From the NCBI GenBank assembly GCA_017537565.1, contig JAFYKQ010000118.1:69578-116365 (forward strand): a DNA stretch of 46,788 nucleotides. The letters run 5' to 3'. Position numbers and translations under genes: made by a program. Source of the stretch: Flavobacteriales bacterium (GTDB lineage: Bacteria > Bacteroidota > Bacteroidia > Flavobacteriales > UBA1820). Every line of letters begins with the position of its first letter. Position 1 is the stretch's first letter. The notes beneath the pieces are model-generated. The model made no database searches and was not told where the DNA came from. It saw only the letters and a list, made by a program, of their open reading frames with translations. Of this stretch, positions 1 through 46,788 are shown piece by piece.

Positions 1-344
1 TCTTCTATAGCAGCAAGAAGTTTTTCTGTGTTTGTAGAAGCAAGGTTAAGGTAGATGATACGTTCGATAGCGATAGCAAGACCCATTATCAAACAGATCA
101 ATACTGTTGCCATAAATCCAGCACCACCTTCGATGAATTTTTGTTTAAGAACCTGGTGGAAAGAAGCTTCTGGTGCTTCTTCAACAGCTTCTTCTACTAC
201 TGCTGGTGCTTCGGCAGCTGGTGCTTCAGCAGCAACAGAATCTTGTGCAACGGCTTCGGTTTGAGCAGCTGCTTCAGCTTCTTGAGCGTTTACTCCTAGA
301 GTAAACATCATAGCGATAGACAGAATCAAAAAGAATTTCTTCAT
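1..344 (-). CDS. MotA/TolQ/ExbB proton-channel family protein, N-terminal part (runs off window start)
   Basis: Manual translation from ATG at 344: MKKFFLILSIAMMFTLGVNAQEAEAAA...FHQVLKQKFIEGGAGFMATVLICLIMGLAIAIERIIYLNLASTNTEKLL. Signal peptide, Ala/Glu linker and FIEGG..IERIIYLN typical of Bacteroidota ExbB. Not in the ORF track. Confidence 0.88.
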   Translation of the reverse strand, partial: MKKFFLILSIAMMFTLGVNAQEAEAAAQTEAVAQDSVAAEAPAAEAPAVVEEAVEEAPEASFHQVLKQKFIEGGAGFMATVLICLIMGLAIAIERIIYLNLASTNTEKLLAAIE

Positions 345-440
345 TTTTAGTTGTATTAAATGATTTTTAATAATTATTTGAATTTTTGTTGTTTTATATT
401 TCTAGTTTTTCTTTTTCTCAACTTTTCATCAACTCTCCAC

Positions 441-602
441 CATCATCGTCTCCCTTTCTTTATCTCCTCTCCCTGCATCACCCTCTCATCTTTCAGGTCC
501 TCTATCATCATCTCCTTTCCTTTATCTTCTCCCTGCATCACCCTCTCATCTTTCAGTCCCTCTGTCATCATCTCCCTTTCTTCATCTCCCCCCCCCTGCA
601 TC
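441..602. repeat. Imperfect ~60-bp tandem repeat (~2.7 copies), pyrimidine-rich on + strand
   Basis: 481-540 and 541-600 start with identical CCCTCTCATCTTTCAG; CCCTGCATC recurs at 471, 531 and 594. Confidence 0.85.
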
Positions 603-639
603 GGCACTCTCTTCCTACTCTCCCTTCACTGCACCCCTG

Positions 640-726
640 CGGAGAAAGGGGGATTCGAACCCCCGATACAGTTTCCCGTATACACACTTTCCAGGCGTGC
701 GCCTTAAACCACTCGGCCATCTCTCC
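640..726 (-). tRNA. tRNA-Ser (GGA)
   Basis: Reverse complement GGAGAGATGGCCGAGTGGTTTAAGGCGCACGCCTGGAAAGTGTGTATACGGGAAACTGTATCGGGGGTTCGAATCCCCCTTTCTCCG: anticodon loop CTGGAAA, long variable arm, GTTCGAATC T-loop; CCA not encoded. Confidence 0.97.
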
Positions 727-825
727 TCAATAGCACGCACGATGTATATATGGTCATTTTTTGTGTACAAAATACATCACGCTTTCAGCGTGCTAAATAA
801 CGAAAAAATTTCGGTATTAGAAAAT

Positions 826-1872
826 TTATTTGCTTTTTATTGCATTTATTTCTCCCCTCAAATCTTTTACATACAATTTGCAGAACTCTTCCATAGTTCT
901 TTTACGTGGTAAAAGGTACATCATCTTGGTTATGGCAGCCTCCTTGGTCATATCTGCACCCGATATCACACCTATCTCTTTAAGTGTTTGACTCACGGCA
1001 TATTCCCCTTGTGAAACAGCACCTTTCAAGCACTGTGTAACGTTCACAATAGGTATTCCAGCATCTATTTTTTCTTTAAGTGCAGCCAAAAATTCGCCGT
1101 GTGTAGGAGCATTTCCCGCACCGTATGTAAGCAGTATAACACCCTCCAAATTTTCATATGCCAAGAGGTGTTTTACCAGTTCTATACTCATACCAGGGTA
1201 GATATGCAGCAGTAAAATCTGTGTAGAGAGGGCTGTCGTTACACCAAATTCGCTCATAGACGGCGTACGCAACATCTGATGATTAACACTCAAATGCACT
1301 CCCGAATGAGCCAACGGAGGGCAGTTTGGCGAGGCAAAAGCATTGAATTGTTCGGCATTGATTTTGGTTGAGCGATTACCTCTGTATAGTTCGTGTTGGA
1401 AATACAGACATACCTCGCGTATGAGTGGCATACCATCATCTCCCACAAGCGAAGCGAGCTCTATGGCTGTTATGAGGTTTTCTTTGGCATCGGTACGCAA
1501 GTGCCCTATCGGCAATTGAGACCCTGTAAATATCACTGGTTTTTCCAGTCCCGAAAACATAAAACTAAGTGCCGATGTCGTGTAAGCCATCGTATCTGTC
1601 CCGTGCAGCACCACAAATCCGTCATAAGAATAGTAGTTCAGCTCTATCACTCGTGCTATCTCTCTCCAGTTGGAAGGATTGATATTGGACGAATCCAGAA
1701 GTACTGGGAAAGAATAACTACTCAAATGACAGTCTATCATATTGATCTCGGGAATATGAGACATTATATTCTCAAAATCAAATGGATACAAGGCTCCGTC
1801 TTCGCCTTTTACCATACCTATCGTACCGCCCGTATATACCAGCAGTATGCGTGGTTTTTTATTTTTGCTCAT
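826..1872 (-). CDS. ansA: L-asparaginase type I
   Basis: YTGGTIGM and HGTDTMAY catalytic motifs, TGSQLP; no signal peptide. Confidence 0.93.
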   Translation of the reverse strand: MSKNKKPRILLVYTGGTIGMVKGEDGALYPFDFENIMSHIPEINMIDCHLSSYSFPVLLDSSNINPSNWREIARVIELNYYSYDGFVVLHGTDTMAYTTSALSFMFSGLEKPVIFTGSQLPIGHLRTDAKENLITAIELASLVGDDGMPLIREVCLYFQHELYRGNRSTKINAEQFNAFASPNCPPLAHSGVHLSVNHQMLRTPSMSEFGVTTALSTQILLLHIYPGMSIELVKHLLAYENLEGVILLTYGAGNAPTHGEFLAALKEKIDAGIPIVNVTQCLKGAVSQGEYAVSQTLKEIGVISGADMTKEAAITKMMYLLPRKRTMEEFCKLYVKDLRGEINAIKSK

Positions 1873-2986
1873 ATTTATATCTGTTTATAACAGGATTGGC
1901 ATACATCGCTAGGAACAGTTCACGTTTTTCCTCATCATCACCACAGGCCTTTTCCATACGAGAGATAAACTGTTCTTTAAGCTGTGGAGTATAATGTGCC
2001 GCGTGTTCTTCTACACCATTTATCATATCATAAGCCACATAATTGGTATCATACAGGTGATACATACGGTGTATCTGTGTGTCCATATAACGAGCCACCT
2101 CCTTAAATATAACATTGGCATTTGCCTGCTCCTCTATGCGAGACAAATCGAGTCTTTCTCCCACAGCTATATGTATAGCTCCTTTATATCCACGCACACC
2201 TGTCATTATAGACTCAAAGTCTTCACCCGGAGCTTTCACATATTTCTCTCCCTTACGGGCAGCAAGCAGTGCAGGCAGTTTAAGGACATCGTTTGGGTCC
2301 CACTGGTATGATATAGCCATCGGCACCAGATGCAGACTATCCAGATACTCTCTCACATCTCCCTTGCGAGCCAGGCACATCATCTTGATTACTGCCGCAT
2401 CACTACGGTCATTACCGTCCTTGCTACGGCCTTCGCGTTGAGCTATCCATACGTTATCATTCTCATCATATATAACGTGATGTATATACGACGACATGAG
2501 CATCGATGATTTGAGCATTTCTTTGGGAGACAGGCTACGGAACACCACAAAGTTTTTAAGCAATTTGGAAACCGTGCGGGTCATTTCATCTGGCGTAAGG
2601 TTATCACCCGTGGCCGTCTGTGCCAGACCTATGCCATTCTCATAAGTAGATAGATTGAGCAGTATGGGGTCCATCACTATATCGCGATGGTTTGAAAAGA
2701 ATACATAACGCTCGTCTTTACACAGAGCGTCAAATCCGCTACTGGTAAGTCCGCTGGACGTATCACGCAACACCTGTTGTACTACGGGATAAGCCACCTT
2801 CACCACAAAATCATCGGTAGAATGGCAGTCTATGAGTATATTTTTTATATCATCATCTGTAAGAGTGGGCGTGCCGTACCTCATCACCATTTTCACATAG
2901 TCTTTTTCTCCCAGATGGGATTTAAGCATTTCAAATTCCTCATTTGAGAAGGGACGCATCGCCTTGTAAATATCTTCCTGTGGCAT
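1859..2986 (-). CDS. Phospholipid/glycerol acyltransferase (PlsC-like, Bacteroidota long type)
   Basis: NHRDIVMD (HX4D) motif and WIAQREGRSKDGND motif. Confidence 0.88.
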   Translation of the reverse strand: MPQEDIYKAMRPFSNEEFEMLKSHLGEKDYVKMVMRYGTPTLTDDDIKNILIDCHSTDDFVVKVAYPVVQQVLRDTSSGLTSSGFDALCKDERYVFFSNHRDIVMDPILLNLSTYENGIGLAQTATGDNLTPDEMTRTVSKLLKNFVVFRSLSPKEMLKSSMLMSSYIHHVIYDENDNVWIAQREGRSKDGNDRSDAAVIKMMCLARKGDVREYLDSLHLVPMAISYQWDPNDVLKLPALLAARKGEKYVKAPGEDFESIMTGVRGYKGAIHIAVGERLDLSRIEEQANANVIFKEVARYMDTQIHRMYHLYDTNYVAYDMINGVEEHAAHYTPQLKEQFISRMEKACGDDEEKRELFLAMYANPVINRYKYEQK

Positions 2987-3051
2987 TTTATTTTATTTAA
3001 TTTTATATCTGTACAAATGTAACAATATATTTTGAGATAATTTCCCTGTTT

Positions 3052-4017
3052 CTAGAAATTGGAGTCTAGGCGTGGGGCTATGAAAGACTTGATGTCATTT
3101 ATGGAACTGAAATATATCACAGGAACCCCATTCCAACACTTACGATGCAGGCTTATCTTATCGTGAATATCACGCAGGAACACATATAATATACGTCCCG
3201 GAAAATTTCTTATGATAGTGCGGTAGATAAGAGGGTCCCACTGCCCGTTATCTCCCACCAGTATAAATTTCTTATCTCTCTGTGTACGCAATATGAGAGA
3301 TATGGTACGCAATTTATGTGAAGTCTTACTACGTACCGTTTTCTTTTTACGTTTTAAGAAATGGGACAGAAGTTTATTCTTACGCAAAAAACAAGCCCCC
3401 TGTGGGAATTTATGATTACGCAAGAAAGTCTCTATAACAGGGAACAGATTGGCTTCACTGTTTGACACATAGAATGTTTTGGCCCCGTACTGGGTAAGAA
3501 GACGGAAGACCTCGGGCATACTTTCTATACATTTGCGTTGGTAGGAGCGAGTAAATATGATACGTTTTATACGTGGGAAAAGTGTAGTTGCTCCCGTATG
3601 CAGTATAGTATCGTCTATATCTGATATAAGACCATATTTATACCCGCGTATGGATATGCGTTCGTGATATACATTGGGGACATAGACAGAATACCCGTGG
3701 TTTTTTATCATCAGACGCATACGCACATCGTCTATGAGAAACTCTTCGCCGTCCTCGGGTAACATCGCCACAAAATTCCCTTTATAATCTATGTTGCAAA
3801 GTGTAAAAAAACCTTTATATTTGACTTCCAACATCACATTCTTATAAAAATGTGGTGTATAGAGTTTATAAAGATTTTTAACGTGCTGGAACACAGTGTT
3901 TTCACTACCTACGCATAGCATTTCGGCTGGAGCTTGAAGGATAGTCCCCGCAAAGCGTATCTGACGTCCCAACGACAGATAGTTGAAGTACGAGAGTATA
4001 GGTATGTGTCTATTCAC
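3052..4017 (-). CDS. App1 family (DUF2183) putative phosphatidate phosphatase
   Basis: ISDIDDTI, FYVSNS and FILVGDNGQWDP motifs; GTG start. Confidence 0.85.
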   Translation of the reverse strand: MNRHIPILSYFNYLSLGRQIRFAGTILQAPAEMLCVGSENTVFQHVKNLYKLYTPHFYKNVMLEVKYKGFFTLCNIDYKGNFVAMLPEDGEEFLIDDVRMRLMIKNHGYSVYVPNVYHERISIRGYKYGLISDIDDTILHTGATTLFPRIKRIIFTRSYQRKCIESMPEVFRLLTQYGAKTFYVSNSEANLFPVIETFLRNHKFPQGACFLRKNKLLSHFLKRKKKTVRSKTSHKLRTISLILRTQRDKKFILVGDNGQWDPLIYRTIIRNFPGRILYVFLRDIHDKISLHRKCWNGVPVIYFSSINDIKSFIAPRLDSNF

Positions 4018-4056
4018 AAGTGCAAATGTTTAATTAAATGTACATTCAGTAAAGCA

Positions 4057-4947
4057 ATGAAAGTCCTTTATATAGTGAACCCCATTTCTGGTGGTAAAGA
4101 TAAAGTTTATTTTGTAAATAACATTCATGATTATTGCTATACTTACGGTATAGAATATGATTTTTTTTACACCACTGGGGGAAATGATGTTCCGCTTATA
4201 CGTCAAAAAGCCATAGACTATCGTCCAGACCGTATTTTTTCAATAGGTGGCGATGGGACATTCCGTATTATATGTTCGGCAGTCAAGGGTATGGGGATAC
4301 CTGTGGGTTATATCCCCATAGGCAGTGCCAATGGCATGGGACGCGATATGCCATCAGGTGATGGGCCTTGGGAGTGTTTTGAAATGCTTATGAGTACATA
4401 CTACACCCGTCCTATGGATATTATAGACATAAACGGTGTAGACTGCACACACGTGGCAGACGTGGGAGTCAACGCCCAACTGGTAAAGGCTTATGACCAA
4501 GACAAGGGACGCGGCATACTCACCTATGCCAAATATCTATTTGGAGCGGTAAGAGCACAGGAACGATATAAATTTGACATAACGATAGACGGTGCCAAAT
4601 ATCACCGCAAGGGCTGTATGCTCGCCATAGCCAATGGAACGTGTTACGGCACAGGTATATCCTTTAACCCAAAGGGAAGCCCATTTGACGATGTGTTTGA
4701 CATAATAGTGATAGACCGCATAAACCTTAACCTGATAGTGAGAATGGGTTGGGCTTCGTTCTATGACCAGATGAAAAACACAGATACGTTCAAGGTCTCG
4801 GGACGAGATGCACACATAGGCATATCTCGCGTTACAACACTGCAAGTAGATGGAGAGATAGGAGGACGTTTTGATAGTCTTACGGTGAAAATGCAAGACG
4901 AAAAAGTCCCCGTTCTCATGTGCCGAGCACCAAAATCACACAGATAA
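4057..4947 (+). CDS. Diacylglycerol/lipid kinase family protein (YegS/DagK-like)
   Basis: NPISGG, GGDGT, IPIGSANG and QVDGE motifs; start moved to ATG 4057 to avoid overlap with the divergent gene. Confidence 0.9.
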   Translation: MKVLYIVNPISGGKDKVYFVNNIHDYCYTYGIEYDFFYTTGGNDVPLIRQKAIDYRPDRIFSIGGDGTFRIICSAVKGMGIPVGYIPIGSANGMGRDMPSGDGPWECFEMLMSTYYTRPMDIIDINGVDCTHVADVGVNAQLVKAYDQDKGRGILTYAKYLFGAVRAQERYKFDITIDGAKYHRKGCMLAIANGTCYGTGISFNPKGSPFDDVFDIIVIDRINLNLIVRMGWASFYDQMKNTDTFKVSGRDAHIGISRVTTLQVDGEIGGRFDSLTVKMQDEKVPVLMCRAPKSHR

Positions 4948-4968
4948 ACACTTTACTTTACATATCAT

Positions 4969-5007
4969 AAAAAATACGGCAGCCTCGACGAGACTGCCGT
5001 ATTTTTT
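4969..5007. terminator. Bidirectional intrinsic terminator
   Basis: AAAAAATACGGCAG...CTGCCGTATTTTTT between convergent genes. Confidence 0.85.
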
Positions 5008-5029
5008 ATAAGAGAGTTTATTTCTATCA

Positions 5030-7069
5030 TTACCAAATGATAACTCTTTCTTCTGGTGCCATATACATAGCATCACCCTCTTTCACATCAAATGCTTCAT
5101 AGAATGTAGGAAGGTTTTTCACAGCGGCATTTACACGGTTTACACCCAGTGAGTGTGGGTCAACCTTTGTAAGGCGTAGGATTTCGGCATCGCGAATATT
5201 CTGTGCCCATAGACGTGCATATGCCAGGTAGAAACGCTGGTCTGGAGTAAATCCATCTATATTTTCTGTGTATGGGTTCTGTGCTTCGGCAGCCTTGAAT
5301 GCTGTGTATGCCACACGTAGTCCACCCTGGTCGGCTATGTTTTCACCCAGCGTAAAACGTCCATTGGCGTGAACTGTATCCAGCACCACGATAGCAGAAT
5401 ACTGGTCGGCCAAAACATCGGCACGAGACGTAAATTGTGCTGCGTCATCGGCTGTCCACCATTCGTTAAGGTTACCGTCCTTGTCAAACTGACGTCCCTG
5501 GTCATCAAATCCGTGTGTCATTTCGTGACCTATCACAACACCTATCGCACCATAGTTGATAGCGTCATCTCCTTCTGGATAGAAGAAAGGAGGCTGAAGT
5601 ATGGCAGCAGGGAAGCATATTTCATTGGTTGTAGGGTTATAGTATGCGTTCACTGTCTGTGGAGACATCAACCATTCGTCTTTATCTACTGGTTTACCTA
5701 GTTTTTCGTCCAGATTTTTCTGATAGAAGAAAGCCGAAACAGCCTTCATATTATCATATAGAGATAGTTCTGGATTTATTTCCAGTTCTGAATAATCTTC
5801 CCATTTATCTGGATAACCTATCTTAACGTGGAATGTAGACAGTTTTTCCTGCGCTTTGGCTTTGGTAGAATCACCCATCCATTCCAGTGCGTTTATGTGT
5901 TCTCCCAGCGCCACTTGCAGGTTTTTAACCAGCTGCACCATACGTTCTTTTGAAGAAGCTGGGAAGTATTTTTCTACATATATCTGTCCTACGGCCTCTG
6001 AAAGAACACCATTTACAGTACCCAACGCACGTTTCCAACGTGGTTGCTGAACTTCTGTACCAGAAAGAGTCTTACCATAGAATTCAAATGCCGCCATCTC
6101 AAAATCATCAGAAAGAGTACCTGTTGCTCCGTCCAATAGATTGAATGCCAGGTAGTCTTTGATTTCGTCCATAGAAGCACCCTTGATGACTTTATCCATA
6201 CCGTCTATGAATGGCAACTGGTCTACTACCAATTCTTTCTCGCCGTCAAATCCCATCTCGGTAAAGAACACGTCCCAATCAAATGCACTGGTACGAGCCT
6301 TGAATTCTTTTACAGTCATCTTGTTATAGTTCTTCTGTGGGTCGCGTTGCTCTTCACGAGAGAACTGTACACGCGCAAGTCCTGTCTCTATCTTCATCAC
6401 AGACTCTACTGCACGTTCTGCACGAGATAGGTCATAACCTGCCAGTGTAAATAGTTTTTTAATATACTCACGGTAAGCCTGCTGTATCTTCTGTGTAGAT
6501 TCATCATCTACCAGATAGTAATCGCGGTCACCCATATTTGTACCACCCTGATAGATGTCCAGGATATTCATAGAGCTATTTTTGGCATCGGCACCTATGT
6601 ATATACCAAAGAATGTTCCCACTCCTTCTTTATTCATAGAAACCACCATACGTGTAAGGTCTTCACGTGTAGAGATAGCGTCTATCGCTTTCAAATCTTC
6701 CAGTACAGGTGTAGCTCCCAATTCATTGCGACGAGTGCTATCCATCTTCATAGAATAAACGTCGGCTATTTTCTGTGCCACGCTACCCTTTTCGTTTTCT
6801 TGTGCAGCGATACCTTCTACCAGGTCTCTCAACTGTTCCTGTGTATCCAGACGCAACTGGTCAAAAGAACCAAAACGTGCATATTCTGCCGTAAGAGGAT
6901 TGTTCTTAATCCAACCTCCGCAGGCATATTTGTAAAAATCCTCCTGAGCCGCCACCGTAGTGTCCATATCTGTCATATCCAGACCGGCTCCCTTTTTGCT
7001 GTTGCCATCTGTGCAGGCACAGAAAGCCATCATAGCCAATGTCAAAGGCATAATAAAAGCTTTTTTCAT
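5030..7069 (-). CDS. pepO: M13 family zinc metallopeptidase (PepO/neprilysin-like), lipoprotein
   Basis: VNAYY, HEMTH, GENIAD and DPHS motifs; N-terminal lipobox-like FCAC. Confidence 0.93.
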   Translation of the reverse strand: MKKAFIMPLTLAMMAFCACTDGNSKKGAGLDMTDMDTTVAAQEDFYKYACGGWIKNNPLTAEYARFGSFDQLRLDTQEQLRDLVEGIAAQENEKGSVAQKIADVYSMKMDSTRRNELGATPVLEDLKAIDAISTREDLTRMVVSMNKEGVGTFFGIYIGADAKNSSMNILDIYQGGTNMGDRDYYLVDDESTQKIQQAYREYIKKLFTLAGYDLSRAERAVESVMKIETGLARVQFSREEQRDPQKNYNKMTVKEFKARTSAFDWDVFFTEMGFDGEKELVVDQLPFIDGMDKVIKGASMDEIKDYLAFNLLDGATGTLSDDFEMAAFEFYGKTLSGTEVQQPRWKRALGTVNGVLSEAVGQIYVEKYFPASSKERMVQLVKNLQVALGEHINALEWMGDSTKAKAQEKLSTFHVKIGYPDKWEDYSELEINPELSLYDNMKAVSAFFYQKNLDEKLGKPVDKDEWLMSPQTVNAYYNPTTNEICFPAAILQPPFFYPEGDDAINYGAIGVVIGHEMTHGFDDQGRQFDKDGNLNEWWTADDAAQFTSRADVLADQYSAIVVLDTVHANGRFTLGENIADQGGLRVAYTAFKAAEAQNPYTENIDGFTPDQRFYLAYARLWAQNIRDAEILRLTKVDPHSLGVNRVNAAVKNLPTFYEAFDVKEGDAMYMAPEERVIIW

Positions 7070-7306
7070 TTTATCTATAATTGAAATATTACTTGTATGA
7101 TTATATTTTGTTTAAGAAAGGGCAAATTTAGATATTTTTCTCTTATACAGCTCATTTTACTATTTTTTTTATCTTTTCAATGGTTATATACTCTGTTTTC
7201 TCCCTCAAAAAGAGGCTTACCTACTTTTTAATATGTTAAATTTTTTACACAATACATTTATTTACAAAGGCGTAGCAGTCCACTATTAAAATTTTTCAAT
7301 TCATAT

Positions 7307-7337
7307 TGTAACTTTTCTACAATAATCCACGTCTAAT
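7307..7337 (+). promoter_or_regulatory. Candidate ECF-sigma promoter (TGTAAC-N17-CGTC)
   Basis: TGTAAC at 7307-7312, 17-nt spacer, CGTCTAAT at 7330-7337; fits the AAC/CGT ECF consensus. Confidence 0.5.
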
Positions 7338-7441
7338 GCAGTAGAACGTTCTAATGAAAGTAATGTAATAAAAAGAAAACTTACCTTAAAAGTTAAATAA
7401 ATGTTAAATAGGGGGGGTAGATTACAAATAAAACATTACTC

Positions 7442-7449
7442 TACCTTTG
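7442..7449 (+). promoter_or_regulatory. Bacteroidota housekeeping -7 box TACCTTTG
   Basis: Matches TAnnTTTG, 27 nt before ATG 7477. Confidence 0.65.
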
Positions 7450-7476
7450 CCTCGCTTAATAAAAAAAACACATATA

Positions 7477-9864
7477 ATGAACAATAAAATTTTAGCAATA
7501 GCCATATCGCTACTGCTGTGCATAAAACTATCTGGACAGGTAGCCACATCATACACCATAGATGGGAATATCATAGATTCATCATCGAGGGAGGCTATCC
7601 CATTTGCCAATATATCCCTCACACAGAACGACAGCATTATCACAGGTGGTATAAGTGATGACAATGGACATTTCTCCATAACTGCTCCCGCTGGGAGATA
7701 TAGCCTATGCATAAGTTTCATAGGATACAAAAATCACTGTGAGCAGATAGCCTTAAACCAAGACACACATATAGGAATGATAGAATTGGGAAGGGACGCC
7801 ACTATGCTATCTGACGTTGTAATCTCCCAATCCCTCACCGAGCGTCGTGGCGACCGACTGGTGGTAAACCTGGCATCAAGTCCACTGGTGGAGGGTAAAA
7901 ACACCCGAGACATACTCAACTACACACCCGGTGTACACATAGACAATAGTGGGACGGTGAGCATTAACGGTGTGCAGAACGTACGTGTGATGATAAACGA
8001 CCGCGATGTAAAGATGAGCGGTGATGAATTACTATCATACCTGGAAAGCATAAACGCCAGCGACATACTCAAAATAGAGATAATACCTATGGCCGGTGCC
8101 GAATACGAAGCCGATAGTGCTGGTGGCGTCATACACATCACCCTTAAAAAGAAAGCCCTGGAAGGAGTAAACGCCACTGTGGGAATGAGCTACACACAGG
8201 GAGAGTATCTCGCACTTGCACCTTGGATAAAGGCAGCGTGGCGTAAGGACCGTTTAAGCATAAACGCACGTTATAACTACAACTATAACCAAAGTGTCAA
8301 TTCGCTTGAAGAATGGACAGATTACCTGCTCACTGGCACACATCACACATCTACCACACAGGTAAATGGCAAATCACAGTCCCACTATGCCACAATAGAT
8401 GCGGTATATGACCTATCTTCCCATAGTGAAGTAGGATTGGCCGTAGAGTACAACACCTCCAACACCAACAGCACAACCACCGGTAACACCATACAAGAAG
8501 GACATAGTGGCATAATGACCATACCAAACCATTTTACAGAACACGGTCCATATGATATGGTAAACCTCACAGCATACTACCGTATCAAGGTGGACACGCT
8601 GGGTTCTTACCTCAAAATAATGGCCGACTATACATCACGAGACCGTAGCAGCAGCGTACATTCGGCATCTGAATATATACAGAACGGGAACATCATAAAG
8701 TCAAACATATATGACTATCTATCTCCCACTTACATAGACCTGTATTCGCTACGTGCAGACTATGATAAAAAGACCCGTGGTAAGATTTCGTGGAGTATAG
8801 GCGGTAAATACAGCATAAGCGATATATCATCTGTGGCAGACTACCGTAGCTATGACGCTGGCAACTGGATAGAGGACGACCCTCGTGATAACACCTTTAC
8901 ATACAGGGAGAACGTGCTGGCAGGTTATGGTAAGATGAATATCTCACTGCCTCGTATGTGGGCAGCAACACTGGGTGTACGTATAGAACACACACACCTA
9001 GAGACACATTCGCTTACTATGGAGGAGAAAGATTCACAGGATTTTACAGACATTTTCCCACAGGTATCTATTATGAAATCATTTGGAGAGAAGAAAAACC
9101 ATAGTCTGTCTTTTAACTACACACGCCGTCTATCCCGCCCTTCATACAGCATATATAATCCATATATGATGCCCATAACAGAATTTTCTTCCATAGTAGG
9201 AAACCCAGACATACGCCCTTCATATATAAACCGTTATTCGCTCACAGGAGTATTGAGCGGGAAATACAGCCTCACAGCTATGTACAACAGCTCTCGCGGG
9301 GACGTGGCACAGATGGTGATGAGCGACCCTCAAAACCCAGATAAGACCATCTACCAACACGTCAATATGGGACGCTCATCTCAATGGATACTCTCGCTCT
9401 ATACTCCTGTGAAAATCACACCTTGGTATGGGATAGACCTCAATGCCACTGCTTACTATATGGAACAAGGCTATGAGGATAACACATCTTATAATGTAGC
9501 TACCAATGCTTATATCCAGAACAATTTTACCTGGGGAAAAGGGTGGAGTGCCACGATATCTGCCTGGGGAGTAACCCGCCAAAAACAAGCCAATATGGTA
9601 GTTGACCCTATGTGGGGTATGGATATAAGCGTGGTTAAAAAATGTATGGATAATCGTCTGGTTTTCTCGCTCAATGCCACAGACATTTTCAACACTATGC
9701 ACAATGTTATCTATTCCCACGGTGATGATTTTAGCAAGAAGACTATATCACGCTGGGAGTCACAGGGAGTATCACTGAGCGTGCGTTGGAACTTTATAAA
9801 CGGTAAAAAATCTAAAACCAAGACAGTAGAAAGTGGCGACAGTGAACAACGAGACCGCCTATAA
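7477..9864 (+). CDS. Outer-membrane beta-barrel / TonB-dependent receptor-like protein with N-terminal CarboxypepD_reg-like domain
   Basis: Signal peptide, G.I.D....E.IPFAN..ISFIGY domain, plug-like PGV..D..G..SING..IEII..YEAD..GGVIHI segment, barrel-like C-terminus. Start taken at ATG 7477. Confidence 0.85.
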   Translation: MNNKILAIAISLLLCIKLSGQVATSYTIDGNIIDSSSREAIPFANISLTQNDSIITGGISDDNGHFSITAPAGRYSLCISFIGYKNHCEQIALNQDTHIGMIELGRDATMLSDVVISQSLTERRGDRLVVNLASSPLVEGKNTRDILNYTPGVHIDNSGTVSINGVQNVRVMINDRDVKMSGDELLSYLESINASDILKIEIIPMAGAEYEADSAGGVIHITLKKKALEGVNATVGMSYTQGEYLALAPWIKAAWRKDRLSINARYNYNYNQSVNSLEEWTDYLLTGTHHTSTTQVNGKSQSHYATIDAVYDLSSHSEVGLAVEYNTSNTNSTTTGNTIQEGHSGIMTIPNHFTEHGPYDMVNLTAYYRIKVDTLGSYLKIMADYTSRDRSSSVHSASEYIQNGNIIKSNIYDYLSPTYIDLYSLRADYDKKTRGKISWSIGGKYSISDISSVADYRSYDAGNWIEDDPRDNTFTYRENVLAGYGKMNISLPRMWAATLGVRIEHTHLETHSLTMEEKDSQDFTDIFPQVSIMKSFGEKKNHSLSFNYTRRLSRPSYSIYNPYMMPITEFSSIVGNPDIRPSYINRYSLTGVLSGKYSLTAMYNSSRGDVAQMVMSDPQNPDKTIYQHVNMGRSSQWILSLYTPVKITPWYGIDLNATAYYMEQGYEDNTSYNVATNAYIQNNFTWGKGWSATISAWGVTRQKQANMVVDPMWGMDISVVKKCMDNRLVFSLNATDIFNTMHNVIYSHGDDFSKKTISRWESQGVSLSVRWNFINGKKSKTKTVESGDSEQRDRL

Positions 9865-9936
9865 GCCCACTGGGAGAGGTTCTGCACACATATACAGAGT
9901 TATTAAAAAAAGTTTTGATGAAAAAAGATTAAAGAG

Positions 9937-9966
9937 TTTGAAACTGAAGAAAAAGTTGTATATTTG
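9937..9966 (+). promoter_or_regulatory. Bacteroidota housekeeping promoter of rpmH (TTTG-N18-TATATTTG)
   Basis: TTTG 9937-9940 and TATATTTG 9959-9966. Confidence 0.7.
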
Positions 9967-10043
9967 CACCCGAATTAAATAGCAATCAAAGTTAAATGTC
10001 GGGAGACATCAGTTCTGCCTGCGAAAAGTAAATAAAATCAGAT

Positions 10044-10199
10044 ATGAAAAGAACATTCCAACCTCACAATCGCAAACGTGTTAACAAACACGGTTTCCGT
10101 GAACGTATGTCCACAGCCAACGGACGTAAAGTATTGGCCGCTCGCAGAGCAAAAGGACGTGCAAAACTTACAGTTTCTAGCGAACGCCACGGTAAATAA
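10044..10199 (+). CDS. rpmH: 50S ribosomal protein L34
   Basis: Manual translation [51 protein letters not shown]; too short for the ORF track. Confidence 0.98.
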
Positions 10200-10219
10200 T
10201 AGGCTCGTAGAACTTAACG

Positions 10220-10259
10220 ATACAAAAAATGCTCGCCTTTTGGCGAGCATTTTTTGTAT
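10220..10259. terminator. Bidirectional intrinsic terminator rpmH/tsaB
   Basis: ATACAAAAAATGCTCGCC-TTTT-GGCGAGCATTTTTTGTAT. Confidence 0.9.
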
Positions 10260-10272
10260 TTACTCATTTTTC

Positions 10273-10956
10273 TTATTTCTTCTTGGAAGGATTACCACCC
10301 ATAAAGTCTTTGAGATAATAAGGCTCAAAATAAGCCACATCTTCATAACGTCCTTCTTTGTAAAGGCGTTCTGCCTCCTCTCCCATCATTCTGGCCGAAG
10401 GATATATATCATCTACCCATCGTGCCGCTATATGTTTTATCACTTCGCGGCATTTATTCATACCGTCCCCACAGAAACACACCACTTTGTCTTCGGGCAG
10501 GAACTCATATGATGTCTCATCTACCACCACAGCCTCCACATCGCGTACTTTGTCCATACCTGCATCATAGACAGCACTATAAACCTCCATACGACGAGCG
10601 TCTATCATAGGAACATATAGGTCTGCCTCTGTCATTTTACGAGCAGCCATCGCCATCAGTTTCAATGTATCCACCGCTACCAATGGCACTCCCAGAGCAT
10701 AAGCCAATCCCTTGGCTGCCGAGACTCCTATTCTCAATCCCGTATATGACCCAGGCCCACGGCTTACCGCCACAGCATCTATCCCCTTAACGTCCAGTCC
10801 TGCTTCATCTATCGCTTCTCTCATATAGACGTGCAGGTTCTCGCTATGGGAATAGCCCCCCGTGTTACTCTCCTTTATGGATTTAAGTTCTCCATCTACA
10901 AAAACAGCCACGGAACAATTTACCGTAGCTGTTTCTATGCATAATATATTTGCCAT
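10273..10956 (-). CDS. tsaB: tRNA threonylcarbamoyladenosine biosynthesis protein TsaB
   Basis: IETAT..CSVA, GPGSYTGLRIG, DARRMEVY and FEPYYLK motifs. Confidence 0.95.
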   Translation of the reverse strand: MANILCIETATVNCSVAVFVDGELKSIKESNTGGYSHSENLHVYMREAIDEAGLDVKGIDAVAVSRGPGSYTGLRIGVSAAKGLAYALGVPLVAVDTLKLMAMAARKMTEADLYVPMIDARRMEVYSAVYDAGMDKVRDVEAVVVDETSYEFLPEDKVVCFCGDGMNKCREVIKHIAARWVDDIYPSARMMGEEAERLYKEGRYEDVAYFEPYYLKDFMGGNPSKKK

Positions 10957-11025
10957 TTTATCAATATCTATATCTCTACACGGCTCCCCGTGTAATACAT
11001 CTCACCTTCCCGTACTACCGCTCTA

Positions 11026-11898
11026 CTAACCCAGAGCCTCGGCTCCGCTCACGATTTCTATAATCTGGTTTGTAATAGCAGCCTGACGTGCATTGTTGTA
11101 TTCCAGTGTAAGACGATCTTTAAGTTCTTTGGCATTGTCTGATGCTTTGTGCATAGCCGTCATACGAGCACCGTGTTCCGAAGCCACGCTGTCACGCATC
11201 ACGCGGAACATCTGCAAACGAAGACTCTGTGGCAACAGGCCTTCGATTATCGTCTTACTGTCTGGTTCCAATATGAAATCACCTACTGCCGCTGCGCCTT
11301 TTGCCTGTGTAGCCTTTATTTCCAGTGGAAGGAATTGTTCACACGTTACTATCTGTGTAGCAGCATTCTTAAAGCGGTTATACACCACCCATACGCTGTC
11401 ATATTTCTCAGTAGCATAGTCGTCCATTATACGGGTAGTCATTTGGCTTACATTTGAGAAAGTCATATCATCATACAGATATGAGTAGTCTGCCTCTATC
11501 GCGTGAACCTTTGAAAGCAGGTCGCGACCTTTGTTACCTACCGTCATAATATCCACCTGGCAGTCTGCCAAAGCGTTTGCAAGCATCTCTTTTACATTCT
11601 TGACAACGTTTGAGTTAAATGCACCGCACAGACCTTTATTGGACGTTACAACTACCACCAGCACTCGTTTAACATCTCTTACCACCGTGTATGGGCTTTC
11701 TATGTTTTCATCTGCCGACATAGCCGATGACACCTGTGCCAATATCTGTGAAAGTCCGTCTGAATATGGACGCATATGTGTGATAGCATCTGATGCTTTT
11801 TTGAATTTTGAGGCAGAAACCATCTTCATGGCCTGCGTTATTTTCATATTTGCACCTACCGATGCTATACGAGTACGTATTTCTTTAAGATTTGCCAT
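11026..11898 (-). CDS. atpG: ATP synthase F1 gamma subunit
   Basis: KITQAMKMVSA, GLCGAFN, SEHGARMTAM, RQAAITNQIIEIVSGA. Confidence 0.97.
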   Translation of the reverse strand: MANLKEIRTRIASVGANMKITQAMKMVSASKFKKASDAITHMRPYSDGLSQILAQVSSAMSADENIESPYTVVRDVKRVLVVVVTSNKGLCGAFNSNVVKNVKEMLANALADCQVDIMTVGNKGRDLLSKVHAIEADYSYLYDDMTFSNVSQMTTRIMDDYATEKYDSVWVVYNRFKNAATQIVTCEQFLPLEIKATQAKGAAAVGDFILEPDSKTIIEGLLPQSLRLQMFRVMRDSVASEHGARMTAMHKASDNAKELKDRLTLEYNNARQAAITNQIIEIVSGAEALG

Positions 11899-11946
11899 TG
11901 TATAAAACTCTTATTTACAGACTGTTATGCTTAATGCGTATCAATC

Positions 11947-13056
11947 CTAATTATAGCTGTAAATATACACATTTTCAAAATCTAAATCACTATTCCAGGC
12001 ATATATTTTCTTATTATAAATATCTACCATACATTCACGTGCAGAAACCTTATCCAAATCATATCTCACGATGGGTTTCAATTCCCAGTCACACACATCT
12101 ACATATAGTCTGTGGGGGATTTCATTTATCGTTTTCTCTCCCTCTTCATCGATGACTTCTTCTATTTCATATTCACTTACCGAAAGATAAATATACTTAT
12201 CATCACAGGCTATAATATCACAATCTTTACGGCGATTTTTATATATATCTTTCCAATCCAAAGCCACGACTTCTTCAAACGTACGATGCTGCCCTATCTC
12301 TCCATAATTCTCTATATGCCCATCATTTACCGTGAATGTTTGCACAAAATCTATCCAAGGATAATATAACAAAACCCTATTTCCACATATAGCCGTAGCA
12401 GGGGCGTTTCTTATCCTCGCCAACAGAGATACCTGACCATTTTCATTGGTAGAGGTTTCTATTTCATTAAAAGAATATACAGCCATACTATCCTTGATGC
12501 TACCATCTGTGACATCTGTAACATATAGATAATCAGGGAAAATTTTATCTATATTATTCCAATCACCTCCGCTACTACGACGCTCCAGCGTATATCTATC
12601 GTCCATCATAGCAGCATCTACCATTATCCTCACTCCCGTTATATTCTGTGAATAGATAGTATCTATATTTATACTCCCTTCCTTGATAGACAATCTCAAC
12701 GTATTACCACGCATAATGTCTGTAATCCACACAGAATGTTCATCTGTATCCATAAATATGGGAAATCCCACATCTTCGGGACCTTCTCCACGAGACAGCA
12801 TCGTATCCACAAACGTCCATTCTGGCAAACGATAATGAAAAAGAGCCTTAGACGTATTTTCACTCACCAGCAGGACACTACCGTCCACCACTTTCCAAGA
12901 ATATGGATCCAATACTTCGTTTATCGCTACACTATCGGCACATAGAGAAATGGTCTTAAATTCCACATCTTTACTCCCCTCATTATCCGCACCCCCACAG
13001 GCTACCAATAGCAGAGGTATGATAAAGATTAAAATTCTCCTCATAATATCACGCAT
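11947..13056 (-). CDS. Putative beta-propeller lipoprotein (BF3164/TolB-like), paralog 1; start possibly 13044
   Basis: Lipobox LLLVAC, ADSVAINE, RGEGPEDVG motif, C-terminal FENVYIY shared with neighbours. Confidence 0.65.
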   Translation of the reverse strand: MRDIMRRILIFIIPLLLVACGGADNEGSKDVEFKTISLCADSVAINEVLDPYSWKVVDGSVLLVSENTSKALFHYRLPEWTFVDTMLSRGEGPEDVGFPIFMDTDEHSVWITDIMRGNTLRLSIKEGSINIDTIYSQNITGVRIMVDAAMMDDRYTLERRSSGGDWNNIDKIFPDYLYVTDVTDGSIKDSMAVYSFNEIETSTNENGQVSLLARIRNAPATAICGNRVLLYYPWIDFVQTFTVNDGHIENYGEIGQHRTFEEVVALDWKDIYKNRRKDCDIIACDDKYIYLSVSEYEIEEVIDEEGEKTINEIPHRLYVDVCDWELKPIVRYDLDKVSARECMVDIYNKKIYAWNSDLDFENVYIYSYN

Positions 13057-13058
13057 TG

Positions 13059-14162
13059 TTACTCGGCAGATGGAGCGTCCAGTTTAAAGTCATAGACATA
13101 CACCTTTTCAAAGTCTTCTTTTTCATTCCAAGCATAGACCTTGTTACGATGCACATCTACCAGTACCGCATTGGCCTCTTTTTTATTGAGTTCTATCTCC
13201 TTGACAGGATTCATCTCCCAGTCATACACCTCTATGGATACTCCTTTCCATTTTATGACTTGGTCGCTCTCTCCTGTTTCTGGGTCTATCTCTTCTACAC
13301 GTTCATATTTTCTCTTACACATAAAGATATAATCGGCCGTGCAAGCTTTTACTTCGGTGTTAAATTCGGCACTCTGGTTTCTGGTCTTCCAATCTATATT
13401 TTTCACTTCATCATACGTGTACTCCTTACCATAAGTAGCCACATATTCCAACGTTCCATCTTCCTTTATATTATAGCGAATGCTCGTCCCCAACATAGGA
13501 TAAACACACATCATTCGAGAACCATAGATTGTGACATTAGGAGTATTGGTACTCACAGCTGCACGTCCTCCTCCTATCTCTTTAACTTCCACAAAGGCTA
13601 GTGTAGGTATAGAGTCCAGCACACGCATACTGTCTGAAATCGAAGCCACCACTATATGAGAACGACTTTCTTCCCAGTTGATATGGTCATATACTGCATA
13701 TTTGTTATTTACCACAGTAGAGTTAAAAGCATAGACAAAATTAACCACATCGTCCTTACCTATGACTTTGGTGACAGCTATTTCCTCTGGGCCTATATCA
13801 CATTTCTTTATCTCTAATTTATTCCCATCAAAGAACCAGAAACTACTTCCTGGAAGATTATTTTTCCACAGATATGGATACCCAACGTCTTCGGGGCCTT
13901 CACCACGGGTAAAGGTCGTATCCATAAATATGAATTCGGGGATAGAATAGCGATAGAGCACTTTTTTACTTCTTGGCGATAGGAATGCCACATAAAATTC
14001 GTTCATAAAAATATCATTCTCTCGCGGAGCGAGTATTTCATTTATCGCTACACTATCGGCCAGGCAGTATTCATACTGCGGAAAAGAACTCTTTTTCCCA
14101 TCACTACCACCACAGGCATACATAACAGCCGCTATGGCTATACATAAAATCACTTTTTTCAT
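13059..14162 (-). CDS. Putative beta-propeller lipoprotein, paralog 2
   Basis: Lipobox MYAC, ADSVAINE, RGEGPEDVG, VYDWEMNPV, FEKVYVY. Confidence 0.65.
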   Translation of the reverse strand: MKKVILCIAIAAVMYACGGSDGKKSSFPQYEYCLADSVAINEILAPRENDIFMNEFYVAFLSPRSKKVLYRYSIPEFIFMDTTFTRGEGPEDVGYPYLWKNNLPGSSFWFFDGNKLEIKKCDIGPEEIAVTKVIGKDDVVNFVYAFNSTVVNNKYAVYDHINWEESRSHIVVASISDSMRVLDSIPTLAFVEVKEIGGGRAAVSTNTPNVTIYGSRMMCVYPMLGTSIRYNIKEDGTLEYVATYGKEYTYDEVKNIDWKTRNQSAEFNTEVKACTADYIFMCKRKYERVEEIDPETGESDQVIKWKGVSIEVYDWEMNPVKEIELNKKEANAVLVDVHRNKVYAWNEKEDFEKVYVYDFKLDAPSAE

Positions 14163-14169
14163 ATCTACA

Positions 14170-15252
14170 CTATTTTTTTATCTTTATATCATATTGGTCG
14201 CACTCACCTGTGCGATGTGCTAGATGTTTGGTAGAAGGAGATATACCAAACAGCGGAGAATAAGTACGCACCTTGATAGTTTTACCGTCGGGCATAAATT
14301 CCAGTATTCTCACCCAACCATCACCGCCATTGCCTTCCCAGCCTCCGCCCAATATCTGGACGTTAAACATCATCTGGTGAACCTCGTGTCCCAACGAATT
14401 TTTATCCACACGGTATGCCACCGCATCTTCAAACGCACCAGGAGTACCCGTATGCCCACATATAACCATATCCACTCTTGCTACATTTATAAGTTTTTCC
14501 CATATATCCTGTCCCCAGTTACGAGGAGATATCTTATAACGCTCCTTCACCATACGTTCGGCAGTGCGATGTCTCAAGAAAGAATGTGTCATAAATATCA
14601 CCGTAGCATCGGCATATTCCTTTTTATTTATCACGCCCTTTGCCCACTGCAGCACTTCGTCTCGAGGAGCAAATTCGCTGGTGATAACCAAAACCTTACC
14701 CCAATTTTTGTCCTGAAATAAAAATGCAGCATTCTCCATAGACACGTCTCCGTTACGGTTTGGGAAATCGGCTACCAGACAATCTCTCCACGTGCTGTTT
14801 CTCTCAAATGGGAAATACTTTGGGAACATAGTCCTGCCGTTTTCTGCCGAACGATAACCATAATCGTGATTACCACAAGATATGATATATGGCACCTTGT
14901 CGTCCATACGAGCAAACGAACGAGATACCGACTCCCACATCTCTCTACTGGTCTGGTTGAGCATACTACGATTCATCGTGATGTTTTCATTCTGCTCGAC
15001 CAAATCCCCCGTACACAGCACCGCACGTATGTTGAGATGGTCTACGTTATCGGCTATCCAAGCCGTACACAACTCCAGCAGAGGCTGGTTAATGTCATAT
15101 TTCACATAACCCTGTGGGTCCCCCATCAGTATCATGGTGAACGCGTCTTTATCGGTTAGGCTCTGGCGGTCGGCACGATGCTGGGCTTGTGCTATCACAC
15201 AGGATAACATAAATGTCATCACCACAGCTGCACCCAAAATATATTTTCTCAT
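14170..15252 (-). CDS. Secreted calcineurin-like metallophosphoesterase
   Basis: Signal peptide; GDPQ, GDLVE, GNHDY, MTH and CGH metal-binding motifs. Confidence 0.88.
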   Translation of the reverse strand: MRKYILGAAVVMTFMLSCVIAQAQHRADRQSLTDKDAFTMILMGDPQGYVKYDINQPLLELCTAWIADNVDHLNIRAVLCTGDLVEQNENITMNRSMLNQTSREMWESVSRSFARMDDKVPYIISCGNHDYGYRSAENGRTMFPKYFPFERNSTWRDCLVADFPNRNGDVSMENAAFLFQDKNWGKVLVITSEFAPRDEVLQWAKGVINKKEYADATVIFMTHSFLRHRTAERMVKERYKISPRNWGQDIWEKLINVARVDMVICGHTGTPGAFEDAVAYRVDKNSLGHEVHQMMFNVQILGGGWEGNGGDGWVRILEFMPDGKTIKVRTYSPLFGISPSTKHLAHRTGECDQYDIKIKK

Positions 15253-15286
15253 ATCTACACTATGTTTAGATTAATCATTTTAATTA

Positions 15287-16345
15287 TTACAAGGTGTAAA
15301 TATACACATTTTCAAAATCTGCATCAAAATTAAACGCATAGACTTTTCCATCGTGACATATAAAGTTTGTAAGCAGACGGTCAAATGCCTTTACTCTTTT
15401 GACTCTACCCTGCATATCATACACCACAGCGTAAGACTTGATATTATCAAGGTCTTCCTCATCTATCGCCTCACTGCTACCTATATAATAAAAGACATAT
15501 ATCTCATCTTTATCTACACAGGATTTTGCTATCTCTATCCTCATAGGCATATTATCCCAATCAAGTGCCGATATTTCTTCCACCCCACGGGTATCTCCCA
15601 CAGCATATATTTTGTCTAGCTTTCCAGATGATGAAATAGAATAAGCCTCTACTCTATGCAGGTCTGAATATACTACCAGCAGAATATCCCCCGTCACCAC
15701 AATAGATGGCACGTTATAGATGTTACCCTGCACTCCCCACGAATGGTGTTTTACAATATTTACCACGTCCAGATATATAGAATCCACCACCTCATTTTTC
15801 ACATCGTCATATATAACCACCTGCTGTCTGCGACCTTTGCCAGACATATCTATAGCGACATTTGGAAAGGCATAGAAAGTCCCATCACCTACCCTTATAG
15901 GACCTTTTGATATTTCATCTATATAGCGGATATCATAAGATTTAACATCTACACATACTGCCGTGCTATCTCCCACGATATATTTTCTCATCTTGTTACG
16001 CATAGGCACACGCAATGTATCATCTCCTTCCCCAGAAAGACCAATGCCATAAGCCGTACCTTGGAAATCTTCGGGACCTTCACCCTGCACTCCCCATTTA
16101 TACAGGAAGTCAAAATCTGGAAAAGTATAGGTATATGCCACCGTGTCTGTCCCTTCTGAAAACAGCACTATTTTATCTTTCCCCACCCTATTCCAATACA
16201 CAGGTTTCAATATCTCATCTATCGCGATGCTATCGGTAGGATAGGCCACATCGGCAGCAGCAAAATCTGGTGCTACGCCTTCTTTTTTTTCTCCACAAGA
16301 AACCAGCAGTAATCCTGCCACTATCATTATAGCTATATTTTTCAT
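15287..16345 (-). CDS. Putative beta-propeller lipoprotein, paralog 3
   Basis: Lipobox LLVSC, TDSIAIDE, QGEGPEDF, VYDMQG, FENVYIY. Confidence 0.65.
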   Translation of the reverse strand: MKNIAIMIVAGLLLVSCGEKKEGVAPDFAAADVAYPTDSIAIDEILKPVYWNRVGKDKIVLFSEGTDTVAYTYTFPDFDFLYKWGVQGEGPEDFQGTAYGIGLSGEGDDTLRVPMRNKMRKYIVGDSTAVCVDVKSYDIRYIDEISKGPIRVGDGTFYAFPNVAIDMSGKGRRQQVVIYDDVKNEVVDSIYLDVVNIVKHHSWGVQGNIYNVPSIVVTGDILLVVYSDLHRVEAYSISSSGKLDKIYAVGDTRGVEEISALDWDNMPMRIEIAKSCVDKDEIYVFYYIGSSEAIDEEDLDNIKSYAVVYDMQGRVKRVKAFDRLLTNFICHDGKVYAFNFDADFENVYIYTL

Positions 16346-16493
16346 ACTTTTTATTTATTGTTGTTTATCATTCTGTTTGTTATTTACATTAAAGTAGTAT
16401 ACTACCACTGGCTATTTTAAAACCAGCGGCAGGGCTTCCCTGCAAAGGTTACAATTTTTTCTACATTTTTTCTTCCCATCACACATATATATA

Positions 16494-16527
16494 AAAAGAG
16501 GGTAGTAATTAATTACCCCCCCCCCGC
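16494..16527 (-). terminator. Probable terminator after atpA with G10 arm
   Basis: Minus strand GCGGGGGGGGGGTAAT-TA-ATTACTACCCTC-TTTTT; imperfect stem with G:U pairs and U tail. Confidence 0.5.
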
Positions 16528-16549
16528 TAAATATTTGCGTTTCAATATT

Positions 16550-18127
16550 TTACATATCTGCAGAAACCTGTGCTGCTACCTTTTTAAGAGTTTCCTCTAT
16601 TTCATCATTTAGGATACCCTTGTGAAGGTCGGCCATCACCGCCTTGTGAGAAGTAGTAAGTTCTGTCAAGTATTTTTCTTCCCATTCTTTTACCTTCTGT
16701 ACAGGAACCGTACGTAGAAGGTTCTGAGTACCTGCATATATCACAGCTATCTCTTCCTCTACCGAAAGCGGAGTATTTTTACCCTGTTTCAACAGTTCCA
16801 CATTGCGACGACCTTTGTCTATCACGTTCTGTGTAGCAGGGTCAAGGTCACTACCAAACTTAGCAAATGCTTCCAAGTCTTTATATTCTGCCTGGTCTGT
16901 ACGAAGCGGACCAGCCACTTTTTTCATCGCCTTAACCTGTGCGTTACCACCCACACGAGACACCGATATGCCGGCGTTAATCGCTGGACGTACACCACTG
17001 TTGAACAATTCACTTTCCAGGAATATCTGTCCGTCTGTAATCGAAATAACGTTCGTTGGGATATAAGCCGATACGTCACCTGCCTGAGTCTCGATGATAG
17101 GAAGAGCCGTAAGCGAACCACCACCCTTGACCATACCCTTCAACGAAGGTGGAAGGTCATTCATCTGTGCAGCAATCGTATCATCTTTTACTATCTTGGC
17201 AGCACGTTCCAAAAGACGAGAGTGTAGATAGAAGATATCACCAGGATAAGCCTCACGTCCAGGTGGACGACGAAGTAGAAGTGATACCTCACGATATGCT
17301 ACAGCCTGTTTTGAAAGGTCGTCATATATGATAAGAGCATCGCGTCCGCTATCACGGAAGAACTCACCTATCGCCGCACCGGCCATAGGAGCCAAGTACT
17401 GCATCGCTGCTGGGTCTGATGAGTTGGCAGCCACGATTATAGTGTAAGGCATAGCACCCGCGTCTTCCAACGTTTTATAAAGTTGTGCCACAGTAGATGC
17501 TTTCTGTCCTACCGCAACATATATACAGTAAACAGGAGCACCAGCCTCATAGTTCTGTTTCTGGTTAATGATAGTGTCTATCGCGATAGTAGATTTACCC
17601 GTCTGACGGTCACCGATGATAAGCTCACGCTGACCACGTCCAATAGGAATCATCGAGTCAATAGCCTTGATACCTGTCTGCAAAGGCTGGTTCACAGGCT
17701 GACGATAGATAACACCAGGAGCTTTACGTTCTATAGGCATCTCGTATGTCTGTCCCGCTATATCACCTTTACCGTCTATAGGGTAACCCAGTGTGTTGAT
17801 AACACGTCCCAACATACCTTCGCCCACCATAATAGATGACACGCGACCTGTACGATAAGCCTTTGAGCCTTCGGTGATGTCACCATAAGGGCCCATAAAC
17901 ACCACGCCTATGCTTGATTCGTCCAAGTTCAAGGCAATGGCTTCGGTACCATTTTCAAAACGGATGATTTCACCCAAACGGGTTTCGCTCAATCCATAGA
18001 GCTGGGCAATACCGTCTCCCACCACCAGTACCGTTCCCACTTCCTGTGCAACAGGAGCAGATGAACCTACGGCAGAAAGCTCTTCTTTGAGGATAGCAGA
18101 TACTTCTGCTGGATTTATATTTGCCAT
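16550..18127 (-). CDS. atpA: ATP synthase F1 alpha subunit
   Basis: GDRQTGKS Walker [18 protein letters not shown]. Confidence 0.98.
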
Positions 18128-18174
18128 ATCTTATTTTATTTTTTCTTTCTATTATTCTACTTTAAGATAATCGA

Positions 18175-18705
18175 CTACTGGAATTTCTTTTTGATTTCGT
18201 CCAGTCGTCCACGTAGGCTACCGTCCCACACTCTATCATCTATCGTAATCTTCATACCACCCAGTAGTTTTTCATCTACCGTAGCGTGCAGCACTACTCG
18301 CGAAGCACCAGTGGCTTGTTTCATACGTTTTTCTATTTCTGCCATCTGTACTGCAGTGAGCGACACCGCTGTCTCGACAGCCACGTGGCATATATTTTTA
18401 ATAGAGTCGTTTAATTTATCTACCGCCGTAAGTATATCTGAAAGGTATTCGGCACGGCCTTTTTCTATGATAAGATTCACAAAATTTTCAACCGCCGTCT
18501 TTCCTTTCACCGCTTCCGCAAGACCTTTTATCTTCTCCTCGCGGCTCACAAGTGGAGATAACACCATCTGTGCTACCTGTTCGTTTTCAAGCAGATACAC
18601 TCCCAAGGCCTTTGCTTCTTCCACAGCCTTGTCCAGTTCTCCCTTCTCTATCGCCAGCTCTACATAAGCCTTGGCATAACGTGTACACAATGATATATTT
18701 TTCAT
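18175..18705 (-). CDS. atpH: ATP synthase F1 delta subunit
   Basis: RYAKA N-terminus, VDEKLLGG..WDGSL C-terminus, operon position. Confidence 0.92.
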   Translation of the reverse strand: MKNISLCTRYAKAYVELAIEKGELDKAVEEAKALGVYLLENEQVAQMVLSPLVSREEKIKGLAEAVKGKTAVENFVNLIIEKGRAEYLSDILTAVDKLNDSIKNICHVAVETAVSLTAVQMAEIEKRMKQATGASRVVLHATVDEKLLGGMKITIDDRVWDGSLRGRLDEIKKKFQ

Positions 18706-18735
18706 TCCTTGACGTCTGTGTAAAAGGGTGAAGAA

Positions 18736-19227
18736 CTATAGTTTCATCTCTTGGATAGATTTTTCCAGTGATTCCTGTTGTTTTTTGGAATCTGCTAGTT
18801 CACTACCCAATACTTTTTCTGCCAAACCAACAGATATTTCTGCCAATTCCTTTTTAAGGTCTTCTTTGGCCATACGTTTTTCACGTTCTATAACCGCATT
18901 GGCATCTTTTATGATACCAGCCGCCTGAACAGAAGCTTCAGCACGAGCTGCCTCTATCATACGCGCACCTTCTTCTTTGGCACCACGCAATATAGCATCG
19001 CGTTCACCACGAGCCTCACGCAATATGTTTTGGCTTTCTTGTTTTACACCTTGTAGTTCTCCGCGAGCTTTCTGTGCATCATCTAGAGCCTCCTCTATGC
19101 TTTTATCTCTCTCGTCAAGCATCTTAAGGATAGGTTTCCAAGCCATTTTTGTAAGAACAGCAACCGTAAGCAGGAAAAACAACGTATTCCATACCAGTGT
19201 TCCTAATCCGGGTAATAGTAAGTCCAT
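18736..19227 (-). CDS. atpF: ATP synthase F0 b subunit
   Basis: N-terminal TM, AWKPILKMLDER, coiled coil. Confidence 0.95.
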   Translation of the reverse strand: MDLLLPGLGTLVWNTLFFLLTVAVLTKMAWKPILKMLDERDKSIEEALDDAQKARGELQGVKQESQNILREARGERDAILRGAKEEGARMIEAARAEASVQAAGIIKDANAVIEREKRMAKEDLKKELAEISVGLAEKVLGSELADSKKQQESLEKSIQEMKL

Positions 19228-19268
19228 ATAGATATTTTTTTATTTTATTTCACATAGATTTTAACTGG

Positions 19269-19315
19269 AAAAGCATTCGGGGAGAAGCAACCCTTCGCCC
19301 CATGCGAATGCTTTT
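19269..19315 (-). promoter_or_regulatory. Stem-loop between atpE and atpF
   Basis: AAAAGCATTCG...CGAATGCTTTT outer stem with inner GGGG/CCCC and GAAG/CTTC pairs. Confidence 0.7.
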
Positions 19316-19323
19316 TCTTTTTA

Positions 19324-19551
<228 letters not shown>

Positions 19552-19597
19552 TTATTTAATGAGTTAAAAATATGTTCGTTTATTCTATTCCTTATTA

Positions 19598-20701
19598 TTA
19601 ATGGTGTTCGTGTTCTTCGACCTTGGCCATACCTATGTACAACGCTGTAAGCAACGTGAAGATATAAGCCTGGATAACTGCCACCAGTATTTCTATAAGA
19701 TACATAAAGCTTATAAAGAGACCCGATGCTGGAACAACCACCCACATCTTAAACATAAAGATAAGCAGCAACAGACTCAATATAATAATGTGTCCACCCA
19801 TAATAGCCGCAAACAAACGGATAGTAAGAGCAAATGGTTTTGTGAACAATCCCAAAAACTCTACCGGAGCCAATATCAGCATCACAGGTTTTGGCACACC
19901 AGGCATAGACACTATTTCCTTCCAGTAGGCCTTCGTTCCGCTGAACTGTACAATTATAAACGTAAGCAATGCCAATGCCATCGAATATGACGTATTACCC
20001 GATATATTGGCACCAAATGGGAAGAACGGTATAAGACCAAAAAGGTTGGTAAACATCACAAAGAAGAACAGCGTCAATAGATATGGAGTGTATTTCTTAT
20101 AATGTTTCTCGCCTATGTTTGGCAGTGCTATCTCATCACGTATGTATATAACCAGCGGTTCAAAAAGCGAAGCTATACCACGTGGAGCTTTTGCTACGTT
20201 TGATTTCTTGCGATAGAAAGCACCCATCGTTACAAATATAGCCAACATCGTCAGCACCACCATCACCAGTGTTACCACGTTTTTGGTGATAGAGAAATCT
20301 AGCGGAGTTTCAGATATAACCTTTCCATTTTCATCACGCAACAGGTATGAACCATCTGCCTGGACTTCATCGGCAGCCTTATACACCTTTTCGTTAAATC
20401 CATCAAAATACAGCACAAAACGCTGTCCATCTTTCTCTACCACGTGATGTCCTGCCGTATCGTGATGAAAATCACCAGACATAAATGTTACCAGTTTCCC
20501 ATCAGACCACAATATAACAGGAAGCGATACGCCCACAGCGTGCCCGTCTATATCACATATATGAAAACTATGGGAGTCACGTATGTGTCCCATTATAAAT
20601 GCCGTCTGGTCTATTTTTCCGTCTTCTGCCGCAGCATCAGATGCGTAAAGATTGTAAAATCCTAATGTAAAGAACAATACAAACAGTAATCTTTGTGCCA
20701 T
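19598..20701 (-). CDS. atpB: ATP synthase F0 a subunit (Bacteroidota long form)
   Basis: NLFGLIP, KPFALTIRLFA, IQAYIFTLL. Confidence 0.96.
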   Translation of the reverse strand: MAQRLLFVLFFTLGFYNLYASDAAAEDGKIDQTAFIMGHIRDSHSFHICDIDGHAVGVSLPVILWSDGKLVTFMSGDFHHDTAGHHVVEKDGQRFVLYFDGFNEKVYKAADEVQADGSYLLRDENGKVISETPLDFSITKNVVTLVMVVLTMLAIFVTMGAFYRKKSNVAKAPRGIASLFEPLVIYIRDEIALPNIGEKHYKKYTPYLLTLFFFVMFTNLFGLIPFFPFGANISGNTSYSMALALLTFIIVQFSGTKAYWKEIVSMPGVPKPVMLILAPVEFLGLFTKPFALTIRLFAAIMGGHIIILSLLLLIFMFKMWVVVPASGLFISFMYLIEILVAVIQAYIFTLLTALYIGMAKVEEHEHH

Positions 20702-20828
20702 ATATCTATGTATTACCTTATTCTGGGTATGATTTTCACTATGTTAATTTAATTTGCCAAAGGTATGATTTTTCAGCGACATGCCAATGACTTTTTATGC
20801 ATTTACTCATCTATTAACATTACAAATG

Positions 20829-21209
20829 TCAAGATGCCTTATTTTTTATCCTCATCAGGTATAGCAGCATAGAGACAGCATAGATTCCCATCACACAGAA
20901 AATCAAGTTCATACCATCAAAACTGCCCTTCTCTCCCATCACCACAGGATAAAAGACCACTACCAGTACCCCTATCATACGCACGGCCGCTCCACCTACA
21001 TAAGAGAACAAAACGCGATATGGGTCTGTCGTATCTAGTGACACCCCTATACGGAACGAGAGCATAAAAACAGCCCACATTATCACACACAACAGCCAAG
21101 GGCTATAAAATATCCTCCACGTCTCTGGTACTAAAATCTGTCCTACTATTGCCATCACGGCCATCACAGCCGTATAAATACCATATAATATCTTATTGCT
21201 TTTTATCAT
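20829..21209 (-). CDS. Four-TM membrane protein, AtpI-like by position
   Basis: Four hydrophobic segments, between atpZ-like gene and atpB. Confidence 0.6.
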   Translation of the reverse strand: MIKSNKILYGIYTAVMAVMAIVGQILVPETWRIFYSPWLLCVIMWAVFMLSFRIGVSLDTTDPYRVLFSYVGGAAVRMIGVLVVVFYPVVMGEKGSFDGMNLIFCVMGIYAVSMLLYLMRIKNKAS

Positions 21210-21513
21210 TTTTACCTTCTTCTCTACGGCGACGTTCGGCCTCCATACGTTTATTGAAATTCTGCATTGCCACCAGTGATTTAAACAACATCAGCAGTGA
21301 TAGCACCACCCCAAGCAGCGAAAAAACAACCGTCCACACTGGCGAAGTATCATATTTACCATCTAGATACACTCCCAGATAGGCTCCGCCACCTATAAGT
21401 ACTATCATCTGTATAGCCAGTCCAGAATAACGAGCATACGCCTGTATGTATTCCTGCGTACGACGACGTTTTTCTTCAGATGACAGTTCGCTGAATTTTT
21501 TGCGATTTTCCAT
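21193..21513 (-). CDS. AtpZ/AtpI family protein
   Basis: YSGLAIQM...GGAYLGVYLD...TVVFSLLGV motif. Confidence 0.85.
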   Translation of the reverse strand: MENRKKFSELSSEEKRRRTQEYIQAYARYSGLAIQMIVLIGGGAYLGVYLDGKYDTSPVWTVVFSLLGVVLSLLMLFKSLVAMQNFNKRMEAERRRREEGKNDKKQ

Positions 21514-21514
21514 A

Positions 21515-21883
21515 TTATTTGTTTTCTGTGTTCATTCTACACGATGTAACATCTAGCACAGCACCCACCTCTACCGATAGTCTCGCCGTGGTTATCTCTC
21601 CCTTTACCACCGCCGTGCCTTTAAGCGAGAGTATATCTCCCACATACAGCATTCCTATGACCGTACCTTCGATTTCGGCAGCCATACATCTTATATCTCC
21701 CGTTACGGTAGCACCAGCACCCACCACTATACGTCCTGCCGTAGTGATATTACCGTTCACCGTTCCATCTATACGGAAGTCCCCGTCTGATGTTATATCG
21801 CCCGTGATAACCGTTCCACCAGATATTTTACTCAGGTGAGTGAGTGTCCCACCCAGCAGTTGTTCTTGTTTATTTTGTCCCAT
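21515..21883 (-). CDS. Bactofilin (polymer-forming cytoskeletal protein)
   Basis: ITGDITSDGDFRIDGTVNGNI beta-helix repeats. Confidence 0.9.
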   Translation of the reverse strand: MGQNKQEQLLGGTLTHLSKISGGTVITGDITSDGDFRIDGTVNGNITTAGRIVVGAGATVTGDIRCMAAEIEGTVIGMLYVGDILSLKGTAVVKGEITTARLSVEVGAVLDVTSCRMNTENK

Positions 21884-21993
21884 AGTTTACTCTTTATTTC
21901 TCTCTTTATGAGAACAGACAAAAATAATAATTTTTATTGATTTTATAGCGATTAAACTCGTACTTTTGAAGAGAAAAAAACTAGAATAAATAT

Positions 21994-22689
21994 ATGATAA
22001 AACAGATACTTGATTTTCTTTCGGCACTAGATAAGAACAACGACCGGGATTGGTTTTTGACACACAAAGGCGAATACCTACGAGCCAAAGAAGCATTTGA
22101 AGAACTAGTGGCTAGGCTTATCCCCATAGTCCAAGAGATAGACCCTACGGTAGGACATCTAGAGGTAAAAGACTGCACATACCGCATATACCGCGACGTG
22201 CGTTTTTCTCACGACAAACGCCCATACAAGACTCATATGGGAGCATACATCAACCGCCGTGGCAAAAAGAGCCCCTATGCTGGCTATTACATTCACCTAG
22301 ACCCCACACACGGTTCGCTATGGGGAGGTGGTCTTTACTGTCCCGATGCCGCCCTTCTCAAGGCCGTACGATGGGACATATATGACAACATAGACGAATT
22401 TTTGGATTTGAATAATTCTTTGGAAAGAGAAGGTTTTACACTTTCTAGGGAAGACATGTTGAAAAAAACACCACAAGGATTCCCAAAGGATTTCCCATAT
22501 AGTGATTTCCTTAAAATGAAACACTATGATATGTATCGCACTATAACAGATGATGTTTTATATGACGAAAATCGCCTCATAGAAGAAACACGCCGTGCTT
22601 TTGCTGCGATGAAAAATATGAACCGTTTTCTCAACTACACGATAGACGAGACTCTTCCAAATATAAATCGTATGGACAGTTATAGATAA
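21994..22689 (+). CDS. DUF2461 family protein
   Basis: NNDRDWF, RIYRDVRFSHDKRPYK, GYYIH and GGG motifs. Confidence 0.9.
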   Translation: MIKQILDFLSALDKNNDRDWFLTHKGEYLRAKEAFEELVARLIPIVQEIDPTVGHLEVKDCTYRIYRDVRFSHDKRPYKTHMGAYINRRGKKSPYAGYYIHLDPTHGSLWGGGLYCPDAALLKAVRWDIYDNIDEFLDLNNSLEREGFTLSREDMLKKTPQGFPKDFPYSDFLKMKHYDMYRTITDDVLYDENRLIEETRRAFAAMKNMNRFLNYTIDETLPNINRMDSYR

Positions 22690-22808
22690 AATATATACAA
22701 GAGTAGAAAGATAAAAACACCTCACACTCTTTCTGGATATAGAAAATTTTATAATTTTGTAAAAACACAAAAAAAAATTCATTTGCCTATGAAACACCGC
22801 GTATAGAC

Positions 22809-23019
22809 AGATACGCATATTTTAGACATATTGGAAAAGCGTTTTAGCTTTATTCTGCATTCCCAGAAGTTTGGCGACTATATAGGAAAATCTGCAAGAA
22901 TATAGCATAAATGCTCACGTTATAGGCGTGGGCTTTTGGTTATTCTGCAGATTTAGGTTACGCCAAACACCTTGGGAAGCGAGTACACTGAAAGTGCCAC
23001 GCTTTTTTTATGCGTATCT
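22809..23019 (+). ncRNA. Candidate structured leader RNA / ncRNA (nested inverted repeats)
   Basis: Nested pairs 22809-19/23009-19, 22835-41/23000-06, 22860-65/22973-78, 22869-76/22961-68, 22888-96/22946-54, 22898-902/22941-45, 22913-19/22927-33. Confidence 0.6.
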
Positions 23020-23093
23020 ATAACATAAATCCAGGCACACATGGAGTAACCGAAATGCCACAAAGTGAGTAGGAAATTTCAACAACAAAAAAA

Positions 23094-23660
23094 ATGAAAA
23101 GAATTTTATTAATTACCATTACTATATTATCGACACTCTATAGTCCAAGTGTCCTCTCACAAAATCTTTCAGCCTACGGAGTTACGTTAGGCGAAGACAA
23201 GTATGATGTTGAAAACGTATTAGAAAACAAAGGGAAGAGCATCAAATATGATACAAATAAAAAAGGAAATGCTGTATTAAGAATTTCCTATCCACGCATT
23301 GGAGATGCGGATTTTGATAATGGAACATTCGTATTTAACGATGATGACGAATTATACTCGATAAGTTTTAGTTCTGTCGATGGTGGCACAGGAAATCCAG
23401 GAATGCCCTGGGAAGCCAAGTTTCATAGAAAAGCTGAAGAATGCAAAAATGCTTTTCTAAAAATGGCTCAAAATTTATTAACTAAATATGGCTCCCCCGA
23501 TACTTACTCAAACACCAGTGCAATATGGCAAAAAGGAAATGAAAGAATCTCTTTAGAATATGATTATAAATATGAATATAATCAGTTTGGTTGGGTAGAT
23601 CATCACGTGAGTGTCTTACTCAAATACGAACAGATAGATTTAGACAATGCGGATTATTAA
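23094..23660 (+). CDS. Hypothetical secreted protein (AT-rich islet)
   Basis: 188-aa ORF with Sec signal peptide ending VLS-Q; no family recognised. Confidence 0.8.
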   Translation: MKRILLITITILSTLYSPSVLSQNLSAYGVTLGEDKYDVENVLENKGKSIKYDTNKKGNAVLRISYPRIGDADFDNGTFVFNDDDELYSISFSSVDGGTGNPGMPWEAKFHRKAEECKNAFLKMAQNLLTKYGSPDTYSNTSAIWQKGNERISLEYDYKYEYNQFGWVDHHVSVLLKYEQIDLDNADY

Positions 23661-23775
23661 ATAATCACTATATTGGTAAAATACACTCTTTGACAAGAAG
23701 AATCCTTGGAATAAATAAACAAACATTAAACACATTTAACATATAAGTAATAAACACAATAAATATAATTATCAT

Positions 23776-24216
23776 ATGAATAAAATCTCATTTACATTAA
23801 TTTACATAATGTCTATCTTATTGATATCCTGCACAGGAAGTAACCAAAAAACCTATTATAACAACCCCGAAGAAGAACTTTGTGCAATGATGGAAGAACA
23901 AGGTTGGGAACAAATTTCCAATAGCACCAATGTCTATCGGAAGGATCTTGATAAAATAACAACAGATGGTAAACGAACTTATAAAACAACTTATTGGTAT
24001 ACAGCTGCAGTGTATTGCAAAAAATCTGGAGACAAGACTAAATACATAATAGCAAGACCTGTCTATTCTTCTGAAGACAATGTACAAAGATTGAATGATG
24101 GAAAACTAAAATATAAATCTTTCTCCATTATTGACTGCCAATATACAGATAAATATGGCACCACATACAATGGCTATATTAGCGATGGTGGATCTACCGC
24201 TTATCTCAACTATTGA
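23776..24216 (+). CDS. Hypothetical lipoprotein (AT-rich islet)
   Basis: 146-aa ORF with lipobox LLISC; no family recognised. Confidence 0.78.
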   Translation: MNKISFTLIYIMSILLISCTGSNQKTYYNNPEEELCAMMEEQGWEQISNSTNVYRKDLDKITTDGKRTYKTTYWYTAAVYCKKSGDKTKYIIARPVYSSEDNVQRLNDGKLKYKSFSIIDCQYTDKYGTTYNGYISDGGSTAYLNY

Positions 24217-24259
24217 TTTTGTAGATAAAAAAAGACCATTCTTTATCACATAATAATAC

Positions 24260-24290
24260 AAAATACGCCGCCCAGTGGGCGGCGTATTTT
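24260..24290. terminator. Bidirectional intrinsic terminator
   Basis: AAAATACGCCGCCC-AGT-GGGCGGCGTATTTT. Confidence 0.88.
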
Positions 24291-24310
24291 ATTACCGTGA
24301 ATGCTTTTTA

Positions 24311-25015
24311 CTATTTAAGGACTTCCTGCACCAGTTTTTCCATCACCTCATATCCTGCGGCAGTAGGGTGGACACCATCATAAGTATAAGCAGGGTTAAG
24401 TTCGCGTTTCTCGCCATAGACCATAGGAGTGTAGTAATCTATGTATGGGATTTTTTCTTTCTGTGCATATGCCTTTATGCGGGCATTGAGTGCTTCTATT
24501 TTAACCGGAGCGTCTTTCATATCCTTACGCCAAGAAAAACCAGCGGCAGGTAGCACCGATGACAATATGACTTTTATCTTATATGCTCGTGCCAATTCCA
24601 CCATAGACACTATATTTCCAAATGTATAGTCTTCGTCATATGGGCGGGTATTTTCGGCTATGTCGTTTGTGCCTACGTTTATGATTACTTTGGCAGGGTG
24701 TAGGTTTATCACATCACTACGGAAACGCAAAAGGAACTGTTCCGATGTCTGACCGCTTATACCGCGATTTACATAGTTTTTGTTCTCTTCAAAAAATACC
24801 TTGTGATGTTTTGCCCAGCCTTCTGTTATGGAATTACCTAGGAAAACTACTCGTTTTTCTCCTTTGGAGGGAGCAGGGAGAGATTCGTTGGCTTTTGCAT
24901 AGCGGGCTAACCCTGCAAAGTCTTTACTCTTCTGTGCCGTAGCCGTAGGGCTAGATATGCATACACACACTATCGCTACAAGTATTCCCCACAAAATGTT
25001 CTGATGTTTTTTCAT
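24311..25015 (-). CDS. SGNH/GDSL hydrolase family protein
   Basis: FLGNSIT, NRGISGQ, GTNDI and DGVHP blocks; signal peptide. Confidence 0.92.
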   Translation of the reverse strand: MKKHQNILWGILVAIVCVCISSPTATAQKSKDFAGLARYAKANESLPAPSKGEKRVVFLGNSITEGWAKHHKVFFEENKNYVNRGISGQTSEQFLLRFRSDVINLHPAKVIINVGTNDIAENTRPYDEDYTFGNIVSMVELARAYKIKVILSSVLPAAGFSWRKDMKDAPVKIEALNARIKAYAQKEKIPYIDYYTPMVYGEKRELNPAYTYDGVHPTAAGYEVMEKLVQEVLK

Positions 25016-25063
25016 ACTACTAATGTTTATTTTTATCTAGTTATGACATTATCTATCTGTAAT

Positions 25064-25897
25064 CTACCAGCTACCACCGGCACCTCCGCCGCCGAAGCCT
25101 CCGCCACCAAAACCGCCAGAAAAGCCTCCGCCACCGAAGCCTCCACCACCGAAGCCTCCACCAAATCCTCCCGAGGAATAGCCTCCTCCTCTAGAGCGTC
25201 CAGCACTGCCAAGTAGCATTCCCAGTAGCATAGCTTCGCCAGCAGTCATACCTCCGCCGCCATTACCACCAGAAGACGGGCCATTGCCACCTTTTTTATT
25301 ATCTGATGCACTGCTCGCTGCGATAACCACCACTATAAACACAATTATAGGCAGTAAGGCTACCAGTGGACTAGTATCATCATCACTCTTTGCCGATGCA
25401 GAAGATTTGAACTGCCCTGTAAGAGTCTCAAATATAGCGTCAACTCCCGCCATCAGCCCCCCGTAATAGTCTCCACTACGGAAATATGGCAGTATTCGTT
25501 CTTCTATTATACGGCGAGTCATAGCATCGGTAAGAGAGCCCTCCACACCATAACCCGTAGCGATGAATATCTTACGTGCAGCAGGCGAAAGCAGTATAAA
25601 GACTCCGTTATCTTCCTTTTCCTGTCCTATGCCCCACTCGTGTGCCCAGTTTATGGCCAACATAGATATGTCATTACCACACAGGTCGTCTTTTATGGCA
25701 ACCACTATCTGTGTAGATGTACTGTCTGAATATGCTATGAGCTTCCTCTCCAGAGCCATCTTCTGCACATCTGAAAGCAATGCCGAATAATCATATACCG
25801 ATGTCTGCAATTGGGGCTTGGCAGGGATACAATCACTCTTACCCCACATAGGGACAGAAAACAGCACACATACTATTACATATATATATCTATACAT
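25064..25897 (-). CDS. TPM domain protein (YgcG-like) with Gly-rich tail
   Basis: WGIGQ..DNGV, IATGYGVEGSLTD, FGGGGAGGSW end; start taken at ATG 25897. Confidence 0.9.
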   Translation of the reverse strand: MYRYIYVIVCVLFSVPMWGKSDCIPAKPQLQTSVYDYSALLSDVQKMALERKLIAYSDSTSTQIVVAIKDDLCGNDISMLAINWAHEWGIGQEKEDNGVFILLSPAARKIFIATGYGVEGSLTDAMTRRIIEERILPYFRSGDYYGGLMAGVDAIFETLTGQFKSSASAKSDDDTSPLVALLPIIVFIVVVIAASSASDNKKGGNGPSSGGNGGGGMTAGEAMLLGMLLGSAGRSRGGGYSSGGFGGGFGGGGFGGGGFSGGFGGGGFGGGGAGGSW

Positions 25898-26339
25898 TGC
25901 CTCTGGATATTTCATCAGATAATTCATTTACATCGTCACTGCGGTAAGGGAAATACTCTTTGAGTTGGGCTCCTATCTGTTCTATAACCTCGACCAATCC
26001 TTCTGCTACCCTGCCGCTGCGGAAACGGTCTCTTATGAGCATATATGTATCATTCCAAAAACCTTCGGGTACCACAGCATCTATGCCACGACCACCCCAC
26101 ACAGCAAAACCGTGATGAGCCACATCTATATACAGTAATACAGCATTACCTTCGCGAGTGGCGTGCATTCCCAGCGTTTCAAATACTCGCGAGGCACGTA
26201 CCAGCGGTGGCAACAATCCATCTCCCGCCTCTATATGCACACGTATCTCTCCCGATGTATTGAGTTCGGCACGGCGTATGGCCTCTATGACACTGCGTTC
26301 GCCTTCTGGTGAAAGGAAATCTCTTACTATATCACTCAT
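25890..26339 (-). CDS. TPM domain protein (short)
   Basis: AELNTSGEIRVHIE, GIDAVVP..FW, NELSDEIS. Confidence 0.9.
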   Translation of the reverse strand: MSDIVRDFLSPEGERSVIEAIRRAELNTSGEIRVHIEAGDGLLPPLVRASRVFETLGMHATREGNAVLLYIDVAHHGFAVWGGRGIDAVVPEGFWNDTYMLIRDRFRSGRVAEGLVEVIEQIGAQLKEYFPYRSDDVNELSDEISRGNV

Positions 26340-26374
26340 TATTTATCTCTATTTATTAAAGACAATCTACCCCA

Positions 26375-26989
26375 CTAAAACTCTACTTTGGGAGCGGTGG
26401 CAGCAGCTTCGTCTGCCTTAAAGAGAGGTGATTTTTCAAATCCTGTAATGCCTGCTATGATATTTCCAGGGAATTTCATTATGTATGAATTGTATCTGGA
26501 AGCAGCCTCGTTATAACGCTGACGCGCTACCTGTATACGGTTTTCTGTGCCTTCCAGTTGGGAAGATAGTTCGCGGAAGTTTTCATTGGCTTTAAGGTCT
26601 GGATAACGTTCTGCCACCACCATAAGACGTCCCAATGCCTGTGACAACTGACCCTGTGATGCTTGGAATTTCTGCAATGCTTCGGGTGTAAGCTGTGATG
26701 GGTCTATGGTCATCTGTGTGGCTGCTGCACGCGCTTCGACAACCTCAGTAAGAGTTTTTTCCTCGTGAGTGGCATAGCCTTTGACCGTAGCTACCAGATT
26801 TGGTATAAGGTCATTACGACGTTGGTACTGGCTCTCTACATCTGCCCAAGCCTTTTCATACCCTGTCTCACCGCTACGCAATTCCACCATAGTGTTGTAT
26901 TTGCCTACTCCCCAAGCAAATATAGATATAACTATAAGCAACAGTCCTGCTGCTACTATACCAGCTATTACACAACCTTTGTTCTTCAT
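26375..26989 (-). CDS. lemA: LemA family protein
   Basis: YQRRNDLIPNLV, ERYPDLKAN, LEGTENRI. Confidence 0.95.
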   Translation of the reverse strand: MKNKGCVIAGIVAAGLLLIVISIFAWGVGKYNTMVELRSGETGYEKAWADVESQYQRRNDLIPNLVATVKGYATHEEKTLTEVVEARAAATQMTIDPSQLTPEALQKFQASQGQLSQALGRLMVVAERYPDLKANENFRELSSQLEGTENRIQVARQRYNEAASRYNSYIMKFPGNIIAGITGFEKSPLFKADEAAATAPKVEF

Positions 26990-27082
26990 TTCTTTTCTTA
27001 ATTTTTAAGTGTTGATATTGATTTATTGTTTCTCTTTATATCGTACAAATATACGATTTTTTTATCATCACGTCAAAAGCCT

Positions 27083-27913
27083 TCACTTATCATACACATC
27101 TAGCACCTTACGGGCAAAATCCCCCTGACGAGTCCCCACATAAAGCGACCTCACCGCCCGCATAGAACGCACCATAGACTCCTTGCCATAAAGGCGGCCA
27201 CGACACAATGCCAAAAGAAGATGAAATTTTGCCTTATCATCTACCATCAAGCCACCATCTTTCAGTATATCCTCTATTACAGATTGGGCAGCAGAGTATT
27301 GACCGGCAGTATAGAGTTCATACACCTCTTTATACTTTCTTTTAAATAAAATAACTGATGCTGCATCTACACCATCTATCCTCGCCGTATCTACCACCAG
27401 CACATATTTGTTTTTATAATCTGGGAGGCTGACACACATAGTATCTATACCGGCCATCACATCGGGATAATTACTCACCGCCCAATCGAGATCTATCCTC
27501 TCCTTATAGAACACCGCTCGATTTCTGTTTTCTTCACACAAGGCCAGCACTGCATACCACAATGCCGCCCGCGAAGGTTTTACATCTGGAGATATAACAG
27601 AATAAGCATCGTCATACCGTCCCAATGCCATATATATACGTGCCAGCTCCATATATATTTTTTCATCGGCTACACCTCGCTCTACACAACGATGTAGAAC
27701 TACCGAAAGCGAGAGAAGAGTATCTGTAAGGGGTGGCTGGACTCTCCATCGCATAGAATATTTAACAGTGTCTGGCAGATTATTCCTTTCTCTTACACTA
27801 TCTACATAATCCCACACATCTTTTATATGATAATATAGATTATAAGGTGGACGCTTTCCGTACAACACAGTCGGGAATAGTAAAAACATCACATACAGGA
27901 AAACACGACACAT
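27083..27913 (-). CDS. Secreted TPR-like protein resembling the C-terminal part of SprE/PorW
   Basis: Signal peptide from ATG 27913 (track start 27940); TPR-like YMELARIY..GRYDDA; C-terminal KFHLLLA..GRLYG...Y..T.QG..A pattern. Confidence 0.5.
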   Translation of the reverse strand: MCRVFLYVMFLLFPTVLYGKRPPYNLYYHIKDVWDYVDSVRERNNLPDTVKYSMRWRVQPPLTDTLLSLSVVLHRCVERGVADEKIYMELARIYMALGRYDDAYSVISPDVKPSRAALWYAVLALCEENRNRAVFYKERIDLDWAVSNYPDVMAGIDTMCVSLPDYKNKYVLVVDTARIDGVDAASVILFKRKYKEVYELYTAGQYSAAQSVIEDILKDGGLMVDDKAKFHLLLALCRGRLYGKESMVRSMRAVRSLYVGTRQGDFARKVLDVYDK

Positions 27914-27948
27914 AGCAGGGCTTTTACCCCAATATAGCAAATACTGTC

Positions 27949-28731
27949 TTAAAGTACTATACCAAAAACACTCTCTACGTTTTTCTGTGCAGCACTAGCT
28001 AGTTCTGCAATGGACACCCCTAGATATTCTGAAAGATAAGCCACTATGTGAGGGATATAAGAACTCTCGTTACGTTTACCTCTGTAAGGTACTGGTGGCA
28101 GATAAGGAGCATCTGTCTCATATACTATATGCTCATAGCCCACCGTGCGTATTATCTCCCTCATAAGATTAGTTTTATATGTTACAGTCCCTCCAACACC
28201 TATTTTAAGCCCCATATCTATCACCTTGCAGGCTTGGGAGAATGTGCCAGAAAAACAGTGCATCACCCCTTTTACCTTATATGAAGACAATATCTCCAGC
28301 GTCCTGTCCATCGCCTCGCGGCTATGTATAGACACAGGCATCTCTCGCTCCACCGCCCACGACAACTGACGTTCAAATGCCTCCTCTTGCTCTTTTTTAT
28401 ATGTAGTATCCCAATAAAAATCCAGTCCTATCTCTCCTATCCCTATCCAGGCGCCTCTATCCAAGTGCTCTCTCACTACCTCCAACTCTCTTTCCACGTT
28501 TTCACTCGTTATAGAAGTAGGGTGAAGACCTATCATCATCTCAAATACATGTGGATACTGCTCTCCAAGCGCCAACATTCTATCTATAGTGCTACTGTCC
28601 ACAGCAGGCAATATAATTTTCCCCACGCCACTATCCACAGCGCGATTTATAACATCAAGTATGTCATTATCAAACACTTCATCATACAGATGAGAGTGAG
28701 TATCTACATATAAAAATCCTTTTTTCTCCAT
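27949..28731 (-). CDS. tatD: TatD family hydrolase
   Basis: DTHSH, GLHP, GEIGLD, IHSR, HCFSG, ETDAPYL; start taken at ATG 28731. Confidence 0.95.
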   Translation of the reverse strand: MEKKGFLYVDTHSHLYDEVFDNDILDVINRAVDSGVGKIILPAVDSSTIDRMLALGEQYPHVFEMMIGLHPTSITSENVERELEVVREHLDRGAWIGIGEIGLDFYWDTTYKKEQEEAFERQLSWAVEREMPVSIHSREAMDRTLEILSSYKVKGVMHCFSGTFSQACKVIDMGLKIGVGGTVTYKTNLMREIIRTVGYEHIVYETDAPYLPPVPYRGKRNESSYIPHIVAYLSEYLGVSIAELASAAQKNVESVFGIVL

Positions 28732-28774
28732 AAAGACAAAATTATGAAAAATTTTTTCTAGCAAACATATAGTT

Positions 28775-28790
28775 TGGCACGGTTTTTGCA
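28775..28790 (+). promoter_or_regulatory. Sigma54 (-24/-12) promoter upstream of tonB
   Basis: TGGCACG-GTTT-TTGCA matches TGGCACG-N4-TTGCW exactly. Confidence 0.65.
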
Positions 28791-28840
28791 TATATATTTG
28801 CAGAGAAAAATATCTAATAATCTATAAAAACATTATTACA

Positions 28841-29563
28841 ATGGAACCAAAGAAAACCCCAAAAGCCGACCTAGAACGTCGCAAGGGTCTGTTCCTTCAA
28901 ATAGGTCTTATAGTTACACTTTTTGTAACTTTTATAGCATTTGAATGGAAGTCTTATGACAATTCAGACCTTGACCTAGGTAAGGTATCTCTTAATCTAG
29001 ACGATGAAGAGGTTATGATTACAGAACGTCCACTGGACACTCCTCCTCCTCCACCTCCACCACCAGCGGCTCCAGAGCAGATCATCATAGCCGAAGACGA
29101 TGAAGAAATCGAGGAAATGGAAATCCAGTCTGCCGAAACATCTGCTGCCGAAGTAGTTGAAGTGGTAGAAGTGGTAGCCGTAGAAGAAGAAGTGGAAGAA
29201 GTAGTGCCTTTCACTGTCATCGAGGATAAACCTATCTATCCTGGCTGCGAACGTTTCAAGGGTAAAGACGAAAAACTCCTAGAATGTACAAACAAAAAAC
29301 TTAACGAAGTGCTTTCTAGAAACATCGTTTACCCACAGATATGTCTTGAAATGGGTATCACAGGTCGTGTTTACGTGAAACTTACCATCAAAAAAGACGG
29401 TACTGTAAAAGGAGAAATAGCTCGTGGTGTTGATAAAAACCTAGACGCAGAAGCATTGCGTGTGGTTTCAAAAATCAAACCTTTCACTCCTGGTAAACAG
29501 CGTGGTAAACCAGTAGAAGTATCTTATATGCTTCCTGTGAACTTTACACAGCAGTCACGTTAA
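28841..29563 (+). CDS. tonB: Energy transducer TonB
   Basis: KKTPKADLE N-terminus, TM, poly-Pro, YP..GITGRV, PGKQRGKPV. Confidence 0.93.
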   Translation: MEPKKTPKADLERRKGLFLQIGLIVTLFVTFIAFEWKSYDNSDLDLGKVSLNLDDEEVMITERPLDTPPPPPPPPAAPEQIIIAEDDEEIEEMEIQSAETSAAEVVEVVEVVAVEEEVEEVVPFTVIEDKPIYPGCERFKGKDEKLLECTNKKLNEVLSRNIVYPQICLEMGITGRVYVKLTIKKDGTVKGEIARGVDKNLDAEALRVVSKIKPFTPGKQRGKPVEVSYMLPVNFTQQSR

Positions 29564-29577
29564 TAACCGTTACATAT

Positions 29578-29606
29578 AATCCCCGACATCGTCGGGGATT
29601 TTTTTT
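29578..29606 (+). terminator. Intrinsic terminator after tonB
   Basis: AATCCCCGAC-ATC-GTCGGGGATT then T run. Confidence 0.88.
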
Positions 29607-29654
29607 ACATTTGTAGCACATACACATAACATAGTCACATTATAAATAAACATT

Positions 29655-30119
29655 ATGAAAAAAATTTTATCCCTTATGGTATTTGCGTTGTTGGCCTCAT
29701 CGCTACACGCCCAAGTGGTATATCCACCCGTATATAACAAAGCCTGCTTGAGATATGTAGGAGACAACTCCCGCTTGCATAAATGCAACCAAAAACAGAT
29801 ATACAAAGACATAACACGTAACATCGTATATCCAGAAGGTTTTACACACAGAATGAACGGTGGAAGAGTATTGGTTAAAATACTGATAGAAACAGATGGG
29901 ACATTCAGTATAGAGATAATAAAATCATCACATCACGATTTCAGCGTGGCTGTATGGAATGCTTTCCAAAAGATGAACCCTTGGCTGCTGGGAGCGACCA
30001 TTGGCGAGAAAAAGACACAATATGTGTTTATGTTACCCGTATCATTTGCCAAAGGAAGCACTACTCCTACCACCACATCGGCCTCCCCAAAATACAGCAA
30101 TATAACAGGAATGAGATAA
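29655..30119 (+). CDS. Secreted TonB C-terminal-domain-like protein
   Basis: Signal peptide, then RNIVYP..GRVLVK..DGT..MLPVSF, colinear with the adjacent TonB C-terminus. Confidence 0.75.
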   Translation: MKKILSLMVFALLASSLHAQVVYPPVYNKACLRYVGDNSRLHKCNQKQIYKDITRNIVYPEGFTHRMNGGRVLVKILIETDGTFSIEIIKSSHHDFSVAVWNAFQKMNPWLLGATIGEKKTQYVFMLPVSFAKGSTTPTTTSASPKYSNITGMR

Positions 30120-30134
30120 AAACTTTATCACTGT

Positions 30135-30169
30135 AAAAAAAAAGCGGCTGCCTTGGCAGCCGCTTTTTT
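30135..30169. terminator. Bidirectional intrinsic terminator
   Basis: A9-GCGGCTGCC-TT-GGCAGCCGC-T6. Confidence 0.9.
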
Positions 30170-30195
30170 ATCGTCAATACTTTATAATCTCTATA

Positions 30196-30942
30196 CTATG
30201 TAAGCATACCTCCGTTTACAGAAAGCACCTGCCCTGTAACATATGTTGAAAGGTCACTTCCCAGATATAGACAAGCATTTGCTATGTCTTCTACCGTACC
30301 TGCACGTTTAAGAGGTATAGACTCTACCCAGCCTTCTACCACTTTGGCGTCCAGCGCTCCTGTCATTTCTGTCTCTATAAATCCTGGAGCTATGGCATTA
30401 CAACGTATTCCACGTGAACCCAGTTCCAGTGCAACAGATTTGGTAAAACCTATGATACCAGCCTTTGATGCGGCATAGTTTGCCTGGCCTGCATTACCTT
30501 TTATTCCCACTACAGATGACATATTTATTATCGAACCACTGCGTTGACGCAACATAGTACGCTGCACAGCGTGAGTAAGGTTAAATACAGAATCCAGATT
30601 GGTCTTGATGACAGCGTCCCACTGGTCTTTGCTCATACGCATAAGCAGACCATCGCGTGTTATTCCAGCATTGTTCACCAAAATATCCAAACGACCGAAG
30701 TCTTTTACTACCTCATCGGCCAGTGCGTGAGCTTGGTCATAGTCCGATGCATCACTGCGATATCCCTTGGCTGTGATACCATAGGCAGATAGTTCTGCTT
30801 CCAGAGCCTGCCCTTTTTCTACCGATGATAGGTATGTAAAGGCCACATTGGCACCGTGAGCAGCAAAAACCTCGGCTATACCACGAACTATACCCCTAGA
30901 CGCTCCTGTTATAAGAGCTACTTTTCCTTCCAAAAGTTTCAT
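30196..30942 (-). CDS. fabG: 3-oxoacyl-ACP reductase
   Basis: NNAGITRD, GQANYAASK, PGFIETEMT. Confidence 0.95.
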   Translation of the reverse strand: MKLLEGKVALITGASRGIVRGIAEVFAAHGANVAFTYLSSVEKGQALEAELSAYGITAKGYRSDASDYDQAHALADEVVKDFGRLDILVNNAGITRDGLLMRMSKDQWDAVIKTNLDSVFNLTHAVQRTMLRQRSGSIINMSSVVGIKGNAGQANYAASKAGIIGFTKSVALELGSRGIRCNAIAPGFIETEMTGALDAKVVEGWVESIPLKRAGTVEDIANACLYLGSDLSTYVTGQVLSVNGGMLT

Positions 30943-31484
30943 ATATCTACATTATTTGTTGTTAATATTTTTTCTTTTATAAGCGAAAGCAAAACCCTGG
31001 CACTATCCTCGATAGATAGCGTTTCCACACTTACCGTATAATGTGCTCTTTTATAGTAAGGTTCTCTTTTCTCTATGTTTTCTCTCACATAGTCTATGAG
31101 TTCTTCGCGGCTTTTACCCACCACCAACGGGCGAGGATTACGACTGCGGGAAAGTCTGTCTACCAGCGTCATTACCGATGCACACAGATAAATCACTTTA
31201 CACTTTCCCGTTATATAATCCATATTATTCCCCCACACAGGTGTACCTCCACCCAATGAAAGAACCACATCATCATCTCCTTCCAGTACCTCACGCAAAC
31301 ATCTGCTCTCTATCTCTCTAAAACCCCGCTCGCCACTTTCCTTAAAAATATCTGGGATAGAACGCCCCTCACTTTTTTCTATATAGCTATCCAGGTCTAT
31401 ATGCCTCACACCCAAGGACGCACTCACAGCACGTCCCATAGCACTCTTACCACTGGCCATATATCCTACTAGAGCTATCTTCAT
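30939..31484 (-). CDS. aroK: Shikimate kinase
   Basis: GYMASGKS, DLD, GGGTP, RPL. Confidence 0.93.
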   Translation of the reverse strand: MKIALVGYMASGKSAMGRAVSASLGVRHIDLDSYIEKSEGRSIPDIFKESGERGFREIESRCLREVLEGDDDVVLSLGGGTPVWGNNMDYITGKCKVIYLCASVMTLVDRLSRSRNPRPLVVGKSREELIDYVRENIEKREPYYKRAHYTVSVETLSIEDSARVLLSLIKEKILTTNNVDI

Positions 31485-31488
31485 ATCT

Positions 31489-32736
31489 TTATTTTACTTC
31501 TTTGGCCGTTTTTACTTTTGAACCCTGAGCCAATGTCTTGGAAACGGCAGTATAAGGCCCTGTTATAACCACATCACCCTCTTTTAATCCTGCCAAAACC
31601 TCTATATTTTCATCGTCCTGTATGCCTGTCTCAACCTCACACTGGACAGCCTCGCCACCACGCATCACAAACACCACTTGACGTAATTCACTCACGCCCG
31701 TCGTGTCTTTTACCACACGTGTAGTAACCGCCTTGACCGGCACAGAAAGGACTTTTTCCTTACGTGCAGTCTCTATCTCTACCGATGCAGTCATACCTGG
31801 TTTAAATGGTGTATGGGCAAGTTTCTTTTCTTCTGCCAATGCTTTATATGAGTCTTCCAGTAGCAGTATCTTCACCGCAAAATTGGTTACCTGGTCCACC
31901 GATGCCGATGCATCTGATGACGAAGAGGCTATTTCTTCCACCACTCCGCGGAACTTACGTCCCCAGTATGCATCTACCTCTACCACCACAGGATTACCTA
32001 CGGCCAGTTTTACTATATCTGTCTCACTTACCGTTACCTCTACCTCCATCACGTCGAGGTCTGCCACACGCAATACCTCGGTACCGGCCATCGTAGCCGT
32101 ACCTACCACGCGTTCTCCCTTCTCTACATTAAGACGAGATATCGTTCCCGTAATAGGAGCATATATACGCGTACGGGTAAGGTTGTCTTCGGCCTCGGTA
32201 AGGGAAGCCTTGGCACTTTCCAGTTGGGATTCGGCAGCCTCGTGATTAAGCACCGCCACGCGGTATGATGTTTCTGTTGCCTCCCAATCACTACGGGATA
32301 TCGTTCCACTCTCAAACAGAGACTTGGAACGCAGGTATTCGTTATTGGATTCTTTAAGACGAGCAGCCGACTGTTCCAGTGACGCCACCGACTGTTTGAC
32401 AGCAGCATTGGCACGATTGACTGCCGATAGGTAAATGTCTGGCTTTATCTGTACCAGCAACACGCCTTTACGCACCTCATCTCCTTCTTTCACCGTGAGT
32501 TCTATAATCTCACCCGATACCTCGGGAGCTATCTTGACCTCGGTCTTGGGCTGTATCTTACCCGATGCCGTAACTTTCTGTACAATGGTCTGTCGCTGTG
32601 GTTCTATGGTAGTAACCTCCATAGAGATATCATTATTACCTATCACGCCCGTACTTTTAAGAACCGTAAGTAGGAGTATCACAGCCACCACAATAGCCGC
32701 CAATAGATATTTTAATTTGAATTTTCCTTTCATCAT
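31489..32736 (-). CDS. Efflux membrane-fusion / periplasmic adaptor subunit (MacA-like)
   Basis: ASGKIQP..EVSGEI, APITGTIS, KPGMTA. Confidence 0.92.
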   Translation of the reverse strand: MMKGKFKLKYLLAAIVVAVILLLTVLKSTGVIGNNDISMEVTTIEPQRQTIVQKVTASGKIQPKTEVKIAPEVSGEIIELTVKEGDEVRKGVLLVQIKPDIYLSAVNRANAAVKQSVASLEQSAARLKESNNEYLRSKSLFESGTISRSDWEATETSYRVAVLNHEAAESQLESAKASLTEAEDNLTRTRIYAPITGTISRLNVEKGERVVGTATMAGTEVLRVADLDVMEVEVTVSETDIVKLAVGNPVVVEVDAYWGRKFRGVVEEIASSSSDASASVDQVTNFAVKILLLEDSYKALAEEKKLAHTPFKPGMTASVEIETARKEKVLSVPVKAVTTRVVKDTTGVSELRQVVFVMRGGEAVQCEVETGIQDDENIEVLAGLKEGDVVITGPYTAVSKTLAQGSKVKTAKEVK

Positions 32737-32757
32737 CTCGAGAGTAAAATTATATGT

Positions 32758-34122
32758 TTATATCTTGATTTTCTGTGAATGATAGTATTCCAGGAGGAAT
32801 GTCTTGAAAATATAGTCATATTTGGCACGTAGGACATCTGTCTGGCTACGCAAGAGCTGATTTTTGGCAGTTTCATATTCATATGCCGAAAGTTTGCTCT
32901 GTTCAAATTTGGCAGTAGCATAACGCAACGCTTCGGCCGATGCAGCAGCTGCTTTTTCGGCAGCACGATAGCTCTGTAACGAAGATGTAGCATCGGCATA
33001 GGCCTGTTCTATCTTTTGTTGCAATGCCAGACTGGTTTCGTTTAACGTGTATTCTGCCATCATAAGGTTTATCTTACTATGCTGCACCGACGTAATGGTA
33101 GACATACGATTAAAGATAGGTATGGACAGCACTACTTGAAAATAATGTCGAGAGTTATTTCTCCACTGGTCTCCTATGGTAATAGGGTCTCCCGTCGCTG
33201 GATTTCTATAATCAAACGTAAAACTGTTTGACCAGCTGTATCCTGCATTTATGGTAGGGGAGTATCCGCTGCGGGCTATGGCCAGATTACGCGAAGCAAC
33301 CTCAACGTCCTTGCGGGCCTTGTTCATCTCGGGAAGCCCCTCCATAGCCTTCACATATATCTCATATGGCGTGTGATTAAGAACCTCTACACGGGATAGT
33401 TTTTCATAGCTTACAGGCACTATTTCTAACGGAGCATCTATATCCAGCGACAGCAACTGACGAAGTGCAATATAGGCCATCGTCTTCTGGTTACGGGCAT
33501 CTACCAGCGACTGTTCATCACGAGCCAATGTCGCCTCTACCTCATAGAGGTCTCCCTGTGCATTTTTACCCACCGCTATAAGACGATTCATACGTTCTAC
33601 CTGTAATCTGGATAGTTCACACTGGCTTTCGGTTACTTTTTCATATTCTATGGCCGACAGGACAGTGAGATATGCCGATACCACATTGAGTTTTACATCG
33701 CTCAGTATCTTTTCATTTTCATATCTGGCGGCAGCCAACGACAGTTGTGAACGACGATAATTATTAAGGTCACGTAAACCGTTAAAAACATTGAGCGAAA
33801 GCCCTGCACTCACACTCATAGCCTGTTGTGTAGATGTGGTACGTTGGTTGGTATTGGCATCAAAACTGAAACCCTGACTATGGTTATAGTTTGACGAAGC
33901 CGTAACACTAGGCAAGAACGCTCCCCAAGCATCACGTCTATCCACAACCGAACTATTGACATTAAGTTGAGATTTGGCTATAGATATATTATGAGCCAAA
34001 GCATAGTCCACACACTGTTCCAATGTAGCAGGAACAGGAAGAGACTCCATAGATGTCTGCCCCTCCAATCCTCCCACACAAACTATAAACAGCAGCAGAA
34101 ATATATTTTTTTTATATGACAC
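32758..34122 (-). CDS. TolC family outer-membrane protein
   Basis: TLEQCVDYALAHN, FLPSV, LSIPIFN, AKYDY. Confidence 0.92.
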   Translation of the reverse strand: MSYKKNIFLLLFIVCVGGLEGQTSMESLPVPATLEQCVDYALAHNISIAKSQLNVNSSVVDRRDAWGAFLPSVTASSNYNHSQGFSFDANTNQRTTSTQQAMSVSAGLSLNVFNGLRDLNNYRRSQLSLAAARYENEKILSDVKLNVVSAYLTVLSAIEYEKVTESQCELSRLQVERMNRLIAVGKNAQGDLYEVEATLARDEQSLVDARNQKTMAYIALRQLLSLDIDAPLEIVPVSYEKLSRVEVLNHTPYEIYVKAMEGLPEMNKARKDVEVASRNLAIARSGYSPTINAGYSWSNSFTFDYRNPATGDPITIGDQWRNNSRHYFQVVLSIPIFNRMSTITSVQHSKINLMMAEYTLNETSLALQQKIEQAYADATSSLQSYRAAEKAAAASAEALRYATAKFEQSKLSAYEYETAKNQLLRSQTDVLRAKYDYIFKTFLLEYYHSQKIKI

Positions 34123-34160
34123 TTTTACAATAATATGTTTATTATCTTTTTACAAAAACA

Positions 34161-34838
34161 TTATTCAGACTTGGGATATGAAATAGAAAAACACACCGAC
34201 ATATCTACACTCAATGTTATATCTACTGGTTTATCAACATATTCTTTTGCATCTTTTCTAGTCCCATACCCCACTATAACTGCCTTATTTTGAGCATATG
34301 ACATACGCACATTCTGGGCATTGATATATAGTAGTTTCCCTACTTCGGCTTCGCTATCTTTAAGTATAGCTTCGGCCATAGATCGAGCGTTTTTCATAGC
34401 TTCGGGCAGTAGTGCCAGTTTCACTTCATCTTCTTTGGAGTATTTTGTAGAATTTATACGAACGCTTTGTATTCCTTTGAAATCCAGTTCACGAACTATG
34501 TCATAGTATTTTTTATAATTATCCAACGTAAAACTTATAGTTTTTCGGATATATACACGTCCACCTTCGCCTTGTGACGAATTTTCTTGTACAGAAACAT
34601 CTTTCTTTATATCAAGGCCGTTCTCCTTCAATACTTTGATGACTTTCTGTTCCAGGTCTTCTATGTTCTGTTTTCCAAAGAATTCCTTATTCTCTCCAAA
34701 ACTAACAGATACATTTATTATGTCTGGAGTTACTTTTATAGACGCATAACCACTAACGTCCATATATGGATAAGGTTGAGCGTTTACCGATAGGACAGTA
34801 ATAAATGCAAAAAACGACAAAATAACAAGTTTTTTCAT
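34161..34838 (-). CDS. SIMPL (DUF541) domain protein
   Basis: Signal peptide, VSGYASIKVTPD, AMKNARSMAE..VGKL. Confidence 0.75.
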   Translation of the reverse strand: MKKLVILSFFAFITVLSVNAQPYPYMDVSGYASIKVTPDIINVSVSFGENKEFFGKQNIEDLEQKVIKVLKENGLDIKKDVSVQENSSQGEGGRVYIRKTISFTLDNYKKYYDIVRELDFKGIQSVRINSTKYSKEDEVKLALLPEAMKNARSMAEAILKDSEAEVGKLLYINAQNVRMSYAQNKAVIVGYGTRKDAKEYVDKPVDITLSVDMSVCFSISYPKSE

Positions 34839-34933
34839 GTTCTACATTTTATGTTTGTTACAATTTGCTAATTTAAGCCAATTTCATCATTTCTTATCAC
34901 TATTTTTGCAAAAAATTAAAATTTATCATTTCT

Positions 34934-35473
34934 ATGCAAAAACTCACAAGCAATGATTTGGGACGACTCACAGTAGATGACTTCAAAAAATCTACAAAAA
35001 CGCCTCTGTATGTAGTTCTGGACAATGTACGCAGTCTTAATAACATAGGTTCGGTATTCCGTACTTGTGATGCTTTTGCGGTGAAAAAACTGCTCCTGTG
35101 TGGCATAACAGCAACCCCTCCTCACAAGGACATAAATCGTACTGCACTGGGAGCGACAGAATCGGTAGAGTGGGAGTACTTTCCTACCACAGCCGACGCC
35201 ATCACTTCCCTTAAAGAAAAAGGAGTATCAATACTGGCCGTAGAACAAGTAAGCGGCAGTACGTCCCTTGAAAAATTCTATCCTGCACAACAGACAGAAT
35301 ATGCACTGGTCTTTGGCAACGAAGTATTTGGCGTAGAACAAGATGTAGTCAATATGTGTGATGCTGCACTGGAAGTACCACAGGCAGGCACCAAACATTC
35401 GCTCAATATAGCCGTATGTGCAGGTGTAGTGATATGGGATATGTTTTCTAAGATAGTATATCGTAATAAATAG
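34934..35473 (+). CDS. SpoU/TrmH family RNA methyltransferase
   Basis: LDNVRSLNNIGSVFRT, FGNEVFGV, HSLNIAV. Confidence 0.93.
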   Translation: MQKLTSNDLGRLTVDDFKKSTKTPLYVVLDNVRSLNNIGSVFRTCDAFAVKKLLLCGITATPPHKDINRTALGATESVEWEYFPTTADAITSLKEKGVSILAVEQVSGSTSLEKFYPAQQTEYALVFGNEVFGVEQDVVNMCDAALEVPQAGTKHSLNIAVCAGVVIWDMFSKIVYRNK

Positions 35474-38270
35474 TTCCCAGCTCTACATAAGGCTCATCTT
35501 TATTTATCATCTCTCGTAGCACATCATATAAGCTACGTTCATATTCGGCAATATCCATAGCAGAAAACTGTTCTCTACCATTTATTTTAAGAGGCATTAC
35601 TCCTCCCGCTGGTTTGCGTAAGGAGTCTATTCCCACACCAAAACTATCTATCTTTACACCTTGCCTGTCCTTCATCTTTATATAGACATAGGCATAGAAC
35701 ATCAATTGGAAAAATTTACCATAGGAGAAGATATGTTCCACTTTCTCATCGTCCACATAAGACGACCGCAAAACACTCATATCCTCTACTTTAAGGTCTT
35801 TTTCATCTACCTTACCCGTCTTGTAATCCACCACACGCAACACACCGTTATACATATCTATACGGTCTGCCACACCATAGAGTCTTACCTTAACACCGTC
35901 CAGTTCTATCTCTACGTCAAGTTTTTCTTCCAGTCCCACAGGGCATATATCATTGCCCTCCTCTATCTCCTTCATCTGGCAGGACAGATAGTTATGGATT
36001 ATTCTTTTTACAGCCTGGAAGGCGAGAAAATTGGTTCCTGTTTTATAAGAACGCCCCGTGAGTAATTCATCAAAGGCACATTTCACCTCTTTATCTACCC
36101 ACACCTGCATCTTTTTAATGCTATCTACCGTGAGAGTCGTATTTAAGAACGGAGTATATAAAACCTGCAACACACGATGAATGATAGACCCCATAGTATT
36201 GGCTTCGGCAGTTTCATCTACCGTTTCCACATCACCCATATCCAGCACTCGTTTATAATAAAAATCCATAGGACAGGACATATAGCTTATAATAGCAGAT
36301 GGCGAGATTCCCCTTTTCATTATATCCAGCGTACGAGATATGGCATAGGGAGATTTGGGTAGTGTGGTTATCCTTACAGGCAAGGCTCCCGTAGGTGTTG
36401 CTATCACCTCTTCCTTTATATCCCACAGGTCTCTCATATCGTGTTTGAGTTGTTGAACATACCGCGAAGGTTCCATCACTCCCTTGGAACTTTCATCGGC
36501 ATCATAGATAACGCTTATGTGTGATGCCCCCTGTAACAGACGGAAGAAATGATAGGAATATATGGCGTCCTTTTCACTATATGTAGGCAGGCCATAGTAA
36601 CGTTTTACATCGTGAGGGATATAAGTATTCTCATTGCGGGCAGCAGGCAACGTACCTTCGTTCACTCCTGTGATGATGACATTCTTGAAATTGAGCAAAC
36701 GCGTTTCCAGTAGTCCCATCACCTGTAATCCCTCCAATGGTTCTCCATAGAAATCTACCGTCTGACTACTACTCAACTGACGATACAGTTGTCCCATCGT
36801 ATATATGCTCTCCACATATGGATAACGCATCATATAGTCGTGTAACATCTTAAATATCTCATAGCTGTAATAGACATACTCCATACTCATATCATCATAA
36901 CTATCACTCATCTGTTTTATGGAAAGAAGTATATCCTGTATCTTTTCACAGCAGGAGATAGGGGTAGCATCTACCTTCCCCAGCAATAGATTGAGCCTAG
37001 ATATTACATCATCTGGCAGTTTATTTTTCTTTTCTTTACGTGCATACCACTTATAGAATCCTTCCAATGAAAAATCGACTGCATTCTCACTTATGACATA
37101 AGATTTAATAGGTATAGTGTAATCAATGCCGTTATATGTAAGCCATCTGTGTGTAAGGCTATGTGACAGCACCTTCATCACATCCTTGTGATAATAACCC
37201 GATAGATGCAGTCGCCGAGGTGTAGTATGCATATCCATAACCGCCTCTACCCAACCCGAAGCTGGAAGCATAGACAGAGGATACCCCATCGTTACATTGA
37301 CGGCTTTTATACACTGTGGAATAGAGGATAGCATAGGCACCAGCTGTTTTTCATCGGCCAGGACCACTACCGTGTCTTTCATATCGCTATCCTGTTCATA
37401 CAGTCGTTCCAATACTCTACTGGCTGCTTTGCTCTGTGTGACCGTGCGTGTAACGGCTATAACCTCCATCTTCTTTCGTTCACGCATACTATTCTCCACC
37501 CACGTAAAACCACGACCTAATACACCATTTTCCTTTAATCGTCGTAGGAAAAGCCCCGCACTATGACCTTCGCTCATATAATAATCATCACAATGATAAT
37601 ATATATGTGCATCTTTTTTCTCTATGTAATATGATATGATTTCTTCCTCGGCACGGCTCATAGCATTAAGCCCGGCAAATACCCACTGCCTATCATCTAT
37701 CATTGATGCCGCACTGCGTGTAGCATTCTCCCCTGCACGACGGAATATCATACCCGAATACCCTATACCCTGTCCCAATAGTCTTTCACGGAAACAATGA
37801 TACAGTCCTTCGCTCATCTTCCAGAACTCTTTATGACTCTTCATAAGAGGAGAAAGCGGCATCTCCAAATCCCAACCTTCTATACGTTCTACTTCACGCA
37901 AGGTAGCAAATACATCATCTGCCAAAAGCATATAACGGTCTATCTCGTTAAAGTCAGACATAAGAGTAGGCGCCCATTTCATAAAAACATCAAACGCATC
38001 ACACTTGTCCTCGCCACACATCGTTCTATATGCTGCATAAAACTCAAAAAGCAATGTCGTCATAGAGGCTCGGGTAAGGTGAGACATATCCTGCGCCAAA
38101 TCCTCTATCGTACATATATGAGGAGCTATAAAGGGTGTAGTATGTCTTGATGCCAGTTCTTTTTTTATAAAAAGAGCCGCACGACGTGCTGGAACGACTA
38201 TACTTATCTCGTGTAAAGGTCGTCCCATCGTCATTATACTATCACATAGACGAGAGATAAAAGTGTGCAT
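35448..38270 (-). CDS. PD-(D/E)XK nuclease family protein (AddB/RexB-like)
   Basis: VPARRA N-terminus, GLQVMGLLETR, SPSAI..CPMDFY, GVADRID..VVDYKTG. Confidence 0.88.
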   Translation of the reverse strand: MHTFISRLCDSIMTMGRPLHEISIVVPARRAALFIKKELASRHTTPFIAPHICTIEDLAQDMSHLTRASMTTLLFEFYAAYRTMCGEDKCDAFDVFMKWAPTLMSDFNEIDRYMLLADDVFATLREVERIEGWDLEMPLSPLMKSHKEFWKMSEGLYHCFRERLLGQGIGYSGMIFRRAGENATRSAASMIDDRQWVFAGLNAMSRAEEEIISYYIEKKDAHIYYHCDDYYMSEGHSAGLFLRRLKENGVLGRGFTWVENSMRERKKMEVIAVTRTVTQSKAASRVLERLYEQDSDMKDTVVVLADEKQLVPMLSSIPQCIKAVNVTMGYPLSMLPASGWVEAVMDMHTTPRRLHLSGYYHKDVMKVLSHSLTHRWLTYNGIDYTIPIKSYVISENAVDFSLEGFYKWYARKEKKNKLPDDVISRLNLLLGKVDATPISCCEKIQDILLSIKQMSDSYDDMSMEYVYYSYEIFKMLHDYMMRYPYVESIYTMGQLYRQLSSSQTVDFYGEPLEGLQVMGLLETRLLNFKNVIITGVNEGTLPAARNENTYIPHDVKRYYGLPTYSEKDAIYSYHFFRLLQGASHISVIYDADESSKGVMEPSRYVQQLKHDMRDLWDIKEEVIATPTGALPVRITTLPKSPYAISRTLDIMKRGISPSAIISYMSCPMDFYYKRVLDMGDVETVDETAEANTMGSIIHRVLQVLYTPFLNTTLTVDSIKKMQVWVDKEVKCAFDELLTGRSYKTGTNFLAFQAVKRIIHNYLSCQMKEIEEGNDICPVGLEEKLDVEIELDGVKVRLYGVADRIDMYNGVLRVVDYKTGKVDEKDLKVEDMSVLRSSYVDDEKVEHIFSYGKFFQLMFYAYVYIKMKDRQGVKIDSFGVGIDSLRKPAGGVMPLKINGREQFSAMDIAEYERSLYDVLREMINKDEPYVELGTIYYDILS

Positions 38271-38470
38271 ATATCATTATATTATGCATCAAATGTAGTG
38301 AAAATATACAACACATAACTACCCCTTCAAAAATTTTTACGACACAGGAGGCTCACATAGGCAAAATCCCAATATAAAAGACTATCTTTGCAGTGCAGAA
38401 TATGGGGCAGCATACAGAATACCCCAATAACACATTACTGTCTTGAAGACAGCAACTTAAATACATTTAT

Positions 38471-39616
38471 ATGATACAACGCAAAGGTCGTAACACCTCT
38501 ACATCATCATCACCATCTCGTAACAGGAACGAGAAATCTTCATCTAGCGACAACAAAACTCCACGTCGCAATGCTCATAGTTCCAGAAAGACAGACGGAA
38601 TGGAAAGCATAAAAACTGGCAACCGCAAAAGCGTATATATCTCTCCCGAAAAACGTGCCGAAATGGCTCGTGAGGCAGAACGTGCACGCAAGGCTCGTAC
38701 AGATAACCGCCACGACAACCCAGAAAAACGTCGCGAAGACCGTGTGCGTTCGGCGGCTGCACTATCCAAAGAACGCCTATCACACTCAACTCCTAAATCT
38801 CCACGTCCTTCTACACGTGCTACAAGTGCACTAAACTCACGTCGTGGCAAAGACGATGGAGGTATGCGTCTTAATAAATTTATCGCTCACGCTGGTATAT
38901 GCTCACGCCGTGATGCAGATATGTACATACGCAGCGGAAATGTAACCATAAACGGTGAAGTAGTTACCGAGATGGGATACAAGGTCCAGCCGACAGACCG
39001 CGTATGTTTTGATGGAGTGGAGCTGAAAGCCGAAAAGAAAGTATATGTCCTACTCAACAAGCCTAAAAACTACATCACCACGACAGACGACCCAGAAAAA
39101 CGTCGTACGGTGATGGACCTTATAAAGAATGCTTCGCGTGAGAGAATATATCCAGTAGGTCGTCTAGACCGTTCTACTATGGGACTGCTGCTCTTTACAA
39201 ATGACGGCGAGATGGCCAAAGGCATAATGCACCCTTCCAGCAACATCAAAAAAACATATCAAGTAACACTGGACCGCAACCTTACGGCACAGGATATGGG
39301 GAATATACGTTCGGGTATAGAACTGGAAGACGGCATAATACAGGTAGACAACATATCTTATATCCCAGATGCACGCCACAACGAACTAGGAGTGGAACTA
39401 CATTCGGGACGTAACCGTATCGTCCGTCGTATATTTGAGCATTTGGGTTACCAGGTAGTTAAACTGGACCGCGTACAACTGGGTCCTCTTACCAAAAAGA
39501 ACCTAAGTCGTGGTATGTGGCGTTTCCTTACACAGAGCGAGATAAATATGCTAAAGATGTTGTCATCTGGCAAGACAAATGCAGATTACAATGAAGATTC
39601 ATTTGAACTAGAATAA
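38471..39616 (+). CDS. rRNA pseudouridine synthase (RluB/RluF/RsuA family) with S4 domain and basic N-terminal extension
   Basis: RLNKFIA..CSRRDAD, LNKPK, VGRLDR, GRNRIVRR. Confidence 0.93.
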   Translation: MIQRKGRNTSTSSSPSRNRNEKSSSSDNKTPRRNAHSSRKTDGMESIKTGNRKSVYISPEKRAEMAREAERARKARTDNRHDNPEKRREDRVRSAAALSKERLSHSTPKSPRPSTRATSALNSRRGKDDGGMRLNKFIAHAGICSRRDADMYIRSGNVTINGEVVTEMGYKVQPTDRVCFDGVELKAEKKVYVLLNKPKNYITTTDDPEKRRTVMDLIKNASRERIYPVGRLDRSTMGLLLFTNDGEMAKGIMHPSSNIKKTYQVTLDRNLTAQDMGNIRSGIELEDGIIQVDNISYIPDARHNELGVELHSGRNRIVRRIFEHLGYQVVKLDRVQLGPLTKKNLSRGMWRFLTQSEINMLKMLSSGKTNADYNEDSFELE

Positions 39617-39629
39617 AATACATTATACT

Positions 39630-39833
39630 ATGGAAAAGACCTGCCCACGATGCGGCAAGACGTTTACTTGCCTACACGAAGACATAGAAAACTGCTGGTG
39701 TATGAGCACAGAATTTCACCCAGATGTAATAGCTTACATATCTGGAGAATACACCGGTTGCCTATGTAAAGAATGTCTGGAAGAGCTTAACCGTCGCGCC
39801 AGACTAAAACTACCACTGGATAAAAAGAAATAA
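39630..39833 (+). CDS. Cysteine-rich CWC family protein
   Basis: CPRCG..F.C......CWC...CLCKECL. Confidence 0.85.
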   Translation: MEKTCPRCGKTFTCLHEDIENCWCMSTEFHPDVIAYISGEYTGCLCKECLEELNRRARLKLPLDKKK

Positions 39834-39842
39834 AATATATCC

Positions 39843-39878
39843 CTTAAAAAACGGCACCCGAGGGTGCCGTTTTTTAAG
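39843..39878. terminator. Bidirectional intrinsic terminator
   Basis: CTTAAAAAACGGCACCC-GA-GGGTGCCGTTTTTTAAG. Confidence 0.9.
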
Positions 39879-39896
39879 ATTCACAGTACATATATA

Positions 39897-40682
39897 CTAT
39901 TTTTCATATTCTTTGGCACGTTGCCAGAACACTTCCATATCGTTCACATTCATCTGTGATAGATTTTCTCCTGCCTCGTCTATAAGACGTTCCATAGTCA
40001 TAAAACGGGATATGAATTTTTTGTTGGTACATTCCAGTGCTTCTTCGGCATTGATACCTAGATGTTCGGCATAGTTAACCAATGAAAAGAACACATCTCC
40101 CAATTCCTTTTTCATAGCCTCTTTATCGCCACGTTCCACTTCGTCGTGCAGTTCTCCCATCTCTTCACATACTTTATCCCATACTCCGCTGGCATTTTCC
40201 CAATCAAATCCTACACCCTGGGCTTTTTCCTTTATACGCTGGGCTTTAATCATCGCTGGCAGGCTGCGTGGTACTCCCGATAGTACAGACTTGCGACCCT
40301 CGGTGAGTTTTATCTTCTCCCAGTTCTTTTTTACAGTCTCACTATCCTGGGCACACACATCTCCATAGACGTGAGGGTGGCGACGTATGAGTTTTTCACA
40401 CTCCCCGTCCAGTATTTCACTCATCGTAAAGGCACCTCGTTCACGTCCCATAATGGCATAGAATATAACGTGAAGCATCACATCTCCACATTCCTTGCGT
40501 ACCTCATCCATATTTTCATCTATAATGGCATCTGCCAATTCATAGACTTCCTCTATGGTGTTTGAACGCAGACTCTCAAATGTCTGCTTACGGTCCCAAG
40601 GACACTTCTCTCGCAATTCCTCCACTATGTCATACAGTCTGGAAAATGCCTCTTGTGCTTTCTTTTTCTCCTCCATATACAT
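39897..40682 (-). CDS. mazG: Nucleoside triphosphate pyrophosphohydrolase MazG
   Basis: CPWDRKQT, EEVYE, KLIRRHPHV, GFDW, ELGD. Confidence 0.95.
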   Translation of the reverse strand: MYMEEKKKAQEAFSRLYDIVEELREKCPWDRKQTFESLRSNTIEEVYELADAIIDENMDEVRKECGDVMLHVIFYAIMGRERGAFTMSEILDGECEKLIRRHPHVYGDVCAQDSETVKKNWEKIKLTEGRKSVLSGVPRSLPAMIKAQRIKEKAQGVGFDWENASGVWDKVCEEMGELHDEVERGDKEAMKKELGDVFFSLVNYAEHLGINAEEALECTNKKFISRFMTMERLIDEAGENLSQMNVNDMEVFWQRAKEYEK

Positions 40683-40693
40683 ATATATATCCC

Positions 40694-40721
40694 AAAAGAG
40701 CCTGCACTTTAAGCAGGCTCT
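40694..40721 (-). terminator. Probable terminator after yajC
   Basis: AGAGCCTGC/GCAGGCTCT stem with short U tail on the minus strand. Confidence 0.6.
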
Positions 40722-40744
40722 CGTTTCTACTTCCTTTATTATGA

Positions 40745-41062
40745 TTATTTGGCTTCTTTGTTACCGTAACGTGCCAGTGTAAGGTCACGAGATATAGCAG
40801 ATAGTTCAAATACTATATGACCAGCCTTTGTATCTATTACAGCAGTAGAGTCATTTATCTCTACCAAACGACCGTGGATACCACCTATGGTTACAACCCA
40901 CTGTCCTTTCTGCAATTCTTCTCTGAATTGTTTTTCCTGTTTCTGACGTTTCTGTTGAGGACGTATCATAAGGAAATACATAATGGCTATAAATGCCACG
41001 AGCATGATTATCATACTCATACCGCCACCACCAGCGGCTGCTTGAAGGATAATTTGATTCAT
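40745..41062 (-). CDS. yajC: Preprotein translocase subunit YajC
   Basis: YFLMIRPQQKRQK, VVTIGGIHG. Confidence 0.95.
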   Translation of the reverse strand: MNQIILQAAAGGGGMSMIIMLVAFIAIMYFLMIRPQQKRQKQEKQFREELQKGQWVVTIGGIHGRLVEINDSTAVIDTKAGHIVFELSAISRDLTLARYGNKEAK

Positions 41063-41094
41063 TTTATTTAAGAATTAAGTTTATGATTTCTGTG

Positions 41095-41535
41095 TTATTT
41101 GGGGTCGACGATATTACCAGTGATATATAGTATCTCACGACCTTCGCGGGTATTTACCGTAAGGGTTACCGATTTGGTAAAACGGTCCCAACCTTCGCCA
41201 TTAAACGTAACCTTGACCTGTGATTCATCTCCTGGCATTATAGGTTCGCGAGGGTATTCGGGCATAGTACAACCACACGACGTTGCGACATCTGCTATGA
41301 TGAGCGGAGCATTACCCGTATTCTTAAACTTAAAGACGTGTGATACTTTTTTACCACGTTCTATATCACCAAAGTCCCATTTGCGGGCATTGCGTTCCCA
41401 GGCCATAATGGCACGCTTTTCTTTTTTGACCTCGGTCATCTGTGCATCTTTTTTACCTCCTTTGCTTTGAGGTTCTGCTCCGCACATACTCACCGTCAGT
41501 CCCAATGCTACTATTAGCAGTAATACCTTTTTCAT
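41095..41535 (-). CDS. DUF1573 domain protein
   Basis: DFGDI..F.FKNTG..PL.I..SCGCT.P motif. Confidence 0.9.
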   Translation of the reverse strand: MKKVLLLIVALGLTVSMCGAEPQSKGGKKDAQMTEVKKEKRAIMAWERNARKWDFGDIERGKKVSHVFKFKNTGNAPLIIADVATSCGCTMPEYPREPIMPGDESQVKVTFNGEGWDRFTKSVTLTVNTREGREILYITGNIVDPK

Positions 41536-41595
41536 CTTTTATATCTCGTATTTGGGTGAGGTTGTAAAAATACAAAATTTATGTAACACAACCAA

Positions 41596-42540
41596 CTACA
41601 TAAGGCCTCTGCCCGATTTCTGGATTTTTCCTTCTTTTGTCAAACTTTCCATCAGACGGTCCAATACACCATTTATAAACACACTGCTTTTAACCGTAGA
41701 GTATTCCTTGGCCACCTCTATGTATTCGTTAAGTGTAACCTTGGCTGGTATGGTATTAAAGAGCATAAATTCCACCACAGCCATCTCCATCAGGATAAAG
41801 TCCACCATCGCTATGCGTTCGGCGTCCCAGTTTCTTAATTTTTCTTCTATCATAGGTCTATATGATGGCCCTTTCTCTATGGTGCGTTCCAGTAGTTTTA
41901 CCGCAAAGTCCCTATCCAGAATATCCTTAAACAGTGTAGGTATCTCCATCTCATCTACCGGTATATCTTCATAGATATCGGTTATGGTTTTAAGCAGCAT
42001 ACTATTGGCTACCTGCAAGTCTCCTACCCATTCCTTATGGCAATCTTCATAATAGTCTGCCACAGCTTCCATAGGAGCTATTATCTTTTTGAAGAGGAAT
42101 ATCACTATCTTTTTATGAGCTATAAACGTAGGTGTTTCCTCCTGCATATATTCTTCATATTCGCTCGACTGCAAAAACTCGTTATAACACAGTTCCACAT
42201 ACTCGCTGCGGTCCTGCCAAGGCGAAGAAAAACGTTCTGCAAGACGGCGTAGAGTCTTATTTTCTTCCAGAAAAGCAAATACAGGATTCTCTACAAAACG
42301 CATATTTGGATTAAGGTCTTCGGCTGTAGCCAGACGTTTGCCGCGACGGGCTTCTATACGGGCTGATGCCATATCCTTTACCGCCAGCAACAACGAATAC
42401 TGATATGAATACAGTTCTTCTATCTTTTCTATTCCCAGTATGAGATTCTTACGAGCTACGGCTATATCCTGCATATCTGACTGTCTATAAGCATAGACCG
42501 CCTGCATTACTTTGGCTCTTATATGACGACGTGTGAGCAT
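41596..42540 (-). CDS. nusB: Transcription antitermination factor NusB (Bacteroidota long form)
   Basis: MLTRRHIRAKVMQ, NWDAERIA, NEYIEVAKEYST..FINGVLD. Confidence 0.95.
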   Translation of the reverse strand: MLTRRHIRAKVMQAVYAYRQSDMQDIAVARKNLILGIEKIEELYSYQYSLLLAVKDMASARIEARRGKRLATAEDLNPNMRFVENPVFAFLEENKTLRRLAERFSSPWQDRSEYVELCYNEFLQSSEYEEYMQEETPTFIAHKKIVIFLFKKIIAPMEAVADYYEDCHKEWVGDLQVANSMLLKTITDIYEDIPVDEMEIPTLFKDILDRDFAVKLLERTIEKGPSYRPMIEEKLRNWDAERIAMVDFILMEMAVVEFMLFNTIPAKVTLNEYIEVAKEYSTVKSSVFINGVLDRLMESLTKEGKIQKSGRGLM

Positions 42541-42703
42541 ATTTTATGTTTTATTCTATATTATGACATCTTTATAGACGTACCCTGCAAAGGTAATACA
42601 TTATTTTTTTCTTTTCATATGATATTTTGCTTTTTACTTTGTACATTTATAAAGAAAATCGGTCGTAAAGGTTCTACCTTGTGGCCCACACACCAACCTT
42701 ACT

Positions 42704-43075
42704 ATGAACACCCCTACACCCAAACGCCATTTCTTCCCTTCAAAATCATCGAGCAAGACATTTAAAAAACGTCCATCTGCCTCATATGACCCCTCTCTTA
42801 AAAATTTCTCACGACTTTCCAGCGAAATCCACATCTATGGTATAGACGACCCTATGACCATAGAACACGCCATAGAACACTCTATACGCATACTACTTAA
42901 CAACCATCTCCCTACCGATGAACACCTGCAAAACATATGGATAGCCGATACCCGTGGCATAACACGTGTATGGGAGATGAGCGAGACGGCCTATCGTCTC
43001 ACCCTTATAAACCTGGCATCACAATCCCCACGACTATCACAGATGCTCATACGCCACATCAAATTTTTTAAATAA
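42704..43075 (+). CDS. Hypothetical protein, weakly DinD/BRO-N-like
   Basis: 123-aa ORF filling the gap between nusB and SUI1; AIE.SI..HLQ..W.MS..AY.L.L.N pattern. Confidence 0.55.
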   Translation: MNTPTPKRHFFPSKSSSKTFKKRPSASYDPSLKNFSRLSSEIHIYGIDDPMTIEHAIEHSIRILLNNHLPTDEHLQNIWIADTRGITRVWEMSETAYRLTLINLASQSPRLSQMLIRHIKFFK

Positions 43076-43148
43076 TCTCCTCTACCATATACGCAAATTG
43101 CGTATATTTGACATATCTATCTACTATTATATAGATAGGCATAACTGT

Positions 43149-43493
43149 ATGGCAAAAAACATATCACATTCGTTTGAAGAGCTGGGAGGATTGGTATTCT
43201 CTACCGACCGCACTATGGACCTCTCCCCTGCGGAGGAAGAAGTAGAAACACTTACCGCCGATGCTCAACGACTCAAAGTAAAACGCGACGCCAGCGGGCG
43301 ACGTGGAAAGGTCGTTACCATCATAGAAGGATTTGTAGGGAGTGATGAAGACCTCGAAGAACTAGGCCGCAAGGTAAAAAAACACTGTGGTGTAGGTGGC
43401 AGCGTGAAAGACTCACAGATAATAATCCAAGGCGAGCTTACAGACAAGATACGCACATTCCTCATAGGTCAAGGCTATACTCGTACCAAATAA
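43149..43493 (+). CDS. Translation initiation factor SUI1/YciH family protein
   Basis: GRRGKVVTII, KKHCGVGGSVKD..IIIQG; start ATG 43149. Confidence 0.92.
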   Translation: MAKNISHSFEELGGLVFSTDRTMDLSPAEEEVETLTADAQRLKVKRDASGRRGKVVTIIEGFVGSDEDLEELGRKVKKHCGVGGSVKDSQIIIQGELTDKIRTFLIGQGYTRTK

Positions 43494-43495
43494 TA

Positions 43496-44386
43496 ATGAA
43501 CGCTATGAATACCATTAAAGAATCTGAACTTATCATCACACCGCAAGGTCAGATATACCACATAGGATTACGTCCAGAAGAATGTGCCGATACGGTCATA
43601 TTGGTAGGAGACCCTGCCCGTGTGGAACGCGTATCACGACATTTTGATAGTATAGAACACCGCAGTTCTCATCGCGAGATGGTTGTAAATACAGGCACTT
43701 ACCGCGGTGTGCGTATGACGGTACTATCCAGCGGTATAGGACCCGATAACATAGATATAGTCATAAACGAACTAGACGCTCTTAAAAACATAGACTTCGA
43801 TACCCGTAGCATAAAACCCACACATACCTCTATGCGTATAGTACGCATAGGAACATCGGGTTCATTGCAGAAGGAAATACCTGTGGATAGTTATGTGGTG
43901 TCTAGATATGGACTGGGGCTGGACGGCGTCCTGCATTTCTATGACAGCCAGCACGTACGCAACATAGAACTGGAAAACGCATTTATAGAGCAGACATCGT
44001 GGAACAAACTCCTATCCAGACCCTATGTTGTAAGTGGCGACGAGGCTCTCTTTACAGCACTTAGCAGCGAGAACACCCACGCAGGCTTTACAGCTACCGC
44101 CATCGGTTTTTATGGACCACAAGGCAGGGTGTTGAGATTGCCATTGGCACAGGAGGATATGAACTCTCGCATAGAGGGATTCACACATAATGGTTTACGT
44201 ATCACAAACTATGAGATGGAGACATCTACCATCTATGGACTTGCCGCTCTTTTGGGACACCGAGCCTGCTCCATAAACTGCATCATAGCCAATCGTGCAG
44301 CAGGGACTTTTTCCTCCCACCCACTAGAATCGGTAGACAATATGATAAAATACACACTGGATAAATTGGCCGATATGCCACTGTAA
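43496..44386 (+). CDS. Nucleoside (uridine-type) phosphorylase
   Basis: VGDPARV, RIGTSG, GFYGPQGR, NYEMET. Confidence 0.92.
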   Translation: MNAMNTIKESELIITPQGQIYHIGLRPEECADTVILVGDPARVERVSRHFDSIEHRSSHREMVVNTGTYRGVRMTVLSSGIGPDNIDIVINELDALKNIDFDTRSIKPTHTSMRIVRIGTSGSLQKEIPVDSYVVSRYGLGLDGVLHFYDSQHVRNIELENAFIEQTSWNKLLSRPYVVSGDEALFTALSSENTHAGFTATAIGFYGPQGRVLRLPLAQEDMNSRIEGFTHNGLRITNYEMETSTIYGLAALLGHRACSINCIIANRAAGTFSSHPLESVDNMIKYTLDKLADMPL

Positions 44387-44389
44387 TAT

Positions 44390-45070
44390 ATGAGAATAGA
44401 CATTATAACCGCCGTACCGGCACTACTGGAAAGCCCCTTTGCACATTCTATAATGAAACGCGCACAGGACAAGGGATATGTAGAGATATATGTACACAAC
44501 CTACACGATTACTCCAAAAACAAATATCGCCAAGTGGACGATTATCAGTTTGGCGGAGGTGCTGGTATGGTGATGATGATAGAACCTATCGACAAATGCA
44601 TAGAACAACTCAAAAGTGAACGCCACTATGACAGCGTCATATATATGACACCAGACGGCCAGCAGTGGGACCAGCCTATGGCAAATACATTTTCTATGTA
44701 TGAAAACATCATCATACTATGCGGACACTACAAGGGTGTGGACGAACGCGTGAGAGAGCTGCACATCACACACGAGATATCGATAGGAGACTATGTGATT
44801 TCGGGAGGTGAACTGGCAGCGGCAATAGTGGCAGACAGCATAGTACGTCTTATTCCCGGTGTGTTGGGCGACGAACAGAGTGCTCTTTCAGATAGCCACC
44901 AAGACGGATTACTATCACCACCTATATATACCCGCCCGGTAGAATACAAGGGGCTGAAAGTACCCGATGTGCTTATGAGTGGAAATCACGGTGCGATAGA
45001 GAAATGGAGAGCCGAGGAAGCTATACGTCGCACACGTGAACGCCGCCCCGATATGTTAAAGGAGGATTGA
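44390..45070 (+). CDS. trmD: tRNA (guanine-N1)-methyltransferase
   Basis: [33 protein letters not shown]. Confidence 0.97.
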
Positions 45071-45288
45071 AATAAAAAAAAAGAGTAGATAAAAAATCAT
45101 CAATCAAGTCATAAGACCTCATAAAGTGTAGATTTTACCCTCAAACGTTGAGTTTTCAGCAATATTTCACCACAAATGATGCAGTAGGTGTATTTATGAA
45201 ATAAAGTATGGCAAGGTGAAAAATCTTTTCTAAATTAGCACCCATAAACAATTAAATAACATATTAAAAACAAAACATTCTCAAAAAG

Positions 45289-46692
45289 ATGAAATACAGA
45301 ATAGAAAGCGACTCGTTGGGCGAGGTAAAAGTACCTGCTACGGCGTATTACGGAGTTCAGACACAACGTGCGATAGAAAACTTTGACATCTCTCGCATCA
45401 AGGTAAGCGACTACCGCGAATTGGTAAAAGCTCTTGGTATAGTTAAACTAGCTGCTGCTCGTGCCAACTACGCTCTAGGACTACTTCCAAAAGACATCTT
45501 CCAGGCTATGGAAGCTGCTTGCCAGAGAATCATTGACGGTGAATTTGACAAAGAATTCCCTGTGGACCTTATCCAGGGTGGTGCAGGTACTTCTACCAAT
45601 ATGAACGCCAATGAAGTTATTGCCAATATAGCTCTTGAATCTATGGGCAAAGAACGTGGCGATTACAAAACTATCTCTCCAAACGACCACGCAAACCTAT
45701 CACAGAGTACAAATGACGCATATCCTACTTCTCTTAAAGTAGCATTCATCTACTCAAACATAGAGCTTATAAAACACCTGGAAGGCCTTATCGCTTCTTT
45801 CCGTGCCAAAGGAAAAGAATTTGCTTCTATCCTTAAAATGGGCCGTACAGAAATGCAGGACGCTGTGCCTATGACAGTAGGACAGGAGTTTGAAGCATTT
45901 GCTGCTACTCTTTCAGAAGAAGTTGACCGTCTTAACCAGAATGCAAAACTATTCCAGGAAATAAACATGGGTGCTACTGCCATAGGTACTGGTATCAACT
46001 CTACTCCTGGATATGCAGAACTGGTTACTTCAAAACTTTCAGAGATAATGGGTATGACATTTATCAAGGCTTCAAACCTTATAGAAGCTACTCCAGATAC
46101 TGGTTCATACGTTATCTACTCTTCGGCTCTTAAACGTTTGGCTGTAAAACTTTCAAAGATAAGCAATGACCTTCGTCTGCTTTCTTCTGGTCCTCGTTGC
46201 GGTTTCAACGAAATCAACCTACCTTCACTTCAGCCAGGTTCTTCTATCATGCCAGGTAAAGTAAACCCTGTGGTTCCTGAAATGGTGAGCGAGGTATGCT
46301 ACAAGGTAATAGGCAACGACCTTACAGTTACATTTGCTGCAGAAGCTGGTCAGTTGCAGCTTAACGCTATGGAGCCAGTTATCGCCGAAGCTATACTGGA
46401 ATCTATCACATACCTATGCCGTGCTATGGATACACTATCACAGAAATGTGTAGATGGTATCACTGCCAATGTAGATGTATGCCGCAATATGGTGATGAAT
46501 TCTATCGGTCTTGTTACAGCTCTTAACCCATACATCGGTTACAAGAATTCGGCTATGATAGCCAAAGAAGCTCTTGCAACAGGTAAAGGCGTTTATGACC
46601 TGGTACTAGAACACAACATTCTAGCCAAAGACAAACTGGACGAAATCCTAGACCCAGAAAATATGATTGCTCCTCACCCATTTGAGAAATAA
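45289..46692 (+). CDS. aspA: Aspartate ammonia-lyase
   Basis: QGGAGTSTNMNANE, QSTNDAYPT, GSSIMPGKVNP. Confidence 0.93.
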   Translation: MKYRIESDSLGEVKVPATAYYGVQTQRAIENFDISRIKVSDYRELVKALGIVKLAAARANYALGLLPKDIFQAMEAACQRIIDGEFDKEFPVDLIQGGAGTSTNMNANEVIANIALESMGKERGDYKTISPNDHANLSQSTNDAYPTSLKVAFIYSNIELIKHLEGLIASFRAKGKEFASILKMGRTEMQDAVPMTVGQEFEAFAATLSEEVDRLNQNAKLFQEINMGATAIGTGINSTPGYAELVTSKLSEIMGMTFIKASNLIEATPDTGSYVIYSSALKRLAVKLSKISNDLRLLSSGPRCGFNEINLPSLQPGSSIMPGKVNPVVPEMVSEVCYKVIGNDLTVTFAAEAGQLQLNAMEPVIAEAILESITYLCRAMDTLSQKCVDGITANVDVCRNMVMNSIGLVTALNPYIGYKNSAMIAKEALATGKGVYDLVLEHNILAKDKLDEILDPENMIAPHPFEK

Positions 46693-46788
46693 TCATAGGA
46701 CAGGATACTGATACAGTCCCGCCACACGCGCGTGTGGCGGGACTGTATCAGTATCCTGTCCTATGATTATTTCTCAAATGGGTGAGGA
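46671..46788. repeat. Perfect 118-bp palindrome at window end
   Basis: 46671-46729 is the exact reverse complement of 46730-46788, with no loop. Confidence 0.95.

Follow-up and report, generated by a model that had tools for sequence, protein, structure and literature searches.

The locus and its structured leader

The window analysed here, a stretch of 46,788 nucleotides from a Flavobacteriales genome, contains a structured element located between a same-strand DUF2461 gene upstream and a gene for a putative secreted protein downstream (Table 1). This element is one of eight copies in the genome, preceding small secreted proteins. Its outer stem is formed by AGATACGCATA (22809-22819) and TATGCGTATCT (23009-23019), complementary at 11 of 11 pairs both by direct reading and by repeat search. 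The repeat search also recovered AAATCTGCA (22888-96) as complementary to TGCAGATTT (22946-54), AAAAGCGT (22835-42) as complementary to ACGCTTTT (22999-23006) and two occurrences of TTATTCTGCA (22850-59 and 22940-49). Direct reading placed TGCAAGAATA at 22893-902, GCGTGG at 22926-31, the side hairpin CAC-TGAAA-GTG at 22986-96 and CCACGC at 22997-23002, the last followed by seven T at 23003-09 (the U-run in what follows). All the helix and repeat coordinates given in the original prediction, which had been made from the letters alone, were correct. The predicted rod was recovered as well: RNAfold gave for 22790-23090 a single long rod of -88.4 kcal/mol, against a mean of -62.2 (sd 4.8) in 100 dinucleotide shuffles of the same segment, and with a z of -5.49 and none of the 100 shuffles folding as well the rod is more than would be expected by chance.

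Table 1 Features of the leader and of the gene behind it, in window positions
Feature	Positions	Strand	Basis or remark
-7 promoter box TAATTTTG (TAnnTTTG, Bacteroidota type)	22752..22759	+	read directly
GCCTATG motif and mini-ORF (ATG 22789-91, MKHRV, TAG 22804-06)	22785..22806	+	putative translation
Small 5' hairpin GCGTAT/ATACGC	22799..22816	+	arms vary among copies, complementarity kept
Outer stem, 5' arm	22809..22819	+	partner 23009-23019, past the U-run
Segment A, AAAAGCGT	22835..22842	+	model helix 3, 86.6% paired
5' copy, GCTTTATTCTGCA	22845..22859	+	alternative partner: middle segment, 22888-22902
TTCCCA and GTTTGGCG, 5' strands of the best-supported helices	22860..22876	+	model helices 7 and 8
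Middle segment, AAATCTGCAAGAATA	22888..22902	+	partner is the 3' copy (rod) or the 5' copy (two-hairpin form)
Apical hairpin GCTCACG-TTATAG-GCGTGGGC	22913..22933	+	model helix 12, 97% paired
3' copy, TTATTCTGCAGATTT	22940..22954	+	repeat search, covariation
GTGCCACGC, then T7; putative terminator-like end	22994..23009	+	folding of 22922-23009 alone
Outer stem, 3' arm	23009..23019	+	repeat search, covariation
Small hairpin TCCA-GGCACACA-TGGA	23030..23045	+	loop GGCAC 23034-38 complementary to GTGCC 22994-98
DUF805b-like motif (Rfam RF02914), sub-threshold	23041..23075	+	20 bits
Gene behind the leader (188 aa; N-terminus like a signal peptide; no Pfam family)	23094..23660	+	

A family of structured RNAs in the Bacteroidota

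The hairpin of the window belongs to a family of structured RNAs that occurs across the Bacteroidota. With BLAST just a single additional full copy came up in the same genome and one in its relatives, so that covariance models were needed. With these the 1.7-Mb genome was found to carry seven copies (model R1) or eight (model R2, derived from relatives of the window), and matches were present in 8 of the 9 genomes of the genus. In the order, 27 of 151 genomes were positive with R1, and in a phylum-wide sample 23 of 151 with R2, the hosts ranging from Flavobacterium to Prevotellaceae, Alistipes and Ignavibacteria. All the loci taken from the second genome scan (80/80) were full-length matches. 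The number of copies per genome is low, from 1 to 8, and the structured RNA measures ~170-245 nt within the family. Rfam 15 gave no match to the rod of the window at E-values up to 10, and 20 homologous loci were likewise without any match above the gathering thresholds; no riboswitch family matched the leader in the window or in these 20 loci. The family appears to be among the most widespread structured RNAs of the Bacteroidota that are absent from Rfam 15.

The same architecture with compensatory changes was found in two sets of homologues. In the first, of 70 sequences, pairing was 86.4% versus 64.8% after shuffling and the covariation score 0.506 versus 0.186 (0 of 500 shuffles as high), with slid-alignment controls at 0.076-0.094, and in a separate set of 80 the values were 86.9% versus 67.1% and 0.444 versus 0.154; since the genomes are related and their copies are not independent, permutation figures here and below overstate the significance. 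The best-supported helices were 7 and 8 of the model, whose 3' strands in the window are CGCCAAAC (22961-68) and TGGGAA (22973-78). Their pairing reaches 98.8-99.4%, and most of their positions show four pair types; the internal-loop sequences around them are strongly conserved. The outer stem (helix 1) is 75% paired and shows up to six pair types per position. The small 5' hairpin, whose 3' arm overlaps the 5' arm of the outer stem, has in other copies the arm pairs GCAC/GTGC, GCGCAT/GTGCGC and GCATCG/CGATGC. The excess of GU over AC cells (588 vs 110) marks a strand-specific RNA, and the model scored 24 bits on the reverse strand of one copy against 210 on the forward strand.

Two mutually exclusive folds

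Two mutually exclusive folds are conserved in the family, a single rod or two tandem hairpins of which the second ends at the U-run. They can be described with four segments, paired as A:D and B:C or as A:B and C:D, with the U-run located directly after D. Segment A closes the rod with ACGCTTTT, and a diagonal scan and a permutation test also found it complementary to the apical hairpin's 5' arm (A:B), an alternative with a z of 7.4. The 3' arm of the apical hairpin is also complementary to the CCACGC immediately before the U-run, and this helix (columns 260-266/362-368) shows 95% pairing and 8 extra pair types, and it covaries, CGCGGG occurring with CCGCG and GGGTGG with CCACCC. For the middle segment the rod pairing reached a z of ~18-20 and the alternative pairing with the 5' copy ~9; the mean longest complementary run between these last two was 7.54, versus 6.14 when permuted (maximum 6.63 in 300 permutations). 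The 3' copy with its alternative partner gave a z of 5.8, and the lower rod was weakly supported (z of 2.2 for the 5' copy with its rod partner). Both of the alternative pairings that the original prediction had read from this one copy are therefore conserved across the family.

Folding of parts of the leader gave the same picture. The 5' copy pairs with the middle segment when 22832-22921 is folded alone (-22.6 kcal/mol), and 22922-23009 alone forms one hairpin abutting the seven U (-28.7 kcal/mol, 0 of 200 shuffles as good). A terminator pattern, CNRYG followed by at least four T, was present in 40 of 70 copies. A stable hairpin directly before the U-run and a conserved, mutually exclusive alternative pairing are marks of a terminator-based attenuator, and the leader may act as one. 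The conserved alternative folds suggest that the RNA could gate transcription of the gene behind it.

The conservation extends past the U-run. The 3' arm of the outer stem lies beyond it and is thus present only in RNA that has passed the U-run. Furthermore, in 26 of 53 copies a CC-ending 6-mer located just before the U-run finds its complement 20-60 nt further on, whereas among 1000 permutations such a complement occurred in 8.9 copies on average and never in more than 16; this signal is clear only with the restriction to +20..+60 and to the CC-ending 6-mer, and an unrestricted comparison (9-mer against 108 nt) gave a longest run of 6.35, barely above the 5.91 of permuted sequences. Outer stem and downstream complement together are evidence that selection probably acts on RNA beyond the U-run.

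Promoter, neighbouring genes and RNA libraries

Of 70 copies, 57 have a TAnnTTTG box between -80 and +45 relative to the model start, compared with 64 of 1220 control windows (5.2%). In the window, transcription probably starts a few bases past the -7 box, at ~22765-22770. Among the genus copies, 28 of 28 have a same-strand ATG ORF of at least 40 aa beginning -8 to +72 nt from the end of the match, a count that stands without a control, and TAnnTTTG is absent from all 23 genus spacers that reach from the U-run to the start codon. The motif GCYTATG followed by an ORF of 2-5 codons is present in 12 of the 28 genus copies, and the motif also occurs in two copies (L089 and L105) from another taxonomic family in the class. 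The original prediction had proposed a transcribed element with its own -7 box and an end at the U-run, recurring before unrelated genes. The frequency of the box, the strand-specific covariation, the ORFs behind the genus copies and the Pfam assignments of the genes all agree with it. Its further idea of a portable module fits the copies that adjoin integrase, resolvase or IS1595 genes.

Of the 1301 bases compared with contigs from RNA libraries, only 22796-23059 are covered. Three of the contigs are near-identical to the window, and one contig crosses the U-run and reaches 23037. Their ends, strand and level are not readable and the libraries may contain DNA; word shares are small (0.05-0.11), and uncovered stretches are not evidence of silence.

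Comparison with known RNAs

The leader resembles trp-leader-type attenuators in its four pairing segments, in the U-run after segment D and in the tiny upstream ORF of some copies. It differs from them in that the mini-ORF has just 2-5 codons and no run of regulatory codons, and in that the structured part is far larger (~170 nt). Both folds set a helix against the U-run and therefore no clear antiterminated state is evident. The likeness to phage P1 C4 RNA put forward in the original prediction fails, because the two copies of TTATTCTGCA and their partner belong to a single RNA, where they pair in cis, and a second, antisense RNA was not found.

The original prediction had also mentioned similar Bacteroidota leaders of the type TAACCGAAATG..AAAGTGAGTAG. 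These turned out to be a different thing, the short DUF805b-like motif at the end of the leader, which scores 20.0 bits (E 0.0013-0.013), below the gathering threshold of 35.6. It aligns at all 35 positions of the RF02914 model, including the GAGUAGG tail, and lies in the 5' UTR near the start codon as DUF805b does. However, the match is confined to the final 35 nt of the leader, and the motif is a separate one with a wide distribution of its own: in the order it occurs in 85 of 151 genomes, away from the leader RNA, and by eye it was seen in 2 of 28 genus copies. A literature search on DUF805b returned nothing on the motif, only an unrelated methods paper.

With 6S RNA and 6S-Flavo the leader shares a rod-like shape of ~180-200 nt and conserved internal loops, but it is multi-copy (7-8) and its predicted fold has no large central bubble. 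We rejected this identity, as RF00013 and RF01685 had no match in the window or its genome; 6S-Flavo was found at separate loci in three genomes that also carry the leader RNA. The FopS/GibS RNAs of Bacteroides are, in the available portion of their description (PMC11697453), likewise a multi-copy family of paralogous Bacteroidota RNAs with canonical promoters. FopS RNAs are described there as having ~65-70 nt with a single-stranded seed and a terminator, a size and architecture different from those of the leader, and on these grounds this identity was also discarded; the FopS family is in Rfam and gave no match here. On a separate point, six sRNAs of B. thetaiotaomicron adjoin transposases or invertases, a possible link to the leader family.

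Relationship to the hth-associated ncRNA

The available portion of Hoffmann et al. (Nature 2026, PMC13472631) describes an ncRNA encoded beside a divergently transcribed hth gene, on the same strand as and upstream of susCD, two-component or rpoE-dcas12f operons. The target of the dCas12f guide RNA overlaps the 5' edge of this ncRNA, and dCas12f-sigmaE initiates 45-48 bp from that target. The same portion reports that the ncRNA is abundant and discrete, with a proposed role as negative regulator, that HTH and ncRNA are dispensable for dCas12f-driven activation in E. coli and that the ncRNA model was built only from dCas12f loci; its Discussion names the role of the ncRNA as an open question.

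Homologues of the leader occupy the context so described, with a divergent HTH gene on one side and, downstream on the same strand, a TonB/SusC-type receptor or rpoE-like gene. We found a divergent HTH ORF beside 18 of 80 homologues, mostly 72-130 nt away, while 17 of 80 (12 of 40 in another set) are followed by a TonB receptor and 10 of 80 have both. One locus (L159) has the order hth-RNA-Sigma70_r2, its rpoE side ending at the contig end. The loci linked to hth or TonB genes give full-length matches of 65-128 bits with R2. The hosts overlap with those in the available text of Hoffmann et al. (Chryseobacterium, Mucilaginibacter, Flavobacteriaceae), and the RNA described there is a discrete one too. 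The window copy differs from that description in having neither hth nor a TonB receptor. Actually, a Pfam search of flanking genes gave no HTH neighbour for any genus copy. PF07282 and PF01385 had no match in the window genome (97% complete), with PF07282 being unreliable as a detector of dCas12f, since in five Chryseobacterium genomes it gave only weak zinc-ribbon matches to ORFs of ~175 aa and no convincing dCas12f gene.

By genomic context and homology, and as far as the accessible part of PMC13472631 extends, the leader RNA thus appears to be related to the hth-associated ncRNA. The novelty is reduced by this, because the Flavobacteriia homologues occupy the exact context described there, but the family extends well beyond loci with dCas12f or hth. 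Besides this breadth, the present analysis adds a secondary-structure model backed by covariation, two conserved competing folds and the probable selection beyond the U-run. It allows annotation of the RNA in thousands of genomes, and it turns the open question on the ncRNA into defined mutational and end-mapping experiments. The leader precedes outer-membrane transporters and surface or secreted proteins, in gut as well as environmental species.

A possible transcriptional gate

We lean slightly towards reading 22752-23093 as the promoter and 5' leader of the gene for the 188-aa secreted protein, acting as a transcriptional gate that terminates by default and is read through conditionally. 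Transcription from the leader's own promoter would stop by default at the U-run and yield a short stable RNA. Under some condition RNA polymerase would read through the U-run into the downstream gene, and in the longer RNA, which would carry that gene, the outer stem and the contact GGCAC:GTGCC would then form. The structure with its conservation and strand, the promoter box, the alternative pairings, the structure beyond the U-run and the genomic contexts are observed, while termination, read-through and their control we infer.

A more specific version can be put forward tentatively, and taken as a whole it seems to us improbable. Here the terminating fold of the gate would depend on the first ~45 nt, comprising segment A and the 5' copy, which internal starts lack, so that RNAs from internal starts would form the upper rod and be read through. 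Transcripts from the canonical promoter would fold into the two hairpins and stop at the U-run, and they would be the abundant hth-associated ncRNA. Gut Bacteroidota without dCas12f would have spread the same gate before many genes of surface or secreted proteins, with a different trigger. If the gate were start-dependent in this way it would explain the role of the ncRNA in RNA-guided transcription. In 33 hth-type copies the mean probability of pairing in the segment before the U-run came to 0.46 with the full RNA and 0.49 with one starting 46 nt later, by equilibrium folding with an assumed TAM position; there is no difference between the two, and dependence of the terminator on the start site is therefore unsupported. 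The window RNA truncated at its 5' end also kept in folding the local hairpin before the U-run.

The gate has to be weighed against a mainly stand-alone RNA that acts in trans, either as a protein binder (6S-like or anti-sigma-like) or as a base-pairing sRNA, the next gene being independent or incidental. We think this rather unlikely, while taking it seriously. Its own promoter and the end at the U-run would suit such an RNA, and so would the strong conservation of the internal loops near helices 7 and 8, the abundant and discrete ncRNA with its proposed negative role in the accessible text of PMC13472631, and the Flavobacteriia homologues, in which the next gene is 95-560 nt away. The RNA-library contigs on the element with none on the flanking genes point weakly in the same direction, and neither 6S model matches in the window genome, although 6S-Flavo does sit at other loci in the three genomes mentioned above. 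The pairing conserved past the U-run, which matters only to a read-through RNA, argues for the gate instead, as do the genus copies, all with a same-strand ORF within 72 nt and no -7 box in between. Eight copies in a small genome, each before a different gene, would also be unusual for a housekeeping RNA.

Another reading is a constitutive structured 5' UTR that would stabilise the mRNA or be processed to a stable fragment, with no regulated switching. The great stability of the rod, the outer stem and downstream contact that form only in long transcripts, the library contig crossing the U-run and the fact that no trigger was found are all compatible with this. We nevertheless judge it quite unlikely, since a static rod would not keep four competing pairings conserved beyond the permutation controls, and the conserved GC helix with its U-run is hard to explain if nothing terminates there. 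It seems very improbable that we are dealing with a MITE- or ERIC-like mobile palindrome or with a site acting at the DNA level, the RNA structure being incidental. The element is indeed a multi-copy, imperfect palindrome of ~210 bp with terminal inverted repeats, and some copies adjoin genes of mobile elements. However, the terminal arms covary while their sequence itself is not conserved, GU greatly exceeds AC and the model is strand-specific. In addition, the copies carry a promoter box and are co-oriented with the downstream gene in all the genus cases, and a family with so few copies per genome spans the phylum.

Sequence and fold of the element

The helices and repeats described in the original prediction were all present at their claimed coordinates by direct reading of the sequence, and most of them were found again by an independent repeat search. 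The rod that had been drawn by eye was also obtained with RNAfold: 22790-23090 folds as a single long rod of -88.4 kcal/mol against a mean of -62.2 for shuffled sequences (z -5.49), and none of 100 shuffles matched the native fold. The earlier reading could name no family for the rod; Rfam 15 had none for it in the window (E up to 10) and, across 20 loci with homologues, none that passed the gathering cut-off. Neither 6S (RF00013) nor 6S-Flavo (RF01685) matched at E up to 1 in the 97%-complete genome to which the window belongs; sub-threshold matches to 6S-Flavo were found in three larger genomes of the order.

Features of the structured leader RNA and its surroundings (window positions)
Feature	Position	Property	Source
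Mini-ORF MKHRV*	22789-22806	follows conserved GCCTATG	
-7 box TAATTTTG	22752-59		sequence reading
Outer arms	22809-19/23009-19	11/11 complementary	repeat search
Inverted repeat AAATCTGCA/TGCAGATTT	window element		repeat search
Inverted repeat AAAAGCGT/ACGCTTTT	window element		repeat search
Direct repeat TTATTCTGCA	22850-59 and 22940-49		repeat search
Helices TTCCCA/TGGGAA and GTTTGGCG/CGCCAAAC	window element	99% paired in the family	
5' base strand	22835-42		
5' copy, middle segment, 3' copy	22845-59, 22888-902, 22940-54		
Apical hairpin	22913-33		
Pre-U-run segment	22994-23002		
CCACGC + T7 (U-run)	22997-23009		sequence reading
GGCAC	23034-38	downstream complement	
DUF805b-like motif	23041-23075	hairpin + GAGUAGG	

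An RNA family spread across the phylum

The BLAST survey proposed with the prediction gave further copies: inside the same genome a second complete one and pieces of a third, and one additional copy in relatives. The consensus rod from four sequences had compensatory changes in 22 of 69 pairs. A covariance model built from them (R1) found 7 copies in the 1.71-Mb genome and 28 matches in the genus, where 8 of 9 genomes had at least one; in a sample of 151 genomes of the order, 27 gave matches. The model rebuilt from 46 sequences (R2) found 8 copies in the same genome and matches in 23 of 151 genomes of a phylum sample, including other orders and other classes. A strict sequence pattern run over named genomes gave at least 120 stretches. 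Among the matches listed, the hosts by record title include Flavobacterium, Chryseobacterium, Kordia, Tenacibaculum, Mucilaginibacter, Pedobacter, Ferruginibacter and Siphonobacter, the Bacteroidales Prevotellaceae, Rikenellaceae, Alistipes, Odoribacter, Tannerella, Paludibacter and Dysgonomonas, and an Ignavibacteria MAG. All 80 named loci drawn from these stretches contained full-length R2 matches, the best being in a Prevotellaceae bacterium MAG (174.6 bits; window copy 173). At locus L083, from another order, two copies (1232-1452 and 1501-1699; 44.9 and 101.3 bits) form a tandem pair on one strand, with 48 nt between them.

Covariation and alternative pairings

Covariation was strong in the homologues. 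In 70 sequences the model structure was 86.4% paired, compared to 64.8% with partners shuffled, with a covariation score of 0.506 versus 0.186 that none of 500 shuffles reached. The 80 named sequences gave 86.9% versus 67.1% paired and a score of 0.444 versus 0.154. Alignments fitted to a model are biased in its favour and related genomes are not independent, but sliding the partners by 1-3 columns preserves relatedness and yet the score (70 sequences) collapsed to 0.076-0.094. Two adjacent helices reached 99% pairing, and most of their positions showed four pair types. The structure is that of the strand on which the downstream gene lies: paired cells contained 588 G-U against 110 A-C, and one copy read on the opposite strand scored 24 bits against 210.

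When every pair of columns in the family alignment was scanned without bias, the rod helices came back, together with a helix that joins the apical hairpin's 3' arm to the pre-U-run segment (7 columns, 95% paired, with 8 additional pair types). It corresponds to the GCGTGG/CCACGC alternative foreseen in the window, which is kept across the family and covaries (CGCGGG with CCGCG, GGGTGG with CCACCC and a shifted GGACGC with GCGTCC). In the same scan the 5' base strand (AAGCGT) paired with the apical 5' arm. We then compared the mean longest complementary run with that obtained when partners were permuted among copies (300 permutations each), and all four alternative pairings exceeded every permutation. 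The run was 7.54 for the 5' copy with the middle segment (permuted 6.14, maximum 6.63), the other exclusive pairing of the original prediction, which is conserved as well, 6.94 for the 3' copy with its alternative partner (6.10, 6.47), 7.24 for the apical 3' arm with the pre-U-run segment (6.64, 6.90) and 5.40 for the 5' base strand with the apical 5' arm (4.74, 5.00). The upper rod pairing was stronger than the alternatives (8.7-8.8 versus about 6) and the lower one weak (6.16 versus 5.86, z 2.2). With the conserved rod and the four alternative pairings, the RNA can adopt either one rod or two tandem hairpins with mutually complementary loops. Folded alone, the window halves gave -22.6 and -28.7 kcal/mol, the second ending directly at U7; the family means were -19.1 and -29.7 for the halves and -61.8 for the whole RNA.

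Promoter, downstream genes and pairing beyond the U-run

Most copies (57 of 70) have a TAnnTTTG box between -80 and +45 relative to the model start; among control windows the share is 5.2%. All 28 genus copies are followed by a same-strand ATG ORF of at least 40 aa whose start lies between -8 and +72 nt relative to where the match ends, an uncontrolled count in which three ORFs are short and doubtful. Where the U-run could be scored and the ORF had at least 60 aa (23 genus copies), no -7 box was found in the spacer between both, and 16 of these ORFs were signal-peptide-like by a crude rule. As had been anticipated, the downstream genes are unrelated; the genus survey found genes without Pfam family, LRR and Big_2 lipoproteins, a GmrSD-type enzyme and a zinc-ribbon peptide.

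Conserved pairing reaches beyond the U-run, which the outer stem encloses. For the CC-ending 6-mer that immediately precedes the U-run, 26 of 53 copies hold a complementary sequence 20-60 nt further on (permuted control: mean 8.9, maximum 16 in 1000), often in the loop of a small hairpin. At the other end, 12 of 28 genus copies start with GCYTATG and an ORF of 2-5 codons, also seen in two copies that belong to a different family of the class. By a rough base-composition estimate, about one in four such ORFs would be that short by chance. The small hairpin after the mini-ORF shares one arm with the outer stem.

Recombinase or transposase genes lie directly before several copies (Phage_integrase at loci L044, L052 and L126, Resolvase at L060 and L079, IS1595 transposase at L066 and L080), which fits carriage on mobile or invertible DNA. 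By gene neighbourhood alone, these copies recall a six-member sRNA family of B. thetaiotaomicron described as "adjacent to transposases/invertases" (PMC11697453).

Possible function

We lean, with modest confidence, towards a cis-acting gate on the downstream gene. The leader's own promoter would produce the RNA, whose default fold would set a helix against the U-run and cause termination; read-through would give the mRNA, in which the leader would then form the outer stem and the downstream contact. What was observed is the structure with its conservation and strand, the promoter box without another -7 box after it, the competing folds, the pairing beyond the U-run and the genomic contexts; termination, read-through and their regulation are inferred. 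A bolder idea is that a start ~46 nt inside the element might strip the segments needed for the terminating fold. An equilibrium test in 33 copies gave no support (probability of a paired pre-U-run segment 0.46 versus 0.49 with the start ~46 nt inside), and the truncated window RNA still folds into a local hairpin ahead of the U-run.

An RNA that acts in trans or binds a protein is a less probable but serious alternative. Public runs labelled bovine gut metatranscriptome contain small shares of the stretch, and over 22400-23700 their contigs cover 22796-23059 alone. Three are near-identical (22860-23037, 0 differences; 22838-23002, 1; 22852-23005, 3) and the remaining ones are diverged paralogues with depth up to 43. 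Such contigs show neither ends, strand nor level, and DNA is possible in these libraries, so they hint only weakly at an abundant short RNA from the element; one of the contigs runs past the U-run. A leader that constitutively stabilises its mRNA we consider unlikely next to the conserved competing folds. A mobile palindromic repeat, for all the recombinases beside some copies, is very improbable for a structure that belongs to one strand.

Relation to the hth-associated ncRNA

The description of the rpoE-dcas12f systems (Hoffmann et al., Nature 2026, PMC13472631) reports an abundant "hth-associated ncRNA" in Bacteroidota, with a divergent hth gene on one side and susCD, two-component or rpoE-dcas12f operons on the other. 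There the dCas12f guide RNA target overlaps the 5' edge of the ncRNA on the same strand, dCas12f-sigmaE transcription starts 45-48 bp from the TAM, HTH and ncRNA are dispensable for activation in E. coli, and the role of the ncRNA is named an open question by the authors. Our homologues share this exact genomic context. In remote copies small divergent HTH ORFs lie upstream, and 12 of 40 have a TonB receptor (CarbopepD_reg_2 + Plug) 183-480 nt downstream. In the 80 named loci from the matches listed, a divergent HTH ORF was found in 18 (mostly 72-130 nt away), a TonB receptor 95-560 nt downstream in 17 and both neighbours in 10. One Saonia MAG locus has the order hth - RNA - Sigma70_r2, and two HTH ORFs by homologues look, by eye only, like an HTH sequence printed with that paper as supplement.

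The family appears to have been noticed already in print in 2025-26, within dCas12f loci only and, in the text consulted, without structure-function analysis; Rfam 15 does not contain it. What is new is its spread across the phylum, the bistable architecture and the structure past the U-run, both conserved, and the copies without hth and without a detected Cas12f-like gene that have multiplied in a small gut genome before genes for secreted proteins. The window copy, unlike the hth-associated ncRNA, has neither hth nor TonB receptor; the Cas12f/TnpB domains PF07282 and PF01385 had no match in its genome, with a detector that proved unreliable.

In Flavobacteriaceae- and Chryseobacterium-type loci (L068, L077, L072, L069/L074/L075), further blocks conserved between species were seen by eye in the 180-480 nt between the RNA and the TonB receptor gene. 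Rfam gave no match to these blocks, which may be a second element.

A DUF805b-like motif before the start codon

Between the rod and the start codon, the DUF805b-like motif resembles its Rfam family below threshold (20 bits, cut-off 35.6). The original prediction had mentioned similar leaders before unrelated accessory genes in Bacteroidota; the leader sequence that it gave corresponds to this motif, which is separate from the rod and widespread on its own. DUF805b proper is a multi-copy family that precedes many genes. Of 151 genomes of the order, 85 carry it (49 above the cut-off), at sites that differ from those of the rod RNA, and it merits a separate look as a general 5' UTR signal. The motif also accompanies the copy most similar to that of the window (L025:1255-1428, contig 66 of the same genome), which precedes a 58-aa four-cysteine zinc-ribbon peptide and not a secreted protein.
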